Of a DNA stretch of 64,000 nt, positions 1 through 64,000 are shown piece by piece (position 1 is the first letter of the stretch; each line of letters begins with the position of its first letter). Origin of the DNA: an uncultured Gemmatimonadales bacterium (GTDB taxonomy: Bacteria > Gemmatimonadota > Gemmatimonadetes > Gemmatimonadales > Gemmatimonadaceae); NCBI GenBank assembly GCA_963793305.1, contig CAWBZV010000005.1, positions 1,556,964 to 1,620,963 on the forward strand, read 5' to 3'. The translations under genes were made by a program, and so were the position numbers. The notes beneath the pieces are model-generated. The model worked only from the letters and a program-made list of their open reading frames with translations, was not told the origin of the DNA and made no database searches.

Positions 1-1371
1 ACGACGCGCGCCGACGTCTTCACGGGAAACCAACAGACGAACCTCTACAAGGCGTACTACGGCCAGCGATTCGGCCCAGGGTTCGCCACGCAGGTCGGCG
101 CCTACCAGTTCAACAACACGGGCTCATTCGGCGGCGGCGGGAATCAATCGTCGATCATGCTCCGCTTGGGCTACGCCAACGGCCCATTCTCGATCGACGC
201 CTTCGGCAACCGCTACACGCGCGGCCGCGATCAGCTCCAATCCGGCGACCCAACGCTGCCGATCACGATCCTCCCGGACCTCGAATCGCAGCGCACTGAC
301 GCGTACTTCCGGGTCGGCTACGGCGACCCCGATCGCGGACGCCCGTGGCTCCAGGTGATCGCGGCCAGCATGTCGTTCAAGAATACGAGTCCGACCGCGT
401 CAGCCGTCACGCCGATCATCACGGACACGACCACCGTGTTTCCGACGACGACCGGCACGTCGGTCGACAGCGTGAACTCGGAGTCGCAGTATATCGCCTC
501 TGGCGGGTTCGTCTTCGCGGGGATTCGGTTCGAGGGGACCGACCGCCTTCGCGTCTTCTCGACCCACGCCAACTATAACTCGGCCGAGCTCCGCGCCAGC
601 TTCGACAACCCGATCTTGAGCGCGTCCGGCCTCGTCCAGCGCGACGCGTACAGCGAGGGCCGGCCCGACTCGGTCTTCACGAACCAGCTCTATCCGACGC
701 TCTACAACTCCTACGAGCTCACGGCGCGTTTCTCGCCGCTCCCGTTCTTGCGGCTCGTCGGCACCGCGAGCCGCGTGACGCCGCAAAATCTCCCAGCCGC
801 GCTCTCGCCAACGACGACGACGGCGCGGGCCGAGGCCGGGCTCAAGATCGGGGATGTCTGGGTCTCGGGCGGCATCATGACGCAGGACACCGCGATCGTC
901 CCGGCGCCGGTCGTCTACGACACCACCATGAAGACCGCGACGTACGGCCGGACGACGGCCTACATTGGCTCGATCCGCGGGCGGCTCTGGAAGCAGTTCT
1001 ACATCGATGCCAGCGGCATCGACTGGGACAAGACCGAACCGTATAGGCCGCGCTACGAAGGGCACGCCGAGCTGTATTTCGCGACCGAGTGGCTGCACCG
1101 GTTCCCACGACACACGTTCGCGATCAAGTTTGGCACCTCGTTCGACTATCGGAGCTCGACGGTGTTTCCCGCGACCTCGGCGCCGAATCAGGCATTCTAT
1201 ACCGTCGCGGACAGCAGGGTGTACTCGATCCTGGCCGAGATCAGGATCTTGCAGGGCACTTTGAGCTGGCAGCTACGAAACGCGAACGGCTATCCTTATT
1301 ACCTTGTTCCCGGTTACCAGATGCCACGACAAGTCAACATCTATGGGCTCCGCTGGTCCTTCTGGAATTAG
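1..1371 (+). CDS. Outer-membrane beta-barrel protein (putative porin/TonB-dependent-receptor-like), 5'-partial
   Basis: Frame is open from base 1. Amphipathic beta-strand pattern throughout and an aromatic C-terminal beta-signal (GLRWSFWN). Confidence 0.65.
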   Translation, partial: TTRADVFTGNQQTNLYKAYYGQRFGPGFATQVGAYQFNNTGSFGGGGNQSSIMLRLGYANGPFSIDAFGNRYTRGRDQLQSGDPTLPITILPDLESQRTDAYFRVGYGDPDRGRPWLQVIAASMSFKNTSPTASAVTPIITDTTTVFPTTTGTSVDSVNSESQYIASGGFVFAGIRFEGTDRLRVFSTHANYNSAELRASFDNPILSASGLVQRDAYSEGRPDSVFTNQLYPTLYNSYELTARFSPLPFLRLVGTASRVTPQNLPAALSPTTTTARAEAGLKIGDVWVSGGIMTQDTAIVPAPVVYDTTMKTATYGRTTAYIGSIRGRLWKQFYIDASGIDWDKTEPYRPRYEGHAELYFATEWLHRFPRHTFAIKFGTSFDYRSSTVFPATSAPNQAFYTVADSRVYSILAEIRILQGTLSWQLRNANGYPYYLVPGYQMPRQVNIYGLRWSFWN

Positions 1372-1375
1372 GAGC

Positions 1376-2242
1376 ATGACCGGGTTTGGCGCGGCGGACG
1401 GCACGGTCGGAAAAGTCCGCGTGAGCGTCGAGGTGCGAACCGTCAATCACCGGTTCTTCAACCCGTCGATCAAGCTTCCTCCCGCGTTCTCACTGTGGGA
1501 GGGGGATGTGCGCGAGGCCCTTCGCGTCGCGATCGCGCGTGGGCATGCGTCGCTCACCGTGCGCACTCACCGCGACGTCTCCGACTCCACGGCCGGTGTC
1601 GACGAGACCCGGTTCGCCGCGTATGCCGCCCACCTCAAGGCTCTGCGCGATCGATATGGCTTGGGCGGTGAGGTCGATGTGGCCACGATCCTCCGCATGC
1701 CCGATGTCCTGGTCTCCGCGGGCTCCGATCTCGACGAACCCGGCGGTTTCCCGGACGAACTATTGGCAGTCCTGGGCCGTGCGCTCGCTGCCCTCACGAG
1801 TATGCGTAGCGCCGAAGGCGCACGTATAGAAGAATTTCTGAGAACGAGGATTACGACGATCGAGGCGGCCGTGGGGCGGTTGGAGCAGAGAGCGCCCGAG
1901 AGGGTGGTTGAGCAGCGGGACCGGCTCAAGGCCGCGATTCAGGAATTGACCGACGGGATAGCGCTGGATCCGCAGCGGGTGGCGCAGGAGATTGCCGTCC
2001 TGGCCGACCGCCTCGATGTCAGCGAGGAACTCGACCGCTTTCGAGCGCATATTGCTGCCTTTCGCGACGCACTCGACGGAGGCAGCGAAGTGGGGAAGCG
2101 CCTCGGATTCCTGGCCCAGGAGCTCCTGCGGGAGGCCAACACCACCGGGAGCAAGGCCAATGACGCGGCCATGATGCACGACGTCGTACAGATCAAAGAG
2201 GAGCTCGAGAAGATCCGGGAACAGGTGGATAACTTAGAATGA
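1376..2242 (+). CDS. yicC: YicC/YloC family endoribonuclease
   Basis: SMTGFG N-terminus, VSEELDRF, GKRLGFLAQELLREANTTGSK and EKIREQVDNLE motifs; sits upstream of gmk. Confidence 0.93.
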   Translation: MTGFGAADGTVGKVRVSVEVRTVNHRFFNPSIKLPPAFSLWEGDVREALRVAIARGHASLTVRTHRDVSDSTAGVDETRFAAYAAHLKALRDRYGLGGEVDVATILRMPDVLVSAGSDLDEPGGFPDELLAVLGRALAALTSMRSAEGARIEEFLRTRITTIEAAVGRLEQRAPERVVEQRDRLKAAIQELTDGIALDPQRVAQEIAVLADRLDVSEELDRFRAHIAAFRDALDGGSEVGKRLGFLAQELLREANTTGSKANDAAMMHDVVQIKEELEKIREQVDNLE

Positions 2243-2249
2243 CGCCGAC

Positions 2250-2894
2250 GTGAACCCGTTCCCGATCATCCTGTCGTCACCCTCCGGTGGAGGGAAAACG
2301 ACGATCCGTAAGGAGCTCATAGCCTTACGCCCGGACGTCGGATACTCCGTCTCAGCCACCACCCGGCGGCCGAGGGCAGCGGAGGTCGACGGGCGCGATT
2401 ACTATTTCTTGACCGTCGGCGAGTTCATAGCCAGCCAGGATCGCGGCGAATTCGCCGAGTCGGCGGAGGTGCACGGCAAGCTCTACGGGACGCTCCGGCG
2501 CGAGGTTGATCGCGTGCTGCAAGGCGGGCGTCACGTGATCATGGACATCGACGTCCAAGGCGCGGCGCAGTTCGTCCAGTCGTACCCGGCGTCGGTGTTG
2601 ATCTTTTTGTTGCCGCCGTCGGCGGACGTATTGTTGACGCGGCTCGTGGCGCGAAAGACGGAAGACCGGTCGGATCTCGTCGTCCGGTTGAACGATGCGC
2701 GGCGGGAGTTGATGGCGGTGGGGCAGTACCAGTACGTCGTCGTGAACGGCGACCTCGCGCGGGCGGTCCGTGATGTCTCGGCGATCATCGACGCCGAGTC
2801 GGCCCGGCCGTCGCGGCTGGCGACGCTCGATGAGCACGTGCACGGCTTGATCAATGGACTGGAAAACGAAATCACACGCTTAGGCGGAGTCTAG
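2250..2894 (+). CDS. gmk: Guanylate kinase
   Basis: SSPSGGGKTT P-loop, SATTRRPR, YGT and DIDVQGA motifs. Confidence 0.96.
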   Translation: MNPFPIILSSPSGGGKTTIRKELIALRPDVGYSVSATTRRPRAAEVDGRDYYFLTVGEFIASQDRGEFAESAEVHGKLYGTLRREVDRVLQGGRHVIMDIDVQGAAQFVQSYPASVLIFLLPPSADVLLTRLVARKTEDRSDLVVRLNDARRELMAVGQYQYVVVNGDLARAVRDVSAIIDAESARPSRLATLDEHVHGLINGLENEITRLGGV

Positions 2895-2896
2895 AT

Positions 2897-3106
2897 ATGC
2901 GGGTATTCACACCAGGGGAAGTGGCGCAGCACGCGACGAACAAGTACCTCGGCGTCCTCGTGGCGGCGAAGTACGCGCGCGGGCTCAACGAGTTTCCGCG
3001 CGATCGGTCATTGATGCGCGAGAAGAAGCTGACGACGCGCGCACTCGAAGAGCTGGCGACCGGCACGATCGAGTATCGCGTCGTGCCACGGCGCCGCCCC
3101 GACTAA
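2897..3106 (+). CDS. rpoZ: RNA polymerase omega subunit
   Basis: NKYLGVLVAAKYAR and KLTTRALEEL motifs; gmk-rpoZ-coaBC synteny. Confidence 0.88.
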   Translation: MRVFTPGEVAQHATNKYLGVLVAAKYARGLNEFPRDRSLMREKKLTTRALEELATGTIEYRVVPRRRPD

Positions 3107-3132
3107 CGGTTGCCGTCGGGGGCGGCCCCGCC

Positions 3133-4341
3133 GTGCGGCCATTTGCGCAACGCCGGGTATTACTCGGCGTCACGGGGGGCATCGCGTGCTACAAGTCCGT
3201 CGCCCTCGCGCGTGCGCTGACACAGGCCGGCGCCGAAGTCGACGTGGTCCAAACGCGATCGGCGCAGGACTTCGTCGGCCCGGTCACGTTCGAGGCGGTC
3301 ACCGGTCGACCCGTCTCGACCCATTTGATCGCCGCCGGTCACGCGCTCGACCACATCAAGTTGGCCCGCTCCGCCCACGCGATCGTCGTCGCGCCGGCCA
3401 CGGCCGATTTTCTGGCGCGCTCGGGCCAAGGCCGTGCCGATGACTTGCTGACGGCGATCCTGCTAGCCGCCGATGCGCCGGTGCTGCTCGTGCCGGCGAT
3501 GAATGATCGCATGTGGTCGCATCCGCAGACGACGCTCAACGTCGCGCATCTGCGCTCACTGGGTTATCGGGTACTCGACCCCGACGTTGGGCCGCTGGCT
3601 GTTGGCGAGGGCTCCGGGCCCGGTCGCATGCCGGAGCCTGAGACGATCTTCGCCCACATCGGCCGCCTCCTCGATGCGGACGGGGTGTTGCGCGGTCGGC
3701 GCATCGTTGTCACCGCAGGCGCTACGCGCGAGCCCATCGACCCGGTCCGATTTATCTCGAATCGCAGCAGCGGAAAAATGGGGGTCGCTCTTGCCGCCGC
3801 GGCGTGGCGCCGAGGCGCCGACGTCACGCTGATCGCTGGTCCTCTCTCGGTCGAGCCACCCGTCGGCGTGACGGTGATAAACATCGAGACGGCGAGCGAG
3901 ATGCGCGATGCGGTCGCGGCGCATCTGCGCGATGCCGATGTGCTGATCATGGCCGCGGCTCCCGCTGATTTTCGGCCGGTGACGGTCGCCGAGCAGAAAA
4001 TCAAGAAATCATCCGCGCCCGCTTCGATCGCGCTCGAGCCAACCGACGATATCCTGGTCAGCACGCAAGCGCTCAGACATCCAGCGGCGATCGTCGTTGG
4101 TTTTGCGCTCGAGACCGAGGCGGCGATCGCGGGCGGGCGGGAGAAACTGCGGCGCAAGTCGTTGGATCTCGTCGTCGTCAACGACGCCACGGAGCCCGGC
4201 GCCGGGTTCGGCGTCGACACGAACCGCGTCACGTTGGTATTCGGCAATGGCACGCCCGACGAGGCGCTCCCGCTGCTGGCGAAATCCGAAGTGGCCGACG
4301 CCATTCTCGATCGAATCGAAGGGTTGCTGCGTGCCCGATAA
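3133..4341 (+). CDS. coaBC: Bifunctional phosphopantothenoylcysteine decarboxylase/synthetase
   Basis: [41 protein letters not shown] and VGFALET motifs. Confidence 0.96.
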
Positions 4342-5167
4342 CACATCGGATCTCCTGCGCCGGTATCTCGAGCAGCGCCGCGAGGCTGGCGAGCGCGAGC
4401 TCGTCCTCGACGACCTGAAGGTCGAGGACGTGATGCGCATCGTCGGAGCCAAAAATTGGCTGAATGCCGCGCCCGCACCCCCGCCCGCACCCCCGGAGGC
4501 CGTCGTCGAACCGCCGCCACCAGTGATCGCCGATGCGGGCAGCTTGGCCCCGATCGTCGTAGGGAAGGCCGGCGCCGACCTTTTTGGCGGGCCGTTCGCG
4601 AGTCTCGATAGCTTAGAGGCCGTCGCCGCGCACGCGACAGCGTGCAAGCGGTGTGCGTTGTGGTCGACCGCGACGAAGTGTGTCCCAGGCGAGGGGAGCC
4701 CGAACGCGCAGCTCGTGTGCGTCGGCGAGGCCCCAGGCGAGCAAGAAGATCTGTCGGGCCGGCCGTTTGTGGGCAAGGCCGGGCAGTTGCTGACCAAGAT
4801 TCTGGCGGCGATTGATCTCAAACGCGAAGATGTCTTCATCTGCAACGTTTTGAAACACCGGCCGCCACTGAACCGGAATCCCTTGCCGGACGAGGTCACG
4901 GCCTGCAGCCCATATCTCGTGCGCCAGATCGAGCTGATCCGCCCGCGCGTGATTCTGGCGTTTGGGACGTTCGCCGCGCAAACGCTCCTGGAAACGAAGT
5001 TGTCCATCGGCAAACTGCGTGGTACTCTGCACCAGTACTACGGAGTGCCGCTGATCGTCACGTACCACCCCGCCGCGCTCCTGCGCAATCCTGCCTGGAA
5101 GCGCCCCACCTGGGACGACGTCCAACATGCCCGCCGGATCCTCGATCGCACCGGTGACGGAGCGTGA
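4331..5167 (+). CDS. Family-4 uracil-DNA glycosylase (Fe-S)
   Basis: CKRC, GEAPGEQED, PFVGKAG and TYHPAALLR motifs. GTG start at 4331 inferred. Confidence 0.92.
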   Translation: MPDNTSDLLRRYLEQRREAGERELVLDDLKVEDVMRIVGAKNWLNAAPAPPPAPPEAVVEPPPPVIADAGSLAPIVVGKAGADLFGGPFASLDSLEAVAAHATACKRCALWSTATKCVPGEGSPNAQLVCVGEAPGEQEDLSGRPFVGKAGQLLTKILAAIDLKREDVFICNVLKHRPPLNRNPLPDEVTACSPYLVRQIELIRPRVILAFGTFAAQTLLETKLSIGKLRGTLHQYYGVPLIVTYHPAALLRNPAWKRPTWDDVQHARRILDRTGDGA

Positions 5168-6516
5168 CCCGGTCGCCGACCGGCACCCCCCGTACTCCCT
5201 GGATGCGGAACGAGCGGTGCTGGCGGCGATGATGATGGAATCGGACGCGATCATGCGCGCGTCCGAGCTGTTGGATGACACCATGTTCTATCAGGAAAGC
5301 CACCGTCGCCTGTACCGCGCGATGGTCGCGATCGTCGAGCGCGGCGCCGTGGTCGATCCGTTCACGCTCGGCGACGAGCTCGAACGCCGCGATGAGCTCA
5401 AGGCCAGCGGCGGCAAAGAGTACATCGCGGAGCTGATCGACTACATCCCGACGGCGGCGAACATCGAGTATCACGCGCGCATCGTCAAGGAAAAGGCGAT
5501 GCTGCGCCGCCTGATCGAGGTGTCGGAGACGATCGCCCGGGAGGCCTACAACGGCCACGTGGGCGCCGCCGATCTCCTCGATGAGGCGGAGCACCGCGTG
5601 CTCCAGCTCAGCCAGAGCCGTGGCACGACCGGTTTCTTTCGCATTAAGGAGCTCGTCTGGCCCGCCATCGAGCGCATCGAGGAGCAACAAAAGCTCGGCG
5701 GAGCCCTCACGGGGATCTCGTCCGGATTCGCGGACCTGGACTCTTTGACGGCCGGCTTCCAACGCTCCGACCTGATTATTCTCGCGGCGAGACCGGCGAT
5801 GGGAAAGTCGTCGCTCGTGCTCAACATCACGCAACACATCGGCATCGAGAAGAACATGGCCGTCGCGTTCTTCTCGTTGGAGATGAGCAAAGACTCGATC
5901 GTGCAGCGGTTATTGACCAGCGAGGCGCGGATCGACGCCCAGCTCGTGCGCAAGTCGATGCTCAACAACGAGCACTATGCCCGACTGGCCCGCGCGGCGG
6001 GCGTCCTGAGCCCCGCGCCGATCTTCATCGATGACTCCGCCGGGATCATCGCTCCTGGAGATGCGCTCGCGCGCGCGGCGCCTCAAGGTCGACAACGACA
6101 TCAAGCTGATCGTCGTCGACTACCTGCAGCTGATCCGCGGCCCGTCCGCCGAAAACCGCCAGCAGGAGATCAGCGAGATCTCGCGGTCGCTCAAGGGGCT
6201 CGCCAAGGAGCTCGACGTGCCGGTCATTGCGCTCTCCCAGCTCTCCCGCGCGCCCGAGCAGCGCGGGGCGGAGGGGAAGCGCCCGCAGCTTTCCGACCTC
6301 CGCGAGTCCGGCGCGATCGAGCAGGACGCCGACCTGGTGTTGTTCATCTATCGCCCCGAGGTCTACGGCGTACTCAAGGACGAGGCCGGGAACTCACTGG
6401 AGGGGACGGCCGAGCTGATCATCGGCAAGCAACGCAATGGGCCGATCGGTACGGTGAATTTGTACTTCCGCAAGAGTTTCACCACGTTCGAAAGCAAGAC
6501 CGCTCGTGAGCAGTAA
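5154..6516 (+). CDS. dnaB: Replicative DNA helicase, with one apparent +1 frameshift near 6048
   Basis: AARPAMGKS and FSLEM in the first frame; [13 protein letters not shown] and [13 protein letters not shown] in the second. Removing one base near 6048 restores GISLLEMRS. Confidence 0.93.
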
Positions 6517-7861
6517 GATCAAGACTGTCTATCGCTGCAGCGAGTGCGGCGCCGAGAGCGCCAAGTGGGGCGGCCGATGCGATGCCTGCGGCGAGTGGAA
6601 TACGCTGGCCGAGGAACCCGTCGGTACGAAACCCGTTCGCCGACAGAGTGGCATGGCCCGCGTGGCCCGCCCACTCCATGAGGTCACCGCAGCTCAGACT
6701 GAGCGATGGACCACGGGGCTCGACGAATTCGATTTCGTGCTCGGCGGCGGCATTGTTCCGGGCTCCATGGTTTTGGTCGGTGGCGAGCCGGGCATAGGAA
6801 AATCGACGCTGCTGCTCCAAGTCGCTGCCCGACTCACCGAGCGCGGCCGATCGGTTCTCTATATGTCTGGCGAGGAGTCTCCACCCCAAGTCAAATTGCG
6901 CGCCGATCGCTTGGGCGGAGCCGCGCATGATGTCCGCATGGTCGCCGAGACGAGCTTGGAGAATGTGCTGGCCACCGCGCGCGAAGATCCGGGTGGAGTG
7001 CTCATTATCGATTCGATCCAGACGCTGTATTCGTCCGATCTCGAGGGCGCACCGGGCAATGTCGGTCAAGTGAGAGAATGCGCCGCGCGTCTCATGCGAT
7101 TCGCGAAAGAGAGTGGAACGGCGGTTGTCGTGGTGGGCCACGTGACGAAGGGTGGGGGAATCGCGGGCCCCAAGACGCTCGAACATATCGTCGACACGGT
7201 CTTGTATTTCGAGGGCGAGACCACCCTCGACCACCGTATCCTGCGCGCCACGAAGAACCGCTTCGGCGGCGTCGATGAGATCGGCGTGTTCCGCATGACC
7301 GAAGCGGGACTGTCCGGTGTCGCGAACCCGTCGGAGCTCTTTCTCGGCGACCGCCAGTCGAGCGCTTCGGGCACCGCGGTCACGGCGCTCATCGAGGGTA
7401 CGCGCCCGGTACTGATCGAGATCCAGGCGCTTGCCGCAAAAGCGGGATTCGGCACGCCGCAGCGGGTGTCGACCGGCTTGGATGGCCGCCGCTTGGCGCT
7501 GCTCCTCGCGGTCCTCGATAAACGCGCCGGCCTGTCGTTCGCGATGCTCGACGTATTCGTGAACGTGGTCGGCGGGATGCGCTTGATCGAGCCGGCCGGC
7601 GACCTTGCCGTCGCCGCGGCGCTGGCGTCGAGCGTCTACGACCGATCCCTTCCGAGCGATGCGATTTTCATTGGCGAGGTCGGACTCGGCGGCGAAGTCC
7701 GGCCCGTGTCGCAGATCGAACGCCGGATGGCCGAGGCGGTGAAGATGGGATGCACGCGCGCCTTCGTCGCCGAGCGCGCGGTCCCGTCTCGTAGCGTTTC
7801 GGGGATCACCGCGATCGGCGTCCCGACGATTCACGTCCTCTTCCAGCGTCTCTTCGCGTGA
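6506..7861 (+). CDS. radA: DNA repair protein RadA/Sms
   Basis: C4 zinc finger, GEPGIGKST Walker A and KNRFG motif. Confidence 0.97.
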
Positions 7862-8547
7862 CACGAGATGTCGGGGTGGTGATTGTCGCGGCTGGAACCG
7901 GCTCGCGCGTGGGCGGCGCGGAGCTCAAGCAATTCCGTTGGGTCGCCGGCAAGCCGATGCTGCTGCACAGCGTGCAGCTCTTTCAAGCACGCGACGACGT
8001 CGCGATGGTCGTCTGCGTGCTCCCGCGCGCGATCATTGGCGACCCGCCGCCGTGGCTCTTTCAGTCGGATTCGGATCGCCTGTTGCTCTCAGTCGGCGGC
8101 GCCACGCGTCAGGACTCCGTGTCGAACGGCCTCGAAGATCTTCCCTCTGGCCTCAGCGTCATCGTCGTACACGACGCGGCTCGACCGCTCGTCCCCGATA
8201 GTGTCGTCTCTCGCGTCATCGCCGAGGCGCGAAAGGGTCAAGCCGCTATCGCTGCACTCCCCGTTGTCGACACCCTCAAGGAAGTCGACGCCGAGGGGCG
8301 AATAGTTCGCACCGTGCCGCGCGAGCGGCTCTGGCGCGCGCAAACTCCCCAAGCATTCCCGCGTGGTGTCCTTGTGCAAGCCCACGCGGCCGCTCGTGCG
8401 AGGGGGCTCAAAGCAACCGATGACGCCGCGCTCTGCGAAGCCCTCGGCATTCCGGTAGTAGTAGTACGCGGTAGTGAACGTGCTATGAAGGTGACAGAAG
8501 AATCCGATTTCGCTCGTGCCGACGCGCTGAGCCAACTCAGTGAGTGA
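7858..8547 (+). CDS. ispD: 2-C-methyl-D-erythritol 4-phosphate cytidylyltransferase
   Basis: AAGTGSR, RQDSV, HDAARP, QTPQ and TDD motifs. Confidence 0.95.
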   Translation: MTRDVGVVIVAAGTGSRVGGAELKQFRWVAGKPMLLHSVQLFQARDDVAMVVCVLPRAIIGDPPPWLFQSDSDRLLLSVGGATRQDSVSNGLEDLPSGLSVIVVHDAARPLVPDSVVSRVIAEARKGQAAIAALPVVDTLKEVDAEGRIVRTVPRERLWRAQTPQAFPRGVLVQAHAAARARGLKATDDAALCEALGIPVVVVRGSERAMKVTEESDFARADALSQLSE

Positions 8548-9208
8548 GCCTCGTGCCGTGCCATTCTGGTCGCCCGAGGAGATCGAGGCGTCACTCGCGG
8601 GAACGATCGCGCACCTCGGCGCGGGCGGGATCATCGCCTATCCCACGGAGACCGTCTACGGGTTCGGCGGTCTCGCCGATCAAGCGGGCGTCGACGCGCT
8701 CGTACGACTCAAGGGCCGCGCGCCGGGCAAACCCTTCCTGCTGCTGATCAGCGGCAGCGACATGATCAAGCGCCTCGGCTTGCGACTCACCCAGCCCGCC
8801 TCCGCGCTCGCGGCCCGACACTGGCCGGGACCGCTCACGCTGGTCTTGCCGGGCGGCGAGCACCGGGTGCCCGATCGCCTTCGCGGCCCCGAAGGCGGCG
8901 TCGCTGTGCGATGGACGCCGCACCCGGGTCTCACTCGCCTCATCGCCGCGATCGGCGAGCCGATCACGTCGACGAGCGCGAACCGCCCGGGGGTTCCCCC
9001 CGCCTCTTCGGCCGTCGAGATTGTAAGGGAGTGGAGCGACGCAATGGCGCGTGGCGCGCTCCGGGTGTTGGACGGCGGACACTTGCAGAGCTCTTTAGCC
9101 TCGACAGTGGTGGATTGTACGGGACGACATCCGCGGGTTATCCGTCCGGGCGCGATCGCGGCCGCGACGCTGCGGGAGAGCGTACCCGACTTGATTGGTG
9201 ACGCATGA
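8540..9208 (+). CDS. tsaC: L-threonylcarbamoyladenylate synthase (Sua5/YrdC)
   Basis: PTETVYG, KGR, WPGPLTLVL, STSAN and STVVD motifs. Confidence 0.93.
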   Translation: MSEPRAVPFWSPEEIEASLAGTIAHLGAGGIIAYPTETVYGFGGLADQAGVDALVRLKGRAPGKPFLLLISGSDMIKRLGLRLTQPASALAARHWPGPLTLVLPGGEHRVPDRLRGPEGGVAVRWTPHPGLTRLIAAIGEPITSTSANRPGVPPASSAVEIVREWSDAMARGALRVLDGGHLQSSLASTVVDCTGRHPRVIRPGAIAAATLRESVPDLIGDA

Positions 9209-9666
9209 AGATCCTGTTCGTGTGCACGGGCAACACGTGTCGGAGTCCCATGTCCGCGGCGATCGCTCGGCGCATCGCCAACGAGCGTGGGCTCGGGGAG
9301 AGCGTCATCGAGAGCGCCGGCACGAGCGCGTGGGACGGCCAGCCCGCGTCGGACGGCGCGCTGCTGGTGGGCTTGGAGCGCCAGCTCGATCTCAACGAGC
9401 ACCGATCCCGGACGATCACGCCCGCGCTCGTCGAATCCCAGGACCTGATTCTCACGATGGGGCCGCACCATCGCGACCAGGTCGAAAGCATGGGCGGCGC
9501 CGGCAAGACCTTTTTGCTCTCGTCGTATGCCTCGCACGGCGCCGACGACCGGCCGATCAGCGATCCGTTCGGCGGCGATCTGGAGACGTATCGCACGACG
9601 GCCGACGAGCTCGAGGCGGCTATCCGCAAGGTCATCGATCGCGTCGCCGCGGAGCGGGCTCGCTGA
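9205..9666 (+). CDS. Low-molecular-weight protein (arginine/tyrosine) phosphatase
   Basis: CTGNTCRS active-site loop plus SAG and DPFGG motifs. Confidence 0.92.
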   Translation: MKILFVCTGNTCRSPMSAAIARRIANERGLGESVIESAGTSAWDGQPASDGALLVGLERQLDLNEHRSRTITPALVESQDLILTMGPHHRDQVESMGGAGKTFLLSSYASHGADDRPISDPFGGDLETYRTTADELEAAIRKVIDRVAAERAR

Positions 9667-10517
9667 GAGCTCAGCCTCGCCGCTTGGTGTTGTTGGGCCA
9701 TCCCGTGGCCCATTCGCTCTCACCACGCTTTCAGTCCGCGGCCCTTCGCGCGGCTGGCCTCGATGTCGCGTACACCGCTCTCGATGTCACCCCGGACGCA
9801 CTGACGGAGACGCTGCGGCAACTGGTCACCGAAAGTGCCGCCGGCAACGTGACCGTTCCGCACAAGGAAAACGCGCTGCGACTCTGCGACCGCCTGACAC
9901 CAGTCGCCGAACGAGTCGGAGCCGTGAATACGTTCTGGGTCGACGGCGAAACCCTCGTGGGCGACAATACAGACGTTGGCGGCTTTGCCGCCGCGTGCAA
10001 TTCGTCTGTCGCACCCGGGGGGCGCGTCGCATTGTTCGGCGCGGGCGGCGCGGCCGCGGCGGTCTTGACGGCCATCGCCGAGTGGCCCGGGGTCAATGTC
10101 CGTATCTGGAATCGGGGAGCCGAGCGGGCCCGCCTGCTCGCGGCGCGGTTCGGCGCGCGGGCAGCGGTGACGCCAGAAGAGGCGTTGGACCGTTCGTCCC
10201 TCGTCGTGAATGCGACATCGATCGGACTGGACGGGGTATCGCAGCCGATCAATGTCGCACGCCTCCCACAGGGGGCCGACGTGATTGATCTCGTCTACGG
10301 CCCAAACGAGACCGCCTGGGTCCGCGCCGCTCGTGCCGCCGGCCACCGGGCGATGGATGGGCTCGGGATGCTGATCGAGCAGGGCGCCCTTGCCTTCGAG
10401 CGCTGGTTCGGTATGGCGCCCGATCGCGACGCTATGTGGCGTGCGGCGGCCCCGGATCGCAATAGATTTACCCGGTATCAAGTAACCGACCCGGAACCTC
10501 CACCCCCACCTCCGTGA
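9663..10517 (+). CDS. aroE: Shikimate dehydrogenase (start uncertain: CTG 9663 or TTG 9684)
   Basis: GHPVAHSLSP, NVTVPHK, GAVNT, GDNTD, GAGGAA and DGLGML motifs. Confidence 0.92.
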   Translation: MRAQPRRLVLLGHPVAHSLSPRFQSAALRAAGLDVAYTALDVTPDALTETLRQLVTESAAGNVTVPHKENALRLCDRLTPVAERVGAVNTFWVDGETLVGDNTDVGGFAAACNSSVAPGGRVALFGAGGAAAAVLTAIAEWPGVNVRIWNRGAERARLLAARFGARAAVTPEEALDRSSLVVNATSIGLDGVSQPINVARLPQGADVIDLVYGPNETAWVRAARAAGHRAMDGLGMLIEQGALAFERWFGMAPDRDAMWRAAAPDRNRFTRYQVTDPEPPPPPP

Positions 10518-11527
10518 CCACTCGCGTCGGCATCAACGGCTTCGGCCGCATCGGCCGCCAGGTGCTACGGGCCGCGAAGCAACAAGGGGTCGCCGACCTC
10601 GAATTCGTCGCCGTCAACGACCTGACCGATACGAAAACGCTGGCCCATCTGTTCACGTATGACTCCGTGCACCGGACGTATCAGGGCACGGTATCCGCCG
10701 AGAGCGACGCGATCTGCGTCGACGGCGAGCGCATCCGGATCTTCGCGGAAAAGGATCCCGGGAAGCTCCCATGGAAGGACTTGAAGGTGGACGTGGTGCT
10801 CGAGTCCACGGGCCGCTTCACCAACGCCCCCGACGCCCGGAAGCACATCGACGCCGGCGCCAAGAAGGTCATTATCTCGGCGCCCGCCAAGGGCGAAGAC
10901 ATCACGCTCGTGATGGGCGTCAACAGCGACAAGTATGACGCCAAATCGCACCACATCCTCTCGAACGCGTCCTGCACCACGAACTGCCTCGTGCCCATGG
11001 TGAAAGTCGTCCGCGACGCATTCGGGTTCAAGCACGGATCCATGGTGACGATCCACAGCTACACGAACGACCAGGTCATTCTCGATTTCCCGCACAAGGA
11101 TCTGCGCCGCGCCCGCGCGGCGGCGATGTCGATGATCCCGACGACGACCGGCGCCGCCAAGGCGACGGGCCTCGTCATCCCGGAGGTGAAGGGGAAGATC
11201 GACGGGATCTCGATCCGCGTGCCGACCCCTGACGTCTCCCTGGTCGAGCTGGTCGCCGAGGTCGAGCGTCCGACGACCATCGACGCCGTCAACTCGGCCT
11301 TCAAGGCCGCGAGCGAATCCGGTCCACTGGAGGGCTTCCTGGCGTACTCCGATCTGGAGCTCGTGTCCACCGACTACATCGGCGACGCCCACTCCTGTAC
11401 ACTCGACGCGAAGAGCACGAACGTCATCGACGGCACCCTCGTCAAGCTCTCCGGCTGGTATGACAACGAGTGGGGCTACGCCTCGCGTTGCGTCGACCTC
11501 CTCCGTTTTGTTGGCGCACGCCTATGA
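10514..11527 (+). CDS. gap: Type I glyceraldehyde-3-phosphate dehydrogenase
   Basis: INGFGRIGR, ASCTTNC and WYDNEWGY motifs. Confidence 0.98.
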   Translation: MTTRVGINGFGRIGRQVLRAAKQQGVADLEFVAVNDLTDTKTLAHLFTYDSVHRTYQGTVSAESDAICVDGERIRIFAEKDPGKLPWKDLKVDVVLESTGRFTNAPDARKHIDAGAKKVIISAPAKGEDITLVMGVNSDKYDAKSHHILSNASCTTNCLVPMVKVVRDAFGFKHGSMVTIHSYTNDQVILDFPHKDLRRARAAAMSMIPTTTGAAKATGLVIPEVKGKIDGISIRVPTPDVSLVELVAEVERPTTIDAVNSAFKAASESGPLEGFLAYSDLELVSTDYIGDAHSCTLDAKSTNVIDGTLVKLSGWYDNEWGYASRCVDLLRFVGARL

Positions 11528-12735
11528 CGACGGCGACGGTAAAGAAGGCGAGCGTTCGTCAGTTGACCGACGCCCAGCTGCGGGGCGCCCGGGCGCTCGT
11601 GCGCGTGGACTTCAACGTGCCGCTCGACGATCGCGGGCACGTCATGGACGACACGCGGATGCGCGCGGCGGTTCCCACCATCGAATACCTGGTGCAACAC
11701 GGTGCGCGCGTCGTGTTGCTCTCTCACTTGGGCCGGCCCAAGGGTCGCCCCGAGCCGCAGTATTCTCTCGGTCCGGTTGCGCGCCACTTGCGCGAATTGA
11801 TCCCGCACAAAGTCGTGTTCAGTGATTCGGTCGACTTTCCCACGTTGGTCAAGGCCTCCAGGGCACTGACGGACGCCTCGCCGATTCTCCTGGTCGAGAA
11901 CACGCGCTTTTTTCCGGGCGAAGAGAAAAACGATGACGCGCTGGCCGGAGAGTTCGCTCAACTCGGCGACCTGTTCGTCAACGACGCGTTCGGCGCTGCC
12001 CACCGGGCGCACGCGTCAACGGAAGGCGTCGCCCGCCATCTTCGTCCCGCGGTTGCCGGATTCCTCTTGGAGCGCGAACTGGATTATCTCGGCCGCGCGC
12101 TCAGCGATCCGCCGCGTCCATTCGTGGCGATTTTGGGCGGCGCCAAGATCTCAGGCAAGATTGATGTCATTGAAGCGCTGCTTCCCAAGGTGGATGGCCT
12201 CCTCATTGGCGGCGCCATGGCCTCGACGTTCTACCGCGCCATGGGACTGGAGACGGGCACGTCACTCGTTGAAACGGACCGGATCGGCATGGCCAAGCAG
12301 CTGCTCGATCGCGCCGGTGCGCGACTCACGCTGCCGCATGATGTGGTCGTCGCCCCATCGCTCGATGCGCCGTCTCACGTCGTCAAGCGTGACGCGATCG
12401 CCAAGAACGAGGCCGTATACGACATCGGCCCCGCGACGGCCGCGTCGTTTGGTCGTGCCATCAATACCGCCAAGACCGTGTTGTGGAACGGCCCGATGGG
12501 CGTGTTCGAAAAGCCGCCGTTCGACACGGGTACGATCGCGGTTGCCGAAGCCATGGCCAAGGCCACGGATCGCGGCGCGACCACGATTCTCGGCGGTGGT
12601 GACTCGGCCGCCGCGGTGATACAGGCGGGCCTGGACGACCGGATGACGCACGTGTCGACCGGTGGCGGGGCATCGCTCGAGTATCTCGAAGGGAAGGTGC
12701 TGCCGGGCGTCGCTGCCCTCGACGACGCCGCATAA
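11524..12735 (+). CDS. pgk: Phosphoglycerate kinase
   Basis: RVDFNVP, SHLGRP, DAFGAAHRAHAS and STGGGASLE motifs. ATG overlaps the gap stop. Confidence 0.97.
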   Translation: MTTATVKKASVRQLTDAQLRGARALVRVDFNVPLDDRGHVMDDTRMRAAVPTIEYLVQHGARVVLLSHLGRPKGRPEPQYSLGPVARHLRELIPHKVVFSDSVDFPTLVKASRALTDASPILLVENTRFFPGEEKNDDALAGEFAQLGDLFVNDAFGAAHRAHASTEGVARHLRPAVAGFLLERELDYLGRALSDPPRPFVAILGGAKISGKIDVIEALLPKVDGLLIGGAMASTFYRAMGLETGTSLVETDRIGMAKQLLDRAGARLTLPHDVVVAPSLDAPSHVVKRDAIAKNEAVYDIGPATAASFGRAINTAKTVLWNGPMGVFEKPPFDTGTIAVAEAMAKATDRGATTILGGGDSAAAVIQAGLDDRMTHVSTGGGASLEYLEGKVLPGVAALDDAA

Positions 12736-13485
12736 GTGCGAAGAGTCTTCGCGGCCAATTGGAAGATGCACCACGGTCCCGGGAGCGCCCGCACCTACAT
12801 GCGGGTGTTTTTGGAGACGTATGTGCCGCAACCCGATCATACCATCATCTTCGCCCCGCCGGCCGCGTCGCTCCAAGCCGTCATGGGTTCGGTCGAAGGC
12901 CGGCCGGATGTCTTAGTCGCGGCGCAGAATATTTATTGGGAAGAGAAGGGCGCCTACACCGGCGAGATGTCGGCAGAGATCGCGCGCGAGGCCGGTGCGC
13001 GGATGACGCTTGTTGGACATAGCGAACGCCGTCGCAAGTTCGGCGAGACCGACGCCGAAACGGCGAAGAAATGCGCCGCCGCGGTGCGGGCGGGACTCGT
13101 GCCGATCCTCTGTGTCGGCGAGACGGATGACGAACGCCGCACCGGTCGGACATCGGATGTCGTCGCGCGTCAGCTCCGCACGGGCGTCGTGGAGCTCACG
13201 CCCGATACGATCGCGCAGATGTGCATCGCCTACGAGCCCGTGTGGGCGATCGGGACCGGTCGGAACGCGACGCCCGAGGACGCCGCGCTGATGCACGGAT
13301 TCGTGCGCGCGTTGCTCGGGGAGCTCACGGGCGGGCGAGCGGCCGACGTGCCGATCCTGTATGGCGGCAGCGTCACCGCGAAGAATGCCGGCGAGCTTCT
13401 CGCCGCCACCGATGTCGACGGGCTCCTCGTCGGCGGCGCGAGCCTCGACCCCGCCACGTGGGCCGAGATCTGCCGGGCTCCTTGA
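12736..13485 (+). CDS. tpiA: Triosephosphate isomerase
   Basis: ANWKM, GHSERR, AYEPVWAIGTG, YGGSV and VGGASL motifs. Confidence 0.97.
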   Translation: MRRVFAANWKMHHGPGSARTYMRVFLETYVPQPDHTIIFAPPAASLQAVMGSVEGRPDVLVAAQNIYWEEKGAYTGEMSAEIAREAGARMTLVGHSERRRKFGETDAETAKKCAAAVRAGLVPILCVGETDDERRTGRTSDVVARQLRTGVVELTPDTIAQMCIAYEPVWAIGTGRNATPEDAALMHGFVRALLGELTGGRAADVPILYGGSVTAKNAGELLAATDVDGLLVGGASLDPATWAEICRAP

Positions 13486-13524
13486 CGTAGACCCGCAAAT
13501 CACGAGATATTCAAGACTTAGCCT

Positions 13525-13896
13525 ATGTATACGTTCCTTCTGATTGTTCTGATCCTCGACAGTGGCGTGCTGATCGCCGCCATTCTGTTGCAGAGCGGGA
13601 AGGGTGGTGGCGTTGCCGCGAGCTTTGGCGGCGTCAGCTCTTCGACGGACGCGTTCATCGGGACGCGACAAGCGGGAAACTTGCTGACGACCGTGAGCTG
13701 GTGGGCGGGCGGCATCTTCCTGGGCCTGTCGTTCATTCTGCAGCTCATGTCGACGCACGCGCGTCAACCGGCGTCGGTGCTCGACAAGACGTTCGGTCGC
13801 CCAGCGCCAACGGCTCCCGCGCCAGCCCAGTCCGCCCCGGCCGTCCCATTGCAACCGACGCAGCCGGCACAACCCGCGACGCCGCCGAAGAAGTGA
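13525..13896 (+). CDS. secG: Preprotein translocase subunit SecG
   Basis: Two TM helices and [13 protein letters not shown] motif; follows tpiA. Confidence 0.92.
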
Positions 13897-15002
13897 GCGC
13901 TGGCTTTCTGCTACTCGAAGACGGCTCGGTCTACACGGGCCGTCTTCGCACACCAGCGCCGGAAGCGGTCGCCGAAGTCGTCTTCACCACGAACATGACG
14001 GGGTATCAGGAGGTCTTCAGCGACCCCTCGTACTCCGGCCAGATCGTCGTGATGACGGCGCCGCAGATCGGCAACTATGGCGTGAACTTGGAAGACCCGG
14101 AATCGGCCAACTCGACCCCACAGGTTGCCGGCGTAGTTGTCCGCGAGCTGTCGCCCACGTACTCAAATTGGCGCGCTACGGGGTCGCTGATCGACTGGCT
14201 CGACTCCGCCCAAATCCCGGTGTTGAGTGATATCGACACGCGAAAACTCACGCGTCACCTGAGATCGCAAGGTGTGATGCGAGGAGTCATTGGCGCGGGC
14301 TCTACCCCCAGCGACTCCGTCCGCTCGGCCGTCCTCTCCTGTCCCTCAATGGAGGGCCTGGACCTCGCCAGCGTCGTATCGACCAAGCACCCGTACACCT
14401 GGGGCAACGCGGCTGCGTCGCTCCATATCGTCGCGTACGACTACGGCATAAAGAAGAACATTCTGCGTCTGTTCGAGGCGCACGATGCCCGCGTCACGGT
14501 GATCCCGGCAGCGACCCCAGCAGAGGCCGTCCTGGAGATGGAGCCGGATGGGGTATTTCTGGCAAATGGTCCAGGAGACCCAGCGGCGGTGGAGTACGCC
14601 CCAAAGGCTATCCGGGCCATAACCGAGAGCGGGATGCCGACGTTCGGGATATGCCTTGGCCACCAATTGCTGGGGCTAACGTACGGCGCCGAGACGTATA
14701 AGCTGCCGTACGGCCACCACGGCGGAAACCATCCAGTCAGAGAAGTCGACACGGGCGAGGTGACGATCACCTCGCAGAATCACGGGTTCGCCGTCCGTGG
14801 CTCCGAGGCTGAGATTCCGGGCGCCCCGGCGCTCCGTGTGACGCATGTCAATCTCAACGATCATAGTATAGAAGGACTTAGGCATCGCGAGCTGCCAGTG
14901 TTCGCTGTGCAGTATCACCCTGAGGCAGCTCCGGGCCCGCACGACGCTCGACCCCTGTTCGATGTGTTCATAAGAGCCTGCAAGCGGCTTGACTTGGAAT
15001 AG
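13893..15002 (+). CDS. carA: Carbamoyl-phosphate synthase small subunit
   Basis: LEDG, EVVFTT.MTGYQE, NGPGDP, GICLGHQ, SQNHGF and QYHPEA motifs. GTG overlaps the secG stop. Confidence 0.96.
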
Positions 15003-15017
15003 GTAAAGTCCTATCGT
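14989..15017 (+). promoter_or_regulatory. Sigma70-type promoter for the HU gene
   Basis: TTGACT (14989-14994), 17-nt spacer, TATCGT (15012-15017). Confidence 0.55.
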
Positions 15018-15062
15018 TGTGGGAGTTAGGGTGGCAGGTGTCTCATATGCTGGGGTCTACGG

Positions 15063-15383
15063 ATGACCAAAGCTGACCTGGTCGAGCACGTCACGACCCA
15101 TATTGCGCAGACGGCTGGGCCGATGATCTCGAAGAAGGACTGTGCCCGCGTGGTCGACTCGTTCCTCGACGCGATCAAGATGGCGTTGCAGGAGCAGCGG
15201 AACATCGAGGTGCGAGGCTTCGGCACATTCAAGATCCGCCAGCGGAAAACTCGCATGGCGAGAAATCCGCGCACTGGTGCACCGGTGGAAGTGTCAGCGC
15301 GTCCGGTGCCGGTGTTCAAGCCGTCGAAGGAGTTACGCGCGATGGTCGCGCAAGTTGACATCTCCGAACTATCAGAAGCCTGA
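15063..15383 (+). CDS. HU/IHF-family DNA-binding protein
   Basis: MTKADLV, IEVRGFGTF, ARNPRTG and VFKPSKEL motifs. Confidence 0.95.
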   Translation: MTKADLVEHVTTHIAQTAGPMISKKDCARVVDSFLDAIKMALQEQRNIEVRGFGTFKIRQRKTRMARNPRTGAPVEVSARPVPVFKPSKELRAMVAQVDISELSEA

Positions 15384-15402
15384 TTGTTTTTCCGCGAACC
15401 GT

Positions 15403-15443
15403 AGGCCCTCGCGAACGCTATGTTTCGCGAGGGCTTTTTATTT
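15403..15443 (+). terminator. Rho-independent terminator
   Basis: GCCCTCGCGAA / TTCGCGAGGGC stem followed by TTTTTATTT. Confidence 0.8.
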
Positions 15444-15444
15444 C

Positions 15445-15687
15445 ATGACAGTCACCGTGCTGCTCTTCGCCGCGTTCGCTGACGCATTCGGCCGTTCCTC
15501 GATCGAGGTGACCGTCGACCAAGGTGCGACTGTGGGCGACATCGTGGATCAGTTGAGCGCGCTCGCCCCGTCCGATCGTCTCCCGCCACGTCCGCTCGCG
15601 GCGGTAAACGCCGAGTATGCCGAGTACGATGTGCGGCTCAATCCAGGCGATGAAGTGGCGTTGATTCCACCGGTGGCCGGGGGATGA
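15445..15687 (+). CDS. moaD: Molybdopterin synthase sulfur carrier subunit
   Basis: VTVLLFA N-terminus, AVN and C-terminal PPVAGG. Confidence 0.93.
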   Translation: MTVTVLLFAAFADAFGRSSIEVTVDQGATVGDIVDQLSALAPSDRLPPRPLAAVNAEYAEYDVRLNPGDEVALIPPVAGG

Positions 15688-16133
15688 TCCGCGCCGGGCT
15701 CGTGTCGCGTCCGATCGACGTCAACGGCCTCATAGCTGAGGTCGCCGATATCACGACCGGCGCCACCGCGGTCTTCGCCGGTACCGTGCGGGATGTAAAC
15801 GAGGGCCGCGCCGTAAGTGGGATCGAGTACACGGCATACACCACGATGGCCGAGCGCGAGCTGCTCCACATCGCGCAGGAAGCGGCGCGTCAATTCTCTC
15901 CGCTCAGCGTTGTCGTCGAGCACCGCGTCGGATCGCTCGAGCTGGGGGACGTGAGCGTGGGGATCGCAACGTCGCACGCGCATCGCGGCCCCGCGATCGA
16001 CGGCATGCGTTTCGTGATCGAGGAGATCAAGCGGCGCGTGCCGATCTGGAAGCGCGAGCTGTACGCGGACGGGACGCGGGAGTGGATTGACCCGAGGAAC
16101 GGCTCGTCGCTGCAAGTGGAGGACGCACCGTGA
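15684..16133 (+). CDS. moaE: Molybdopterin synthase catalytic subunit
   Basis: FAGTVRD, HRVG, HR and VPIWKRE motifs. Confidence 0.94.
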   Translation: MIRAGLVSRPIDVNGLIAEVADITTGATAVFAGTVRDVNEGRAVSGIEYTAYTTMAERELLHIAQEAARQFSPLSVVVEHRVGSLELGDVSVGIATSHAHRGPAIDGMRFVIEEIKRRVPIWKRELYADGTREWIDPRNGSSLQVEDAP

Positions 16134-17098
16134 CAGTCCACGATCAATTCGGCCGCCGGATCGAATATCTCCGGATCTCCGTCACGGACCGGTGCAACTT
16201 TCGTTGCCTGTATTGCATGCCGGTGGAAGGGCTCGAGTGGCTGCCCAAGTCGGAGATCTTGAGCTACGAGGAGATCACCGAAGTCGTTCGGCAACTCGCG
16301 CCACTCGGCCTCACCCGCTTGCGGCTCACGGGTGGCGAGCCGACGATCCGACCTGATCTCCCGGTCTTGATCCGCTCGCTGCGCGCGATCCCGGAGATCA
16401 GTGACCTCGCGCTGTCGACGAACGGGATCAAGCTCCCGGAATTGGCGCCATCGTTCCGGGCCGCGGGGCTCGATCGCGTGAACATGAGCGCCGACAGCCT
16501 GCGTCGCGATCGCATTGCCGCGATCGCCCGCCGCAATATCGCGTTCAACCCCGTCGCGTCAGCGCTGGCTGCCGAACGCGCCGGACTCGACCCCATCAAG
16601 CTCAACGTCGTCGTGATGCGTGGCATCAACGATGACGAGATCGAGGACTTCGCGGCGCTCACACTCGATCACCCGTGGCACGTTCGCTTCATCGAGCTGA
16701 TGCCGGTCGGTGACATGCGCGAGTTGACCTGGGACCATGTCGTTCCCAGCGATGAGATCCTCGCCCGCCTGGGGCCCCTGGTGCCGACCGATGGCCCGGC
16801 GCGCGGCAACGGACCAGCGGCCTACTATCGTTTGCCGGGTGCGAGAGGAACGATTGGTGTCATCACACCGATGACCCACACGTATTGCGCGGCGTGCAAT
16901 CGCGTTAGGCTGACCGCCGATGGCCGACTGCGAACGTGTTTGTTCGGCGACCACGAGGTGAACCTGCGCGACCCGCTGCGTCGCGGCGAATCACTCGTGC
17001 CCTACGTGTTACGTGCGTTGGCCGAGAAGCCCGAAGCGCACGGACTCCTGCAAATGCAAGTGGGCGGGCTGCGCGCGCTCTCCCAGGTCGGCGGCTGA
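16130..17098 (+). CDS. moaA: GTP 3',8-cyclase (radical SAM)
   Basis: YLRISVTDRCNFRCLYC, CAACNRVR..CLF and C-terminal GG. Confidence 0.96.
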   Translation: MTVHDQFGRRIEYLRISVTDRCNFRCLYCMPVEGLEWLPKSEILSYEEITEVVRQLAPLGLTRLRLTGGEPTIRPDLPVLIRSLRAIPEISDLALSTNGIKLPELAPSFRAAGLDRVNMSADSLRRDRIAAIARRNIAFNPVASALAAERAGLDPIKLNVVVMRGINDDEIEDFAALTLDHPWHVRFIELMPVGDMRELTWDHVVPSDEILARLGPLVPTDGPARGNGPAAYYRLPGARGTIGVITPMTHTYCAACNRVRLTADGRLRTCLFGDHEVNLRDPLRRGESLVPYVLRALAEKPEAHGLLQMQVGGLRALSQVGG

Positions 17099-17106
17099 TC
17101 GCTTAG

Positions 17107-18053
<947 letters not shown>

Positions 18054-18054
<1 letters not shown>

Positions 18055-18697
18055 TGCAGTTTTGGCGCTCGACTCTCGGTAAGAAAATCGTGATGGCCGT
18101 GACGGGGCTGATCATGATCGGCTTCGTCGTCGGCCACCTCGCTGGCAACCTGCTCGTCTTCGCCGGTCGTGATCGCATCAACGCCTACTCGGCGTTCCTG
18201 CACTCGACGGGCGAAGTTCTGTGGGCCGTTCGCATTGTCTTGCTTCTCGCGGTCCTCCTGCACATCACGGCCGCCTATCAGCTCACGGTCATTGACCGCG
18301 CGGCGCGGCCGGTGGGTTACGCCAAGCACCAATACGAGGCCGCGACGCTCGCCTCGCGCACCATTCGGTGGGGCGGGGTGATTGTGTTGGTGTTTGTCGT
18401 CTATCACCTGCTGCACATGACGTTGGGCACGGTGCATCCGTCGTTCACGCCGCACAACGTCTATCACAACCTGATTGCCGGGCTCTCGGTCTGGTACGTG
18501 GCGGCGTTTTATGTCGTCGCCATGATCGCCTTGGGTCTGCACTTGTATCACGGTACCTGGAGCTCGCTGAGAACGTTGGGCGTAGAGCAGCCAGCGAACG
18601 AACCATTGCGCCGCAGGCGCATAGTGTGGTTGTTCGCGGTTCTCATCGCATTGGGTTTCGCGTCGATCCCGTTGGCCATCGTGATGGGACTCGTCCG

Positions 18698-18701
<4 letters not shown>
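18054..18701 (+). CDS. sdhC: Succinate dehydrogenase/fumarate reductase cytochrome b subunit
   Basis: [10 protein letters not shown], five TM helices, heme-ligand His residues and HLYHG; upstream of sdhA. Confidence 0.92.
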
Positions 18702-20622
<1,921 letters not shown>

Positions 20623-20623
<1 letters not shown>

Positions 20624-21474
20624 TGGACGTTACGCTTCACGTTTGGCGCCAAACGGCCACGGGCCAACCAGGCCGGCTGGTAGAGTATCCGGCGACGGGG
20701 ATTAGCAGCGATGCCTCGTTCCTCGAGATGCTCGACATCGTCAACCACGGCCTGATCGAGCGCGGCGAAGACCCGATCGCCTTCAGCCACGACTGCCGCG
20801 AGGGGATCTGCGGCTCGTGCTCCCTCATGATCAACGGCGAGGCGCACGGCCCGATGCGCGGCACGGCGACCTGCCAGCTCCACATGCGCATGTTCAAGAC
20901 GGGCGATCATATCACGATCGAACCGTGGCGCTCCGTCGCGTTCCCAGTCATTAAAGACCTGGTAACCGATCGCCGCTCCTTGGATCGCATTATCCAGGCT
21001 GGCGGTTACATCACCGAGAACACGGGTGGCGCACGCGACGCGAACGCCATCCTCGTCCCTAAGCACGACGCCGACGCCGCCATGGACGCCGCCGCCTGCA
21101 TTGGCTGTGGCGCCTGCGTCGCCGCGTGCCCCAACGGCTCGGCGTCACTGTTCACCGCGGCGAAGATCGGCCATCTCGGGTTCCTCCCACAGGGCCAGCC
21201 GGAGCGCTATCGCCGCGTGCTCAGCATGGTCGCCCAGATGGACGCCGAGCACTTCGGCGGTTGCACGCTCCATGGCGAGTGCCAGGAGGCGTGCCCCAAG
21301 TCGATCAGCATCGGCGTGATCTCGCGCATGAACCGCGACTATATCCGCGCGACCCTCACCCAACGCGAGGAGCCCGGCGAAGCCGGGATCGGTCCAACCG
21401 ACCCAGTCGAGCAGCGCGGCAGCGCTGCGTCGACGCGCGGCGGAGCCGCGCGCGAGGTCGCGGGGGTGGGATGA
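20623..21474 (+). CDS. sdhB: Succinate dehydrogenase iron-sulfur subunit
   Basis: [21 protein letters not shown] and [12 protein letters not shown] motifs. Confidence 0.96.
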
Positions 21475-21575
21475 CGCGACCGCCGCAACCGCCTTGGACG
21501 GCATTCGAGTGGCTCGAATGGCTGCTCGTGCTCGCCGCCGTTCTCTTCGCGATCGGTTTCGGACTCCTGCGCTGA
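21471..21575 (+). CDS. Small (34 aa) single-pass membrane protein
   Basis: ATGA overlap with the sdhB stop. Sequence [34 protein letters not shown]. Confidence 0.5.
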
Positions 21576-21585
21576 GCGCTGCCCA

Positions 21586-22437
21586 CTGAGCGCGATCCTC
21601 ATCGCCCTCATCGCCGCCGTCTCCTACGGGGTCGGCGACTTCCTCGGCGGCCTCGGCACCCGGCGAGCCTCGTGGCTCCCGGTGACGATCTACGCCGAGA
21701 TCATCGGCTGCATTCCGCTCGGTATCGCGACGGCGCTCCTCTCGCATCCCACGTTCGACGCCAACACGGCGTGGGGCGCTGCCGCGGGTGTTGTCGGAGC
21801 GGCAGGCATCGGCCTCCTGTATCGCGGGCTCGGCTCGGGAACGATGAGCGTCGTCGCGCCGATCACCGCCGTCTGCGCGACCGCGCTCCCGGTGCTCGCC
21901 GGTCTCGCGTTCGGCGAACGTCCCCCACTCCAAGCCTTCGTCGGCATCGGCATCGCCATCGCGGCAATCGTCCTGATCAGCCAAGCGCACGATAAGCCCG
22001 TGATTGCCCGCACCACGCTCTCGCTTCGCGGCAGCATTCTGACCGCGCTCGCGTCGGGCATATGCATATCGGCGTTCCTGATCCTCATTTCTCGCGCCAA
22101 AAGCGGGGGGCTGTGGCCGCTGTTCGTGTCACGTCTCGTCGCCACTGGCGCTCTCTCTTTGCTGGCATTCGCCAGACGTCGCCCACAGCTGCCGCCGCGC
22201 GAGGTTCGATCAACGGCCGCGTGGTGCGGCGTGTTCGACGCCGGCGCGACGATCGGCCTCGTCCTGGCCCTGAGTCGCGGCACCCTCGGCATCACGGCAA
22301 CGTTGATCTCGCTCTATCCCGCCGCGACCTTGATCCTCGCCCGCTTCGTCCTCGGCGAACGCCTGCGCCGTCGCCAGCTGCTGGGCCTCGCCTGCGCCCT
22401 CGCCGCCGTCGTCCTGATCACGACCGCAACGTCTTGA
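21586..22437 (+). CDS. DMT/EamA family transporter (probable CTG start at 21586)
   Basis: About ten TM helices. Motifs SYGVGDFLGG, MSVVAPI, GERP and SLYPAAT..LGERL; the frame extends upstream of the GTG at 21682. Confidence 0.88.
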   Translation: MSAILIALIAAVSYGVGDFLGGLGTRRASWLPVTIYAEIIGCIPLGIATALLSHPTFDANTAWGAAAGVVGAAGIGLLYRGLGSGTMSVVAPITAVCATALPVLAGLAFGERPPLQAFVGIGIAIAAIVLISQAHDKPVIARTTLSLRGSILTALASGICISAFLILISRAKSGGLWPLFVSRLVATGALSLLAFARRRPQLPPREVRSTAAWCGVFDAGATIGLVLALSRGTLGITATLISLYPAATLILARFVLGERLRRRQLLGLACALAAVVLITTATS

Positions 22438-22466
22438 GCAGCGCCAATGAGCCTCGGCTCGGCGCA

Positions 22467-22526
22467 GGACGACATATCGGCGCAGTGATCTGCTGTACCG
22501 AACATCACGGAGCCGATATGTCGTCC
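22467..22526. repeat. Long inverted repeat/hairpin (bidirectional terminator or REP-like)
   Basis: Perfect 15-bp arms GGACGACATATCGGC (22467-22481) and GCCGATATGTCGTCC (22512-22526), plus an imperfect inner stem. Confidence 0.85.
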
Positions 22527-22544
22527 GAAGCTACGCGCGGACGC

Positions 22545-22584
22545 TCATTGGTCCTGGATCCTGAACTGCGCCCGGAACGGCTGC
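22545..22584. repeat. 40-bp direct repeat, left copy (orphan 3' end of the gene ending at 23911)
   Basis: 39/40 identical to 23911-23950; reads [12 protein letters not shown] on the minus strand. Confidence 0.95.
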
Positions 22585-22646
22585 CATTTCCGGTATCAGA
22601 GGTCGCCAACCGGGAAATCGACCCCGAGGGGCTCAGCCCCTTCCGC

Positions 22647-23027
22647 ATGCGTCCCGTTCCGCGGATCGTGTCGGCCGCCCTCGCCGTGATGCGACACGGA
22701 GCGACGGTCGAGCAGATGGCGTCCGATCTCGGCGTGTCGTCTCGCCACCTCCGATCCCTGTTCCTCGAGCACGTCGGGTTGTCCCCGAAGCGCGCGCTCC
22801 GCATCACCCGCTTCCGCGCGGTGTTCGATGCCTCGCGCACCGTCTCGGTCGTGCGCTGGGCGGCGCTCGCCGCCACCTATGGCTATTGTGATCAATCCCA
22901 CCTCGTCGACGAGTTCCACGCCCTCGTCGGCGAATCCCCGGAAGCCTTCCGCGCCCGATGCGATCGGGAGGCCGTCGAGGCAGTTCCGCTTTTGCCAAGC
23001 GCCCCGCCGTGGCCCGCGGTATCGTGA
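22647..23027 (+). CDS. AraC-family HTH regulator, DNA-binding domain only (start 22647 or 22518)
   Basis: VEQMASDLGVSSRHLRSLFLEHVGLSPK and GYCDQSHLVDEFHALVGESP. Confidence 0.8.
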   Translation: MRPVPRIVSAALAVMRHGATVEQMASDLGVSSRHLRSLFLEHVGLSPKRALRITRFRAVFDASRTVSVVRWAALAATYGYCDQSHLVDEFHALVGESPEAFRARCDREAVEAVPLLPSAPPWPAVS

Positions 23028-23030
23028 CGC

Positions 23031-23930
23031 ATGCGCCGCCTCATCGCCGCGACCACGCTCTGGTTCCAGTTCCATAGCAGCTTCTGGCCCAATCTCCATC
23101 ATTTCCTGTATCAGCAGGCGCTTCTGCGCCATCGCTCGGCGACGCCGGCAACGTTGGCCGTGCTCGCTGACACGGCGCCTCTGACGCCGGCCGAGCGTGC
23201 GACCTGGACGAGGGTGCTGACCTACTACGACAGCGCCGTCGCAGTCCGCGCCATCGACCACGACTCGACCCTGGTCGACGTCAACTATGCATTGGCCGAC
23301 GCCGACTCGGCCGCACTCACCCCGCACGCTGGCCTCCCGGCGCCGCTCGTCGCCGCGCTGCAATCGGCGGCCCCTATCTACCGCACGCATTTCTGGCCAC
23401 GTCACGACAGCGCGAACCGCGCGTGGATCGCCGCGATGCAACAGGAGCTGTCCGCGCACGGCGCGGCGCTCACCGCCGCGCTCTCGCGGGTGTACCACGT
23501 CCCGCTGCCGAAGACACCGATCCGCGTCGAAGTCGTCGCCTACGCCAACTGGGCGGGCGCGTACACGACGGACGACCCGGTGCTGATCACGATGTCGAGC
23601 ACCTACGCGAACCATCGGGGCTCGCTCGGCCTCGAGCAGATCGTGCACGAAACGTCCCACGCCATGATGGACTCGGTGGACGCGGTCCTGCATTCGGTCG
23701 CCGACTCCCGCGATGTCGAGCACGTGATCATTTTCTTCACGGCTGGAGAGCTCGTCCGGCGCGAGATCCCGAGCCACTCGCCGTTCGCCGATGTCCGAGG
23801 CTTGTGGACGCCGGGCGGGAGTCCGTTGGCGCGCTACTACGCGACGGTCGTGCCCATCTGGCGTGAGTATCTCGATGGTCGCACGTCGTTCCGCGACGCC
23901 CTGACGCGTATCACTGGTCCTGGATCCTGA
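23031..23930 (+). CDS. Hypothetical protein with HExxH motif (putative zincin metallopeptidase)
   Basis: VHETSH followed by a downstream E/H-bearing helix (DVEHVIIF); 299-aa ORF. Confidence 0.6.
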   Translation: MRRLIAATTLWFQFHSSFWPNLHHFLYQQALLRHRSATPATLAVLADTAPLTPAERATWTRVLTYYDSAVAVRAIDHDSTLVDVNYALADADSAALTPHAGLPAPLVAALQSAAPIYRTHFWPRHDSANRAWIAAMQQELSAHGAALTAALSRVYHVPLPKTPIRVEVVAYANWAGAYTTDDPVLITMSSTYANHRGSLGLEQIVHETSHAMMDSVDAVLHSVADSRDVEHVIIFFTAGELVRREIPSHSPFADVRGLWTPGGSPLARYYATVVPIWREYLDGRTSFRDALTRITGPGS

Positions 23931-23950
23931 ACTGCGCCCGGAACGGCTGC
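23911..23950. repeat. 40-bp direct repeat, right copy (current 3' end of the minus-strand gene)
   Basis: 39/40 identical to 22545-22584. Confidence 0.95.
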
Positions 23951-25722
23951 TGCACCACCTGCTTGATCGGGCAGTTGCCGGAGACGGCCGGATCGAATCG
24001 CAGCTTATCCAGCCCTTTGCCGACCGCCTGCGCGAACGTTGGCGAGGATGTCTTGACCGTCACCATCGTGGACGGGATCGCCCGGCCCTTCTCGTCGACC
24101 ACGAACTGGAACGTGCCGTCGCCGCTCGGCAACATCGGTGGCGGCGCATCGAAATCGATGGCGGCCTTGCGCTTGAGCGGGAGTACGGCCACGGAGATGT
24201 GCGCGAGATCGATCGCCAGGACGTCGCCGTCCGGCTTGGCGGACGACAGCGACATGGTGTATGTGCCCGCCGGCACGCCGATGAACGCCTTGACCGAATC
24301 GGCGCGGCGCACCGCGGTGAGGAGCGCGCTGTCGATGGTCGAGACGAGCGATGTGGCGGTCAACGCGACCAACGAGACGCGGCCGCGTGACAGGGAGAAC
24401 GTCACTTGCCCCGTCACCGTCGGCGCGACCTTGGAGTTGAACTCGAACCCGTAGACGGGCAGGTCGATGTTGTCGGGCAGATGGAATTGGCGCCGAATGC
24501 CCAACGTCACGCGATCGTTGTTCGGATCGCCGGCTCGCACCACGGTCACCGTGCCGTAGACCGGGATATCGATCGTCTCGAACGACGGCGGCAAGGCGCA
24601 GCCGATCGTGATCGTGATGGGCTTGACGGGCTCGGAGGGCTCGAGCGCCACCCGGCCGCTCGCGGTGTCGTCGGCGATGAACGTGTGGTCGAGAACGACG
24701 TCGTTCTCGATCGCTTTGCGGCTCAAGAGTGGGTGGAGGTCGTAGAAGTCTGGGTCGCTACCCGACCGACGTGGATCAAGGCCGCGGCTCCGGATCGCCA
24801 TGAGCGGCTGCTCGCCGCTCAACGCGGTGACGATTGGCACCAGGGGCATGACTTCTTGGAACGTCGTCGTCACGGTGAGTCCGAAGATCGTCGAGCTGGC
24901 GAGCTTCGGTTTGGTCAGGTGGAACACGGCGCGGCGAACGAGATAGGTCGCCGCATCGAGATAGATCGACCCGTTGACATCGGACACCTTGATCCGATCG
25001 GCCGGGCGGAAGTCGATCCGGATCTCATTCTTCTCCTTGCCCATGTACGCGAAGCAGTGGGCCGCGTCGAACGCCGAGTCGCGCAGATCGGCGAAGTTCG
25101 GCAGGTACATCATGATGCGCTGGTGCCCGCTGATGGTCACGTCGTTGTACACGATCGAGCCGACGTGGTACGGGCGCCGCTCGCGGCTGTCGTACGTGGC
25201 CGTATCGACTGAGACGGTACTGTCGGGTAGGCCGTCCGTGAGAATGAGAGCGGTCTCCTGGCGGCGATAGTGGAAGGGGTACTTCTCGAGCAGGATATTG
25301 TAGCGCTCGATATTGGCATCGAGCTGCTCGAAGATCGCCGCAAGTTGCGGATTGACACCGCGTCCCGGGATGCCCGTCACGACACACGCGCCATGCCGGT
25401 TGTGTTGTGCGGTGACCGGAACCGTCGACAGCCGGATGGCCGCGGGCGCGAGCCGGAGGACGAGCAGGGAGCGGGTCGGCCCGAAGGTGATCGTCGTGTC
25501 AAGCGGCGAGTATCCGAGCATCCGTGCGCGGATGTGGTACGTGCCGTCTTTGACATCCCCCAGCGAAAACTGCCCACTGGCGTCGGCGAACCGCCCCGAG
25601 CTATCGGGGCCGATAATCGTGCCATAGGGGATGGGCTGGCTGTCAGCGGCGGAGCGGAGCACTCCCCTGACAATTTGCGCCCCGGCGGTGTGCGCGACGC
25701 ACGCCAGGGCGCCGAGCGCGAG
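23911..25722 (-). CDS. Exported protein with carboxypeptidase-regulatory-like N-terminal domain and TonB C-terminal-like domain (start uncertain)
   Basis: Signal-like AGAQ, then [28 protein letters not shown]-terminus [25 protein letters not shown]. Confidence 0.7.
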
Positions 25723-25723
25723 T

Positions 25724-26279
25724 CTACAGCTTCGGGAGCGTAACTCCCTGTTGGCCCTGATACTTGCCCTTTTTGTCCTTGTAGGACACTTGAGGGGGTT
25801 CTGAGCCTTTGAAGAACAGAACCTGAGCGATCCCTTCGTTCGCATAGATCTTGGCCGGCAACGGCGTCGTGTTCGAGATCTCGAGCGTGACGAACCCTTC
25901 CCATTCCGGCTCGAACGGCGTCACGTTTGTGATGATGCCGCATCGGGCGTACGTGGACTTTCCCACGCAGATCGTAACTACATCGCGCGGGATGCGAAAG
26001 TACTCGACGGATCTGGCCAGCGCGAACGAGTTCGGCGGCACGATGCAGAACGTCGCCGTTGAATTCCACGAACGACTTCGGGTCGAAATTCTTGGGGTCG
26101 ACGATCGAGCTATTGACGTTGGTGAAGATCCGGAACTCGCCCGCTACGCGCATATCATAGCCATAGCTCGACACGCCGTACGAGATGACGCCGGTGCGTA
26201 CCTGGCGGTCCTCGAAGGGCTCGATCATGCAATGTTCGCGGGCCATCTGGGTGATCCACCGGTCGGACTGAATGGTCAT
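25724..26279 (-). CDS. dcd: dCTP deaminase, with one apparent frameshift near 26049
   Basis: [11 protein letters not shown] in the first frame; [25 protein letters not shown] and KYQGQ in the second. Confidence 0.93.
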
Positions 26280-26335
26280 GGGCGCGAATAGTAGACGCGA
26301 CCTCAACCATGCGCCACGGCCTCCGCGTGGCCGAT

Positions 26336-27145
26336 CTAGAGCCGCTGGATCGCCGCCCGGGCGAGCCTCGCCGCACCTGCGGCGTCCGCCGCCGACGTGC
26401 GGTACTCCATCTCGATCATGCGGTCCCCCTTCAAGAAATAGAGGCGGCCGTCCACGTCCGTCCCCTGAAAGAGCTTCCGCCCGTTCCACCAACTCGGCGT
26501 GACGATCAACACGCAATGGTGGCCGCTGTAATACGAGCAACTCGGTCCCGGTCCGTAAGCGAGGGGTGTCGTGGCCCGCGATCGGTACGGCGCGACCGCG
26601 AGCCGTCCGAGCACCGCCTCCGCCTCGCTTCGGGTGATCAGCGTGCACGGGTCCGGCCCCCAGCTCGGCGCCGACGCGTCGGTCTCCGTCAGGGCGAACG
26701 GCAGGTCAGGCACGCGCTCGATCGCGCGGGCGGCGACCGCGAGGGCCTGCGCTGGACTGACACCATAGCGGAATATTCTGAGACCCAGATGGCCCTGGCG
26801 CGCGATCGTGAGGCCGCCGGGGACCGATGACTCGAAATCCCATGTGCTGTCCCGGCGACCTTCGATGGCCGACATGGTTTCCAGAGCGGTCAGCCCGTCG
26901 ACGAGGATCTGAATGGTGAGTTGATGCGTCGTGTCTCGGAGACGGTAGAGACATGCCTCGCCATCAAGTTGGGGCTGCGGGGTTTCCGCGCTGGCCACGC
27001 GCTGTGGGGTAGCCCCAAGCGGCCCCACGATATGCTCGACATCGCGGCGCGAGACCCAGGCGCAGGGGTCCGCGCCCGTGAGCTGCGTCCTCATTCTCCC
27101 GCAGCTGGCCAGCAACGTGAGGAGCGCGATGCCGCGAAGGAGCAC
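26336..27145 (-). CDS. Hypothetical lipoprotein with an internal two-domain repeat
   Basis: Lipobox LLASC. Repeats [21 protein letters not shown] and [21 protein letters not shown]. Confidence 0.7.
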
Positions 27146-27167
27146 GCGGCCGATGATGGGATGCGAG

Positions 27168-27210
27168 CGTTACCGGCCCGTCCGTGCAGACGTTACCGGG
27201 GACCGGTAAC
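27168..27210. promoter_or_regulatory. Putative regulator binding array (GTTACCGG x3)
   Basis: GTTACCGG at 27169 and 27192 and inverted at 27203-27210, in the divergent intergenic region. Confidence 0.5.
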
Positions 27211-27252
27211 AGCTCCGTTGCGTGGTCGGACGGGAAGCCCTACCGTCCCTGG

Positions 27253-30021
27253 GTGAGCGAGCTCCAGACCCTCGGCCGCGTCCGCTTGACGAGCGTGACC
27301 GAGTCGGGCCCACAGGACGTGGCAGTCCAACCGAAGCGACTGGCGCTCTTGGCCTATCTTGCCGTGGCCCAGCCGCGCGGTGTGCATCGCCGCGACACTG
27401 TGATCGCCCTCTTCTGGCCGGAGCTCGGCCAGGATGAAGCGCGCCGCGCCCTGCGGCAGGCGCTGCACTACCTGCGCGGCGTGGCCGGTGACGACGCATT
27501 CGAAGGGCGGAGCGACGAGGTTGGGCTCCGTGACGGATCGCTCGCCTGCGATGCCGTGGAGTTCGAGCGCCTGATGGCGACGGACCGGGCCGAGGACGCA
27601 ACGTCGGCATACCGGGGCGACTTCCTCGCCGGATTCCATGTGCCCAATGTGGCGCCGGAATATGAGGAGTGGGTCGACCGCACGCGTTCACGCTTGCGCG
27701 ATCTCGCGACGCGCGCCGCATGGCGGACGGCCAATGTGGCCGAGCGCGACGGGCGGCCGGGCGCCGCGGTAGGCGCGGCGCTGCGCGCGCTGGAGCTCGC
27801 GCCGGAGGATGAGCGCGGCCTCAAGCGGACGCTCGAGATGCTCGAGCGGCACGGCGACCGCGCGCGGGCGTTGCAGGTGTATGGCGCATTCGCGAAGCGG
27901 CTCCGCACCGAGTACGATGTGGAGCCTGCGCCCGACACGATAGCGCTTGCGGAGCGGATTCGGACCGCGCCTCCGCGGGTCATCGCTCCGGCGCCGGCGC
28001 CAACCGCGCCCGCGACGACCGCACCTGTGGTGGCTCCTGCCGTCATGTCCAGTCGTCGGCGCTGGCCCATTCCGCTGCTCACGCTCTTCGTGGGGCTGGC
28101 GGCCATCGGAGCGGTGTACGTGGCGCAACGGGCCCGGTCGAACGGCAACGGTGCCCGCCCGTCGCGAGACCGAATCCTCGTGGCCGGCGTCGCGAATCAC
28201 ACCGCGGACTCGACGCTCGGCCTCGTGCTCGGCGAAGCCCTCGAAGTCGACCTCCAGCAATCACCGCTCGTGCAGGTCTTGAGTCCGGCGCAGGTGCGGC
28301 GCGTGCTCGCGCTGATGCAGCGTCCCCAAGACGTGCTGGTCGATGATGCCTTGGCGCGCGAGATCGCGCAGCGCGAGGGGCTCAAGTTGTTCGTGACGGG
28401 GGATGTGAGCACGATCGGCCGTACCTACGTGCTCTCGGCTCGGATCGTGGCGGCGCCCAGTGGCGACGTGGTGGGGGCCGCGCGCGCGAGCGCGGCGGAT
28501 TCGACCGAGATCATCCCGGCCATCGGTCGACTGTCGCGCGAGCTGCGCGGCCAGCTCGGCGAGTCGCTGCGCTCGGTCAACTCGAGCCCGGCGCTCAGTC
28601 GCGTGACCACGACATCATTGGGCGCCCTCCGACTCTACGCCCGCGCGATCGATGCGTCGGCCCGGCATGGGGATGTGACGACCGGTATCCGCTTGTCGAG
28701 CGATGCGGTGGTGCTCGATACGGGGTTCGCGATGGCGTTCGCGATGTTGGGCTCGTTGTACTACGATGAGCTGGATTGGGGTCGGTCGGTCAGCGCGCTG
28801 CGTCATGCGTACGAGCACCGTGACCGACTGACGTTCCACGAACGCCAGCTCGTGCTCGGCGCCTACTACTTGTATGCCACGAACGAGTACGACAAGGCCA
28901 TCAGCGCGTACCGCGAGCTGCTCGACCTCTATCCCGAGGACTATCGGGCGCTCAATAGCGTGGCGAACGCCTATTACGATCAGCGGCAATTCGAGCAGGC
29001 GGACACGTTCTACCTGAGGGCGATCCGCGCCGATCCGCTCGGCGCCGGCGCGCAGCTCAACCACGTGAACACGCTGATCGATCTCGGCCGGTTCGACGCG
29101 GCACGAGTCGTCTTCGACTCGGTCACGCAGCGATTTCCGGGTGATCATCAAAACGAACAGACCGAGGTGTTCTTCGCGATGGCGCGCCAGGACTGGGACG
29201 CCGCGGGGCGGCATGCGCAGACGTACCTGGCGGTCGCGCGGGGCGACCCGTTCGATGAGATGGACGCCTATGAGACCAGCGCAACCGTGGCCCTCGCGGT
29301 CGGCCGGCTGGCGCAGGCCGAGCGCGACTCCCGGAGCGCGATGCAGCTCGCCGAGCAGAACACGTCGCCGTTCCGGTATCTCTCGAGCGCGATTCGACTG
29401 GGGTGGCTGGAGCTGCGGTACCGGCACCGTCCCGACCGCGCGCGTGCCGAGGTCGATGCCGCGCTGTCTCTCCATCCGCTCGCGGCGCTCGCGCCCAGTG
29501 ACCGTCCGTACCTGGAGCTAGTGCACTTCTTCGCGGCTGCCGGCGACGTGCCGCGCGCGCGGGCGATGCTCGCGCGGTTCGAGAGCGACAGCGCCATGCG
29601 CATCCGCCTCGGAGGCGCGGCATGGCAAGATGCCCAAGGGGCCCTGGCGCTGGCGCAGCATCGCACGCGCGATGCGATCGACCAGTTGCGCCTGGCCAAT
29701 GTGGGCAATCGCTGCCCGATCTGCGTTTTGCCGGATCTCGCACGCGCGTACGACGACGCGGGAGACGCCGAAAGCGCGATCGCGGCCTACGAGCGCTACC
29801 TGCGCACGCCGTGGATCTGGCGCTTGGACACGGACCAGTTCAGCCTCGGCTGGAGCATGCAGCGCGCCGCGCAGCTGTACGAGCTCCGCGGCGCGCCAGC
29901 CCGAGCCGCGCAGCAGTACAATCAACTGCTTCGCCTCTGGAGCGGCGCCGATCCGGAGCTTGCTCCCGTGATAGCCGAAGCGCGCGCTCGTCTGGTCGCA
30001 CTCGGAACTGCCGCGCGCTAG
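27253..30021 (+). CDS. Membrane-anchored SARP/BTAD transcriptional regulator with TolB-like and TPR C-terminal region
   Basis: LQTLG..PKRLALLAYLA..RRD..LFWPE..ALRQALHYLR and YRGDFLAGF..EEWVD (wHTH-BTAD). One TM helix after RRRW, then multiple TPRs. Confidence 0.85.
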   Translation: MSELQTLGRVRLTSVTESGPQDVAVQPKRLALLAYLAVAQPRGVHRRDTVIALFWPELGQDEARRALRQALHYLRGVAGDDAFEGRSDEVGLRDGSLACDAVEFERLMATDRAEDATSAYRGDFLAGFHVPNVAPEYEEWVDRTRSRLRDLATRAAWRTANVAERDGRPGAAVGAALRALELAPEDERGLKRTLEMLERHGDRARALQVYGAFAKRLRTEYDVEPAPDTIALAERIRTAPPRVIAPAPAPTAPATTAPVVAPAVMSSRRRWPIPLLTLFVGLAAIGAVYVAQRARSNGNGARPSRDRILVAGVANHTADSTLGLVLGEALEVDLQQSPLVQVLSPAQVRRVLALMQRPQDVLVDDALAREIAQREGLKLFVTGDVSTIGRTYVLSARIVAAPSGDVVGAARASAADSTEIIPAIGRLSRELRGQLGESLRSVNSSPALSRVTTTSLGALRLYARAIDASARHGDVTTGIRLSSDAVVLDTGFAMAFAMLGSLYYDELDWGRSVSALRHAYEHRDRLTFHERQLVLGAYYLYATNEYDKAISAYRELLDLYPEDYRALNSVANAYYDQRQFEQADTFYLRAIRADPLGAGAQLNHVNTLIDLGRFDAARVVFDSVTQRFPGDHQNEQTEVFFAMARQDWDAAGRHAQTYLAVARGDPFDEMDAYETSATVALAVGRLAQAERDSRSAMQLAEQNTSPFRYLSSAIRLGWLELRYRHRPDRARAEVDAALSLHPLAALAPSDRPYLELVHFFAAAGDVPRARAMLARFESDSAMRIRLGGAAWQDAQGALALAQHRTRDAIDQLRLANVGNRCPICVLPDLARAYDDAGDAESAIAAYERYLRTPWIWRLDTDQFSLGWSMQRAAQLYELRGAPARAAQQYNQLLRLWSGADPELAPVIAEARARLVALGTAAR

Positions 30022-30026
30022 CTGGC

Positions 30027-30800
30027 TCACCCGTGTGTCGCGAAGTAGCCGCAGGCCGCGGCGCATCCGACCATCGCGGCCGACAGGAAGGCATACCACC
30101 ACACGATGAGCCAAAATGCCTGCGGCTGTTCCGCGCGCGACATCGGAGGACCGGCGCTCCTGCTCCTATAACGGCCCACGTACAATTGGATCTTCCCCGT
30201 ACGTATCCCCGCCACGCTCATCCGAGCGAACCCAAACGCGAAGTACAAGAAGAACAGCGCGCAGACCCAGCCCCCTATTTTGTTGCTCATGGGATCACCG
30301 TAGATAGAGATGGCGCGCAGGCGAGTACGCGTGTCGGCGTCCGGTATCCGGAGCGCCCGCGGGAAGTACAGGATCGGCCACCGACCAGGCTCGTCACCGT
30401 TGCGGAGCACCACCACGCCGTTCGGACGCCACGTGTAGCGGAGGACGTGCTCGTCCAGCTCGTAGTGCCGGATCTGCTCCCAAGCCAAGTACGCGCTCTT
30501 GTTCCCACTCCGTGGAATGGTGAATTCGATCCCGTGTTCGTACACGCGCACGGGACAGAGCAGGAACGCGACGCGATTGGCGAGGACGAACAGCGCGACG
30601 ATCAGGAGATTCGCCAACGGCAGTAGGGACGCGATCGCGCCGCGAGCGATCTGCACCGCCGCGACGCAGACGACGACGCCGAGCGTGACGAGGATCGCGA
30701 CACGGTAGCGTCCCAACAGATCAAACGGCGCGCGCACTTCCGCCACGAGTGCGCCCTTGTCCACGGCGCCGCTGGTGTACTCTCTACTTGAGGGGGACAT
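30027..30800 (-). CDS. Hypothetical membrane protein, possibly two in-frame fused genes (second ATG at 30290)
   Basis: Two TM helices and a PH-like beta segment, then MSNKIGG with two more TM helices. Confidence 0.5.
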   Translation of the reverse strand: MSPSSREYTSGAVDKGALVAEVRAPFDLLGRYRVAILVTLGVVVCVAAVQIARGAIASLLPLANLLIVALFVLANRVAFLLCPVRVYEHGIEFTIPRSGNKSAYLAWEQIRHYELDEHVLRYTWRPNGVVVLRNGDEPGRWPILYFPRALRIPDADTRTRLRAISIYGDPMSNKIGGWVCALFFLYFAFGFARMSVAGIRTGKIQLYVGRYRSRSAGPPMSRAEQPQAFWLIVWWYAFLSAAMVGCAAACGYFATHG

Positions 30801-31758
30801 TGAGATCGCCGGATTTGTCGAACGCGAGTTCCGTTGGGACGTCGAACGAAGCGGACTCCACGATCACGGCGGGCGACTGGATGCCGCCGGCCGCCAGTTG
30901 GTTGGGCGTGAACTCCAGCAAGGCATATGCGTCGTGCACCGTACCGATGATCCACATGTCCCCCAATGCATCGAAGGCGATGGACGTGAGGTACCCTAAT
31001 CCCACATTGCTGAGGGTCACCATCGGTTGCGGGCTTCCCGACACGGAGAGCTGGCTGGGCGCATACGCCACGACGGCGCTCACGCCTGTGCGCGCCACCC
31101 ACAGGTTGCCGTGCGCATCGAAGGTCAGGCCCAACGTGATGTTGCTCGAGGCGCCACCCACCGCTTGCAGTGTGACAGCGGGCGCGGGGGTGCCACTCGA
31201 GGCGAGCTGCGCGGCCGTGAATTCTGTGATCGTGCTGTAGTACGCCATCCACAGGTTACCAGCCGTATCGAATGCACAAGCGCTCAGGCTCCCCTCCGGG
31301 GCTGCGAGTACGACAGCGGGCGGGGATGAGGTCGTGCTGATGAGCTGCTGGGCGGCGTACTGCGCCACGATACCATTGAGGATATCTGCAACCCAGAGGC
31401 CGCCACTGCCCGGACGCTGCAGATACGCGACTGATGCCACCGCCGTGTCGCCCGCCGCCACCGTCGCCGGACTACCGGTCACGCTAGGCGTGAACACGCT
31501 GCTGACGATCGAGTTGACTGTGACCACCGACCCGCCGGAGACCGTGTAGCTGCCCAGCGCGAGCCCGGTCAGTGTCTGTGTCGCATGGATCGTTGTTTGA
31601 AACCCCGACGGTCCCATGACAGTGACGCCGGGCGTTCCGCCCCCGGCCGTGACCGTCACGGTCAAACTGCCGGTTTGTGGCGGCGGCGCCGTCGTTGGGC
31701 TGGAGCCGCTACATGCGGCGAGAGCCGCGGCGCCGACCGTGAACACGCTGACCCGCAT
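30784..31758 (-). CDS. Lipoprotein with NHL-like beta-propeller repeats
   Basis: Lipobox ALAAC. Repeats AFDTAGNLWMA, LTFDAHGNLWVA, IAFDALGDMWII and LAFDKSGDL. RBS GGAGAAGG. Confidence 0.8.
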   Translation of the reverse strand: MRVSVFTVGAAALAACSGSSPTTAPPPQTGSLTVTVTAGGGTPGVTVMGPSGFQTTIHATQTLTGLALGSYTVSGGSVVTVNSIVSSVFTPSVTGSPATVAAGDTAVASVAYLQRPGSGGLWVADILNGIVAQYAAQQLISTTSSPPAVVLAAPEGSLSACAFDTAGNLWMAYYSTITEFTAAQLASSGTPAPAVTLQAVGGASSNITLGLTFDAHGNLWVARTGVSAVVAYAPSQLSVSGSPQPMVTLSNVGLGYLTSIAFDALGDMWIIGTVHDAYALLEFTPNQLAAGGIQSPAVIVESASFDVPTELAFDKSGDLNVPLK

Positions 31759-31803
31759 ACCAGGCCTTCTCCGTGAGAGTCGGCGCAGAAGTGCCTGGGC
31801 GCT

Positions 31804-31844
31804 GTTACTGGACGCGTTCGATCGGCCGTTACCGGCGCCGTAAG
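31804..31844. promoter_or_regulatory. Second GTTAC(C/T)GG array upstream of the NHL lipoprotein gene
   Basis: GTTACTGG at 31804, GTTACCGG at 31828 and degenerate inverted CCGTAAG at 31838. Confidence 0.4.
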
Positions 31845-31866
31845 CCGCGCGGGCGGATAGACCCCG

Positions 31867-31895
31867 TTGATTGCGGGTCACCCCTCCGGTAATTT
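31867..31895 (+). promoter_or_regulatory. Sigma70-type promoter of the nuo operon
   Basis: TTGATT, 17-nt spacer, TAATTT. Confidence 0.6.
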
Positions 31896-31907
31896 GCCTT
31901 GGCTGTC

Positions 31908-31925
31908 TCGTGAAACTTTTCACAA
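31908..31925. promoter_or_regulatory. Rex-like operator
   Basis: TCGTGAA-ACTT-TTCACAA, one mismatch to the Rex consensus TTGTGAA-N4-TTCACAA, between the promoter and the nuoA RBS. Confidence 0.7.
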
Positions 31926-31944
31926 GATCGAAACACCGGAGTTT

Positions 31945-32349
31945 ATGGCGAGCTCTTTCTTTCCGGTGCTCCTGCTGATCGGGTTCGTCGCCGTCAACGC
32001 CGTGGCGATCATCGGGTTGTCGCACCTGACGTTACGCCTGCGTCCGACGCCCGAGAAGGACACCGCCTACGAATCCGGAATCCCGCCCCTTGGCGACGCC
32101 CGAGAACGCTTCTCGGTCAAGTTCTATATGGTTGCCATGCTCTTCATCGTCTTCGACATCGAGACGGTGTTCATGATCCCCTGGGGCGTGTCCTTCCGTC
32201 AGCTCTCCTGCACGGTGCCACTCGTCAATGGCCTCTGCCCCAGCGGGCACGCCACGCTGTTCGGGCTCGGCGAGATGCTGGTCTTCATCGCCATTCTCCT
32301 CGCTGGCCTCGTCTACGTCTGGAAGAAGGGCGCGCTGCAATGGGATTAA
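31945..32349 (+). CDS. nuoA: NADH-quinone oxidoreductase subunit A
   Basis: [18 protein letters not shown] and WKKGALQW motifs; RBS GGAG. Confidence 0.95.
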
Positions 32350-32948
32350 CCCAAGTATCCTACGTTCCCGAGTCTCAAGAGAGTTGGGTCGCCACAAAAC
32401 TCGACTTTCTCGTGAACTGGGGACGCGCGAACTCGCTGTGGCCGATGCCGTTCGGCACCGCGTGTTGCGCGATCGAGTTCATGGCGACGGCCGCCAGCCG
32501 GTTCGACCTCGCCCGCTTCGGGATGGAGCGCATGAGCTTCTCGCCGCGGCAGGCCGATGTGTTGATCTGCGCGGGCCGCGTGCCGTTCAAGCTCGCCCCG
32601 GTCATTCGGCGGATCTGGCAGCAGATGCCCCAGCCAAAGTGGTGCATCTCGATGGGCGCCTGCGCGTCGTCCGGTGGCATGTTCGACAACTACGCCGTGG
32701 TGCAGGGCATCGACACGATCATTCCGGTCGATGTCTACGTCCCGGGCTGCCCGCCGCGCCCCGAGGGGTTGCTCTACGGAATCCGCATGCTCCAGCAGAA
32801 AGTGATGCGCGAGCGGATGTCGGATACGTCGATCCGCACGGAGATGGAGCCGGATCCGTCGAGCCGCCTGTACATACCGGCGCCCACGATCGACGAGTTG
32901 TCGGAGCCGTTCGGCAACTCCGTGCAACAGACACGGTCTACGGTATGA
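32340..32948 (+). CDS. nuoB: NADH-quinone oxidoreductase subunit B
   Basis: [20 protein letters not shown] and PGCPPRPE motifs. Confidence 0.97.
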
Positions 32949-33640
32949 CCGACACCGCGATAGTGTATCCCGGCGTAGCCGCGCCGGCCGGTACCCCAGT
33001 CACGCCGCACAACATCCCGCACCGTGGCGGCCCGGAGAATCCGAGCGCGTCGGCCCTCGCGGCGCAATTCACGGATGCGATCAAGCGAGTCGACGTCGTC
33101 TGGGGCGAGACCACGGTCGTGATCGACCCCGCGCGCCTGCTCGACATCGTGAAATGGCTGCACGATGATCCGAGCCAGCGCTACGACTTCCTGTGCGACG
33201 TCACCGCCGTCGAGTTTCGAGACGCCGATATCCCGATGGAAGTCGTCTGGCATCTTCGCTCGCTCCCGTACCGGCGCTTCTTGCGACTCAAGGCGGAGCT
33301 CCCGAAGGGCGCCGCATTGGAGGTCGACAGCGTGTGGTCGATCTACAAGGCGGCCGATTGGCTGGAGCGGGAATGCTTCGACATGTTCGGCATCACGTTC
33401 CGCGGCCACCCCGACCTGCGCCGCATTCTCATGTGGGAGCAATACCGGGAAGGGCACCCACTGCGCAAAGACTTCCCATTGCGCGGCCGGTTCAGCCGCG
33501 CCGAGCAATTGCGCCAAGCGCTGGCCCAGAACCCCGAAGCACGCTACTCCATGGATGAGCTTTCGATCGTCGAGGCGTTCGAGGACCTGCCGACGGACAT
33601 GCGGCAGCGCCTCTCCCGCGGCGAGAAGACGGGGGAATAG
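32945..33640 (+). CDS. nuoC: NADH-quinone oxidoreductase subunit C
   Basis: [33 protein letters not shown] motif. Confidence 0.96.
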
Positions 33641-33642
33641 AG

Positions 33643-34926
33643 ATGGCCGACACCCGGACCCTCGAGGTCGAGCTCTCGACCACTGGCCTGGACGCCCAGG
33701 GACGTCCCCAGCGCAGCCCGCTCACGGTTGCCTCGTATCCGGCGCTCGAACCGGATTTCGCCGACGAGCACATGTTGATCAACATCGGCCCGCAGCACCC
33801 CGCGACCCACGGGGTATTGCGCCTGGTGCTGGAGCTCGACGGCGAAACCGTCGTGCGCTGCATCCCGCACATCGGCTATCTGCACTGCGGGTTCGAAAAG
33901 ATCGGGGAGTATCGCCAGTACAACCAGATCATCCCGTGGACCGATCGCGAAGACTATTTGAACTCGATCGGCAACAACGTCGCGTTCGCCTTGGGCGCCG
34001 AGCGCCTGTTCGGTATCGAAATCACTGAACGCTGCACGGTGTTGCGAGTCATCGCGGCCGAGCTCTCGCGGATCATCTCGCACCTGGTCTGGCTCGGCAC
34101 GACCTGCATCGATATCGGCGCGTTCACGCCGTTCTTGTGGGCGTTCCAGGAACGCGAGCGCGTCTATGATCTCCTGGAGCGCTGGGTCGGGGCGCGTCTG
34201 ACGACTTCCGCGACTCGCGTCGGCGGGATGGCGGCCGATATCCCCGATGGCTGGACCGCGGCGCTCGATGGGTTCATCAAGACATTCCCGCAGACCATCG
34301 AGCAAGTCGACCGGATGCTGACCAAGAATGGCATCTGGGTCGGGCGCACGGTTGGCCTGGGTGTCATGTCGGCTGACGAGGCGACCAACTATGGTCTCTC
34401 GGGGCCGATGCTGCGCGCCTCAGGCGTCGCCTACGATGTGCGCAAAGACTTCCCGTACCTCGGCTACGAGACGTATGACTTCGATATTCCCGTGGGCACC
34501 CATGGGGATGTGTATGATCGCTATCTCGTGCGCATGGAAGAGTTGCGGCAGTCCGTGAGAATCCTCGAGCAGGCCCTCGCGAGACTGCCCGGTGGCCCGG
34601 TGAATGTGGACGACGCGCGAGTGATTCTGCCGCCAAAGTCGAAGGCAACGAGCGAGATGGAATCCATGATCCATCACTTCAAGCAAGTGATGGAAGGCCC
34701 GAGACCGCCGATTGGGGAGGCGTACGTCGTGGTCGAGAGCCCCAAGGGCGAAAAGGGCTACTATATGGTCTCGGACGGAACGTCCAAGCCCGTCCGCTGG
34801 CGGATCCGACCGCCGTCATTCGTGAACCTGGCGGCGATCCCCAAGATGGTCGAGGGCCACTTGCTCTCCGACGTGATCGCGATCAACGCCAGCATCGACA
34901 TCGTGATGGGAGAAATTGATCGTTGA
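33643..34926 (+). CDS. nuoD: NADH-quinone oxidoreductase subunit D
   Basis: GPQHPATHGVLR, IGYLH, ESPKGE and DIVMGEIDR motifs. Confidence 0.97.
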   Translation: MADTRTLEVELSTTGLDAQGRPQRSPLTVASYPALEPDFADEHMLINIGPQHPATHGVLRLVLELDGETVVRCIPHIGYLHCGFEKIGEYRQYNQIIPWTDREDYLNSIGNNVAFALGAERLFGIEITERCTVLRVIAAELSRIISHLVWLGTTCIDIGAFTPFLWAFQERERVYDLLERWVGARLTTSATRVGGMAADIPDGWTAALDGFIKTFPQTIEQVDRMLTKNGIWVGRTVGLGVMSADEATNYGLSGPMLRASGVAYDVRKDFPYLGYETYDFDIPVGTHGDVYDRYLVRMEELRQSVRILEQALARLPGGPVNVDDARVILPPKSKATSEMESMIHHFKQVMEGPRPPIGEAYVVVESPKGEKGYYMVSDGTSKPVRWRIRPPSFVNLAAIPKMVEGHLLSDVIAINASIDIVMGEIDR

Positions 34927-35417
34927 CGACGAAGGCACCATACGAACCGGTCTTTGTCGGCGAGCGACGCGAGGAGTTGGACGCGCTCCTCGGCCGTTAC
35001 CCGACGAAGATGGCGGCCTTGCTTCCCGCGCTCTGGATCATCCAGGAAGCCCGCGGCTGGGTGAGCGACGCCGCCATGGAAGAAGTCGCCAGCGTACTCG
35101 ACCTCACGCCGGCGTACGTCAAAGGCGTCGTCACGTTCTACACGATGTATCACCAACACCCGGTCGGGAAATACTTCGTCCAGGTGTGCACGACCTCGCC
35201 GTGCAACGTGTGCGGTGCCGAAGATGTCGTGCGGGCATTTCTCAGACACACCAAGTGCGAGGAGCTGGGCCAGACCTCACCGGACGGCCGATTCACGGTA
35301 ATCGAAGTCGAGTGCCTCGGCGCGTGTGGATTCGCGACCCCGGTGATGATCAACGCCGAGTTTGTAGAATCGGTCACGCCAGACACCGTGCCGGCCATCG
35401 TCGCCGCTCATAAATAG
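34923..35417 (+). CDS. nuoE: NADH-quinone oxidoreductase subunit E
   Basis: VTFYTMY, CTTSPC and ECLGAC motifs. Confidence 0.95.
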   Translation: MTTKAPYEPVFVGERREELDALLGRYPTKMAALLPALWIIQEARGWVSDAAMEEVASVLDLTPAYVKGVVTFYTMYHQHPVGKYFVQVCTTSPCNVCGAEDVVRAFLRHTKCEELGQTSPDGRFTVIEVECLGACGFATPVMINAEFVESVTPDTVPAIVAAHK

Positions 35418-35429
35418 ACTACGCCATCC

Positions 35430-36755
35430 ATGGGCTATCCCCACAAATCGCACGCGCGCGAGACGCCGGTCCTGTCCCAACATTTCGGCGATTCCGACGC
35501 GCTCTCGCTCTCGGGCTGGCGCCAGCGCGGTGGCTACCGCGCCCTGGAGCAAGCGCTCGGCATGGCTCCAGTCGAAATCACGAACATGGTGAAAGAATCC
35601 GGCCTCCGGGGCCGCGGTGGCGCCGGGTTCCCGACGGGCCTCAAGTGGTCGTTCATGAAGGTTGGCGACGGCAAGCCGCACTACTTGTGCTGCAACGCCG
35701 ACGAGTCGGAGCCAGGGACGTTCAAAGACCGTGAGATCATGCGCTGGACGCCGCACGCCTTGATCGAAGGCTGCGCGATCGCCGCGCACGCGATGGGCGC
35801 CGAGACGACATATATCTATATCCGCGGCGAATTCACGGAACCGCTCGACCGCATGAACGCGGCCGTCAAGGAAGCGTACTCCGAGGGCGTCCTCGGCAAG
35901 AACGCCCTGGGCTCCGGCAAGCGCATCGACGTGCACGTGCATAAGGGCGCGGGCGCATATATCTGTGGCGAAGAAACCGCCCTCATGAACTCACTCGAGG
36001 GCCGCCGTGGGACTCCCCGTATCAAGCCCCCATTTCCCGCCGCCTCGGGTGTCTTCGGCCAGCCCACGACGATCAACAACGTCGAGACACTGGCCGCCGT
36101 TCCTCACATCTTGAACAACGGCGCCGAGTGGTACAAGCAGATGTGTTTGTCGAGCCCGAAGAGCACGGGCACAAAATTGTACTCGGTGTGCGGTAACGTT
36201 CGCCGGCCGGGCACCTATGAAGTCGTCATGGGCTTCCCGTTCAAAGACTTCTTGTATGATCTCTGTGGCGGACCGCTAGCCGGTAGGAAGTTCAAGGCGA
36301 TTATCCCCGGCGGCGCGTCCGTCCCGATTCAGACGATGGACGAGGCCGAGGCGACCCTTATGGACTATGAGGGCTTCGTCGCGAAGGGAACGATGCTGGG
36401 CTCGGGCGGCGTGATCTGCATCGACGACCAGCAATGCATGGTGAAGCAGATCGCCCGGCTCGCTCGCTTCTTCGCCCACGAAAGCTGCGCCCAATGCACG
36501 CAATGCCGCGAAGGCACGGCGTGGACGACGAAGATCGTCGAGCGCATCGAAGCGGGGGAGGGCACGACGGCCGATCTCGACACGCTGCTTTCCATCGCCG
36601 ACAACATGACGGGCAAGACTATTTGCGTGCTGTCCGACTCGTGCGCGGTACCAGTCGTTTCGGGTATCCAGAAATTCCGCGACGAGTTCATGGCGCACAT
36701 TACCCAGAAGCGTTGCCCCTATCGCACGACGCCTGCTCGGAGCGCTGCCGCATGA
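35430..36755 (+). CDS. nuoF: NADH-quinone oxidoreductase subunit F
   Basis: GRGGAGFPTG, NADESEPGTFKD, GAGAYICGEETAL and ESCAQCTQCREG motifs. Confidence 0.97.
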   Translation: MGYPHKSHARETPVLSQHFGDSDALSLSGWRQRGGYRALEQALGMAPVEITNMVKESGLRGRGGAGFPTGLKWSFMKVGDGKPHYLCCNADESEPGTFKDREIMRWTPHALIEGCAIAAHAMGAETTYIYIRGEFTEPLDRMNAAVKEAYSEGVLGKNALGSGKRIDVHVHKGAGAYICGEETALMNSLEGRRGTPRIKPPFPAASGVFGQPTTINNVETLAAVPHILNNGAEWYKQMCLSSPKSTGTKLYSVCGNVRRPGTYEVVMGFPFKDFLYDLCGGPLAGRKFKAIIPGGASVPIQTMDEAEATLMDYEGFVAKGTMLGSGGVICIDDQQCMVKQIARLARFFAHESCAQCTQCREGTAWTTKIVERIEAGEGTTADLDTLLSIADNMTGKTICVLSDSCAVPVVSGIQKFRDEFMAHITQKRCPYRTTPARSAAA

Positions 36756-38275
36756 GCGATGTGACGCTCACGATCGAAGGCCGCCAGGTCCATGTCCCGG
36801 CGGGGACCTCGATTCTCGAGGCCGCCAAGACAGCGGGCATTCTGGTGCCGCACTATTGTTACCACCCGGCACTCCCGATCCCGGCCCTCTGCCGGATGTG
36901 CCTCGTCGAGGTCGAGAAAGCGCCGAAGCTCTTGCCGGCTTGCCAGACCACGGTCGCCGACAATCAGGTCGTGCACGTGCATTCGTCGAAAGCCCAAGAG
37001 GCGCGCAAGGGCGTGCTCGAGATGCTCTTGATCAATCACCCGCTCGACTGTCCGATCTGCGATCAGTCCGGCGAGTGCGAGCTCCAGGATTACACGTACG
37101 CCGAGGGTCGGGCCGACTCCCGCTACAAGGAGCCGAAGCGCTTCAACCCGGTCGAAGATTTCGGCGGCGACGTGATGTACGTCGCCAATCGCTGCATCCT
37201 GTGCACGCGCTGCGTGCGGTTCATGGAAGATGTCGCTCACGATGCCGTGCTGACCGTCAGCGAGCGCGGCGACCGCGCATTGATCAGCAAATTCGAGGAT
37301 CACGACCTCACGCACCCGTGGGCGGGCAATGTCGTCGAGCTGTGCCCGGTCGGCGCGCTCCTCTCAAAGGACTTCCTGAACAAGGCTCGCGCCTGGGAGC
37401 TCGACCGCGCGGCGTCGATCTGCCCGAACTGCACGCAGGGTTGCAACACCACGATCGAGACCCGGGACAACGTCGTCGTCCGGTTGCGTCCCCGGGTGAA
37501 CGAGGACGTCAACAAGTATTTCATGTGCGACCATGGCCGGCTCGACTATCGCTGGCTCAATCGTCGCGATCGCGTGACCTCGCCGTCCGTCCGCGGGCAA
37601 CACGCCGATTGGTCTCTGGCGGTTGCGGCGGCGATCGACGCGCTCGGCGGCCGCACGCTCAACGTGCTGGCCTCGCCGATGCTGCCCAACGAAGCGCTGT
37701 TCTTGCTCGGCCGGCTGATCAAGCGCCTGAACGGCAAAGGATGGTTCACGGTTCCGCAGGGGCCCGAGGCGCCACTCGATGGCGTTCAGGATCTCGCGCT
37801 GCGTTCTGACCGTGCGGCCAACGTCAAAGGGGCCGAGCTGTTCGGGTTCGCACGCATTGCCGACCCTGCCGCTGTCCTCGCTGGCCTGACCGACAAAGAC
37901 GTTCTGCTGGTAGCCGACGAAGAGTTGGCTGGGTACAGCGTCCCGCCGAAGGCGGGCGCCATAATCATCGTTGGGACGACGCAGCCGGCGTGGACCGGAA
38001 ACAATCCCGTCGTGCTTCCGACGACGAACATGGCCGAGGAAGAGGGGACGTTCACGAACCTGCGCGGCCGCGTGCAGCGGTACCTGCAAGCGAAGGCGGC
38101 CCCAGGCGAGTCTCGCCCGACGTACGCGGTGCTCTCCGATGTGCTGATCGCCGCGGGCGAGCCGGCCAACTATATGGTACCGTCCGAGGTGTTCGCGGCC
38201 CTCGCCGCGTCCCACCCATCGTTCTCCGGAATGAGCTACGACACGCTGGCTCTAAAGGGAGCCGTGATCCGATGA
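36752..38275 (+). CDS. nuoG: NADH-quinone oxidoreductase subunit G (short form)
   Basis: CYHP..CRMC, HPLDCPICDQSGEC, CILCTRC and CPNCTQGC motifs. Confidence 0.94.
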   Translation: MSDVTLTIEGRQVHVPAGTSILEAAKTAGILVPHYCYHPALPIPALCRMCLVEVEKAPKLLPACQTTVADNQVVHVHSSKAQEARKGVLEMLLINHPLDCPICDQSGECELQDYTYAEGRADSRYKEPKRFNPVEDFGGDVMYVANRCILCTRCVRFMEDVAHDAVLTVSERGDRALISKFEDHDLTHPWAGNVVELCPVGALLSKDFLNKARAWELDRAASICPNCTQGCNTTIETRDNVVVRLRPRVNEDVNKYFMCDHGRLDYRWLNRRDRVTSPSVRGQHADWSLAVAAAIDALGGRTLNVLASPMLPNEALFLLGRLIKRLNGKGWFTVPQGPEAPLDGVQDLALRSDRAANVKGAELFGFARIADPAAVLAGLTDKDVLLVADEELAGYSVPPKAGAIIIVGTTQPAWTGNNPVVLPTTNMAEEEGTFTNLRGRVQRYLQAKAAPGESRPTYAVLSDVLIAAGEPANYMVPSEVFAALAASHPSFSGMSYDTLALKGAVIR

Positions 38276-39558
38276 ACTGGTGGACACGAGCGTTCTGTCC
38301 CGCCGGGTTGCCGTATGACCCGCAGCAGCCGGTCCCCGACTCGGCGTTCTGGCATTTCCTGCCGATCGACCTGATCGCGATCCTCATCAAGATGCTCGCG
38401 GTCTTCACGGTCTACATGGTCGGCGTCGCGATGCTGACGTTGGCCGAGCGGAAGATCTCGGCGTGGATCCAGGACCGGCATGGGCCGAACCGGGTGCTCA
38501 AGGGGTGGGGCCAGCCGCTCGCTGATGGCGTCAAGAATTTCATGAAAGAAGAGACGCTGCCCCCCTTCGTCAATCGTCCGCTGTTCCTGTTGGCACCAGC
38601 ACTCAGTTTTATACCCGCCTTGATCACGTGGGCCGCGATCCCATTTGGCGCGCCGCTGCCGACATGCTGGGGCCGGATCGATATGGTGCTCGCCAATCTG
38701 CCGGTCGGGTATCTGTACGTGCTCTCGATCAGCTCACTCGGCGTGTACGGCATCGTGTTCGCCGGATGGGCTTCGAATAACAAGTACTCGCTCATGGGCG
38801 GCCTCCGCTCGAGCGCCCAGATGATCTCGTACGAGATCCCGCTCGGCATGTCGATGATCGCCGTGCTGATCTTGACCGGCAACGTGTCGTTTAGCGAGAT
38901 CGTTCGCCAGCAGTCGTGGGGCTGGAACGTCATCACGCTGACCTTGGGCTGCTTCATCTTCATGGTCTCGGCGTTCGCTGAGAACAACCGGCTCCCGTTC
39001 GATCTGCCGGAAGCCGAGTCGGAGCTGATCGCCGGCTATCACACCGAGTACAGCGCGATGAAATTTTCTCTCTTTTTCATCGCCGAGTACGCGAACATGG
39101 TCACGCAGAGTGCCATGATCGCGACGATCTTTTTCGGCGGCTGGTCGATGCCGGGTCTCGATGGCCCGCCATGGACGGTGCTCAAATGGGCGCTCTCGAT
39201 CGCCGTGTTCCTGGGCAAAGTGCTCTTCTTCTTGTTTGTCTTCATGTGGATCCGCTGGACACTCCCGCGGTTCCGCTATGACCAGCTGATGTCGCTGGGT
39301 TGGAAGGTGCTGCTGCCGCTGTCGCTGGCGTATATCGTGATCATTGCCAGCGCGGTCCTTGGACTCGATGTCCTCGGCATTCAGCACGGCTGGCTCCTGA
39401 GCCTCGATTTGTTCGTGTTGAACATCGTGCTCATGGTCATTGTGTTCCTCGTTATCGATCGCGGTCGCCTGGTCAGCCCGGCATCCGCGCGTGTGCGGGC
39501 CGCCGAGCTCGCGCGGCTGCGTGCGGTCGCCAAGGTCGAGCGTCCGGTGGAGGTCTAA
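38272..39558 (+). CDS. nuoH: NADH-quinone oxidoreductase subunit H
   Basis: ERKISAWIQDRHGPN, RSSAQMISYE, PFDLPEAESEL and RWTLPRFRYDQLM motifs. Confidence 0.96.
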   Translation: MNWWTRAFCPAGLPYDPQQPVPDSAFWHFLPIDLIAILIKMLAVFTVYMVGVAMLTLAERKISAWIQDRHGPNRVLKGWGQPLADGVKNFMKEETLPPFVNRPLFLLAPALSFIPALITWAAIPFGAPLPTCWGRIDMVLANLPVGYLYVLSISSLGVYGIVFAGWASNNKYSLMGGLRSSAQMISYEIPLGMSMIAVLILTGNVSFSEIVRQQSWGWNVITLTLGCFIFMVSAFAENNRLPFDLPEAESELIAGYHTEYSAMKFSLFFIAEYANMVTQSAMIATIFFGGWSMPGLDGPPWTVLKWALSIAVFLGKVLFFLFVFMWIRWTLPRFRYDQLMSLGWKVLLPLSLAYIVIIASAVLGLDVLGIQHGWLLSLDLFVLNIVLMVIVFLVIDRGRLVSPASARVRAAELARLRAVAKVERPVEV

Positions 39559-40055
39559 TGGGAATCGGTGTCAAAGTTCTGGAGCGTCCGACGGGAGAAG
39601 TGAGCTATGTGCGGGCGATGATCAGTGGGCTCGGCCTCACGTTCAAGCACATGATCAATCCGCACAAAGTCACCGTGCAGTACCCCGAGGTGCGCTCGAC
39701 CATCTCGCCGCGCTGGCGGGGCACGCACCGGATGCTGACGACCGAGACCGGCAAGGCCAAGTGCGTGGCCTGCGGACTCTGTCCGACGGTGTGTCCGGCG
39801 AACTGCATCAAGCTCGTGCCCGGCGAGGATGAGCAGGGCAATCGCTATCCGCTGGTGTTCGAGATCGACGAGTTCCGGTGCATCTTCTGTGGCTATTGCC
39901 AGGAAGTGTGCCCGGAAGAGGCGATTCACGTCGGGCGTCACTACGAGAACTCCGAGTACAGCCGCGAAGGCTTCGTCTACGACCTCGAGCGGTTGATCGC
40001 GCAGACGCACCCGGTGTGCGAGATGTGGGATCCCGCGGACCCGAAGGGGGAATAA
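39558..40055 (+). CDS. nuoI: NADH-quinone oxidoreductase subunit I
   Basis: TVQYPE, CVACGLCPTVCP and CIFCGYCQEVCP motifs. Confidence 0.96.
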   Translation: MGIGVKVLERPTGEVSYVRAMISGLGLTFKHMINPHKVTVQYPEVRSTISPRWRGTHRMLTTETGKAKCVACGLCPTVCPANCIKLVPGEDEQGNRYPLVFEIDEFRCIFCGYCQEVCPEEAIHVGRHYENSEYSREGFVYDLERLIAQTHPVCEMWDPADPKGE

Positions 40056-40062
40056 CGGCCCC

Positions 40063-40629
40063 GTGCCACCGTATACGAACTTCCTCTACAGCTTCAATTT
40101 CTACCTGTTCGGGCTGATCGCGATCGCGTCGGCCATCGTGTTCGTGACGCGCAAGAGCGCGGTGGCGGCGGCGCTGTGGCTCGTCAACGTCATGTTCTGC
40201 CTCGCGGCGCTGTTCGTGATGCTCGACGCGCCGTTTGTCGGCATCATCCAGATCCTGGTCTATGCCGGCGCGATCATGGTCGTGTTCCTGTTCGTGATCA
40301 TGCTGCTCAACCTGGGGGAGGGCGCCGTCTCCGACATGCGGAACTGGCGCTGGAGCCTCGTCGCCGGGCTGTTCGGCCTGGCGCTGATCGCGCAGCTGGC
40401 GGCGACCCGACGGTCGGAGCCGGTGAGCGCGATCGCGTTGGCGCCGGACTCGCTGGCGATCATCCAGAGAGCCCAAGGCGCGGTGCCGCCCGTCGCGGCG
40501 CCGCTCTTCAACCAGTACCTGCTTGCTTTCGAGGTCACCAGCGTGCTGTTACTCGTGGCGATCGTTGGGGCCGTGGTCATCGGGCGCCGGCGCGGCGAGT
40601 TCCTGGGGGGAGCCCGCGATGCTCGCTGA
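40063..40629 (+). CDS. nuoJ: NADH-quinone oxidoreductase subunit J
   Basis: [19 protein letters not shown] and [15 protein letters not shown] motifs. Confidence 0.95.
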
Positions 40630-40912
40630 GTCACTCGCGATCTCGGCCGTTCTCTTCGCGATCGGCGTCGTCGGAGTGCTCATTCGGCGCAACGCGATCA
40701 TCGTGTTCATGTGCGTTGAGCTCATGCTGAACGCCGTGAATCTCACGTTTGTCGCCTTCTCCCGATACTACGGCTTCGCCGGGCAGGTCTTCGTGATCTT
40801 CGTCATGACCGTGGCGGCGGCCGAGGCGGCCGTTGGGCTCGCGATCGTCATCGCGAATTTCCGGCATCGGCAAACTGTCGACCTTCAGAACATCAACCTC
40901 TTGCGCGGCTGA
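40619..40912 (+). CDS. nuoK: NADH-quinone oxidoreductase subunit K
   Basis: [12 protein letters not shown] and [11 protein letters not shown] motifs. Confidence 0.96.
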
Positions 40913-43206
40913 TGCCACATCCGCTCGACGGTACCGCGGCCGAGTACGTCTGGGCCATCCCGGTTCTGCCGTTACTCGGCTTTGCCATCAACGGCGCACT
41001 CTCGCTATTTAGTGCCGGGCGCCCGGGTCCAGCCGACCCGTCTGCGCATGACGATCACTCCTCGTCGCTTCGCGACTCGTCGCCTACGGCGGACTCGCAT
41101 GCTGTGGTGGCAGGCGATGCCGGAGCGTCTGGGCACGGGTCAGGCCCGGCCGCTGGAAGCGCATCCGGCTCGAGCGCTGGACACGGATCAGTCTCGGCTA
41201 CTGGGCACGGATCAGATCCGGCCGCCGGTTCAGCGCACGCCGAAGGCAGTGCGCCCCGGTTTGGTGGGCTCGTAAGCTTCATCGGGCCCGCAGTAGTAGC
41301 CGCGTCGTTCGTGCTGGCCGTCGCGATCTTCATGGCGATGCTGGCTACGCACGCCGACACGCCGTTCGTCCAGCGCACATTCCCATGGCTCGTCGGCGTC
41401 TGCGACCACAACGACAACCTGGGTTGCCTCATCGTCGACTGGTCCTGGCAGATCGACCGCCTGTCGATGCTGATGGTCCTCGTGATCACGGGAGTCGGCA
41501 CGCTGATCCACATATTCAGCGTCGGCTACATGCGCGAGGACCCAGGCTACGCCCGCTACTTCGCGTACCTCAACCTGTTCGTGTTCTTCATGCTGGTCCT
41601 GGTGCTCGGCGCCAGCTACCCGGTCCTGTTCGTCGGCTGGGAAGGCGTCGGCCTCTGCTCGTATCTCTTGATCGGCTTCTGGTTCAACGACAAGGCCAAC
41701 GCCGACGCCGGCAAGAAGGCCTTTATCGTGAACCGGATCGGCGACTTCGGCCTGCTCATGGCGATGTTCATGCTCTTCGCCAACATGGGCACGCTCGACT
41801 TCGGCGGCGTGTTCAGCAACGCCGCCTCGCTCGGCGCGAACTCGCCGCTCGTCACGACGATCTGCCTCTTCATTTTCCTGGGCTGCGTCGGCAAGAGCGC
41901 CCAGATCCCGCTCTACGTCTGGCTACCGGACGCGATGGCCGGCCCAACGCCAGTCTCGGCCCTGATCCACGCCGCGACCATGGTCACGGCCGGCGTCTAT
42001 CTCGTCGCGCGCAGCTCGGCCCTCTTTGCGCTGGCGCCGGCGGCGAGTCTGACCGTGTGCGTGATCGGCGCCCTGACCGCGATCTTCGCGGCGACGATCG
42101 GCCTCAAGCAGTGGGACATCAAGAAGGTCCTCGCGTACTCCACGGTCTCCCAGCTCGGCTACATGTTCGTCGGCGTCGGCGCCGACGCCTACGTCGCCGG
42201 CATGTTCCACCTGGTGACCCACGCGTTCTTCAAGGCGCTCTTATTCCTCGGTGCCGGCTCCGTGATCTACGCGATGCACGCCGCCTATCACGAGACACAC
42301 AGCCACGACGACGCGCAGGACATGCGCAACATGGGCGGCCTGCGCCAGTACATGCCGGGACCTTCGTCCTCATGTGGATCGCGACGCTGGCCATCGCGGG
42401 CATCCCGCCATTCGCGGGATTCTTCTCGAAGGACGAGATTCTCGGGACCGTGTTCGCCCGCGCCCAGGGGTCGGCGCTCGCCGACGCCCATTGGCTCGGC
42501 ATTCCAGGGAGCATCGTGCTCTACGCCTGCTATGCCCTGGGCCTGGCCGCGGCGCTGCTCACCGCGATCTACATGACGCGCCTGATGCTGTACACGTTCC
42601 ACGGCAAGAATCGCACAGGCGAGGCCGAGAGCAAGCATTTGCGTGAGGCTCCGTGGGTGATGACGGGCCCACTCGTCGTGCTCGGGCTCTTGAGTCTCGC
42701 TGGTGGATTTCTAAACGTGCCCGCGTTGGTCGGCAACGTCATGCCGACCGAGGCGCTGGCCCACTGGCTGGAGCCATCGCTCGAGCGTCGCGCCCGGAAT
42801 AGTCGCAGCGGGCCCGTCACAGGAGGTCGGGCTCATTCTGGTGGCGGTTGCCATTGCGATCGTCGGCATTGCCATAGCCGTCGTGCGCCTCAAACCCGAT
42901 GCGCTCAAGCCCGCCGACGAGCCGCAGCCGGTCGACACGCCGATCGAGAGCCTGCTGGAGCACAAGTACTACGTGGATGAGATATACGATCGTGGAATAG
43001 TTCGGCCGCTTCTATGGTTCTCGCGGTCGGTCCTGTGGAAAGGCGTCGACGGCCTGATCGACGCAACGGTGAACTTCGCTGCCTGGATCTGGCGCGGTCT
43101 AGCGGTCGTGGGCTCGGCGATCCAGGATGGCCAGATTGGCGTCTATGCCTGGGTGTTGGTTGCTGGCGTGATCATCGTGCTCGGCGCGTTCTCCCTGACC
43201 TATTGA
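40912..43206 (+). CDS. nuoL: NADH-quinone oxidoreductase subunit L, with two apparent frameshifts (~42358, ~42787)
   Basis: GWEGVGLCSYLLIGFW, WLPDAMAGPTPVS and THAFFKA in the first frame; GFFSKDEIL in the second; KYYVDEIY in the third. Confidence 0.93.
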
Positions 43207-43210
43207 GATA

Positions 43211-44830
43211 ATGATCGCTAATCAGTGGGTCCTGCCAGCGCTACTCTTGATCCCGCTCTTGGGTGTCCTGGTCATCCCCATATTTCCGAGCCAGGCGCGC
43301 TGGGTCGCGTTGATCACGCTCCTCGTCGAGTTCGTGGTCTCGCTGTTCCTCTGGATGCAGTTCAACGTCGCCGATAACGCCGGCTGGCAGTTCGCCTTCT
43401 CAGTGCCGTGGATCCCCACGTGGGGGATCACGTTCTCGCTCGGCATCGACGGCGTTGCGCTCGTCATGGTGCTGCTCACGACGTTCATCATGCCGCTCGC
43501 GATCCTGGGCAGCTGGACGGCGATCAAGGACAAAACGCCCCAGTATTACGCGCTGATGCTGGTGCTCACGACCGGCATGCTCGGCGTCTTCGTGTCGCTC
43601 GATCTCTTCCTGTTCTATCTCATGTGGGAGATCATGCTGGTGCCGATGTACTTCATCATCGGCATCTGGGGCGGTGAGCGCCGTATCTATGCCAGCATCA
43701 AGTTCTTCATCTACACGTTCCTCGGATCGCTGATCATGTTGGTGGCGATCCTGTATCTCGGGTTCCACGCCTGGCAGCACGGCACCGTGACCGAGATGTT
43801 CCGCGCGCCCGGCCCACCAAATTTCTCGTTCGACAACGTCATGGCTGTCGTCACCGCGGCGTCGCCGCAGACGCTCTCGACAACCACCGCGCGTTGGCTC
43901 TTCGCGGCGTTCTTCCTGGCGTTCGCGATCAAAGTCCCGATGTTCCCGTTTCACACGTGGCTGCCGGACGCGCACGTCGAAGCCCCCACGGCCGGCTCGG
44001 TTGTTCTGGCGAGCCTGATGCTGAAAATGGGAACGTTCGGGTTTATTCGATTGGCGATGCCGCTTTTCCCCGCGGCGGCACTCGATCCGATCATACGCGA
44101 CTTCTCCATACGCGGCATAATCCTGGGGCTTGCCGTAGTAGGCATTGTCTACGGCGCCTTGGTCGCCCTCGTCCAACCGGACTTCAAGAAGCTCGTGGCC
44201 TATTCGTCTGTCAGCCACTTGGGCTTCGTGATGCTCGGCCTCTTCGCCTTGACGCTCCAGAGCGTTCAGGGCGCGATCCTCGTGATGATCAATCACGGCA
44301 TATCGACGGGCGCGCTCTTCTTACTGATCGGCTTTATTTACGAGCGCAAACACTCCCGGTTGATCAGCGCATACGGTGGCATCGCGAGAGTCGTCCCGTT
44401 GTTCGCGGCGGCGCTGACGTTCGTGTCACTGTCGAGCATTGGCTTGCCGGGACTGAACGGATTTGTCGGCGAGTTCTTGGTCCTCCTGGGTTCGTTTAGA
44501 ACAGAGCCGTGGCTGGTGCTGATCGCGACGACGGGAGTGATATTCGCCGCCGCGTACATGCTGTGGGCGATCCAACGGATCCTCTTCAATCCATTGGATA
44601 AGCCGGAAAATGCCAATCTGACCGATCTGAATTGGCGCGAGATCGGTACCCTCGTGCCGCTTGTCATCGTGATTATCTGGCTCGGCGTCTACCCGGCGCC
44701 GGTCCTGCGCCGGACCGAGGCCTCGGCGAATCGGCTGGTGACCGTGGTCACGCGTGGCGCCGCCAAGGGCACGAACGGACCGCCCGGCGCGATATTCCGG
44801 GGCGGGCGTCGGATCGGGTCCATACGATGA
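43211..44830 (+). CDS. nuoM: NADH-quinone oxidoreductase subunit M
   Basis: KVPMFPFHTWLPDAHVEAPT, AYSSVSH and LPGLNGFVGE motifs. Confidence 0.96.
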   Translation: MIANQWVLPALLLIPLLGVLVIPIFPSQARWVALITLLVEFVVSLFLWMQFNVADNAGWQFAFSVPWIPTWGITFSLGIDGVALVMVLLTTFIMPLAILGSWTAIKDKTPQYYALMLVLTTGMLGVFVSLDLFLFYLMWEIMLVPMYFIIGIWGGERRIYASIKFFIYTFLGSLIMLVAILYLGFHAWQHGTVTEMFRAPGPPNFSFDNVMAVVTAASPQTLSTTTARWLFAAFFLAFAIKVPMFPFHTWLPDAHVEAPTAGSVVLASLMLKMGTFGFIRLAMPLFPAAALDPIIRDFSIRGIILGLAVVGIVYGALVALVQPDFKKLVAYSSVSHLGFVMLGLFALTLQSVQGAILVMINHGISTGALFLLIGFIYERKHSRLISAYGGIARVVPLFAAALTFVSLSSIGLPGLNGFVGEFLVLLGSFRTEPWLVLIATTGVIFAAAYMLWAIQRILFNPLDKPENANLTDLNWREIGTLVPLVIVIIWLGVYPAPVLRRTEASANRLVTVVTRGAAKGTNGPPGAIFRGGRRIGSIR

Positions 44831-46359
44831 CCACGACATTCGACCTCACCGTCCCGGCCCAACTCGCGGCCGCCCTCGGCCCGGACCTCGTACTCATGGC
44901 CGGCGCGACCGTGCTGATGCTCTGGTCCGCCTGGAAGCGCGAAAGCACGGAGCACCAACGGAACGTCGGCGTCGGGGCCCTCGGCGTCGTGCTGCTGACG
45001 ATGATCCTCGTGGTCGCCTACTGGACCTCGGGCGTCACCGCGGCACCGGGCGTCATCGCGGTCGACAACTTCCGGTGGGCGGCGGACATGATCATCCTGA
45101 TCGGCGCGTTCTGCACGATCGGGCTCTCGATCGAGTACAACGCCCGGGAGGAGATCACGACGGCCGAGTCCCACGCGCTCGTGCTGTTCTCGACGAGCGG
45201 GATGATGCTGCTCGCGGGCGCCCGCGATCTCATGATCGTGTTCTTAGGGATCGAAGTGATGTCCGTCTCGGTGTACGTGCTCGCCGGCATGAACCGCCGG
45301 AGCGCGCGCTCGGCCGAAGGGGCCCTCAAGTACTTCCTGCTCGGCGCGTTTTCGACCGCGTTCCTGCTGTACGGCATCGCGCTCGTCTACGGCGCGACCG
45401 GTGCGACCGACCTCCCGACGATCTATAGTCGCATCAACACGTACGACCTCTTTGGCCGGCCGACGCTCCTCATCGGGGTCGCCATGCTCGTCGTCGGCTT
45501 TGGGTTCAAGGTCGCGGCCGTGCCGTTCCATATGTGGGCGCCCGACGTCTACGAAGGCGCGCCGACGCCGATCACCGCGTTCATGGCCGCGTCGGTCAAG
45601 GCGGCCGCGTTCGCCGCATTCTTGCGCGTCTGGATCGAGGCGTTCCCGTATATCAGTCCATCGCGCGGACTCTTCTACTACTGGCACAACGCCGTCTGGG
45701 GTCTCGCCGTCGCGACGATGATCGTCGGGAATGTCATCGCGCTGGCGCAAAAGAACATCAAACGATTGCTGGCGTACTCGAGCATCGCGCAAGCCGGCTA
45801 CGTGCTGGCCGCACTCGTCGCGGGTGACAGATATGGTGCGTCCGCATACTTGTTCTTCCTGCTCTCATATACCCTCGCGACGATGGGCGCTTTCGGCGTC
45901 GTCATCGCCCTGGGGAACCGCGGCGAGCCCAATCTCAACGTCGACGACTACGCTGGCCTCTGGCGCACGCGGCCCATGCTGGCCGCCGCCATGGCCGTGT
46001 TCATGCTCTCGCTCCTTGGGTTCCCGATCGCCGGCGGCATCGGGTTCGTCGCCAAGTGGTACATCCTGGAAGCCGCCATGCGGTCGCCCGACGTCCCGCA
46101 GGTCGCACTGGCGACGACGATCGTGCTCACCTCCGTGATATCGGCGGGCTACTACCTGCGCGTCGTGCAGGTCATGTTCATGCGGCCGCGCCCTGAGAAC
46201 GCGGCGGCGTCAGCGCCGGCCGGGTGGTTCACCGAGTCGATCGTCTTCGCCTCCGCGGTCGCGGTGCTGGTGTTCGGGATCTACCCGACGCAGATCATCA
46301 AGCTGGCCGAGGCGAGCGTGCCGCATGCGGTGACCACTCAGGCGGTCCAAGCCCGATGA
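44827..46359 (+). CDS. nuoN: NADH-quinone oxidoreductase subunit N
   Basis: EGALKYFLLG, FKVAAVPFHMWAPDVYEGAP and KRLLAYSSI motifs. Confidence 0.96.
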   Translation: MTTTFDLTVPAQLAAALGPDLVLMAGATVLMLWSAWKRESTEHQRNVGVGALGVVLLTMILVVAYWTSGVTAAPGVIAVDNFRWAADMIILIGAFCTIGLSIEYNAREEITTAESHALVLFSTSGMMLLAGARDLMIVFLGIEVMSVSVYVLAGMNRRSARSAEGALKYFLLGAFSTAFLLYGIALVYGATGATDLPTIYSRINTYDLFGRPTLLIGVAMLVVGFGFKVAAVPFHMWAPDVYEGAPTPITAFMAASVKAAAFAAFLRVWIEAFPYISPSRGLFYYWHNAVWGLAVATMIVGNVIALAQKNIKRLLAYSSIAQAGYVLAALVAGDRYGASAYLFFLLSYTLATMGAFGVVIALGNRGEPNLNVDDYAGLWRTRPMLAAAMAVFMLSLLGFPIAGGIGFVAKWYILEAAMRSPDVPQVALATTIVLTSVISAGYYLRVVQVMFMRPRPENAAASAPAGWFTESIVFASAVAVLVFGIYPTQIIKLAEASVPHAVTTQAVQAR

Positions 46360-47732
46360 CCGTCTCGGCCGGGATCTTCCGCCAGTACGACGTGCGCGGC
46401 ATCGTCGGGCGGGACCTCACGGCCGAAGCCGCGGGCGCCGTCGGCCGTTCCTACGCCGCGCTGTTGGCGGAGCGAGGCATTCACGGCCCGGTCGCCGTGG
46501 GCCGCGACAACCGGCCGAGTGGCCCTATGCTGCGTGACGCGCTGGTCTCGGCGCTCACCGTGAGCGGCGTGGACATCGTCGACGTCGGCGTCGTTCCAAC
46601 ACCTCTCTTGTACTGGGCCCTCAACCATGAGGGAGTGGTCGGCGGGATCCAGATAACGGGCTCTCATAATCCGCCCGAATACAACGGCTTCAAACTGTCG
46701 CTCGGTACCAGCTCGATCCACGGCGATGGCATCCAGCATCTCTACGGGCTCGCGCGCGATGGCGTGTCGCTGCGTGCCGACAAGCCAGGCACGGTGCGGC
46801 ATGCTCAAGTGATCGATCGCTATGTCGATGACATGGTCGAGCGCACGGGACCGTTGTCTCGCCGGTTGAAAGTCGTCATCGACTGTGGCAATGGAGCGGG
46901 CTCCCTGGTCGCCAATAAATTGTTCAGCCGGTTGGGTGTCGATGCCTCATATCTGTTCTGCGTCTCCGATGGGACATTCCCAAACCATCACCCGGACCCC
47001 ACGGTAGTCGAGAATCTGCAAGATCTCATTCGCGAGGTGCGCGACCAGAAGGCGGACCTGGGCATAGCGTTCGATGGCGATGCCGATCGCATAGGCGTCG
47101 TCGATGGCAGGGGCGAAATCGTCTGGGGCGACCACGTCCTGATCCTCTACGCGTGGGATGTGCTTCGCCGCACGGGTACCGGCAAGCCGATCATCTTCGA
47201 CGTAAAGTCCTCCCAAGCGCTTCCGATGGCGATAGCCGCCGCTGGTGGTGTTCCGGTGATGTGGAAGACGGGACACTCGCTGATCAAAGAAAAGATGAAA
47301 GAGATGCACGCCCCGGTCGCCGGCGAGATGTCGGGCCACATGTTCTTCACCGAGGGTTTCTACGGTCACGATGACGCGCTCTACGGCGCGGCCAGGCTGT
47401 TGCGGATCGTGGCCGAGTCGGGCCGATCGATCGATCAGATGTTGGCGACGGTGCCCAAGTTCTACTCGACGCCGGAAATTCGCGTCGACTGCCCGGACGA
47501 CCGCAAGTTCGTGATCGTCGACGAGGCCGTCGCGCACTATCGGACGCGGCACGATGTCGTCGATGTCGACGGCGCGCGCGTCCTGTTCGGCGACGGCTGG
47601 GGACTCATTCGCGCGTCGAACACCCAGCCGATCCTCGTGCTGCGATTCGAGGCGAGCTCGCCCGAGCGGCTGGCCGCCATCCAGGCGGACATGGAGGGAT
47701 GGCTCAGCCTGCGCGGTATTAGTATCCCCTGA
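46356..47732 (+). CDS. Phosphomannomutase/phosphoglucomutase
   Basis: FRQYDVRG, TGSHNP, DGDADR, GEMSGH and RASNTQP motifs. Confidence 0.96.
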   Translation: MTVSAGIFRQYDVRGIVGRDLTAEAAGAVGRSYAALLAERGIHGPVAVGRDNRPSGPMLRDALVSALTVSGVDIVDVGVVPTPLLYWALNHEGVVGGIQITGSHNPPEYNGFKLSLGTSSIHGDGIQHLYGLARDGVSLRADKPGTVRHAQVIDRYVDDMVERTGPLSRRLKVVIDCGNGAGSLVANKLFSRLGVDASYLFCVSDGTFPNHHPDPTVVENLQDLIREVRDQKADLGIAFDGDADRIGVVDGRGEIVWGDHVLILYAWDVLRRTGTGKPIIFDVKSSQALPMAIAAAGGVPVMWKTGHSLIKEKMKEMHAPVAGEMSGHMFFTEGFYGHDDALYGAARLLRIVAESGRSIDQMLATVPKFYSTPEIRVDCPDDRKFVIVDEAVAHYRTRHDVVDVDGARVLFGDGWGLIRASNTQPILVLRFEASSPERLAAIQADMEGWLSLRGISIP

Positions 47733-47738
47733 GCAGCC

Positions 47739-50225
47739 GTGACGCGGCGTAGGCGTGTCGGCCTGCTGGTAGCGGCAAGCGCTGCCCTGGTGCTGATCGT
47801 GGGCCGGATCGCCGCCGGCCTGTTCGTCCGCTACGAGTACTACGACGCGCTCGGCGCCCGCGATCTCTGGATGACGCGGCTCGGCAACGAGCTGCTGCTC
47901 CGGGCGATCACGGCCTCCGGCGCGATGCTGTTTGCGCTCGCCAACCTGTACGCGGTCCGCTTGTCGATCGCCTCGGTCGTCCTGCCCCGGCGCATGGGTG
48001 ATCTCGAGATCGGCGAGGAACTGCCCGCCCGGTATCTCAACGCCGCCGTGGTGATCCTCGCGGCGATCGTGGGACTCGTGCTGGCGTTACCCGAGCACAA
48101 TTGGACCGCGCTCGTCCTCGCCCGACACGGCGTGCCGTTTGGCGAGTCTGAGGCGTACTTCGAGCACGACTTGGGGTTCTTCGTCTACTGGCTCCCCTTC
48201 GAGACGGATTGCTACGTCCGGGCGCTGTGGACGCTCGCGGCGGTGACCGCGCTCGTCGTCGTCCTCTACTTCTTCTTCACGCCCGGCCTCAAGTACGAGA
48301 AAGCCAAGCTGACGATGTCCACGCACGTGCGCCGGCACGTGGCGTTGCTCGCGCTCTTCGCTTTCGGCGCGCTCGCCTGGAGCTACCGCCTCGACATGTA
48401 CGGCGCGCTTACCTCCGGCAGCGGCCCACTCTACGCGTTCGCCTACGCCGACAACCACGTCGGCATCCCGGTCAACCTGGTGCTGTCGTTCGCCACCCTG
48501 GCGTTCGGGTTCGCGGTCTCGTTCGCGATGTGGCGCGACCAGCGGCGCACGGCGCTCGTGCTGGTGACGTGCATCCTGCTGATCCCGTACCTGGCGATCA
48601 AGGCCGGTCCATGGCTGGCCGAGCAGTTCGCGTCCGAGCGCGACGCCACGCGGCGCGAGCGTCCGTATCAGGTCATCCGCGCGTTGTACACCAACCAGGC
48701 ATTCGGCGCGGACTCGGCGCACATGCCCGATGCGCCGGCGTCGCTGGCGATCGAGAGCCCGGCCGAGCTCGCGCGCAATGTCTCGGTGTGGGACCCCGCG
48801 ACCATCGTGCAATCGCTGTCCCGCGCGCGGCGCGGCGCGTCCGTGTTCGAGGCGCAGGCGTGGCGCGAGTCGCCGGCCGGCCCGATCGCGACGGCGATCG
48901 AACGGCCCGTCGGCGGCGGGCGATGGATAGGCATTCGGGTGCTGGCCTCCGGCGAGGAGCCCCAGGGCTCGGTGCTCCGCGTCGATTCCCTCGGACGCTC
49001 TGATCTGTCGGACCTCGCGCTGCCGCCAGCGCTGATCCAGGAAGGCGCATCGGGTGACACGGTCATCGCCGATTCGGCCGGGGTCGTGGCGGCGCCCGTG
49101 ATGGAGGGATGGGTCACGCGCCTCGCCCACGCGTGGATCGCGCAGAACCTCCGCTTGCTGTCCGAGGACCTGCCCGAACGCAACGCGCGCGTTGTCAGGG
49201 TGCGCGACGTGCGCGAGCGCGTGCGCTCCCTCGTGCCGTTCTTCGCGCTCGGCTCTGTCGTCTGGCCCGCGGTCGTCGGCGACTCGCTGTGGTGGGTCGT
49301 CGACCTGTATGCGGCCTCCAACGACTATCCGCTGAGCGCGCACCTGCCGTTTGGCGATAGCCAGATCAGCTACTTTCAGCACGCGGGTGTGGCGTTCGTG
49401 GAGGCCTACACCGGTCGCGTGCTGGTCGCCCGTGACGAGACGCTCGATCCCGTCGCCCAGACCTGGGTCAAGGAGTTTCCGGGTCTGTTCACGCCGTGGG
49501 ACCGCGTGCCGCCCGCACTCGCGGCCCAAGCGCCGCCGCGAACCGACCAGGCGCTGGTCGCCGCGGTCAGTTATCTCCGCCGATCGACCGAGCGCGGCGA
49601 CTCGACGGCGCCGATCAGAGCGGTGACGCCCCCGGCCACGGATTCGAGCACGGCTGGGGGTCAGAACGCGATCGTCTCCTGCTTCGCGCTGCCGGCGGCG
49701 CCAAGCGCATGCACCTGGTCGCTGCCGCTCCTGGACTCGCGCGAGCGGGTCGCCGGTCTCATCCTGGCGATCGGTGGCTCTCGCGCCGCGGTTTTGCGAT
49801 ACCGGGCGCACGCGGAGGGGCCGCGGTGGACGACCGTCAGTGATCGATTGGAGCGTCCGACGGACTCCGTCGCGTCCGCCGGCCGGATCGTCGAGGGCCG
49901 TCTCCGGTCGGTGCCATATCGCGCTGGCGTGGCATTCATTCGGCCGGAGTACTCCTGGCCGGCCGATCTCGCGCCGGACCTGGACCGCGTCGCCGTCGTG
50001 ACAAACGACACGACCTCGAGCGCCCATACCATGGCCCAGGCTCTCGGGCTCGGGCCGAGCGTCCAACGCCCGGCGCCGGCACCCACGACCTCGGGCGAGT
50101 TCCGCGCGCGGGTGCTGGAGCTTTACGACGCGATGCAGGCGTCGCTCAAACGCGGCGACCTGACCGGGTTCGCCGCCCAATTCAACGAGCTCGGTCGGAT
50201 CCTCGGCCGAGCCCCAAGGGACTAG
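47739..50225 (+). CDS. UPF0182 family membrane protein
   Basis: N-terminal TM bundle with FG....F..DLGFFVYWLPF, YAD, R.VRERV...PF and WVVD.Y....YP.S motifs. Confidence 0.82.
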   Translation: MTRRRRVGLLVAASAALVLIVGRIAAGLFVRYEYYDALGARDLWMTRLGNELLLRAITASGAMLFALANLYAVRLSIASVVLPRRMGDLEIGEELPARYLNAAVVILAAIVGLVLALPEHNWTALVLARHGVPFGESEAYFEHDLGFFVYWLPFETDCYVRALWTLAAVTALVVVLYFFFTPGLKYEKAKLTMSTHVRRHVALLALFAFGALAWSYRLDMYGALTSGSGPLYAFAYADNHVGIPVNLVLSFATLAFGFAVSFAMWRDQRRTALVLVTCILLIPYLAIKAGPWLAEQFASERDATRRERPYQVIRALYTNQAFGADSAHMPDAPASLAIESPAELARNVSVWDPATIVQSLSRARRGASVFEAQAWRESPAGPIATAIERPVGGGRWIGIRVLASGEEPQGSVLRVDSLGRSDLSDLALPPALIQEGASGDTVIADSAGVVAAPVMEGWVTRLAHAWIAQNLRLLSEDLPERNARVVRVRDVRERVRSLVPFFALGSVVWPAVVGDSLWWVVDLYAASNDYPLSAHLPFGDSQISYFQHAGVAFVEAYTGRVLVARDETLDPVAQTWVKEFPGLFTPWDRVPPALAAQAPPRTDQALVAAVSYLRRSTERGDSTAPIRAVTPPATDSSTAGGQNAIVSCFALPAAPSACTWSLPLLDSRERVAGLILAIGGSRAAVLRYRAHAEGPRWTTVSDRLERPTDSVASAGRIVEGRLRSVPYRAGVAFIRPEYSWPADLAPDLDRVAVVTNDTTSSAHTMAQALGLGPSVQRPAPAPTTSGEFRARVLELYDAMQASLKRGDLTGFAAQFNELGRILGRAPRD

Positions 50226-50236
50226 TTTAACGAGAC

Positions 50237-51373
50237 ATGAACATACACGAATATCAGGCGAAGGAGCTCCTCCGGGCGTCGGGGATTCCTGTTCCCCCGG
50301 GCGAGGTCGCCACGACTCCCGATCAGGCGGAAGCGATCGCCAAACGCTTCGGCGGCACGGTGGTCGTCAAGGCACAGGTTCACGCCGGTGGCCGCGGTAA
50401 AGCTGGGGGCGTCAAGCTCGCCAAGACACCACAGGAAGCCCGCGACGTGGCGGCAAAGATCCTGGCGCTCACCATCAAGGGGTTTCCGGTCCACAAGGTC
50501 CTCGTCACCCCGGCCGCCGAGATCGTCCACGAGGCCTACGTGGGTTTGATCCTCGATCGCGCCTGCAAGCGCGCGCTCTTCATGGTGAGCCCGGCGGGTG
50601 GCATCGACATCGAAGAAGTCGCCGAGAAAACCCCGGAGAAAATCCGTAAACTCTCCGTCGACCCACGCTACGGTCTGCTGCCATTCGAAGCGCTGGGCCT
50701 TGGCTACTTCCTGTATAACGACGCGTCGAAAGCCCGTCAGGCTGCGCGCATCATGGGGCAGTTGTACAACGCGTTCCAATCGAGCGGCGCGACGTTAGCC
50801 GAGATCAATCCGCTGGTCACCCAACCCGATGGCTCGTTGATCGCCGTGGATGCGAAAATGGTGATCGACGACAATGGCCTCGAACGCAGCCCATCGATCG
50901 CGGCGCTGCGCGACGAAAGCTCCGAAGACCCGAGCGAGACCGCCGCGCGCAAAGCGAACCTGACTTTTATCAAACTCGATGGCAACGTCGGCTGCGTCGT
51001 CAACGGCGCGGGCCTCGCGATGGCCACCATGGATCTCGTGCAATATTACGGCGGCCAACCGGCGAATTTCTTGGACATCGGCGGCTCGTCGAACCCCGAG
51101 AAGGTGGTCAACGCGCTCAAGATCATCACCGCGGACCCAAAGGTGCGCGTCATCCTGTTCAATATTTTCGGTGGGATCACGCGAACCGATGACGTGGCCA
51201 ACGGCATCGTGCAGGCCCTCGACCAGTCACCGCCAACGGTGCCACTCGTGATTCGGCTCACGGGCACGAACGAAGAGCAGGCGGTCAAGATTCTCGCGGC
51301 TCGCGGACTCTCGGCGATGACCGACATGGATGCCGCCGTCCAACAGGCCGTCAAACTGGGGGCGGCCGCGTGA
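50237..51373 (+). CDS. sucC: Succinyl-CoA synthetase beta subunit
   Basis: [34 protein letters not shown] and NIFGGI motifs. Confidence 0.97.
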
Positions 51374-52254
51374 GCATCTATATCGATTCCGGCACGCGCC
51401 TGGTCGTTCAGGGCATCACCGGCCGCGACGGCTCGTTCCACACGCGCCAGGCGATCGAGTACGGCACGAAGGTCGTGGCGGGCGTCACGCCAGGGAAGGG
51501 GGGCACGACGTTCGAGGGCGTGCCGATCTTCAACACGGTGGCCGACGCCGTGCTGGCGACCCACGCGAACACGTCGGTGATCTACGTGCCGCCGCTCTTC
51601 GCGGCGGATGCGATGATGGAAGCCGCGGCCGCGGCGATCCCGCTCATTGTCTGCATCACCGAGGGCGTGCCGGTCCTCGACATGACGCGCGTGTATCCGT
51701 ACGTGAAAGAACACAAAGCGCGTCTCATCGGTCCCAACTGCCCGGGTCTCATCTCCCCAGGCGGGAGCAAAGTCGGAATCATACCGGGCCGCATCTGTAC
51801 ACCGGGCCCGATCGGTCTGGTGAGCCGCTCCGGCACGCTCACGTACGAAGTCGTCAACCAGCTCACGAAAGCGGGCCTCGGGCAGACGACGTGCGTCGGC
51901 ATTGGCGGTGACCCGATCAACGGCACGAACTTCGTGGACTGCCTCGCGGCGTTCCAGGCCGATCCGGCGACCGAAGCGGTCGTGATGATCGGCGAGATCG
52001 GCGGCAGCGATGAGCAAGATGCCGCTGACTACGTCAGGTCCAAGATGACGAAGCCGGTCGTCGGATTCATTGCGGGCCGCACGGCGCCGCCAGGCCGCCG
52101 GATGGGCCATGCGGGCGCAATCGCCGGCGGCGCCGGCCAGACGGCTGCCGACAAGGTCGCGGCCCTGCGCGCGGCTGGCATTCCCGTGGCTGATCGCCCG
52201 GTGGACGTTGTTGGTCTCGTGCGCGAGCGCTTGGCTGCTGTCGTCAGCAAGTGA
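51370..52254 (+). CDS. sucD: Succinyl-CoA synthetase alpha subunit
   Basis: [22 protein letters not shown] and RMGHAGA motifs. Confidence 0.97.
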
Positions 52255-53138
52255 CGCTGGCTGACTTGCTCCGCGCGGATCGCGTCGTGGTCCGGCTCCA
52301 AGCGACCACGGTCGAGGATGCCGCGCGCGAGCTGGTCGCCCAGCTCGAAAAGGCAGACGCTATAACCGACGCTGAGAAACTCCGTCAGCGCATCGACGAA
52401 GAGCTCCCGGAAGACATTGTCGCCATGGGCGATCGCGCATTTCTGTTGCACTATCGCACCGATGCCACGTCCCAACTCATCGTCGCCCTAGGCACCGCCG
52501 AAAACGCCATCTGCCGAGAGCTGTCGGATGGCGATCGTCAATGCGCGCGAGTGATGCTGCTGGTGGTCGCACCTCCCCGACTCGCGGCTCGCTACCTGCA
52601 AGTCGTCGGTGCGTTCGCGCGCTTTTTGTCGAGCGCCGAACGGGTAGACGCAGTTCTTTCGCAAGAAACCCCGGAAGCGCTCGTGCGACTCGAAGAGCTC
52701 CGGGAATACGAGCTGCCCGCGCAACTCACGGTGCGCGAGATGATGACCGAACGTCCGCACACCACACGCCCGGACACGCCGGTCAAGGAAGCCGCCCGCG
52801 AGATGGTCCGCTGGCGGGTCAGCGCACTCCCAGTCGTCGAGGTCGACGGCCGTCTCGTCGGCATGCTATCCTCGCGCGACCTGGTGCGCGATCTCCTCGG
52901 CAGCTATCTCCAGGGCGGCCAGGGCGCCGCCGACCGCCCTACGCCGAAACCCCCGCGTCGCACGGTCCGCGACGTGATGACGCGCCAGGTGCTCTGCGTC
53001 TCGCCCGACGAGCCGCTCGCCGAGGTGGCGTCACTGATGACAAACAAGGATGTCGAGCGCGTCCCGGTCGTCCGGGACGGCTTGCTCGTCGGATTTCTCA
53101 CCCGCGGTGACATCGTTCGCAAACTGATAGGATCGTAA
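52251..53138 (+). CDS. PTS EIIA(Ntr/Fru)-like domain fused to a CBS pair
   Basis: N-terminal EIIA-like fold (AFLLH at the usual phospho-His position). Two CBS motifs: VREMMT..ALPVV..GRLVG and VRDVMT..RVPVV..LVG. Confidence 0.78.
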
Positions 53139-53551
53139 TGACCCGAACTCTCGCCATCATCAAGCCGGACGCCTTCGCCACCGGCAAGGCCGGCCTCATT
53201 CTCGCCCACCTGGAAAACGCGGGCTTCCGCGTCCTCGCCACGCGAGTCCTTCGCCTGACCCCAGACCAGGCCGGCACTTTCTACGAGGTCCACCGCGAGC
53301 GCCCGTTCTATTCTTCTCTCGTCGCCTTCATGACGTCGGGCCCGTGCATGCCGATCGCCCTCTCCCGCGACGATGCCGTCTCCACACTTCGCGTCGTCAT
53401 CGGCGCCACCGACCCGGCCCAAGCCGCTCCCGGTACCATCCGGAAGCTTCACGCCGAGTCAAAGGAGCGAAACGCGATCCACGCCTCGGACTCCGACGAC
53501 AATGCGGCTCGCGAGATCGGCTTCTTCTTTTCGGGAGCCGATATAGCATAG
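53138..53551 (+). CDS. ndk: Nucleoside diphosphate kinase
   Basis: TLAIIKPD, FY..H..RPF, GTIR and NAIHASDS motifs. Confidence 0.97.
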   Translation: MTRTLAIIKPDAFATGKAGLILAHLENAGFRVLATRVLRLTPDQAGTFYEVHRERPFYSSLVAFMTSGPCMPIALSRDDAVSTLRVVIGATDPAQAAPGTIRKLHAESKERNAIHASDSDDNAAREIGFFFSGADIA

Positions 53552-53572
53552 GGCTTCGCTCTGGGCGGTCCT

Positions 53573-54058
53573 CTATGGCGGATACTGGGACAGCAGCGTC
53601 TTAAGCGCGCTGTCTGTCCCGGTTAGTGCGCCCCGGAGGATCGGCAGCACCCTGCGCATCCACGCGATCGCCTGTCTACGACCCGCATCGGTGGCCATCG
53701 CCGGGTCATATACGGAACCGCGTCGCAAGGCGCGAACCTCGCTCGAATCCGCCACGAGATCCTCGAGGCCCTCGAGCTCGAGCGCCGCGACGGCCGCAAA
53801 CGCCGCCTCGTGATGGCCTGGACCACTTCCGACTCGCAGCTGGTGTGCGGCCAGCACCGCGAAGGCGCCCGCTAGCGCAGCGTCGTACGCAGCCCGAATC
53901 GCGCCATCGAGACTGATACCGTCGAGCTCCGCGTCTCGTGCGCTGTCGGTTGCCTTGCGCCACAGCTGCACTACAGCCGCCCGATCGAACGGCTCGTCAA
54001 CGATGCGCTTGCCTTGGATGAGCCACGCAAGTCGCTCAGGTCTTTCCCGTCCGCTCAC
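53573..54058 (-). CDS. HEPN-domain protein
   Basis: AIRAAYDAA..HH..RRGSVY pattern; GTGA-coupled to the upstream nucleotidyltransferase. Confidence 0.65.
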   Translation of the reverse strand: MSGRERPERLAWLIQGKRIVDEPFDRAAVVQLWRKATDSARDAELDGISLDGAIRAAYDAALAGAFAVLAAHQLRVGSGPGHHEAAFAAVAALELEGLEDLVADSSEVRALRRGSVYDPAMATDAGRRQAIAWMRRVLPILRGALTGTDSALKTLLSQYPP

Positions 54059-54684
54059 GCCACCCGCTCACGCATCCGTATCCCCGCCGCGGCCGCGATC
54101 GGCGCAGCCGTTTCGATATCACCCGCCACACGGACCATCGCACCCTCCAACACGTTCCGCGGAAACCGCGCCCCGCTAGCTAACCGCTCGCCGAGCGCAT
54201 GGCGCGTATACAACACCGGATTGACCTCGCGCCCCAACACCAACGCCGTCTCGGCGAGTTGATGATGCATGGTCCGCGCGTCTACCGCATCACCGATGAT
54301 CAGCACGTCGACATCACTGTGCTGCCGCGCCGTCCCGGTCGCGAACGAGCCGAACACGCAAGCGAAGTCAATCCCTTCGACGTCCGCCAACGCATCACGC
54401 ACTACGGCGACTGGATCCGAGAGCGCCCCGACGATCGTCCGCAACGCCCCCCACAGGGGAGAGCGCTCGTCCACCGCATAACGCACGAGGCGTCCGTCTG
54501 GCCGACGCGTCAGAGCTCCCATCGCGATAAGCGCCGACAGATCCCGTTGGACCGATGCGCTCGAGACCGCGAGGACGCGCTGAAGCTCCCGCATGTGCGC
54601 GCGCGCCCGAGGCCGGATCACGAAATACCGTACGACGCGCTGCATCGACGCCGGCCAACCCAGTAAGTTTAGGCTCTCTCCCAT
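54055..54684 (-). CDS. Minimal nucleotidyltransferase (MNT) with N-terminal wHTH
   Basis: VFGSFATG....SDVDVLIIG pol-beta motif, LGREVNP, and HTH HMRELQRVL..SSASVQRDL. Confidence 0.85.
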   Translation of the reverse strand: MGESLNLLGWPASMQRVVRYFVIRPRARAHMRELQRVLAVSSASVQRDLSALIAMGALTRRPDGRLVRYAVDERSPLWGALRTIVGALSDPVAVVRDALADVEGIDFACVFGSFATGTARQHSDVDVLIIGDAVDARTMHHQLAETALVLGREVNPVLYTRHALGERLASGARFPRNVLEGAMVRVAGDIETAAPIAAAAGIRMRERVA

Positions 54685-54745
54685 GAGCCAAAACCTAGCT
54701 CACTTTTTCGCTCTTCGCCATAGCGCGCGGCTCTTAATCGTTCAG

Positions 54746-55066
54746 CTAGGCCGGTGCAGTCTTGAGACGAAATCGGACGCCTTCGCGTTTTTGAAGGAAT
54801 GCGACAATGCCGAGCAGGTTAGCGGCCCGCGGATTACCCGCGGGCCCGAGCATGCGCATCAAGCTCTTCGACGGAATGCGCGTCGCTGCCGCTAGATCAG
54901 CAAAGCCGACTGTCGCTTTGATATAATCGCGCAGCACGGTTTTACCGGTATCAACGTCTCCAGCGAGCAGGCACTCAATGCCCTCGCGAAGCAGGGCTCT
55001 ACCAAACGCCGGATCCCGCTGCACGCGAGCGACGATCGTCTCTTTGAAATCGCGAGTTAACGGCAT
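54746..55066 (-). CDS. Addiction-module antitoxin (HigA-like HTH)
   Basis: MPLTRDFKET..LRDYI...GF..LA......KSLMRMLG..GNP; directly downstream of the toxin. Confidence 0.85.
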   Translation of the reverse strand: MPLTRDFKETIVARVQRDPAFGRALLREGIECLLAGDVDTGKTVLRDYIKATVGFADLAAATRIPSKSLMRMLGPAGNPRAANLLGIVAFLQKREGVRFRLKTAPA

Positions 55067-55072
55067 GAGTCC

Positions 55073-55390
55073 TCACTTTCTGCGCTTATAGTCAGCCCAC
55101 CGTTCGTGGGCGGTCTCAATATTCTGTTGCTGGCGTTTCTTGGTTCCACCGCCAAGCAAGATCACGAGCGTATCGCCGTCCTTTCCAAAGTACACGCGAT
55201 AGCCCGGCCCGAAGTCGATCGTGTACTCGAAGACACCGGCTCCGACGCCCTTGACATTCGAGAAATGACCGTGAGATAGCCGCGTGACTGCAATGGCGAC
55301 TTTCGCCGCGGCCTCCGCATTCAGGTCGTCGAACCACCTGGCATACGGACTGTGACTATCACGGTCGATGTATTCGCGAACGGTGATCAT
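55073..55390 (-). CDS. RelE/HigB-family addiction-module toxin
   Basis: SPYARWFDDL, GVGAGVFE, DFGPGYRVYF and LLGGGTK motifs. Confidence 0.9.
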   Translation of the reverse strand: MITVREYIDRDSHSPYARWFDDLNAEAAAKVAIAVTRLSHGHFSNVKGVGAGVFEYTIDFGPGYRVYFGKDGDTLVILLGGGTKKRQQQNIETAHERWADYKRRK

Positions 55391-55394
55391 GTGT

Positions 55395-55423
55395 ATGGTA
55401 ACGCATACGTTACCATGTGTCAA
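55395..55423 (-). promoter_or_regulatory. TA promoter with overlapping palindromic operator
   Basis: TTGACA-17-TACCAT on the minus strand. Perfect palindrome ATGGTAACG-CATA-CGTTACCAT at 55395-55416. Confidence 0.8.
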
Positions 55424-55649
55424 TCAAACGCGTCGAACGGGCCGAATTCTGGCACTCACACCGCGATTGACGACTCGAAACCCGGAAGCTCGCAGCCGAG
55501 AAGGGGCGCTCGATGAAGAGAAAGATCCGTCGAACTGTGTTCGAGCTCGAACGCCCCGGAGCTGGAACGCCGACTTATGTTGGTCGTGACTATTTCGACT
55601 CGCCGCTGATGCACGGTCAGCGCCGCAACGCGCTAGCTACCGCGATTAG

Positions 55650-58158
55650 CTACGTAATGCCAAGTTCTGCTTTCAGGTTGTCCGCTTCCCGAGATTTCCC
55701 CGCGGCCTCGTGTTGGGCGCCCAGCTTGTACAATACTTGGGCAAGCCCTTGCAAGGTCCCAAGGAGCTTCGTGCGATCCGTTGGTGACTCTGACACTACG
55801 CTTCGAAAGAGTTGCTCCGCCTCTTGCAATTGATCTCTTGCCTCGGCGAAGCGTTCCATTTGGGCCGAAATCACGCCACCGACGCGGAGCATCTGCGCGA
55901 GCATGGACCAATGTTCGTCGGCTAAGACGGCGCTGAGGTCTCGTTGTATTAGAATTGCTCTTAGCGCCAAGCGAGAATGCGATTTCAAGTCTCCCACGAC
56001 ACCTCAGCGTGTTCGCCAGCGTAATAAGGGCAATTGCATAGTGCGCTAGATACCTGTGGGGTTGGGCAAGGCACAGTCGTGTGAGAATTCTGACCGCTTC
56101 CATCGCCGCGTGAGATGCCTCACGTGGCTTCAGGTCGACGCAACGATTCGCCGAGTTGCTGAGAGTCAACGCGAACTTCCCTCGAAGCACGATCTCGTTC
56201 GGGTGAGCTGCAACGGCCCGTCGGTGTCGCATTACGGCTTCGCGCGCAACCTCGCTTGCGTTAGCTCCACGGCCCGTACGGTCAAGTGCGATGGCGAGGT
56301 TGTTCAACGCCCAGGCGATCTCTCGGTCAAAGACCTCCGGCTGCTGTTCCGCAAGCGCGCGGTATGCCAGGACGCTCTTTTGCGACGCCTGCAACGCTTG
56401 ATCTGGCTTGTTCAACTCCAGGTACCTCGTCACCAACGTATTGCGCGCTAGTGCCAATGCTCGCGCGTCGCCCTCGGCCGAGAGACGCTCAACGAGTTCC
56501 TCCTGAAATATCAATGCGCGCGCTTGCAGCACGACGCTCCGCTCGGGTAGCACTGCCGCAATAGAGGTCATCACTGATAGATCGACAGTCGGCGCTAGAA
56601 CATCGTCGAGCCAGGCGATGGCGCCCGAAACATTTGCGTCCTCCGCGAAGTCTTGCACAGCGTGAATCACAAATTCGGCGACTGCGATCGGGCTCCTGCT
56701 GAACGCACGCTGGATTGTTCCGTGTTGTTTCTCGAGTGGTCGGCGTGGAGCTCCGATTTCTGTCAGGGCGAAGGCCTCGCCTATAAGGTCAGGTCGGATC
56801 GGCGTCAGGTTGTCGCCTTGTTCAGCGGCAAGCGCGTCCGCGAGCAGAGAGGCAATCGTTTCAGCGGGGACAGATAGGCTATAGCCTGCTTCTCGACTCT
56901 CCTGCTCCACCAACGCAGTGGAGTCGGCTTGACCGCTACCGGCCTGAAGCGTCACGCATGCCGCCAGATACGTGAACAGCCTCGGATCGATGTGCGAAGC
57001 GGAAGCGAGGCGCTGCAGTCGTTCGCGCTCAGACTCGGCGACGCGCTTGGCCAGATCTGGCCGACTCAGTGCCAGTGCCGTGGGTGCATCACCCGAGGAG
57101 GCGACGACTCCCGCCATAATCAGGAACAGAGGGTCGCCTGTGTTGGGCCCGATGGTAAGACGGTTGTCGAAGTCTGGCCTAAGTCCCGGCGCCGGAAGGC
57201 TCGGTACGGTCGAGGCGCCGTTGATGCGTGCAGCCGCTTGCATTGCAGCTAACAGGAGCGCTCGTCGGTCAGCAACGGATCCGAGCGGGCGAAGCGGAAC
57301 TGGTGCTTCAGGATCGAGCAGCGAATCGATGGATGCGCTCGCGAGCGTTCCCGGCCGGGTAAGATCGAACCACCAACCGCCATTGTCGTCGGCGAACCGT
57401 TCCAGCAACAGCACGCGGAGTCGATAGGTGGTAGTCAACGTGGCGAGCTTGCCAAGCCAAACGCGAAGCGACGTAGCTGCGGACGCCGCATCGTCAATCA
57501 CGACCAGGGTCGGTCGCTCGGAACCCCTCCAGGCATCCCCATCGTAGTCGGTGCCCATTCGTGCGAGGGCATCGTGTGACAAAACACCTGCTCGCCAACC
57601 TTGCGACTCAGCGCGTTCACACAGATCGATGGCCAATCGTGTCTTGCCCGCTCCTCCTCGCCCGATCAGACAGCGGACGGCCACCATGCGCTCCGAGGTG
57701 AGCCACTCGCCCAGCGACTTGAGCTCATCACTCCGTCCCACGAGAGCCATTGCTCGTACGTCGGTTTGTAACACATCGAGCTCTTTCGTGGGCGCACGCC
57801 GACGATGATGCCAGGGGTCCAAGTTGATCTGAGACGCACGAACGTGAGAGGCAATCACGCTCAGTTGCTCAACGGACTGCTCCACCTGGCCGACACGGTT
57901 CTCCACCTTCCCGAGACGTTTCTCGAAGTCCGCGACGATACTGTGAACGCGAGCGATCTGCTCCCGTTCGAGAGCCGTCGGTGTAGACGCGAACAATGCG
58001 ATCAGGTCGGCGTGCGCAAGTCGCTTGAGACCGGGCATTGTCAGACGCGTCAGGACGGCAACGATGAGCCGATCGAACATCACTCGCGCCATGCCTGGGT
58101 CGAGCGACAAAGGCGCCGCGGTCAGCGCAGCGATTATCGTTTCACGGCGATCGCTCAT
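55650..58158 (-). CDS. Coiled coil + STAND P-loop NTPase + TPR sensor protein (apparent frameshift near 55971)
   Basis: Walker A GRGGAGKT, Walker B LVVIDD, RVLLLER and GDPL (GxP). TPRs such as WALNNLAIAL..G; the last TPRs continue in the 55650-55997 frame. Confidence 0.8.
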
Positions 58159-58754
58159 CGGGGAGCGCCAACGGCCCATTCAAACTTCGCGATCACGTCG
58201 ATCAAGTCCGCGTCGGTTGACGTGGCAAGCCAGCTCTGAAACCGCTGCCAGTCTTTGGCATTAACGCCATCCGGACATTTGTCGTGCGTCAGCAGGACCC
58301 GAATGCCCCCGAGGTATTCTGAGTTGATGTTCCCGGCGAGGACTTCGTCTCGAGTTGTTGTCCAGGCTTCGATGCCCGTGACTCCGTCTGCCAGTGGGGA
58401 GTGGCTCTCACGGGTCGGCGTGGCAGTCGTCGTGAACAGAAACTGAATCCGCAACTCCGGATTCAATGCCCGGTGCGCGACGAAGTGGGCGACCGCTGCG
58501 CGAGCACCCGGCGAACGGAGTGTGATGGAGCCACTGAGAGCTTTGACCTGCTCGACCGTTCGACCCAGAGTAACCTGTGACACTAAGTCAACATCCTCGC
58601 CACGCTCGAGCTCGAGGATCTCATCACTGCCTAGGGCGAGCCATCGGTCCAGCGTGACATGGATCTGATAGAAATAACCGCGGATGGTATCGCTTGCGTC
58701 GCGGCCCGCTTGTGCAACAAATTCTTTGAGCTGCTCGATCGGCGCAGTCGGCAA
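58155..58754 (-). CDS. Cap4-like PD-(D/E)xK nuclease domain protein
   Basis: RDASDTIRGYFYQ..ERGEDVD..EQVK. TTG start 8 nt after GAGGAG. Confidence 0.72.
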   Translation of the reverse strand: MPTAPIEQLKEFVAQAGRDASDTIRGYFYQIHVTLDRWLALGSDEILELERGEDVDLVSQVTLGRTVEQVKALSGSITLRSPGARAAVAHFVAHRALNPELRIQFLFTTTATPTRESHSPLADGVTGIEAWTTTRDEVLAGNINSEYLGGIRVLLTHDKCPDGVNAKDWQRFQSWLATSTDADLIDVIAKFEWAVGAPR

Positions 58755-58992
58755 CGCGATTACTCCTCGGAGTTCATGCCGTTTGGGTGATTCTCGGCGA
58801 CGCCACCATTCGCGCTTAGCGACTGTCGCGCGCTGGTACAGTCCGCACAAGGGCGCTTTTCAGACAGCAACAGGCAGGTTCGTGACACGACCCCTCGTCC
58901 GTTCACATTGCGGCTTGCGGGCGTGCATGCTCCGCACCGCGCCGGTGAGCTTGTCGCGATCAGCCACGCCGCCCGATGTCGCGACCACTCGA

Positions 58993-59316
58993 GTGTCAGT
59001 CGACACCTCGCACCTCAGGACCATGTGTAAATTATCCGCCAATGGACTGGGGTTCGGTGTTCCGATGGGTTCCCGCCGCAATTCTTGTGGCCATGGGGAT
59101 GCTGGGCATTGTTCGGCGCCAGATACGGCTGGTCTATCGCTCGGGATTCGGTCGAGGGGAATCACGATACCTGCGCGGCAAGGAAGCCGTTTTCTTCGGT
59201 GTCTATCTCGTTGCCGCGGGAATCCTGCTTGCAGCCTGGTCGCACTGGCGGCAATCGGCACCAGGCCATAGACCGCTCACTTCGCGGTCGACTCCATTGG
59301 AGGTGTCGACCGACAC
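58993..59316. repeat. 17-bp inverted repeat pair
   Basis: GTGTCAGTCGACACCTC (58993-59009) and GAGGTGTCGACCGACAC (59300-59316), 16/17 complementary. Confidence 0.75.
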
Positions 59317-59341
59317 GATGAGATCGACCGACACCACCTGA
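59042..59341 (+). CDS. Small two-TM hypothetical membrane protein
   Basis: MDWGSVFRWVPAAILVAMGMLGI...FFGVYLVAAGILLAAW; TAAATT 8 nt upstream. Confidence 0.55.
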   Translation: MDWGSVFRWVPAAILVAMGMLGIVRRQIRLVYRSGFGRGESRYLRGKEAVFFGVYLVAAGILLAAWSHWRQSAPGHRPLTSRSTPLEVSTDTMRSTDTT

Positions 59342-59445
59342 AACTCCGTCCGAGCTCTCGGAGACTCACTCCGGCGCACCCTCGGCGAGTCTGGCGGGAC
59401 GAAGCCGCTACCCTAAGCCTGCCTGGCCGCGTATCTTACCGTGCT

Positions 59446-59961
59446 ATGTTGGTGTTCGACCTCCGCTCGCTCTCGTCGGCTGCCGCGACTGTTGATGGTG
59501 TGTTAGAGTCCGGCGACCCGGTGTGGCAGGAGCAGGATACGGTACCGGTCGCAGGTGTCCGGGTCACTGGGCGGCTCTCGCAGGCCGGCCCAGCCCGGTA
59601 TTATTTCAGTGGCCGGATAGCTGGGGCGGTTCATGGTGAATGTCGGAAGTGCTTGACCGACGTTGACGTGGATGTTGCGGAGCCGGCGCATTTCGTGTTC
59701 GTAGAGGACGGCGCCGACGATCTCGAAGATCCTGATGTGTTCGTGTTCGACCCGCGGGAGAATGGCCTCGATCTGAGGCCGGCCATCCGCGAACAGTGGC
59801 TCCTGGCCGCGCCGGCGTATGTCCAGTGTCGTGAGGACTGCCGCGGCCTGTGTCCCACATGCGGGGCTGACTTGAACGCCGGCGCGTGTTCGTGCGAGCC
59901 GGCAACCGATAGTAGGTGGGCGGCGCTCAAAGCTGCCCGCGACCACTCCGACCATCACTAG
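59446..59961 (+). CDS. yceD: DUF177/YceD family protein
   Basis: CRKCL, CREDCRGLCPTCG.DLN...C.C and DSRWAAL motifs; upstream of rpmF. Confidence 0.92.
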   Translation: MLVFDLRSLSSAAATVDGVLESGDPVWQEQDTVPVAGVRVTGRLSQAGPARYYFSGRIAGAVHGECRKCLTDVDVDVAEPAHFVFVEDGADDLEDPDVFVFDPRENGLDLRPAIREQWLLAAPAYVQCREDCRGLCPTCGADLNAGACSCEPATDSRWAALKAARDHSDHH

Positions 59962-59963
59962 CA

Positions 59964-60146
59964 ATGGCCGTTCCGAAGAGAAGGACCTCGAAGCGAAAGA
60001 AGCGCGCACGGAATACGCACAAGACGGCGCCGGCGATCGTGCTGCAGGCGTGTCCGCGCTGCAACAGCATGAAGCGACCGCACCATGTCTGTGAGGAGTG
60101 TGGGTACTACGGCGGTGAGCAGCGGGTCGTCGCCAAAGAGGCTTAA
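59964..60146 (+). CDS. rpmF: 50S ribosomal protein L32
   Basis: MAVPKRRTSK, CPRC and HHVCEECGYY motifs. Confidence 0.96.
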   Translation: MAVPKRRTSKRKKRARNTHKTAPAIVLQACPRCNSMKRPHHVCEECGYYGGEQRVVAKEA

Positions 60147-60149
60147 GCC

Positions 60150-61139
60150 TTGGCGCGCATCGCGTTGGATGCGATGGGGGGTGACCACGCTCCCCGCGCC
60201 GCGATTGCCGGCGCGCTGCTCGCCCTCGCGGAGCTGCCGGCGGCGCACACGATCCAACTCGTTGGACAGCCAGCCGTCATCGAGGCCGAGCTCGATCTCC
60301 TGAAGGCTGACCGCTCGCGTTTGGAGATTGTTCCGGCTGCGGACGTGATCGCGATGACGGACAAGCCGAGCGTTGCCTTGCGCAGCAAGGCGAGCTCGAT
60401 GGTCGTGGGTCTCGAGCTGCAACCACGCGGTCTCTCGGATGCGTTCGTCTCCGCCGGCAACACCGGCGCGCAGATGGCCGCATCCATGCGCATTCTCAAG
60501 CTGATGCCGGGGCTCGAGCGGCCCGCGATCGGCACCGTGTTTCCCACGGCGCTCAAGCCCGTGCTCGTGCTGGACAGCGGCGCCAACGTCGACTGCTCGG
60601 CCGAGGAGCTCGTGCAGTTCGCCCGGCTCGGTTCGGTGTACTGCGAGGACCTGCTCGGCCGGTCCAACCCCGCGATCGGGTTGCTCAGCGTCGGCGAGGA
60701 AGACGAGAAAGGCAACGCCGTCGTGAAAGAGGCCAATGCGCTGCTCCGGGCGTCCGGTCTCAATTTTCAGGGGAATGTCGAAGGCCGAGATATCCCGCAA
60801 GGCCAGAGCGATCGAGGGCCGATCGACGTCGTCGTCTGCGATGGGTTCGTCGGGAACGTGCTCCTCAAGTTCTATGAAGCCATAGCGCCCGTGGTGACGC
60901 GCTGGATCGGCGAGGGGCTCAAGATGGACCCCAAGCAGCTGCAGCGGAGCCTCGCGCAACTCGACTACTCCGAGCACGGCGGCGCGCCGCTGCTCGGCGT
61001 TCAAGGAGTGAGCATCATCTCGCACGGCAAGTCGAACGACCGCGCGATCAAGAACGCGATTCGCGTGGCGTTGCGTGCGGTCGAGAGCCACATGACCGAG
61101 CACGCCAGCCGGCGCCTCTCCCAGTCGGCCACGGCGTGA
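60150..61139 (+). CDS. plsX: Phosphate acyltransferase PlsX
   Basis: IALDAMGGDHAP, SAGNTGA, GANVD, DGFVGN and GGAPLLG motifs. Confidence 0.96.
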   Translation: MARIALDAMGGDHAPRAAIAGALLALAELPAAHTIQLVGQPAVIEAELDLLKADRSRLEIVPAADVIAMTDKPSVALRSKASSMVVGLELQPRGLSDAFVSAGNTGAQMAASMRILKLMPGLERPAIGTVFPTALKPVLVLDSGANVDCSAEELVQFARLGSVYCEDLLGRSNPAIGLLSVGEEDEKGNAVVKEANALLRASGLNFQGNVEGRDIPQGQSDRGPIDVVVCDGFVGNVLLKFYEAIAPVVTRWIGEGLKMDPKQLQRSLAQLDYSEHGGAPLLGVQGVSIISHGKSNDRAIKNAIRVALRAVESHMTEHASRRLSQSATA

Positions 61140-62092
61140 AGCGCCCGATCGCCTACCTGGCCGGCACCGGCCGCGGTCTCCCGTCACACGTGATGACGAA
61201 CCACGACTTCGCCTCGATCGGCATCGAAACGTCGCACGACTGGATCGTCGAGCGCTCGGGGATTCACCAGCGCTACATCGCGAAGAACGGCGAGTCGACG
61301 TGCTCCATGGGCGTCGATGCCGGGCGCAAAGCCATGCAACGCGCCGGCGTCACCCCCGGCGAGCTCGACGCGATAATTCTGAGCACGGCCGCTCCGGACC
61401 GCCCGCTGCCCGCGACCGCCGTCTCGGTCCAAGCCGCACTCGGCGCCTCCCGCGCGGCCGCATTCGACATCGCGGCCGCATGCTCCGGTTGGCTCTATGG
61501 CCTCTCGATCGCCGAGGGCATGATCGCGACCGGCTCGGCCGAGACGATCCTCGTCATCGGGTCCGAGAAGATGAGCGCGATCCTCGACTGGACGGACCGC
61601 ACGACCTGCGTGCTGTTCGGCGACGGCGCCGGCGCCGCGGTCGTCAAGCGCTCGAAAGCGCACAAAGGGATCCTGTCCTCGTTCACGCGCAGCGATGGCG
61701 CGCTGGCCGAGCTGCTGTATCGCCCGCCGCCCGACAACGGGTGCTCGTTCGTGAAGATGCAGGGGCGCGAGATCTTCAAGTACGCCGTTCGCTCGATGGC
61801 CGAGGCGGTGGACCGCGCGCTCGACGGCGCGCGGCTCACCGGGAACGACATCGATCTCCTCATTCCGCATCAGGCCAACGTGCGGATCATCGAGGCGACC
61901 GCGAAGCACGCCAACATGCCCCTGGACAAGGTCTTCATCAACGTCGACCGCTACGGGAACACGTCGTCGGCGTCGGTGCCGATCGCGCTGGACGAGGCGA
62001 TCGAGTGCGGCCGGGTAAAAGAGGGCACGACCGCTTTGCTGGTGGCCTTCGGCGCCGGACTCACGTGGGCATCGATGGTGGTACGGTTTTGA
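61136..62092 (+). CDS. fabH: Beta-ketoacyl-ACP synthase III
   Basis: AACSG, LFGDGAGA, PHQAN, GNTSSAS and FGAGLTW motifs. Confidence 0.96.
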   Translation: MKRPIAYLAGTGRGLPSHVMTNHDFASIGIETSHDWIVERSGIHQRYIAKNGESTCSMGVDAGRKAMQRAGVTPGELDAIILSTAAPDRPLPATAVSVQAALGASRAAAFDIAAACSGWLYGLSIAEGMIATGSAETILVIGSEKMSAILDWTDRTTCVLFGDGAGAAVVKRSKAHKGILSSFTRSDGALAELLYRPPPDNGCSFVKMQGREIFKYAVRSMAEAVDRALDGARLTGNDIDLLIPHQANVRIIEATAKHANMPLDKVFINVDRYGNTSSASVPIALDEAIECGRVKEGTTALLVAFGAGLTWASMVVRF

Positions 62093-63006
62093 GCGCCGCG
62101 AAGATCGTCGCGCTGTTCCCAGGGCAGGGGTCCCAGAAGCCCGGCATGGCCCGCGACCTCGCCGCGGCTTTTCCCGCCGCGCAGGCAGCGCTGACCACGG
62201 TTGATGCCGCGCTCGGCTTCAAGCTCTCCCATCTCATGTTCAATGGTCCAGCCGACGAGCTGACCATGACGGACAACGCGCAGCCAGCCTTGCTGGCCCA
62301 CAGCGCCGCGGTCTGGGCGGTTCTCGCACCGCACGCCGTGGCGGCCGCCGGTCACTCGCTAGGCGAGTTCACGGCCTACCATGCGGCAGGCGCATTGTCC
62401 CTCGGACACGCCGCGCGTCTGGTGCGTCGTCGTGGCGAGCTCATGCGGCAGGCGTCATCGGGCACGATGGCGGCGATCCTCGGCACCACGTCTTCGCCGA
62501 TCGAGGACATCTGCGCCGAGGCCGGCGGCACGGTCGTCGCCGCGAATTACAACGCGCCTGACCAGATCGTGATCTCCGGCGAAGTCGACGCCGTCGAACG
62601 CGCGATGGCGATCGCCAAAGAGCGCGGCGCCAAGAGAGCGATTCGTCTGCCGGTGAGCGGCGCGTTCCACTCGCCGCTCATGGCATCGTCTGCGCCCGGT
62701 CTCAAAGCCGCGCTCGACCAGGCCGGGTTCGTGGAAGCCCAGCTGCCAATCTACTCGAACGTCGACGCGCAACCATCGACGTCGCCTGATGTTGCACGAC
62801 TCAAACTATTACACCAGCTCACGTCGCCAGTGCGCTGGGTCGACACGATTCGCAACCTCGCAGGGCAGCATCCCAATGCGCTCTTCCTGGAGATCGGTAC
62901 GGGCAGCGTGCTCACGGGTCTCGTGAAGCGCATCGCGCCGCAGGTCAAAACTGCCTGGTGCGGCACACCCGCTGACATCGAGGCGGTGCTCGCGGTGCTC
63001 GTATGA
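62089..63006 (+). CDS. fabD: Malonyl-CoA-ACP transacylase
   Basis: FPGQGSQ, QPA, GHSLGE and VSGAFHS motifs; TTG start overlaps the fabH stop. Confidence 0.96.
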   Translation: MSAAKIVALFPGQGSQKPGMARDLAAAFPAAQAALTTVDAALGFKLSHLMFNGPADELTMTDNAQPALLAHSAAVWAVLAPHAVAAAGHSLGEFTAYHAAGALSLGHAARLVRRRGELMRQASSGTMAAILGTTSSPIEDICAEAGGTVVAANYNAPDQIVISGEVDAVERAMAIAKERGAKRAIRLPVSGAFHSPLMASSAPGLKAALDQAGFVEAQLPIYSNVDAQPSTSPDVARLKLLHQLTSPVRWVDTIRNLAGQHPNALFLEIGTGSVLTGLVKRIAPQVKTAWCGTPADIEAVLAVLV

Positions 63007-63742
63007 AAATCGATCTCACGGGTAAGGCCGCGGTCGTGACCGGTGCGACGCGCGGGATCGGTCGCGCGATCGCCGCTTCGCTCGCGGCTGCTGGGGCGCG
63101 TGTGGCGGTGGTTGGCCGCAACGCCGAGACCGCGCAGTCGGCGGCCGCCGAGCTCGGGCACGGCGCTCAAGGTTTCGCGGCGGATGTCGCCAACCCCGAG
63201 TCGGCTATCGCGATGATCGCCGCGGTCGAGAGCGCGTTCGGCGCGATTGATATCCTCGTGAACAACGCCGGTATCACACGCGACAATATCATGCCGCGCC
63301 TCAAGGACGCCGACTGGGATGAGGTGATCAACGCGAACCTGCGCGGAGCGTTTCTCACCACCCGCGCGGCGGTTCGCGGGATGATGAAGCGCCGTTGGGG
63401 CCGTGTGATCAATATCTCCAGCGTCGTCGGCCTGGTCGGCAACAAAGGCCAATCGAATTACGCTGCCAGTAAGGCCGGACTGATCGGCCTCACGAAATTC
63501 AGTGGCAAAAGAGTTCGCCGCGCGGAACGTGCTGGCGAACGTCGTCGCGCCAGGATTCATCGAGACGGACATGATCCAGGCGATGACCCCGGATGCGCGA
63601 GCGACGCTCATGCGCCAAATTCCATTGGAGCGCTTGGGCACGCCGGATGAGCATCGCATCACTGGTCACCTTCCTCGCGTCCGACCACGCGTCCTATATC
63701 ACCGGACAGGTGTTTGTCGTGGACGGGGGCATGGTAATGTAG
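63003..63742 (+). CDS. fabG: 3-oxoacyl-ACP reductase, with two apparent frameshifts (~63498, ~63651)
   Basis: TGATRGIG, NNAGITRD and YAASK in the first frame; APGFIETDM in the second; YITGQVFVVDGGM* in the third. Confidence 0.93.
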
Positions 63743-63802
63743 GGTAGCGAAAACGTTAGATTCACAGCTTGGCCAACAACCTTCTGACCCACCGAGGGGC
63801 GC

Positions 63803-64000
63803 ATGTCCGGTAATGAAGAGAAAGTCAAGGAGATTATCGAGAAGGAGCTCGGCGTCGAGCGCGAGAAGCTGACCGACGACGCGAACTTCATCGAGGACCT
63901 TGGTGCTGACAGTCTCGACATCGTCGAGCTGGTCATGGAGTTCGAGAAGGAGTTCAATATCGACATCCCGGACGAGGACGCCGAGAAGTTGAAGACGGTC
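63803..64000 (+). CDS. acpP: Acyl carrier protein, 3'-partial
   Basis: [43 protein letters not shown]. Confidence 0.97.

Follow-up and report, generated by a model that had tools for sequence, protein, structure and literature searches.

Within the window, i.e. the whole 64,000-nucleotide stretch of DNA that was analysed, a small strain-variable accessory island of ~5.9 kb lies between an ndk-like gene (53138–53551) and a yceD-like gene (59446–59961), presumably rightly so named, as we recognised both from their sequences. Its features are:

53530–59403, no strand assigned: accessory island between the ndk-like and yceD-like genes
53573–54058, minus strand: HEPN-like partner (PADLOC PDC-M05B, 3e-16)
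54055–54684, minus strand: HTH-nucleotidyltransferase, MNT-like (PADLOC PDC-M05A, 5e-40)
54746–55066, minus strand: probable cognate antitoxin, with no family match and assigned from position and likeness
55073–55390, minus strand: RelE/ParE-type toxin, HI1419-like (TIGR02683, 95.7 bits against a cut-off of 62.85)
55650–58754, minus strand: whole gene for nuclease, coiled coil, STAND NTPase, helical domains and TPRs, with single-base breaks at 58158 and 55976
55650–56460, minus strand: six 46-aa kinesin-light-chain-type TPRs, the predicted sensor, strongly diverged from the clade consensus
56461–57129, minus strand: helical and winged-helix-like region containing IRPDLIGEAF, a motif of the clade (RPD at 56788–56796), the putative domain names following STAND anatomy
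57130–57800, minus strand: STAND NTPase (Walker A 57640–57663; Walker B 57490–57507; LLLER arginine 57399; GDP motif 57130–57138)
57841–57993, minus strand: heptad coiled-coil linker, residues ~255–305, by its heptad pattern, common to a ~1430-aa family
58006–58715, minus strand: predicted Cap4/DUF4297-type nuclease module, residues ~14–250, by profile matches (EQVK at 58542–58553)
58763–58768, minus strand: Shine-Dalgarno-like GAGGAG, 8 nt upstream of the TTG at 58754, from the sequence

The GC content is 0.60 in the gene with which this analysis is concerned against 0.66–0.67 in the flanks, the corresponding site is empty in four relatives (G001, G002, G003 and G005), and none of 20 relatives, the unpublished genome G012 included, has a match to the gene. 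Another contig of the same assembly, C8, carries a second allele in which the MNT/HEPN-like pair is kept and the TA toxin and this gene are missing; the island therefore turns over. The two adjacent TA pairs of the original prediction are borne out, a RelE/ParE-type pair by TIGR02683 and an MNT/HEPN-like pair by PDC-M05A and PDC-M05B, with the HEPN label of 53573–54058 presumed from MNT–HEPN pairing. Matches to P0002, the intact homologue dealt with below, occur in two of 301 genomes of the order, G000 and G219 (the latter by its TPRs only), and matches to the nuclease piece in four of 401 from the phylum, with G000 again included. No relatives were found in viral contigs or phage records, and a metagenome scan with P0002 as the sole query gave no match. 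No Rfam family or tRNA was detected within the window, a promoter and terminator scan was at chance level, most short repeats were also chance-like, and no RNA holder is listed.

The gene is distributed over three minus-strand ORF pieces (58158–58754, of 199 aa; 55978–58158; and 55650–55976), and their joined frame runs from the TTG start at 58754 to a TAG at 55652–55650, i.e. 3105 nt or 1034 aa. In the window the first break creates a TGA overlapping an ATG by four bases (ATGA). Four runs were compared with window positions 52800–60200 (7.4 kb), and X1, which may stem from the source sample itself or from a strain very close to it and so is not independent of the window, covers 30 of 30 bins; it carries an additional base at 58158 and lacks one at 55976. 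These sole indels over the 7.4 kb, with 13 substitutions besides, are exactly the two changes that open a single frame. P0002 is an unbroken 1034-aa homologue, 83% identical and collinear with all three pieces, whose start is at the same residue as that of the window gene. Given the X1 frame and the collinear intact P0002, the three pieces are one gene, as was originally proposed when they were joined into ~1034 aa, and each of the sequence motifs quoted at that time was located where it had been placed.

The two frame breaks are very probably assembly errors rather than true mutations. The relative G001 has 51 long ORFs with window matches of at least 75%, and five of them are split over frames in the window; these represent four distinct genes, two of which, judged by sequence, are a DnaB-like helicase gene and fabG, and the two fabG indels are absent from the assembly's own contigs C8 and C22 and also from G001. 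The occurrence of comparable single-base breaks in the DnaB-like and fabG genes of the same contig weighs against the gene being a genuine pseudogene, in which two indels disabled a costly defence gene that close strains keep intact, and so do the unchanged catalytic motifs (24 of the 24 motif residues checked against P0002) and the 95% conservation of the nuclease core. Identity to P0002 is 106/112 in that core (residues 14–125), 155/181 in the NTPase and 96/133 in the last three TPRs, and by sequence comparison the gene is apparently under purifying selection. Pertinent on the other side, and leaving the pseudogene unlikely, is that both X1 indels over 7.4 kb lie inside this gene, that X1 differs at 13 other places, and that C8 has neither the gene nor the TA toxin; since X1 may be the source or a close strain, a true recent inactivation in this strain also retains a small part of the probability. 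Very improbable indeed is a pair of coupled genes, nuclease and receptor, joined by the ATGA overlap. The overlap is present in the window and Bell/NLR pairs often overlap likewise, but the break falls within the nuclease module, which extends to residue ~250 in all homologues, X1 and P0002 are both fused, and on the fused frame of X1 a two-gene reading was rejected. With the breaks most likely assembly errors, a natural intact allele exists and the repair before expression that was originally called for is unnecessary.

For the nuclease part of the nuclease–STAND–TPR anatomy originally proposed, support comes from matches of the N-terminus to LmuA (4e-11) and DUF4297 (2e-6) in PADLOC, of an N-terminal profile to the solved DUF4297 chain 8XAV in the PDB (9e-5), and of the N-terminus to Cap4_nuclease clusters in the ESM Atlas (0.90, 177 shared features). 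These family matches are partial and under curated cut-offs, that to NF042945 being far below (24.6 of 300 bits). E68, Q69 and K71 are conserved without exception in the 11 homologues aligned, and residues 14–250 are predicted to form a Cap4/DUF4297-type DNA nuclease. When residues 1–310 were searched among proteins of 568–1810 aa, the 12 matches were P0001, P0002 and ten proteins of 1368–1621 aa, to which residues 9–311 align at 29–38% identity, and a profile search added four more of 1325–1419 aa. The alignment to the larger proteins is strong only up to ~residue 300. Members of this ~1430-aa family are P0025–P0032, P0034 and P0177–P0179, along with those of the Deinococcus plasmid NZ_CP026517.1 and of G399; on the Deinococcus plasmid the nuclease module has HEPN and DUF4238 genes and transposases as neighbours, and it also occurs near a GASH gene on a Rhizobium plasmid.

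Residues ~300–1030 align instead with a TPR clade at 35–40% identity. The receptor clade has 6996 representatives at E<=0.001, the best 150 of which were those compared, and 685 at E<=1e-30. Pfam nSTAND_NTPase5 matches weakly (22 bits against a cut-off of 34), and K371 and D421 are invariant across 111 rows. The earlier count of about six TPRs stands by eye, with six 46-aa repeats, of which a repeat HMM from relatives recovers four; Pfam on P0002 gives TPR_10/TPR_12. For this protein the mean repeat score is 17 bits; 142 relatives have a median of 50, and just one of them scores lower. Against the PDB the clade profile matches TPR chains, those of kinesin light chain and others, and the 60 of 72 matches listed include no Avs chain; P0002 has no match to a solved structure at E<=1. 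That the NTPase–TPR clade mostly carries protease or other effectors, as the original prediction had it, is contradicted by the 126 of 165 clade proteins that have at most 80 residues before the NTPase; in most members an amyloid-like motif is found there. Fusions are a minority: a scan of 28 long clade proteins showed TIR/SEFIR, SIR2, CHAT, DUF4062 and NNH3, and HNH- and Mrr-like domains were weakly matched in other members.

The N-termini of the short clade members share a Q/N/G/V/I-rich pseudo-repeat. A first motif regular expression, present in 74 of 118 against 26 of 5900 controls, overlooked many variants, and an HMM from Bell-like C-terminal tails was used instead; it scores at least 10 bits in 101 of 158 receptor N-termini and in none of 158 control segments. 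In loci L013, L014 and L015 an adjoining gene of 126–138 aa ends with a matching motif, and in L013 there is a four-base overlap between the receptor and partner genes. The term ‘Bell-like’ is an inference from protein size, a hydrophobic helix at the start, the motif in common and the neighbouring position of the genes, since no Pfam, NCBIfam or PADLOC model names these proteins. An HMM of the globular part detects a Bell-like ORF in 40 of the 91 related loci, a set with many truncated members. Where there is room on both sides (31 loci, with kin and duplicates that are not independent), motif and partner are both present in 15, neither is in 12, and four are discordant. Duplicates among the loci counted include L082/L083, L090/L095 and L134/L136, and the Fisher p of 5e-5 is an overstatement because duplicate loci were counted and the tail HMM was built from the same loci; 31 weaker matches, L025–L055, were excluded from the Bell counts. 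Hosts of paired loci are Alphaproteobacteria, Phycisphaerales, Thermoanaerobaculia, Planctomycetaceae and Acidobacteriaceae. To judge from these layouts, the clade's usual members likely use the amyloid-like motif to pass a signal to a Bell-like killer protein encoded separately. Of the 136 ORFs that neighbour relatives in 21 loci, eight matched a PADLOC model at 1e-8, and several of these eight are generic enzymes; the neighbours are mostly non-defence, and a phage-defence role of the clade is therefore without support from context.

P0001 and P0002 lack the amyloid-like motif by the tail HMM (-2.2 and -3.8 bits, respectively), and no Bell-like gene was found at E<0.01 in G000, a genome that is 92% complete. 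A nuclease of this type was not found in the 91 related loci or in other clade proteins, and within the searches made its pairing with this clade is confined to the window (with X1) and P0002. Taken by its alignments the protein is a chimera, with residues 1–300 like the ~1430-aa STAND family and residues 300–1034 from the STAND–TPR clade. The junction is at ~residue 300–310, after the coiled coil, the end of which coincides exactly with the end of the motif in relatives. An HMM of the clade NTPase matched none of 14 larger proteins (hhalign probability 2.3%) and matched P0002, which is among its 40 training rows, at 5e-87. In two quick trees the P0001/P0002 pair is nested among motif-bearing rows on a long stem (0.83–0.85), and since its sister differs between the trees, the direction of the swap is deduced from prevalence. 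Recombination just upstream of the NTPase would have exchanged the amyloid-like N-terminus for a nuclease module like that of the ~1430-aa family, after which the partner gene may have become dispensable and the repeats may have drifted. The gene would descend from an amyloid-signalling pair though it is not itself one.

The relationship to Avs proteins is one of shared design. An effector, a STAND NTPase and a repeat sensor are present in one chain, and the nuclease QxK and the Walker A and B motifs are intact. Likeness to the Cap4-nuclease Avs proteins of PMC13581612, SeAvs3 and SeAvs7, extends to the nuclease–STAND–TPR order, a QxK close to residue 70, Walker A/B motifs and a sensor arginine that are intact and, as a prediction here, activation by oligomerisation. 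The NTPase and sensor differ, however, in matching no Avs model or solved Avs chain, there are here only six 46-aa TPRs of kinesin-light-chain type, and a coiled coil is present between nuclease and NTPase. The PADLOC search suggested with the original prediction, which found LmuA and DUF4297 at the N-terminus, gave no Avs model match for P0002 or for any of 40 clade members. What was compared are the types in PADLOC-DB 2.0 (Avs1b and Avs2 models were seen, and others assumed present) and solved chains; among those types the gene appears not to be a member. Of the suggestion that it may be an undescribed Avs type, the part that held up is the separation from PADLOC's Avs models. Avs5 (a Sir2 effector with nSTAND3, PF20720, in the accessible part of PMC12931631) was rejected in that P0002 matches neither, and bNACHT in that P0002 has no PF05729 match at E<=0.05.

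A different type of relationship is to the BASS/Bell pairs, described in the available text of 10.1101/2020.01.06.895854 as ~25-aa Q-, N-, G-, V- and I-rich motifs with overlapping genes and all-in-one variants. As in these pairs and Bab/Agp, on the available descriptions, in relatives both the N-terminus of the receptor and the C-terminus of a neighbouring 125–140-aa helical protein carry a Q/N/G/V/I-rich motif of ~25 aa, and the NTPase studied here belongs to that motif-bearing clade. The protein itself differs in having no motif, no partner gene and a nuclease instead; P0002 has no NB-ARC or NACHT match; and the paired loci here are outside the filamentous phyla that dominate the screen in the accessible part of 10.1101/2020.01.06.895854. 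All-in-one forms with TIR or CHAT are already described there, the word ‘nuclease’ being absent from the main text in its accessible portion, and the literature searched, largely outside subscription papers, yielded no account of a BASS-type receptor bearing a Cap4 nuclease. With DUF4297–HerA (8XAV) and Lamassu LmuA the likeness is a homologous N-terminal nuclease segment, but the match is limited to the first 60–240 residues and the nuclease is here fused to a receptor; both systems were rejected on the partial match and the lack of a HerA or SMC partner gene in the island. The ~1430-aa nuclease–STAND–TPR family shares the nuclease and coiled-coil module, and differs in having an unrelated NTPase clade and sensor; this family is itself without an Avs match.

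The interpretation preferred, and thought reasonably probable, is that a nuclease and coiled coil fused to a receptor of the amyloid-type clade constitute a one-protein abortive-infection switch, its gene broken here by likely assembly errors. By extension from Avs3/Avs7, TPRs and closed NTPase would at rest hold the nuclease domains apart, and on infection a phage protein would bind the TPRs, ATP would displace ADP and the NTPases would oligomerise. The coiled coils could then cluster the nuclease domains, with double-stranded DNA presumably being cut without sequence preference so that cell and phage are stopped. By analogy the trigger is most likely a phage protein, since every characterised Avs trigger in PMC13581612 is one and Bab/Agp is antiphage; the TPRs are far from the clade consensus, and the trigger may thus differ from that of the amyloid members. 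According to the source data of PMC13581612, many Avs families no longer kill once QxK/ExK is mutated.

Rather unlikely is a death-signalling receptor for a non-phage cue, e.g. a mobile element, a competitor's effector or non-self contact, along the lines of fungal amyloid-signalling NLRs. It would fit the Bell/NLR layout of the clade, the function of such amyloid pairs being stated as open in the accessible text of 10.1101/2024.11.07.622273, and the fact that relatives seldom adjoin defence genes. Set against it are the antiphage nature of the Cap4-type nucleases tested on STAND proteins and of Bab/Agp, the only amyloid/Bell-type pair tested (both as given in the accessible portions of the sources, 10.1101/2024.11.07.622273 for the latter), and the company of two TA pairs, one being a PADLOC defence candidate. 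It is quite unlikely that the gene simply belongs to one of Avs6–24, or to one of the 90 sensor clusters in the 2026 catalogue, with the frequent Cap4 effector. The PMC13581612 survey (preprint PMC12803255), of 359,879 representatives with Cap4 as a seed, and the size of the clade (685 representatives at E<1e-30) make such inclusion conceivable, but no PADLOC Avs model matches, the structural searches above yielded neither a solved structure for P0002 nor an Avs chain among the clade-profile matches listed, and amyloid is not mentioned in the PMC13581612 main text as available.

Cap4–STAND–TPR proteins and all-in-one NLRs are known designs, and with Cap4-type effectors common among the STAND families described in the available text of PMC13581612 (2026), the architecture is less surprising than was implied originally. 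More tentative than the switch itself, and put forward as a possibility, is that it represents an undescribed Avs-like type, a Cap4 nuclease grafted onto an unrecognised amyloid-signalling NLR clade (with a non-NB-ARC, non-NACHT NTPase and its own BASS-like motif, widespread in non-filamentous soil and water bacteria), such that amyloid relay and direct nuclease clustering would be interchangeable outputs of one scaffold. If so, the chimera would offer a simple kill read-out for finding what the receptor family senses, and a nuclease-armed clade member would suit the phage-gene toxicity screens already applied to Avs families. Exchange of its N-terminus with a relative's motif-plus-Bell module would probe the interchangeability of outputs. 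Two uncharacterised groups are also exposed, the motif-bearing clade, with its 685 representatives at E<1e-30, and the ~1430-aa nuclease–STAND family.

Portions of the contig that carries the window are repeated at 97.5-99.5% identity by two other contigs of the source assembly, C8 and C22, so that the assembly, for which contamination is 5%, mixes strains. The contig itself carries indel errors, and other findings of a 'broken gene' from it are therefore to be treated with caution. Single-base frameshifts are located in the window at:

6048, in a DnaB-like gene
26049, in a dcd-like gene
42357 and 42783, in an unnamed gene of ~800 codons
63498 and 63651, in fabG

Within the island the STAND gene lies between two imperfect copies of a 20-bp direct repeat, the core of which is 9 bp long, and to the right of the gene is a short hydrophobic ORF whose counterpart in C8 has diverged and of which a remnant is present in a relative, G001.

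55412-55431, direct repeat copy
59020-59039, direct repeat copy
58976-59341 (+), hydrophobic ORF, right end of island

Because the C8 allele (14253-14312) has just one repeat copy at the point where the STAND gene is missing, the repeat may mark a site of its insertion or excision. A third form of the island is seen in sequencing run X2, one contig of which passes, across window 53529-54746, straight from the ndk-like gene into that of the antitoxin and leaves out the MNT/HEPN-like pair.

Beyond the island, an amyloid-like motif is common to a large clade of STAND-TPR receptors, with a Bell-like gene adjoining, at the three loci listed and 37 others.

L013, 4941-7822
L014, 4911-8230
L015, 4980-6788

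Its sources are Alphaproteobacteria, Planctomycetota, Acidobacteriota and metagenomes, and the clade, possibly worth separate study with its Bell-like genes, may be a BASS family overlooked by screens built on NB-ARC/NACHT. In two proteins receptor and Bell-like domain share one chain, the latter being C-terminal in P0003 and apparently N-terminal in P0109. Of more distant relatives (L022-L025, L029; L026), some presumably have a glycosyltransferase-like N-terminus, and others what we take to be a trypsin-like domain with a Trypco2-like gene upstream.

A further group is an unnamed nuclease-STAND-TPR family of ~1430 aa (P0025-P0032, P0034, P0177-P0179), for which PADLOC gave no Avs match. Its loci include:

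L145, 6001-10146
L147

The family is carried by another genome, G399, and, on a Deinococcus plasmid, is found inside a defence-like island.
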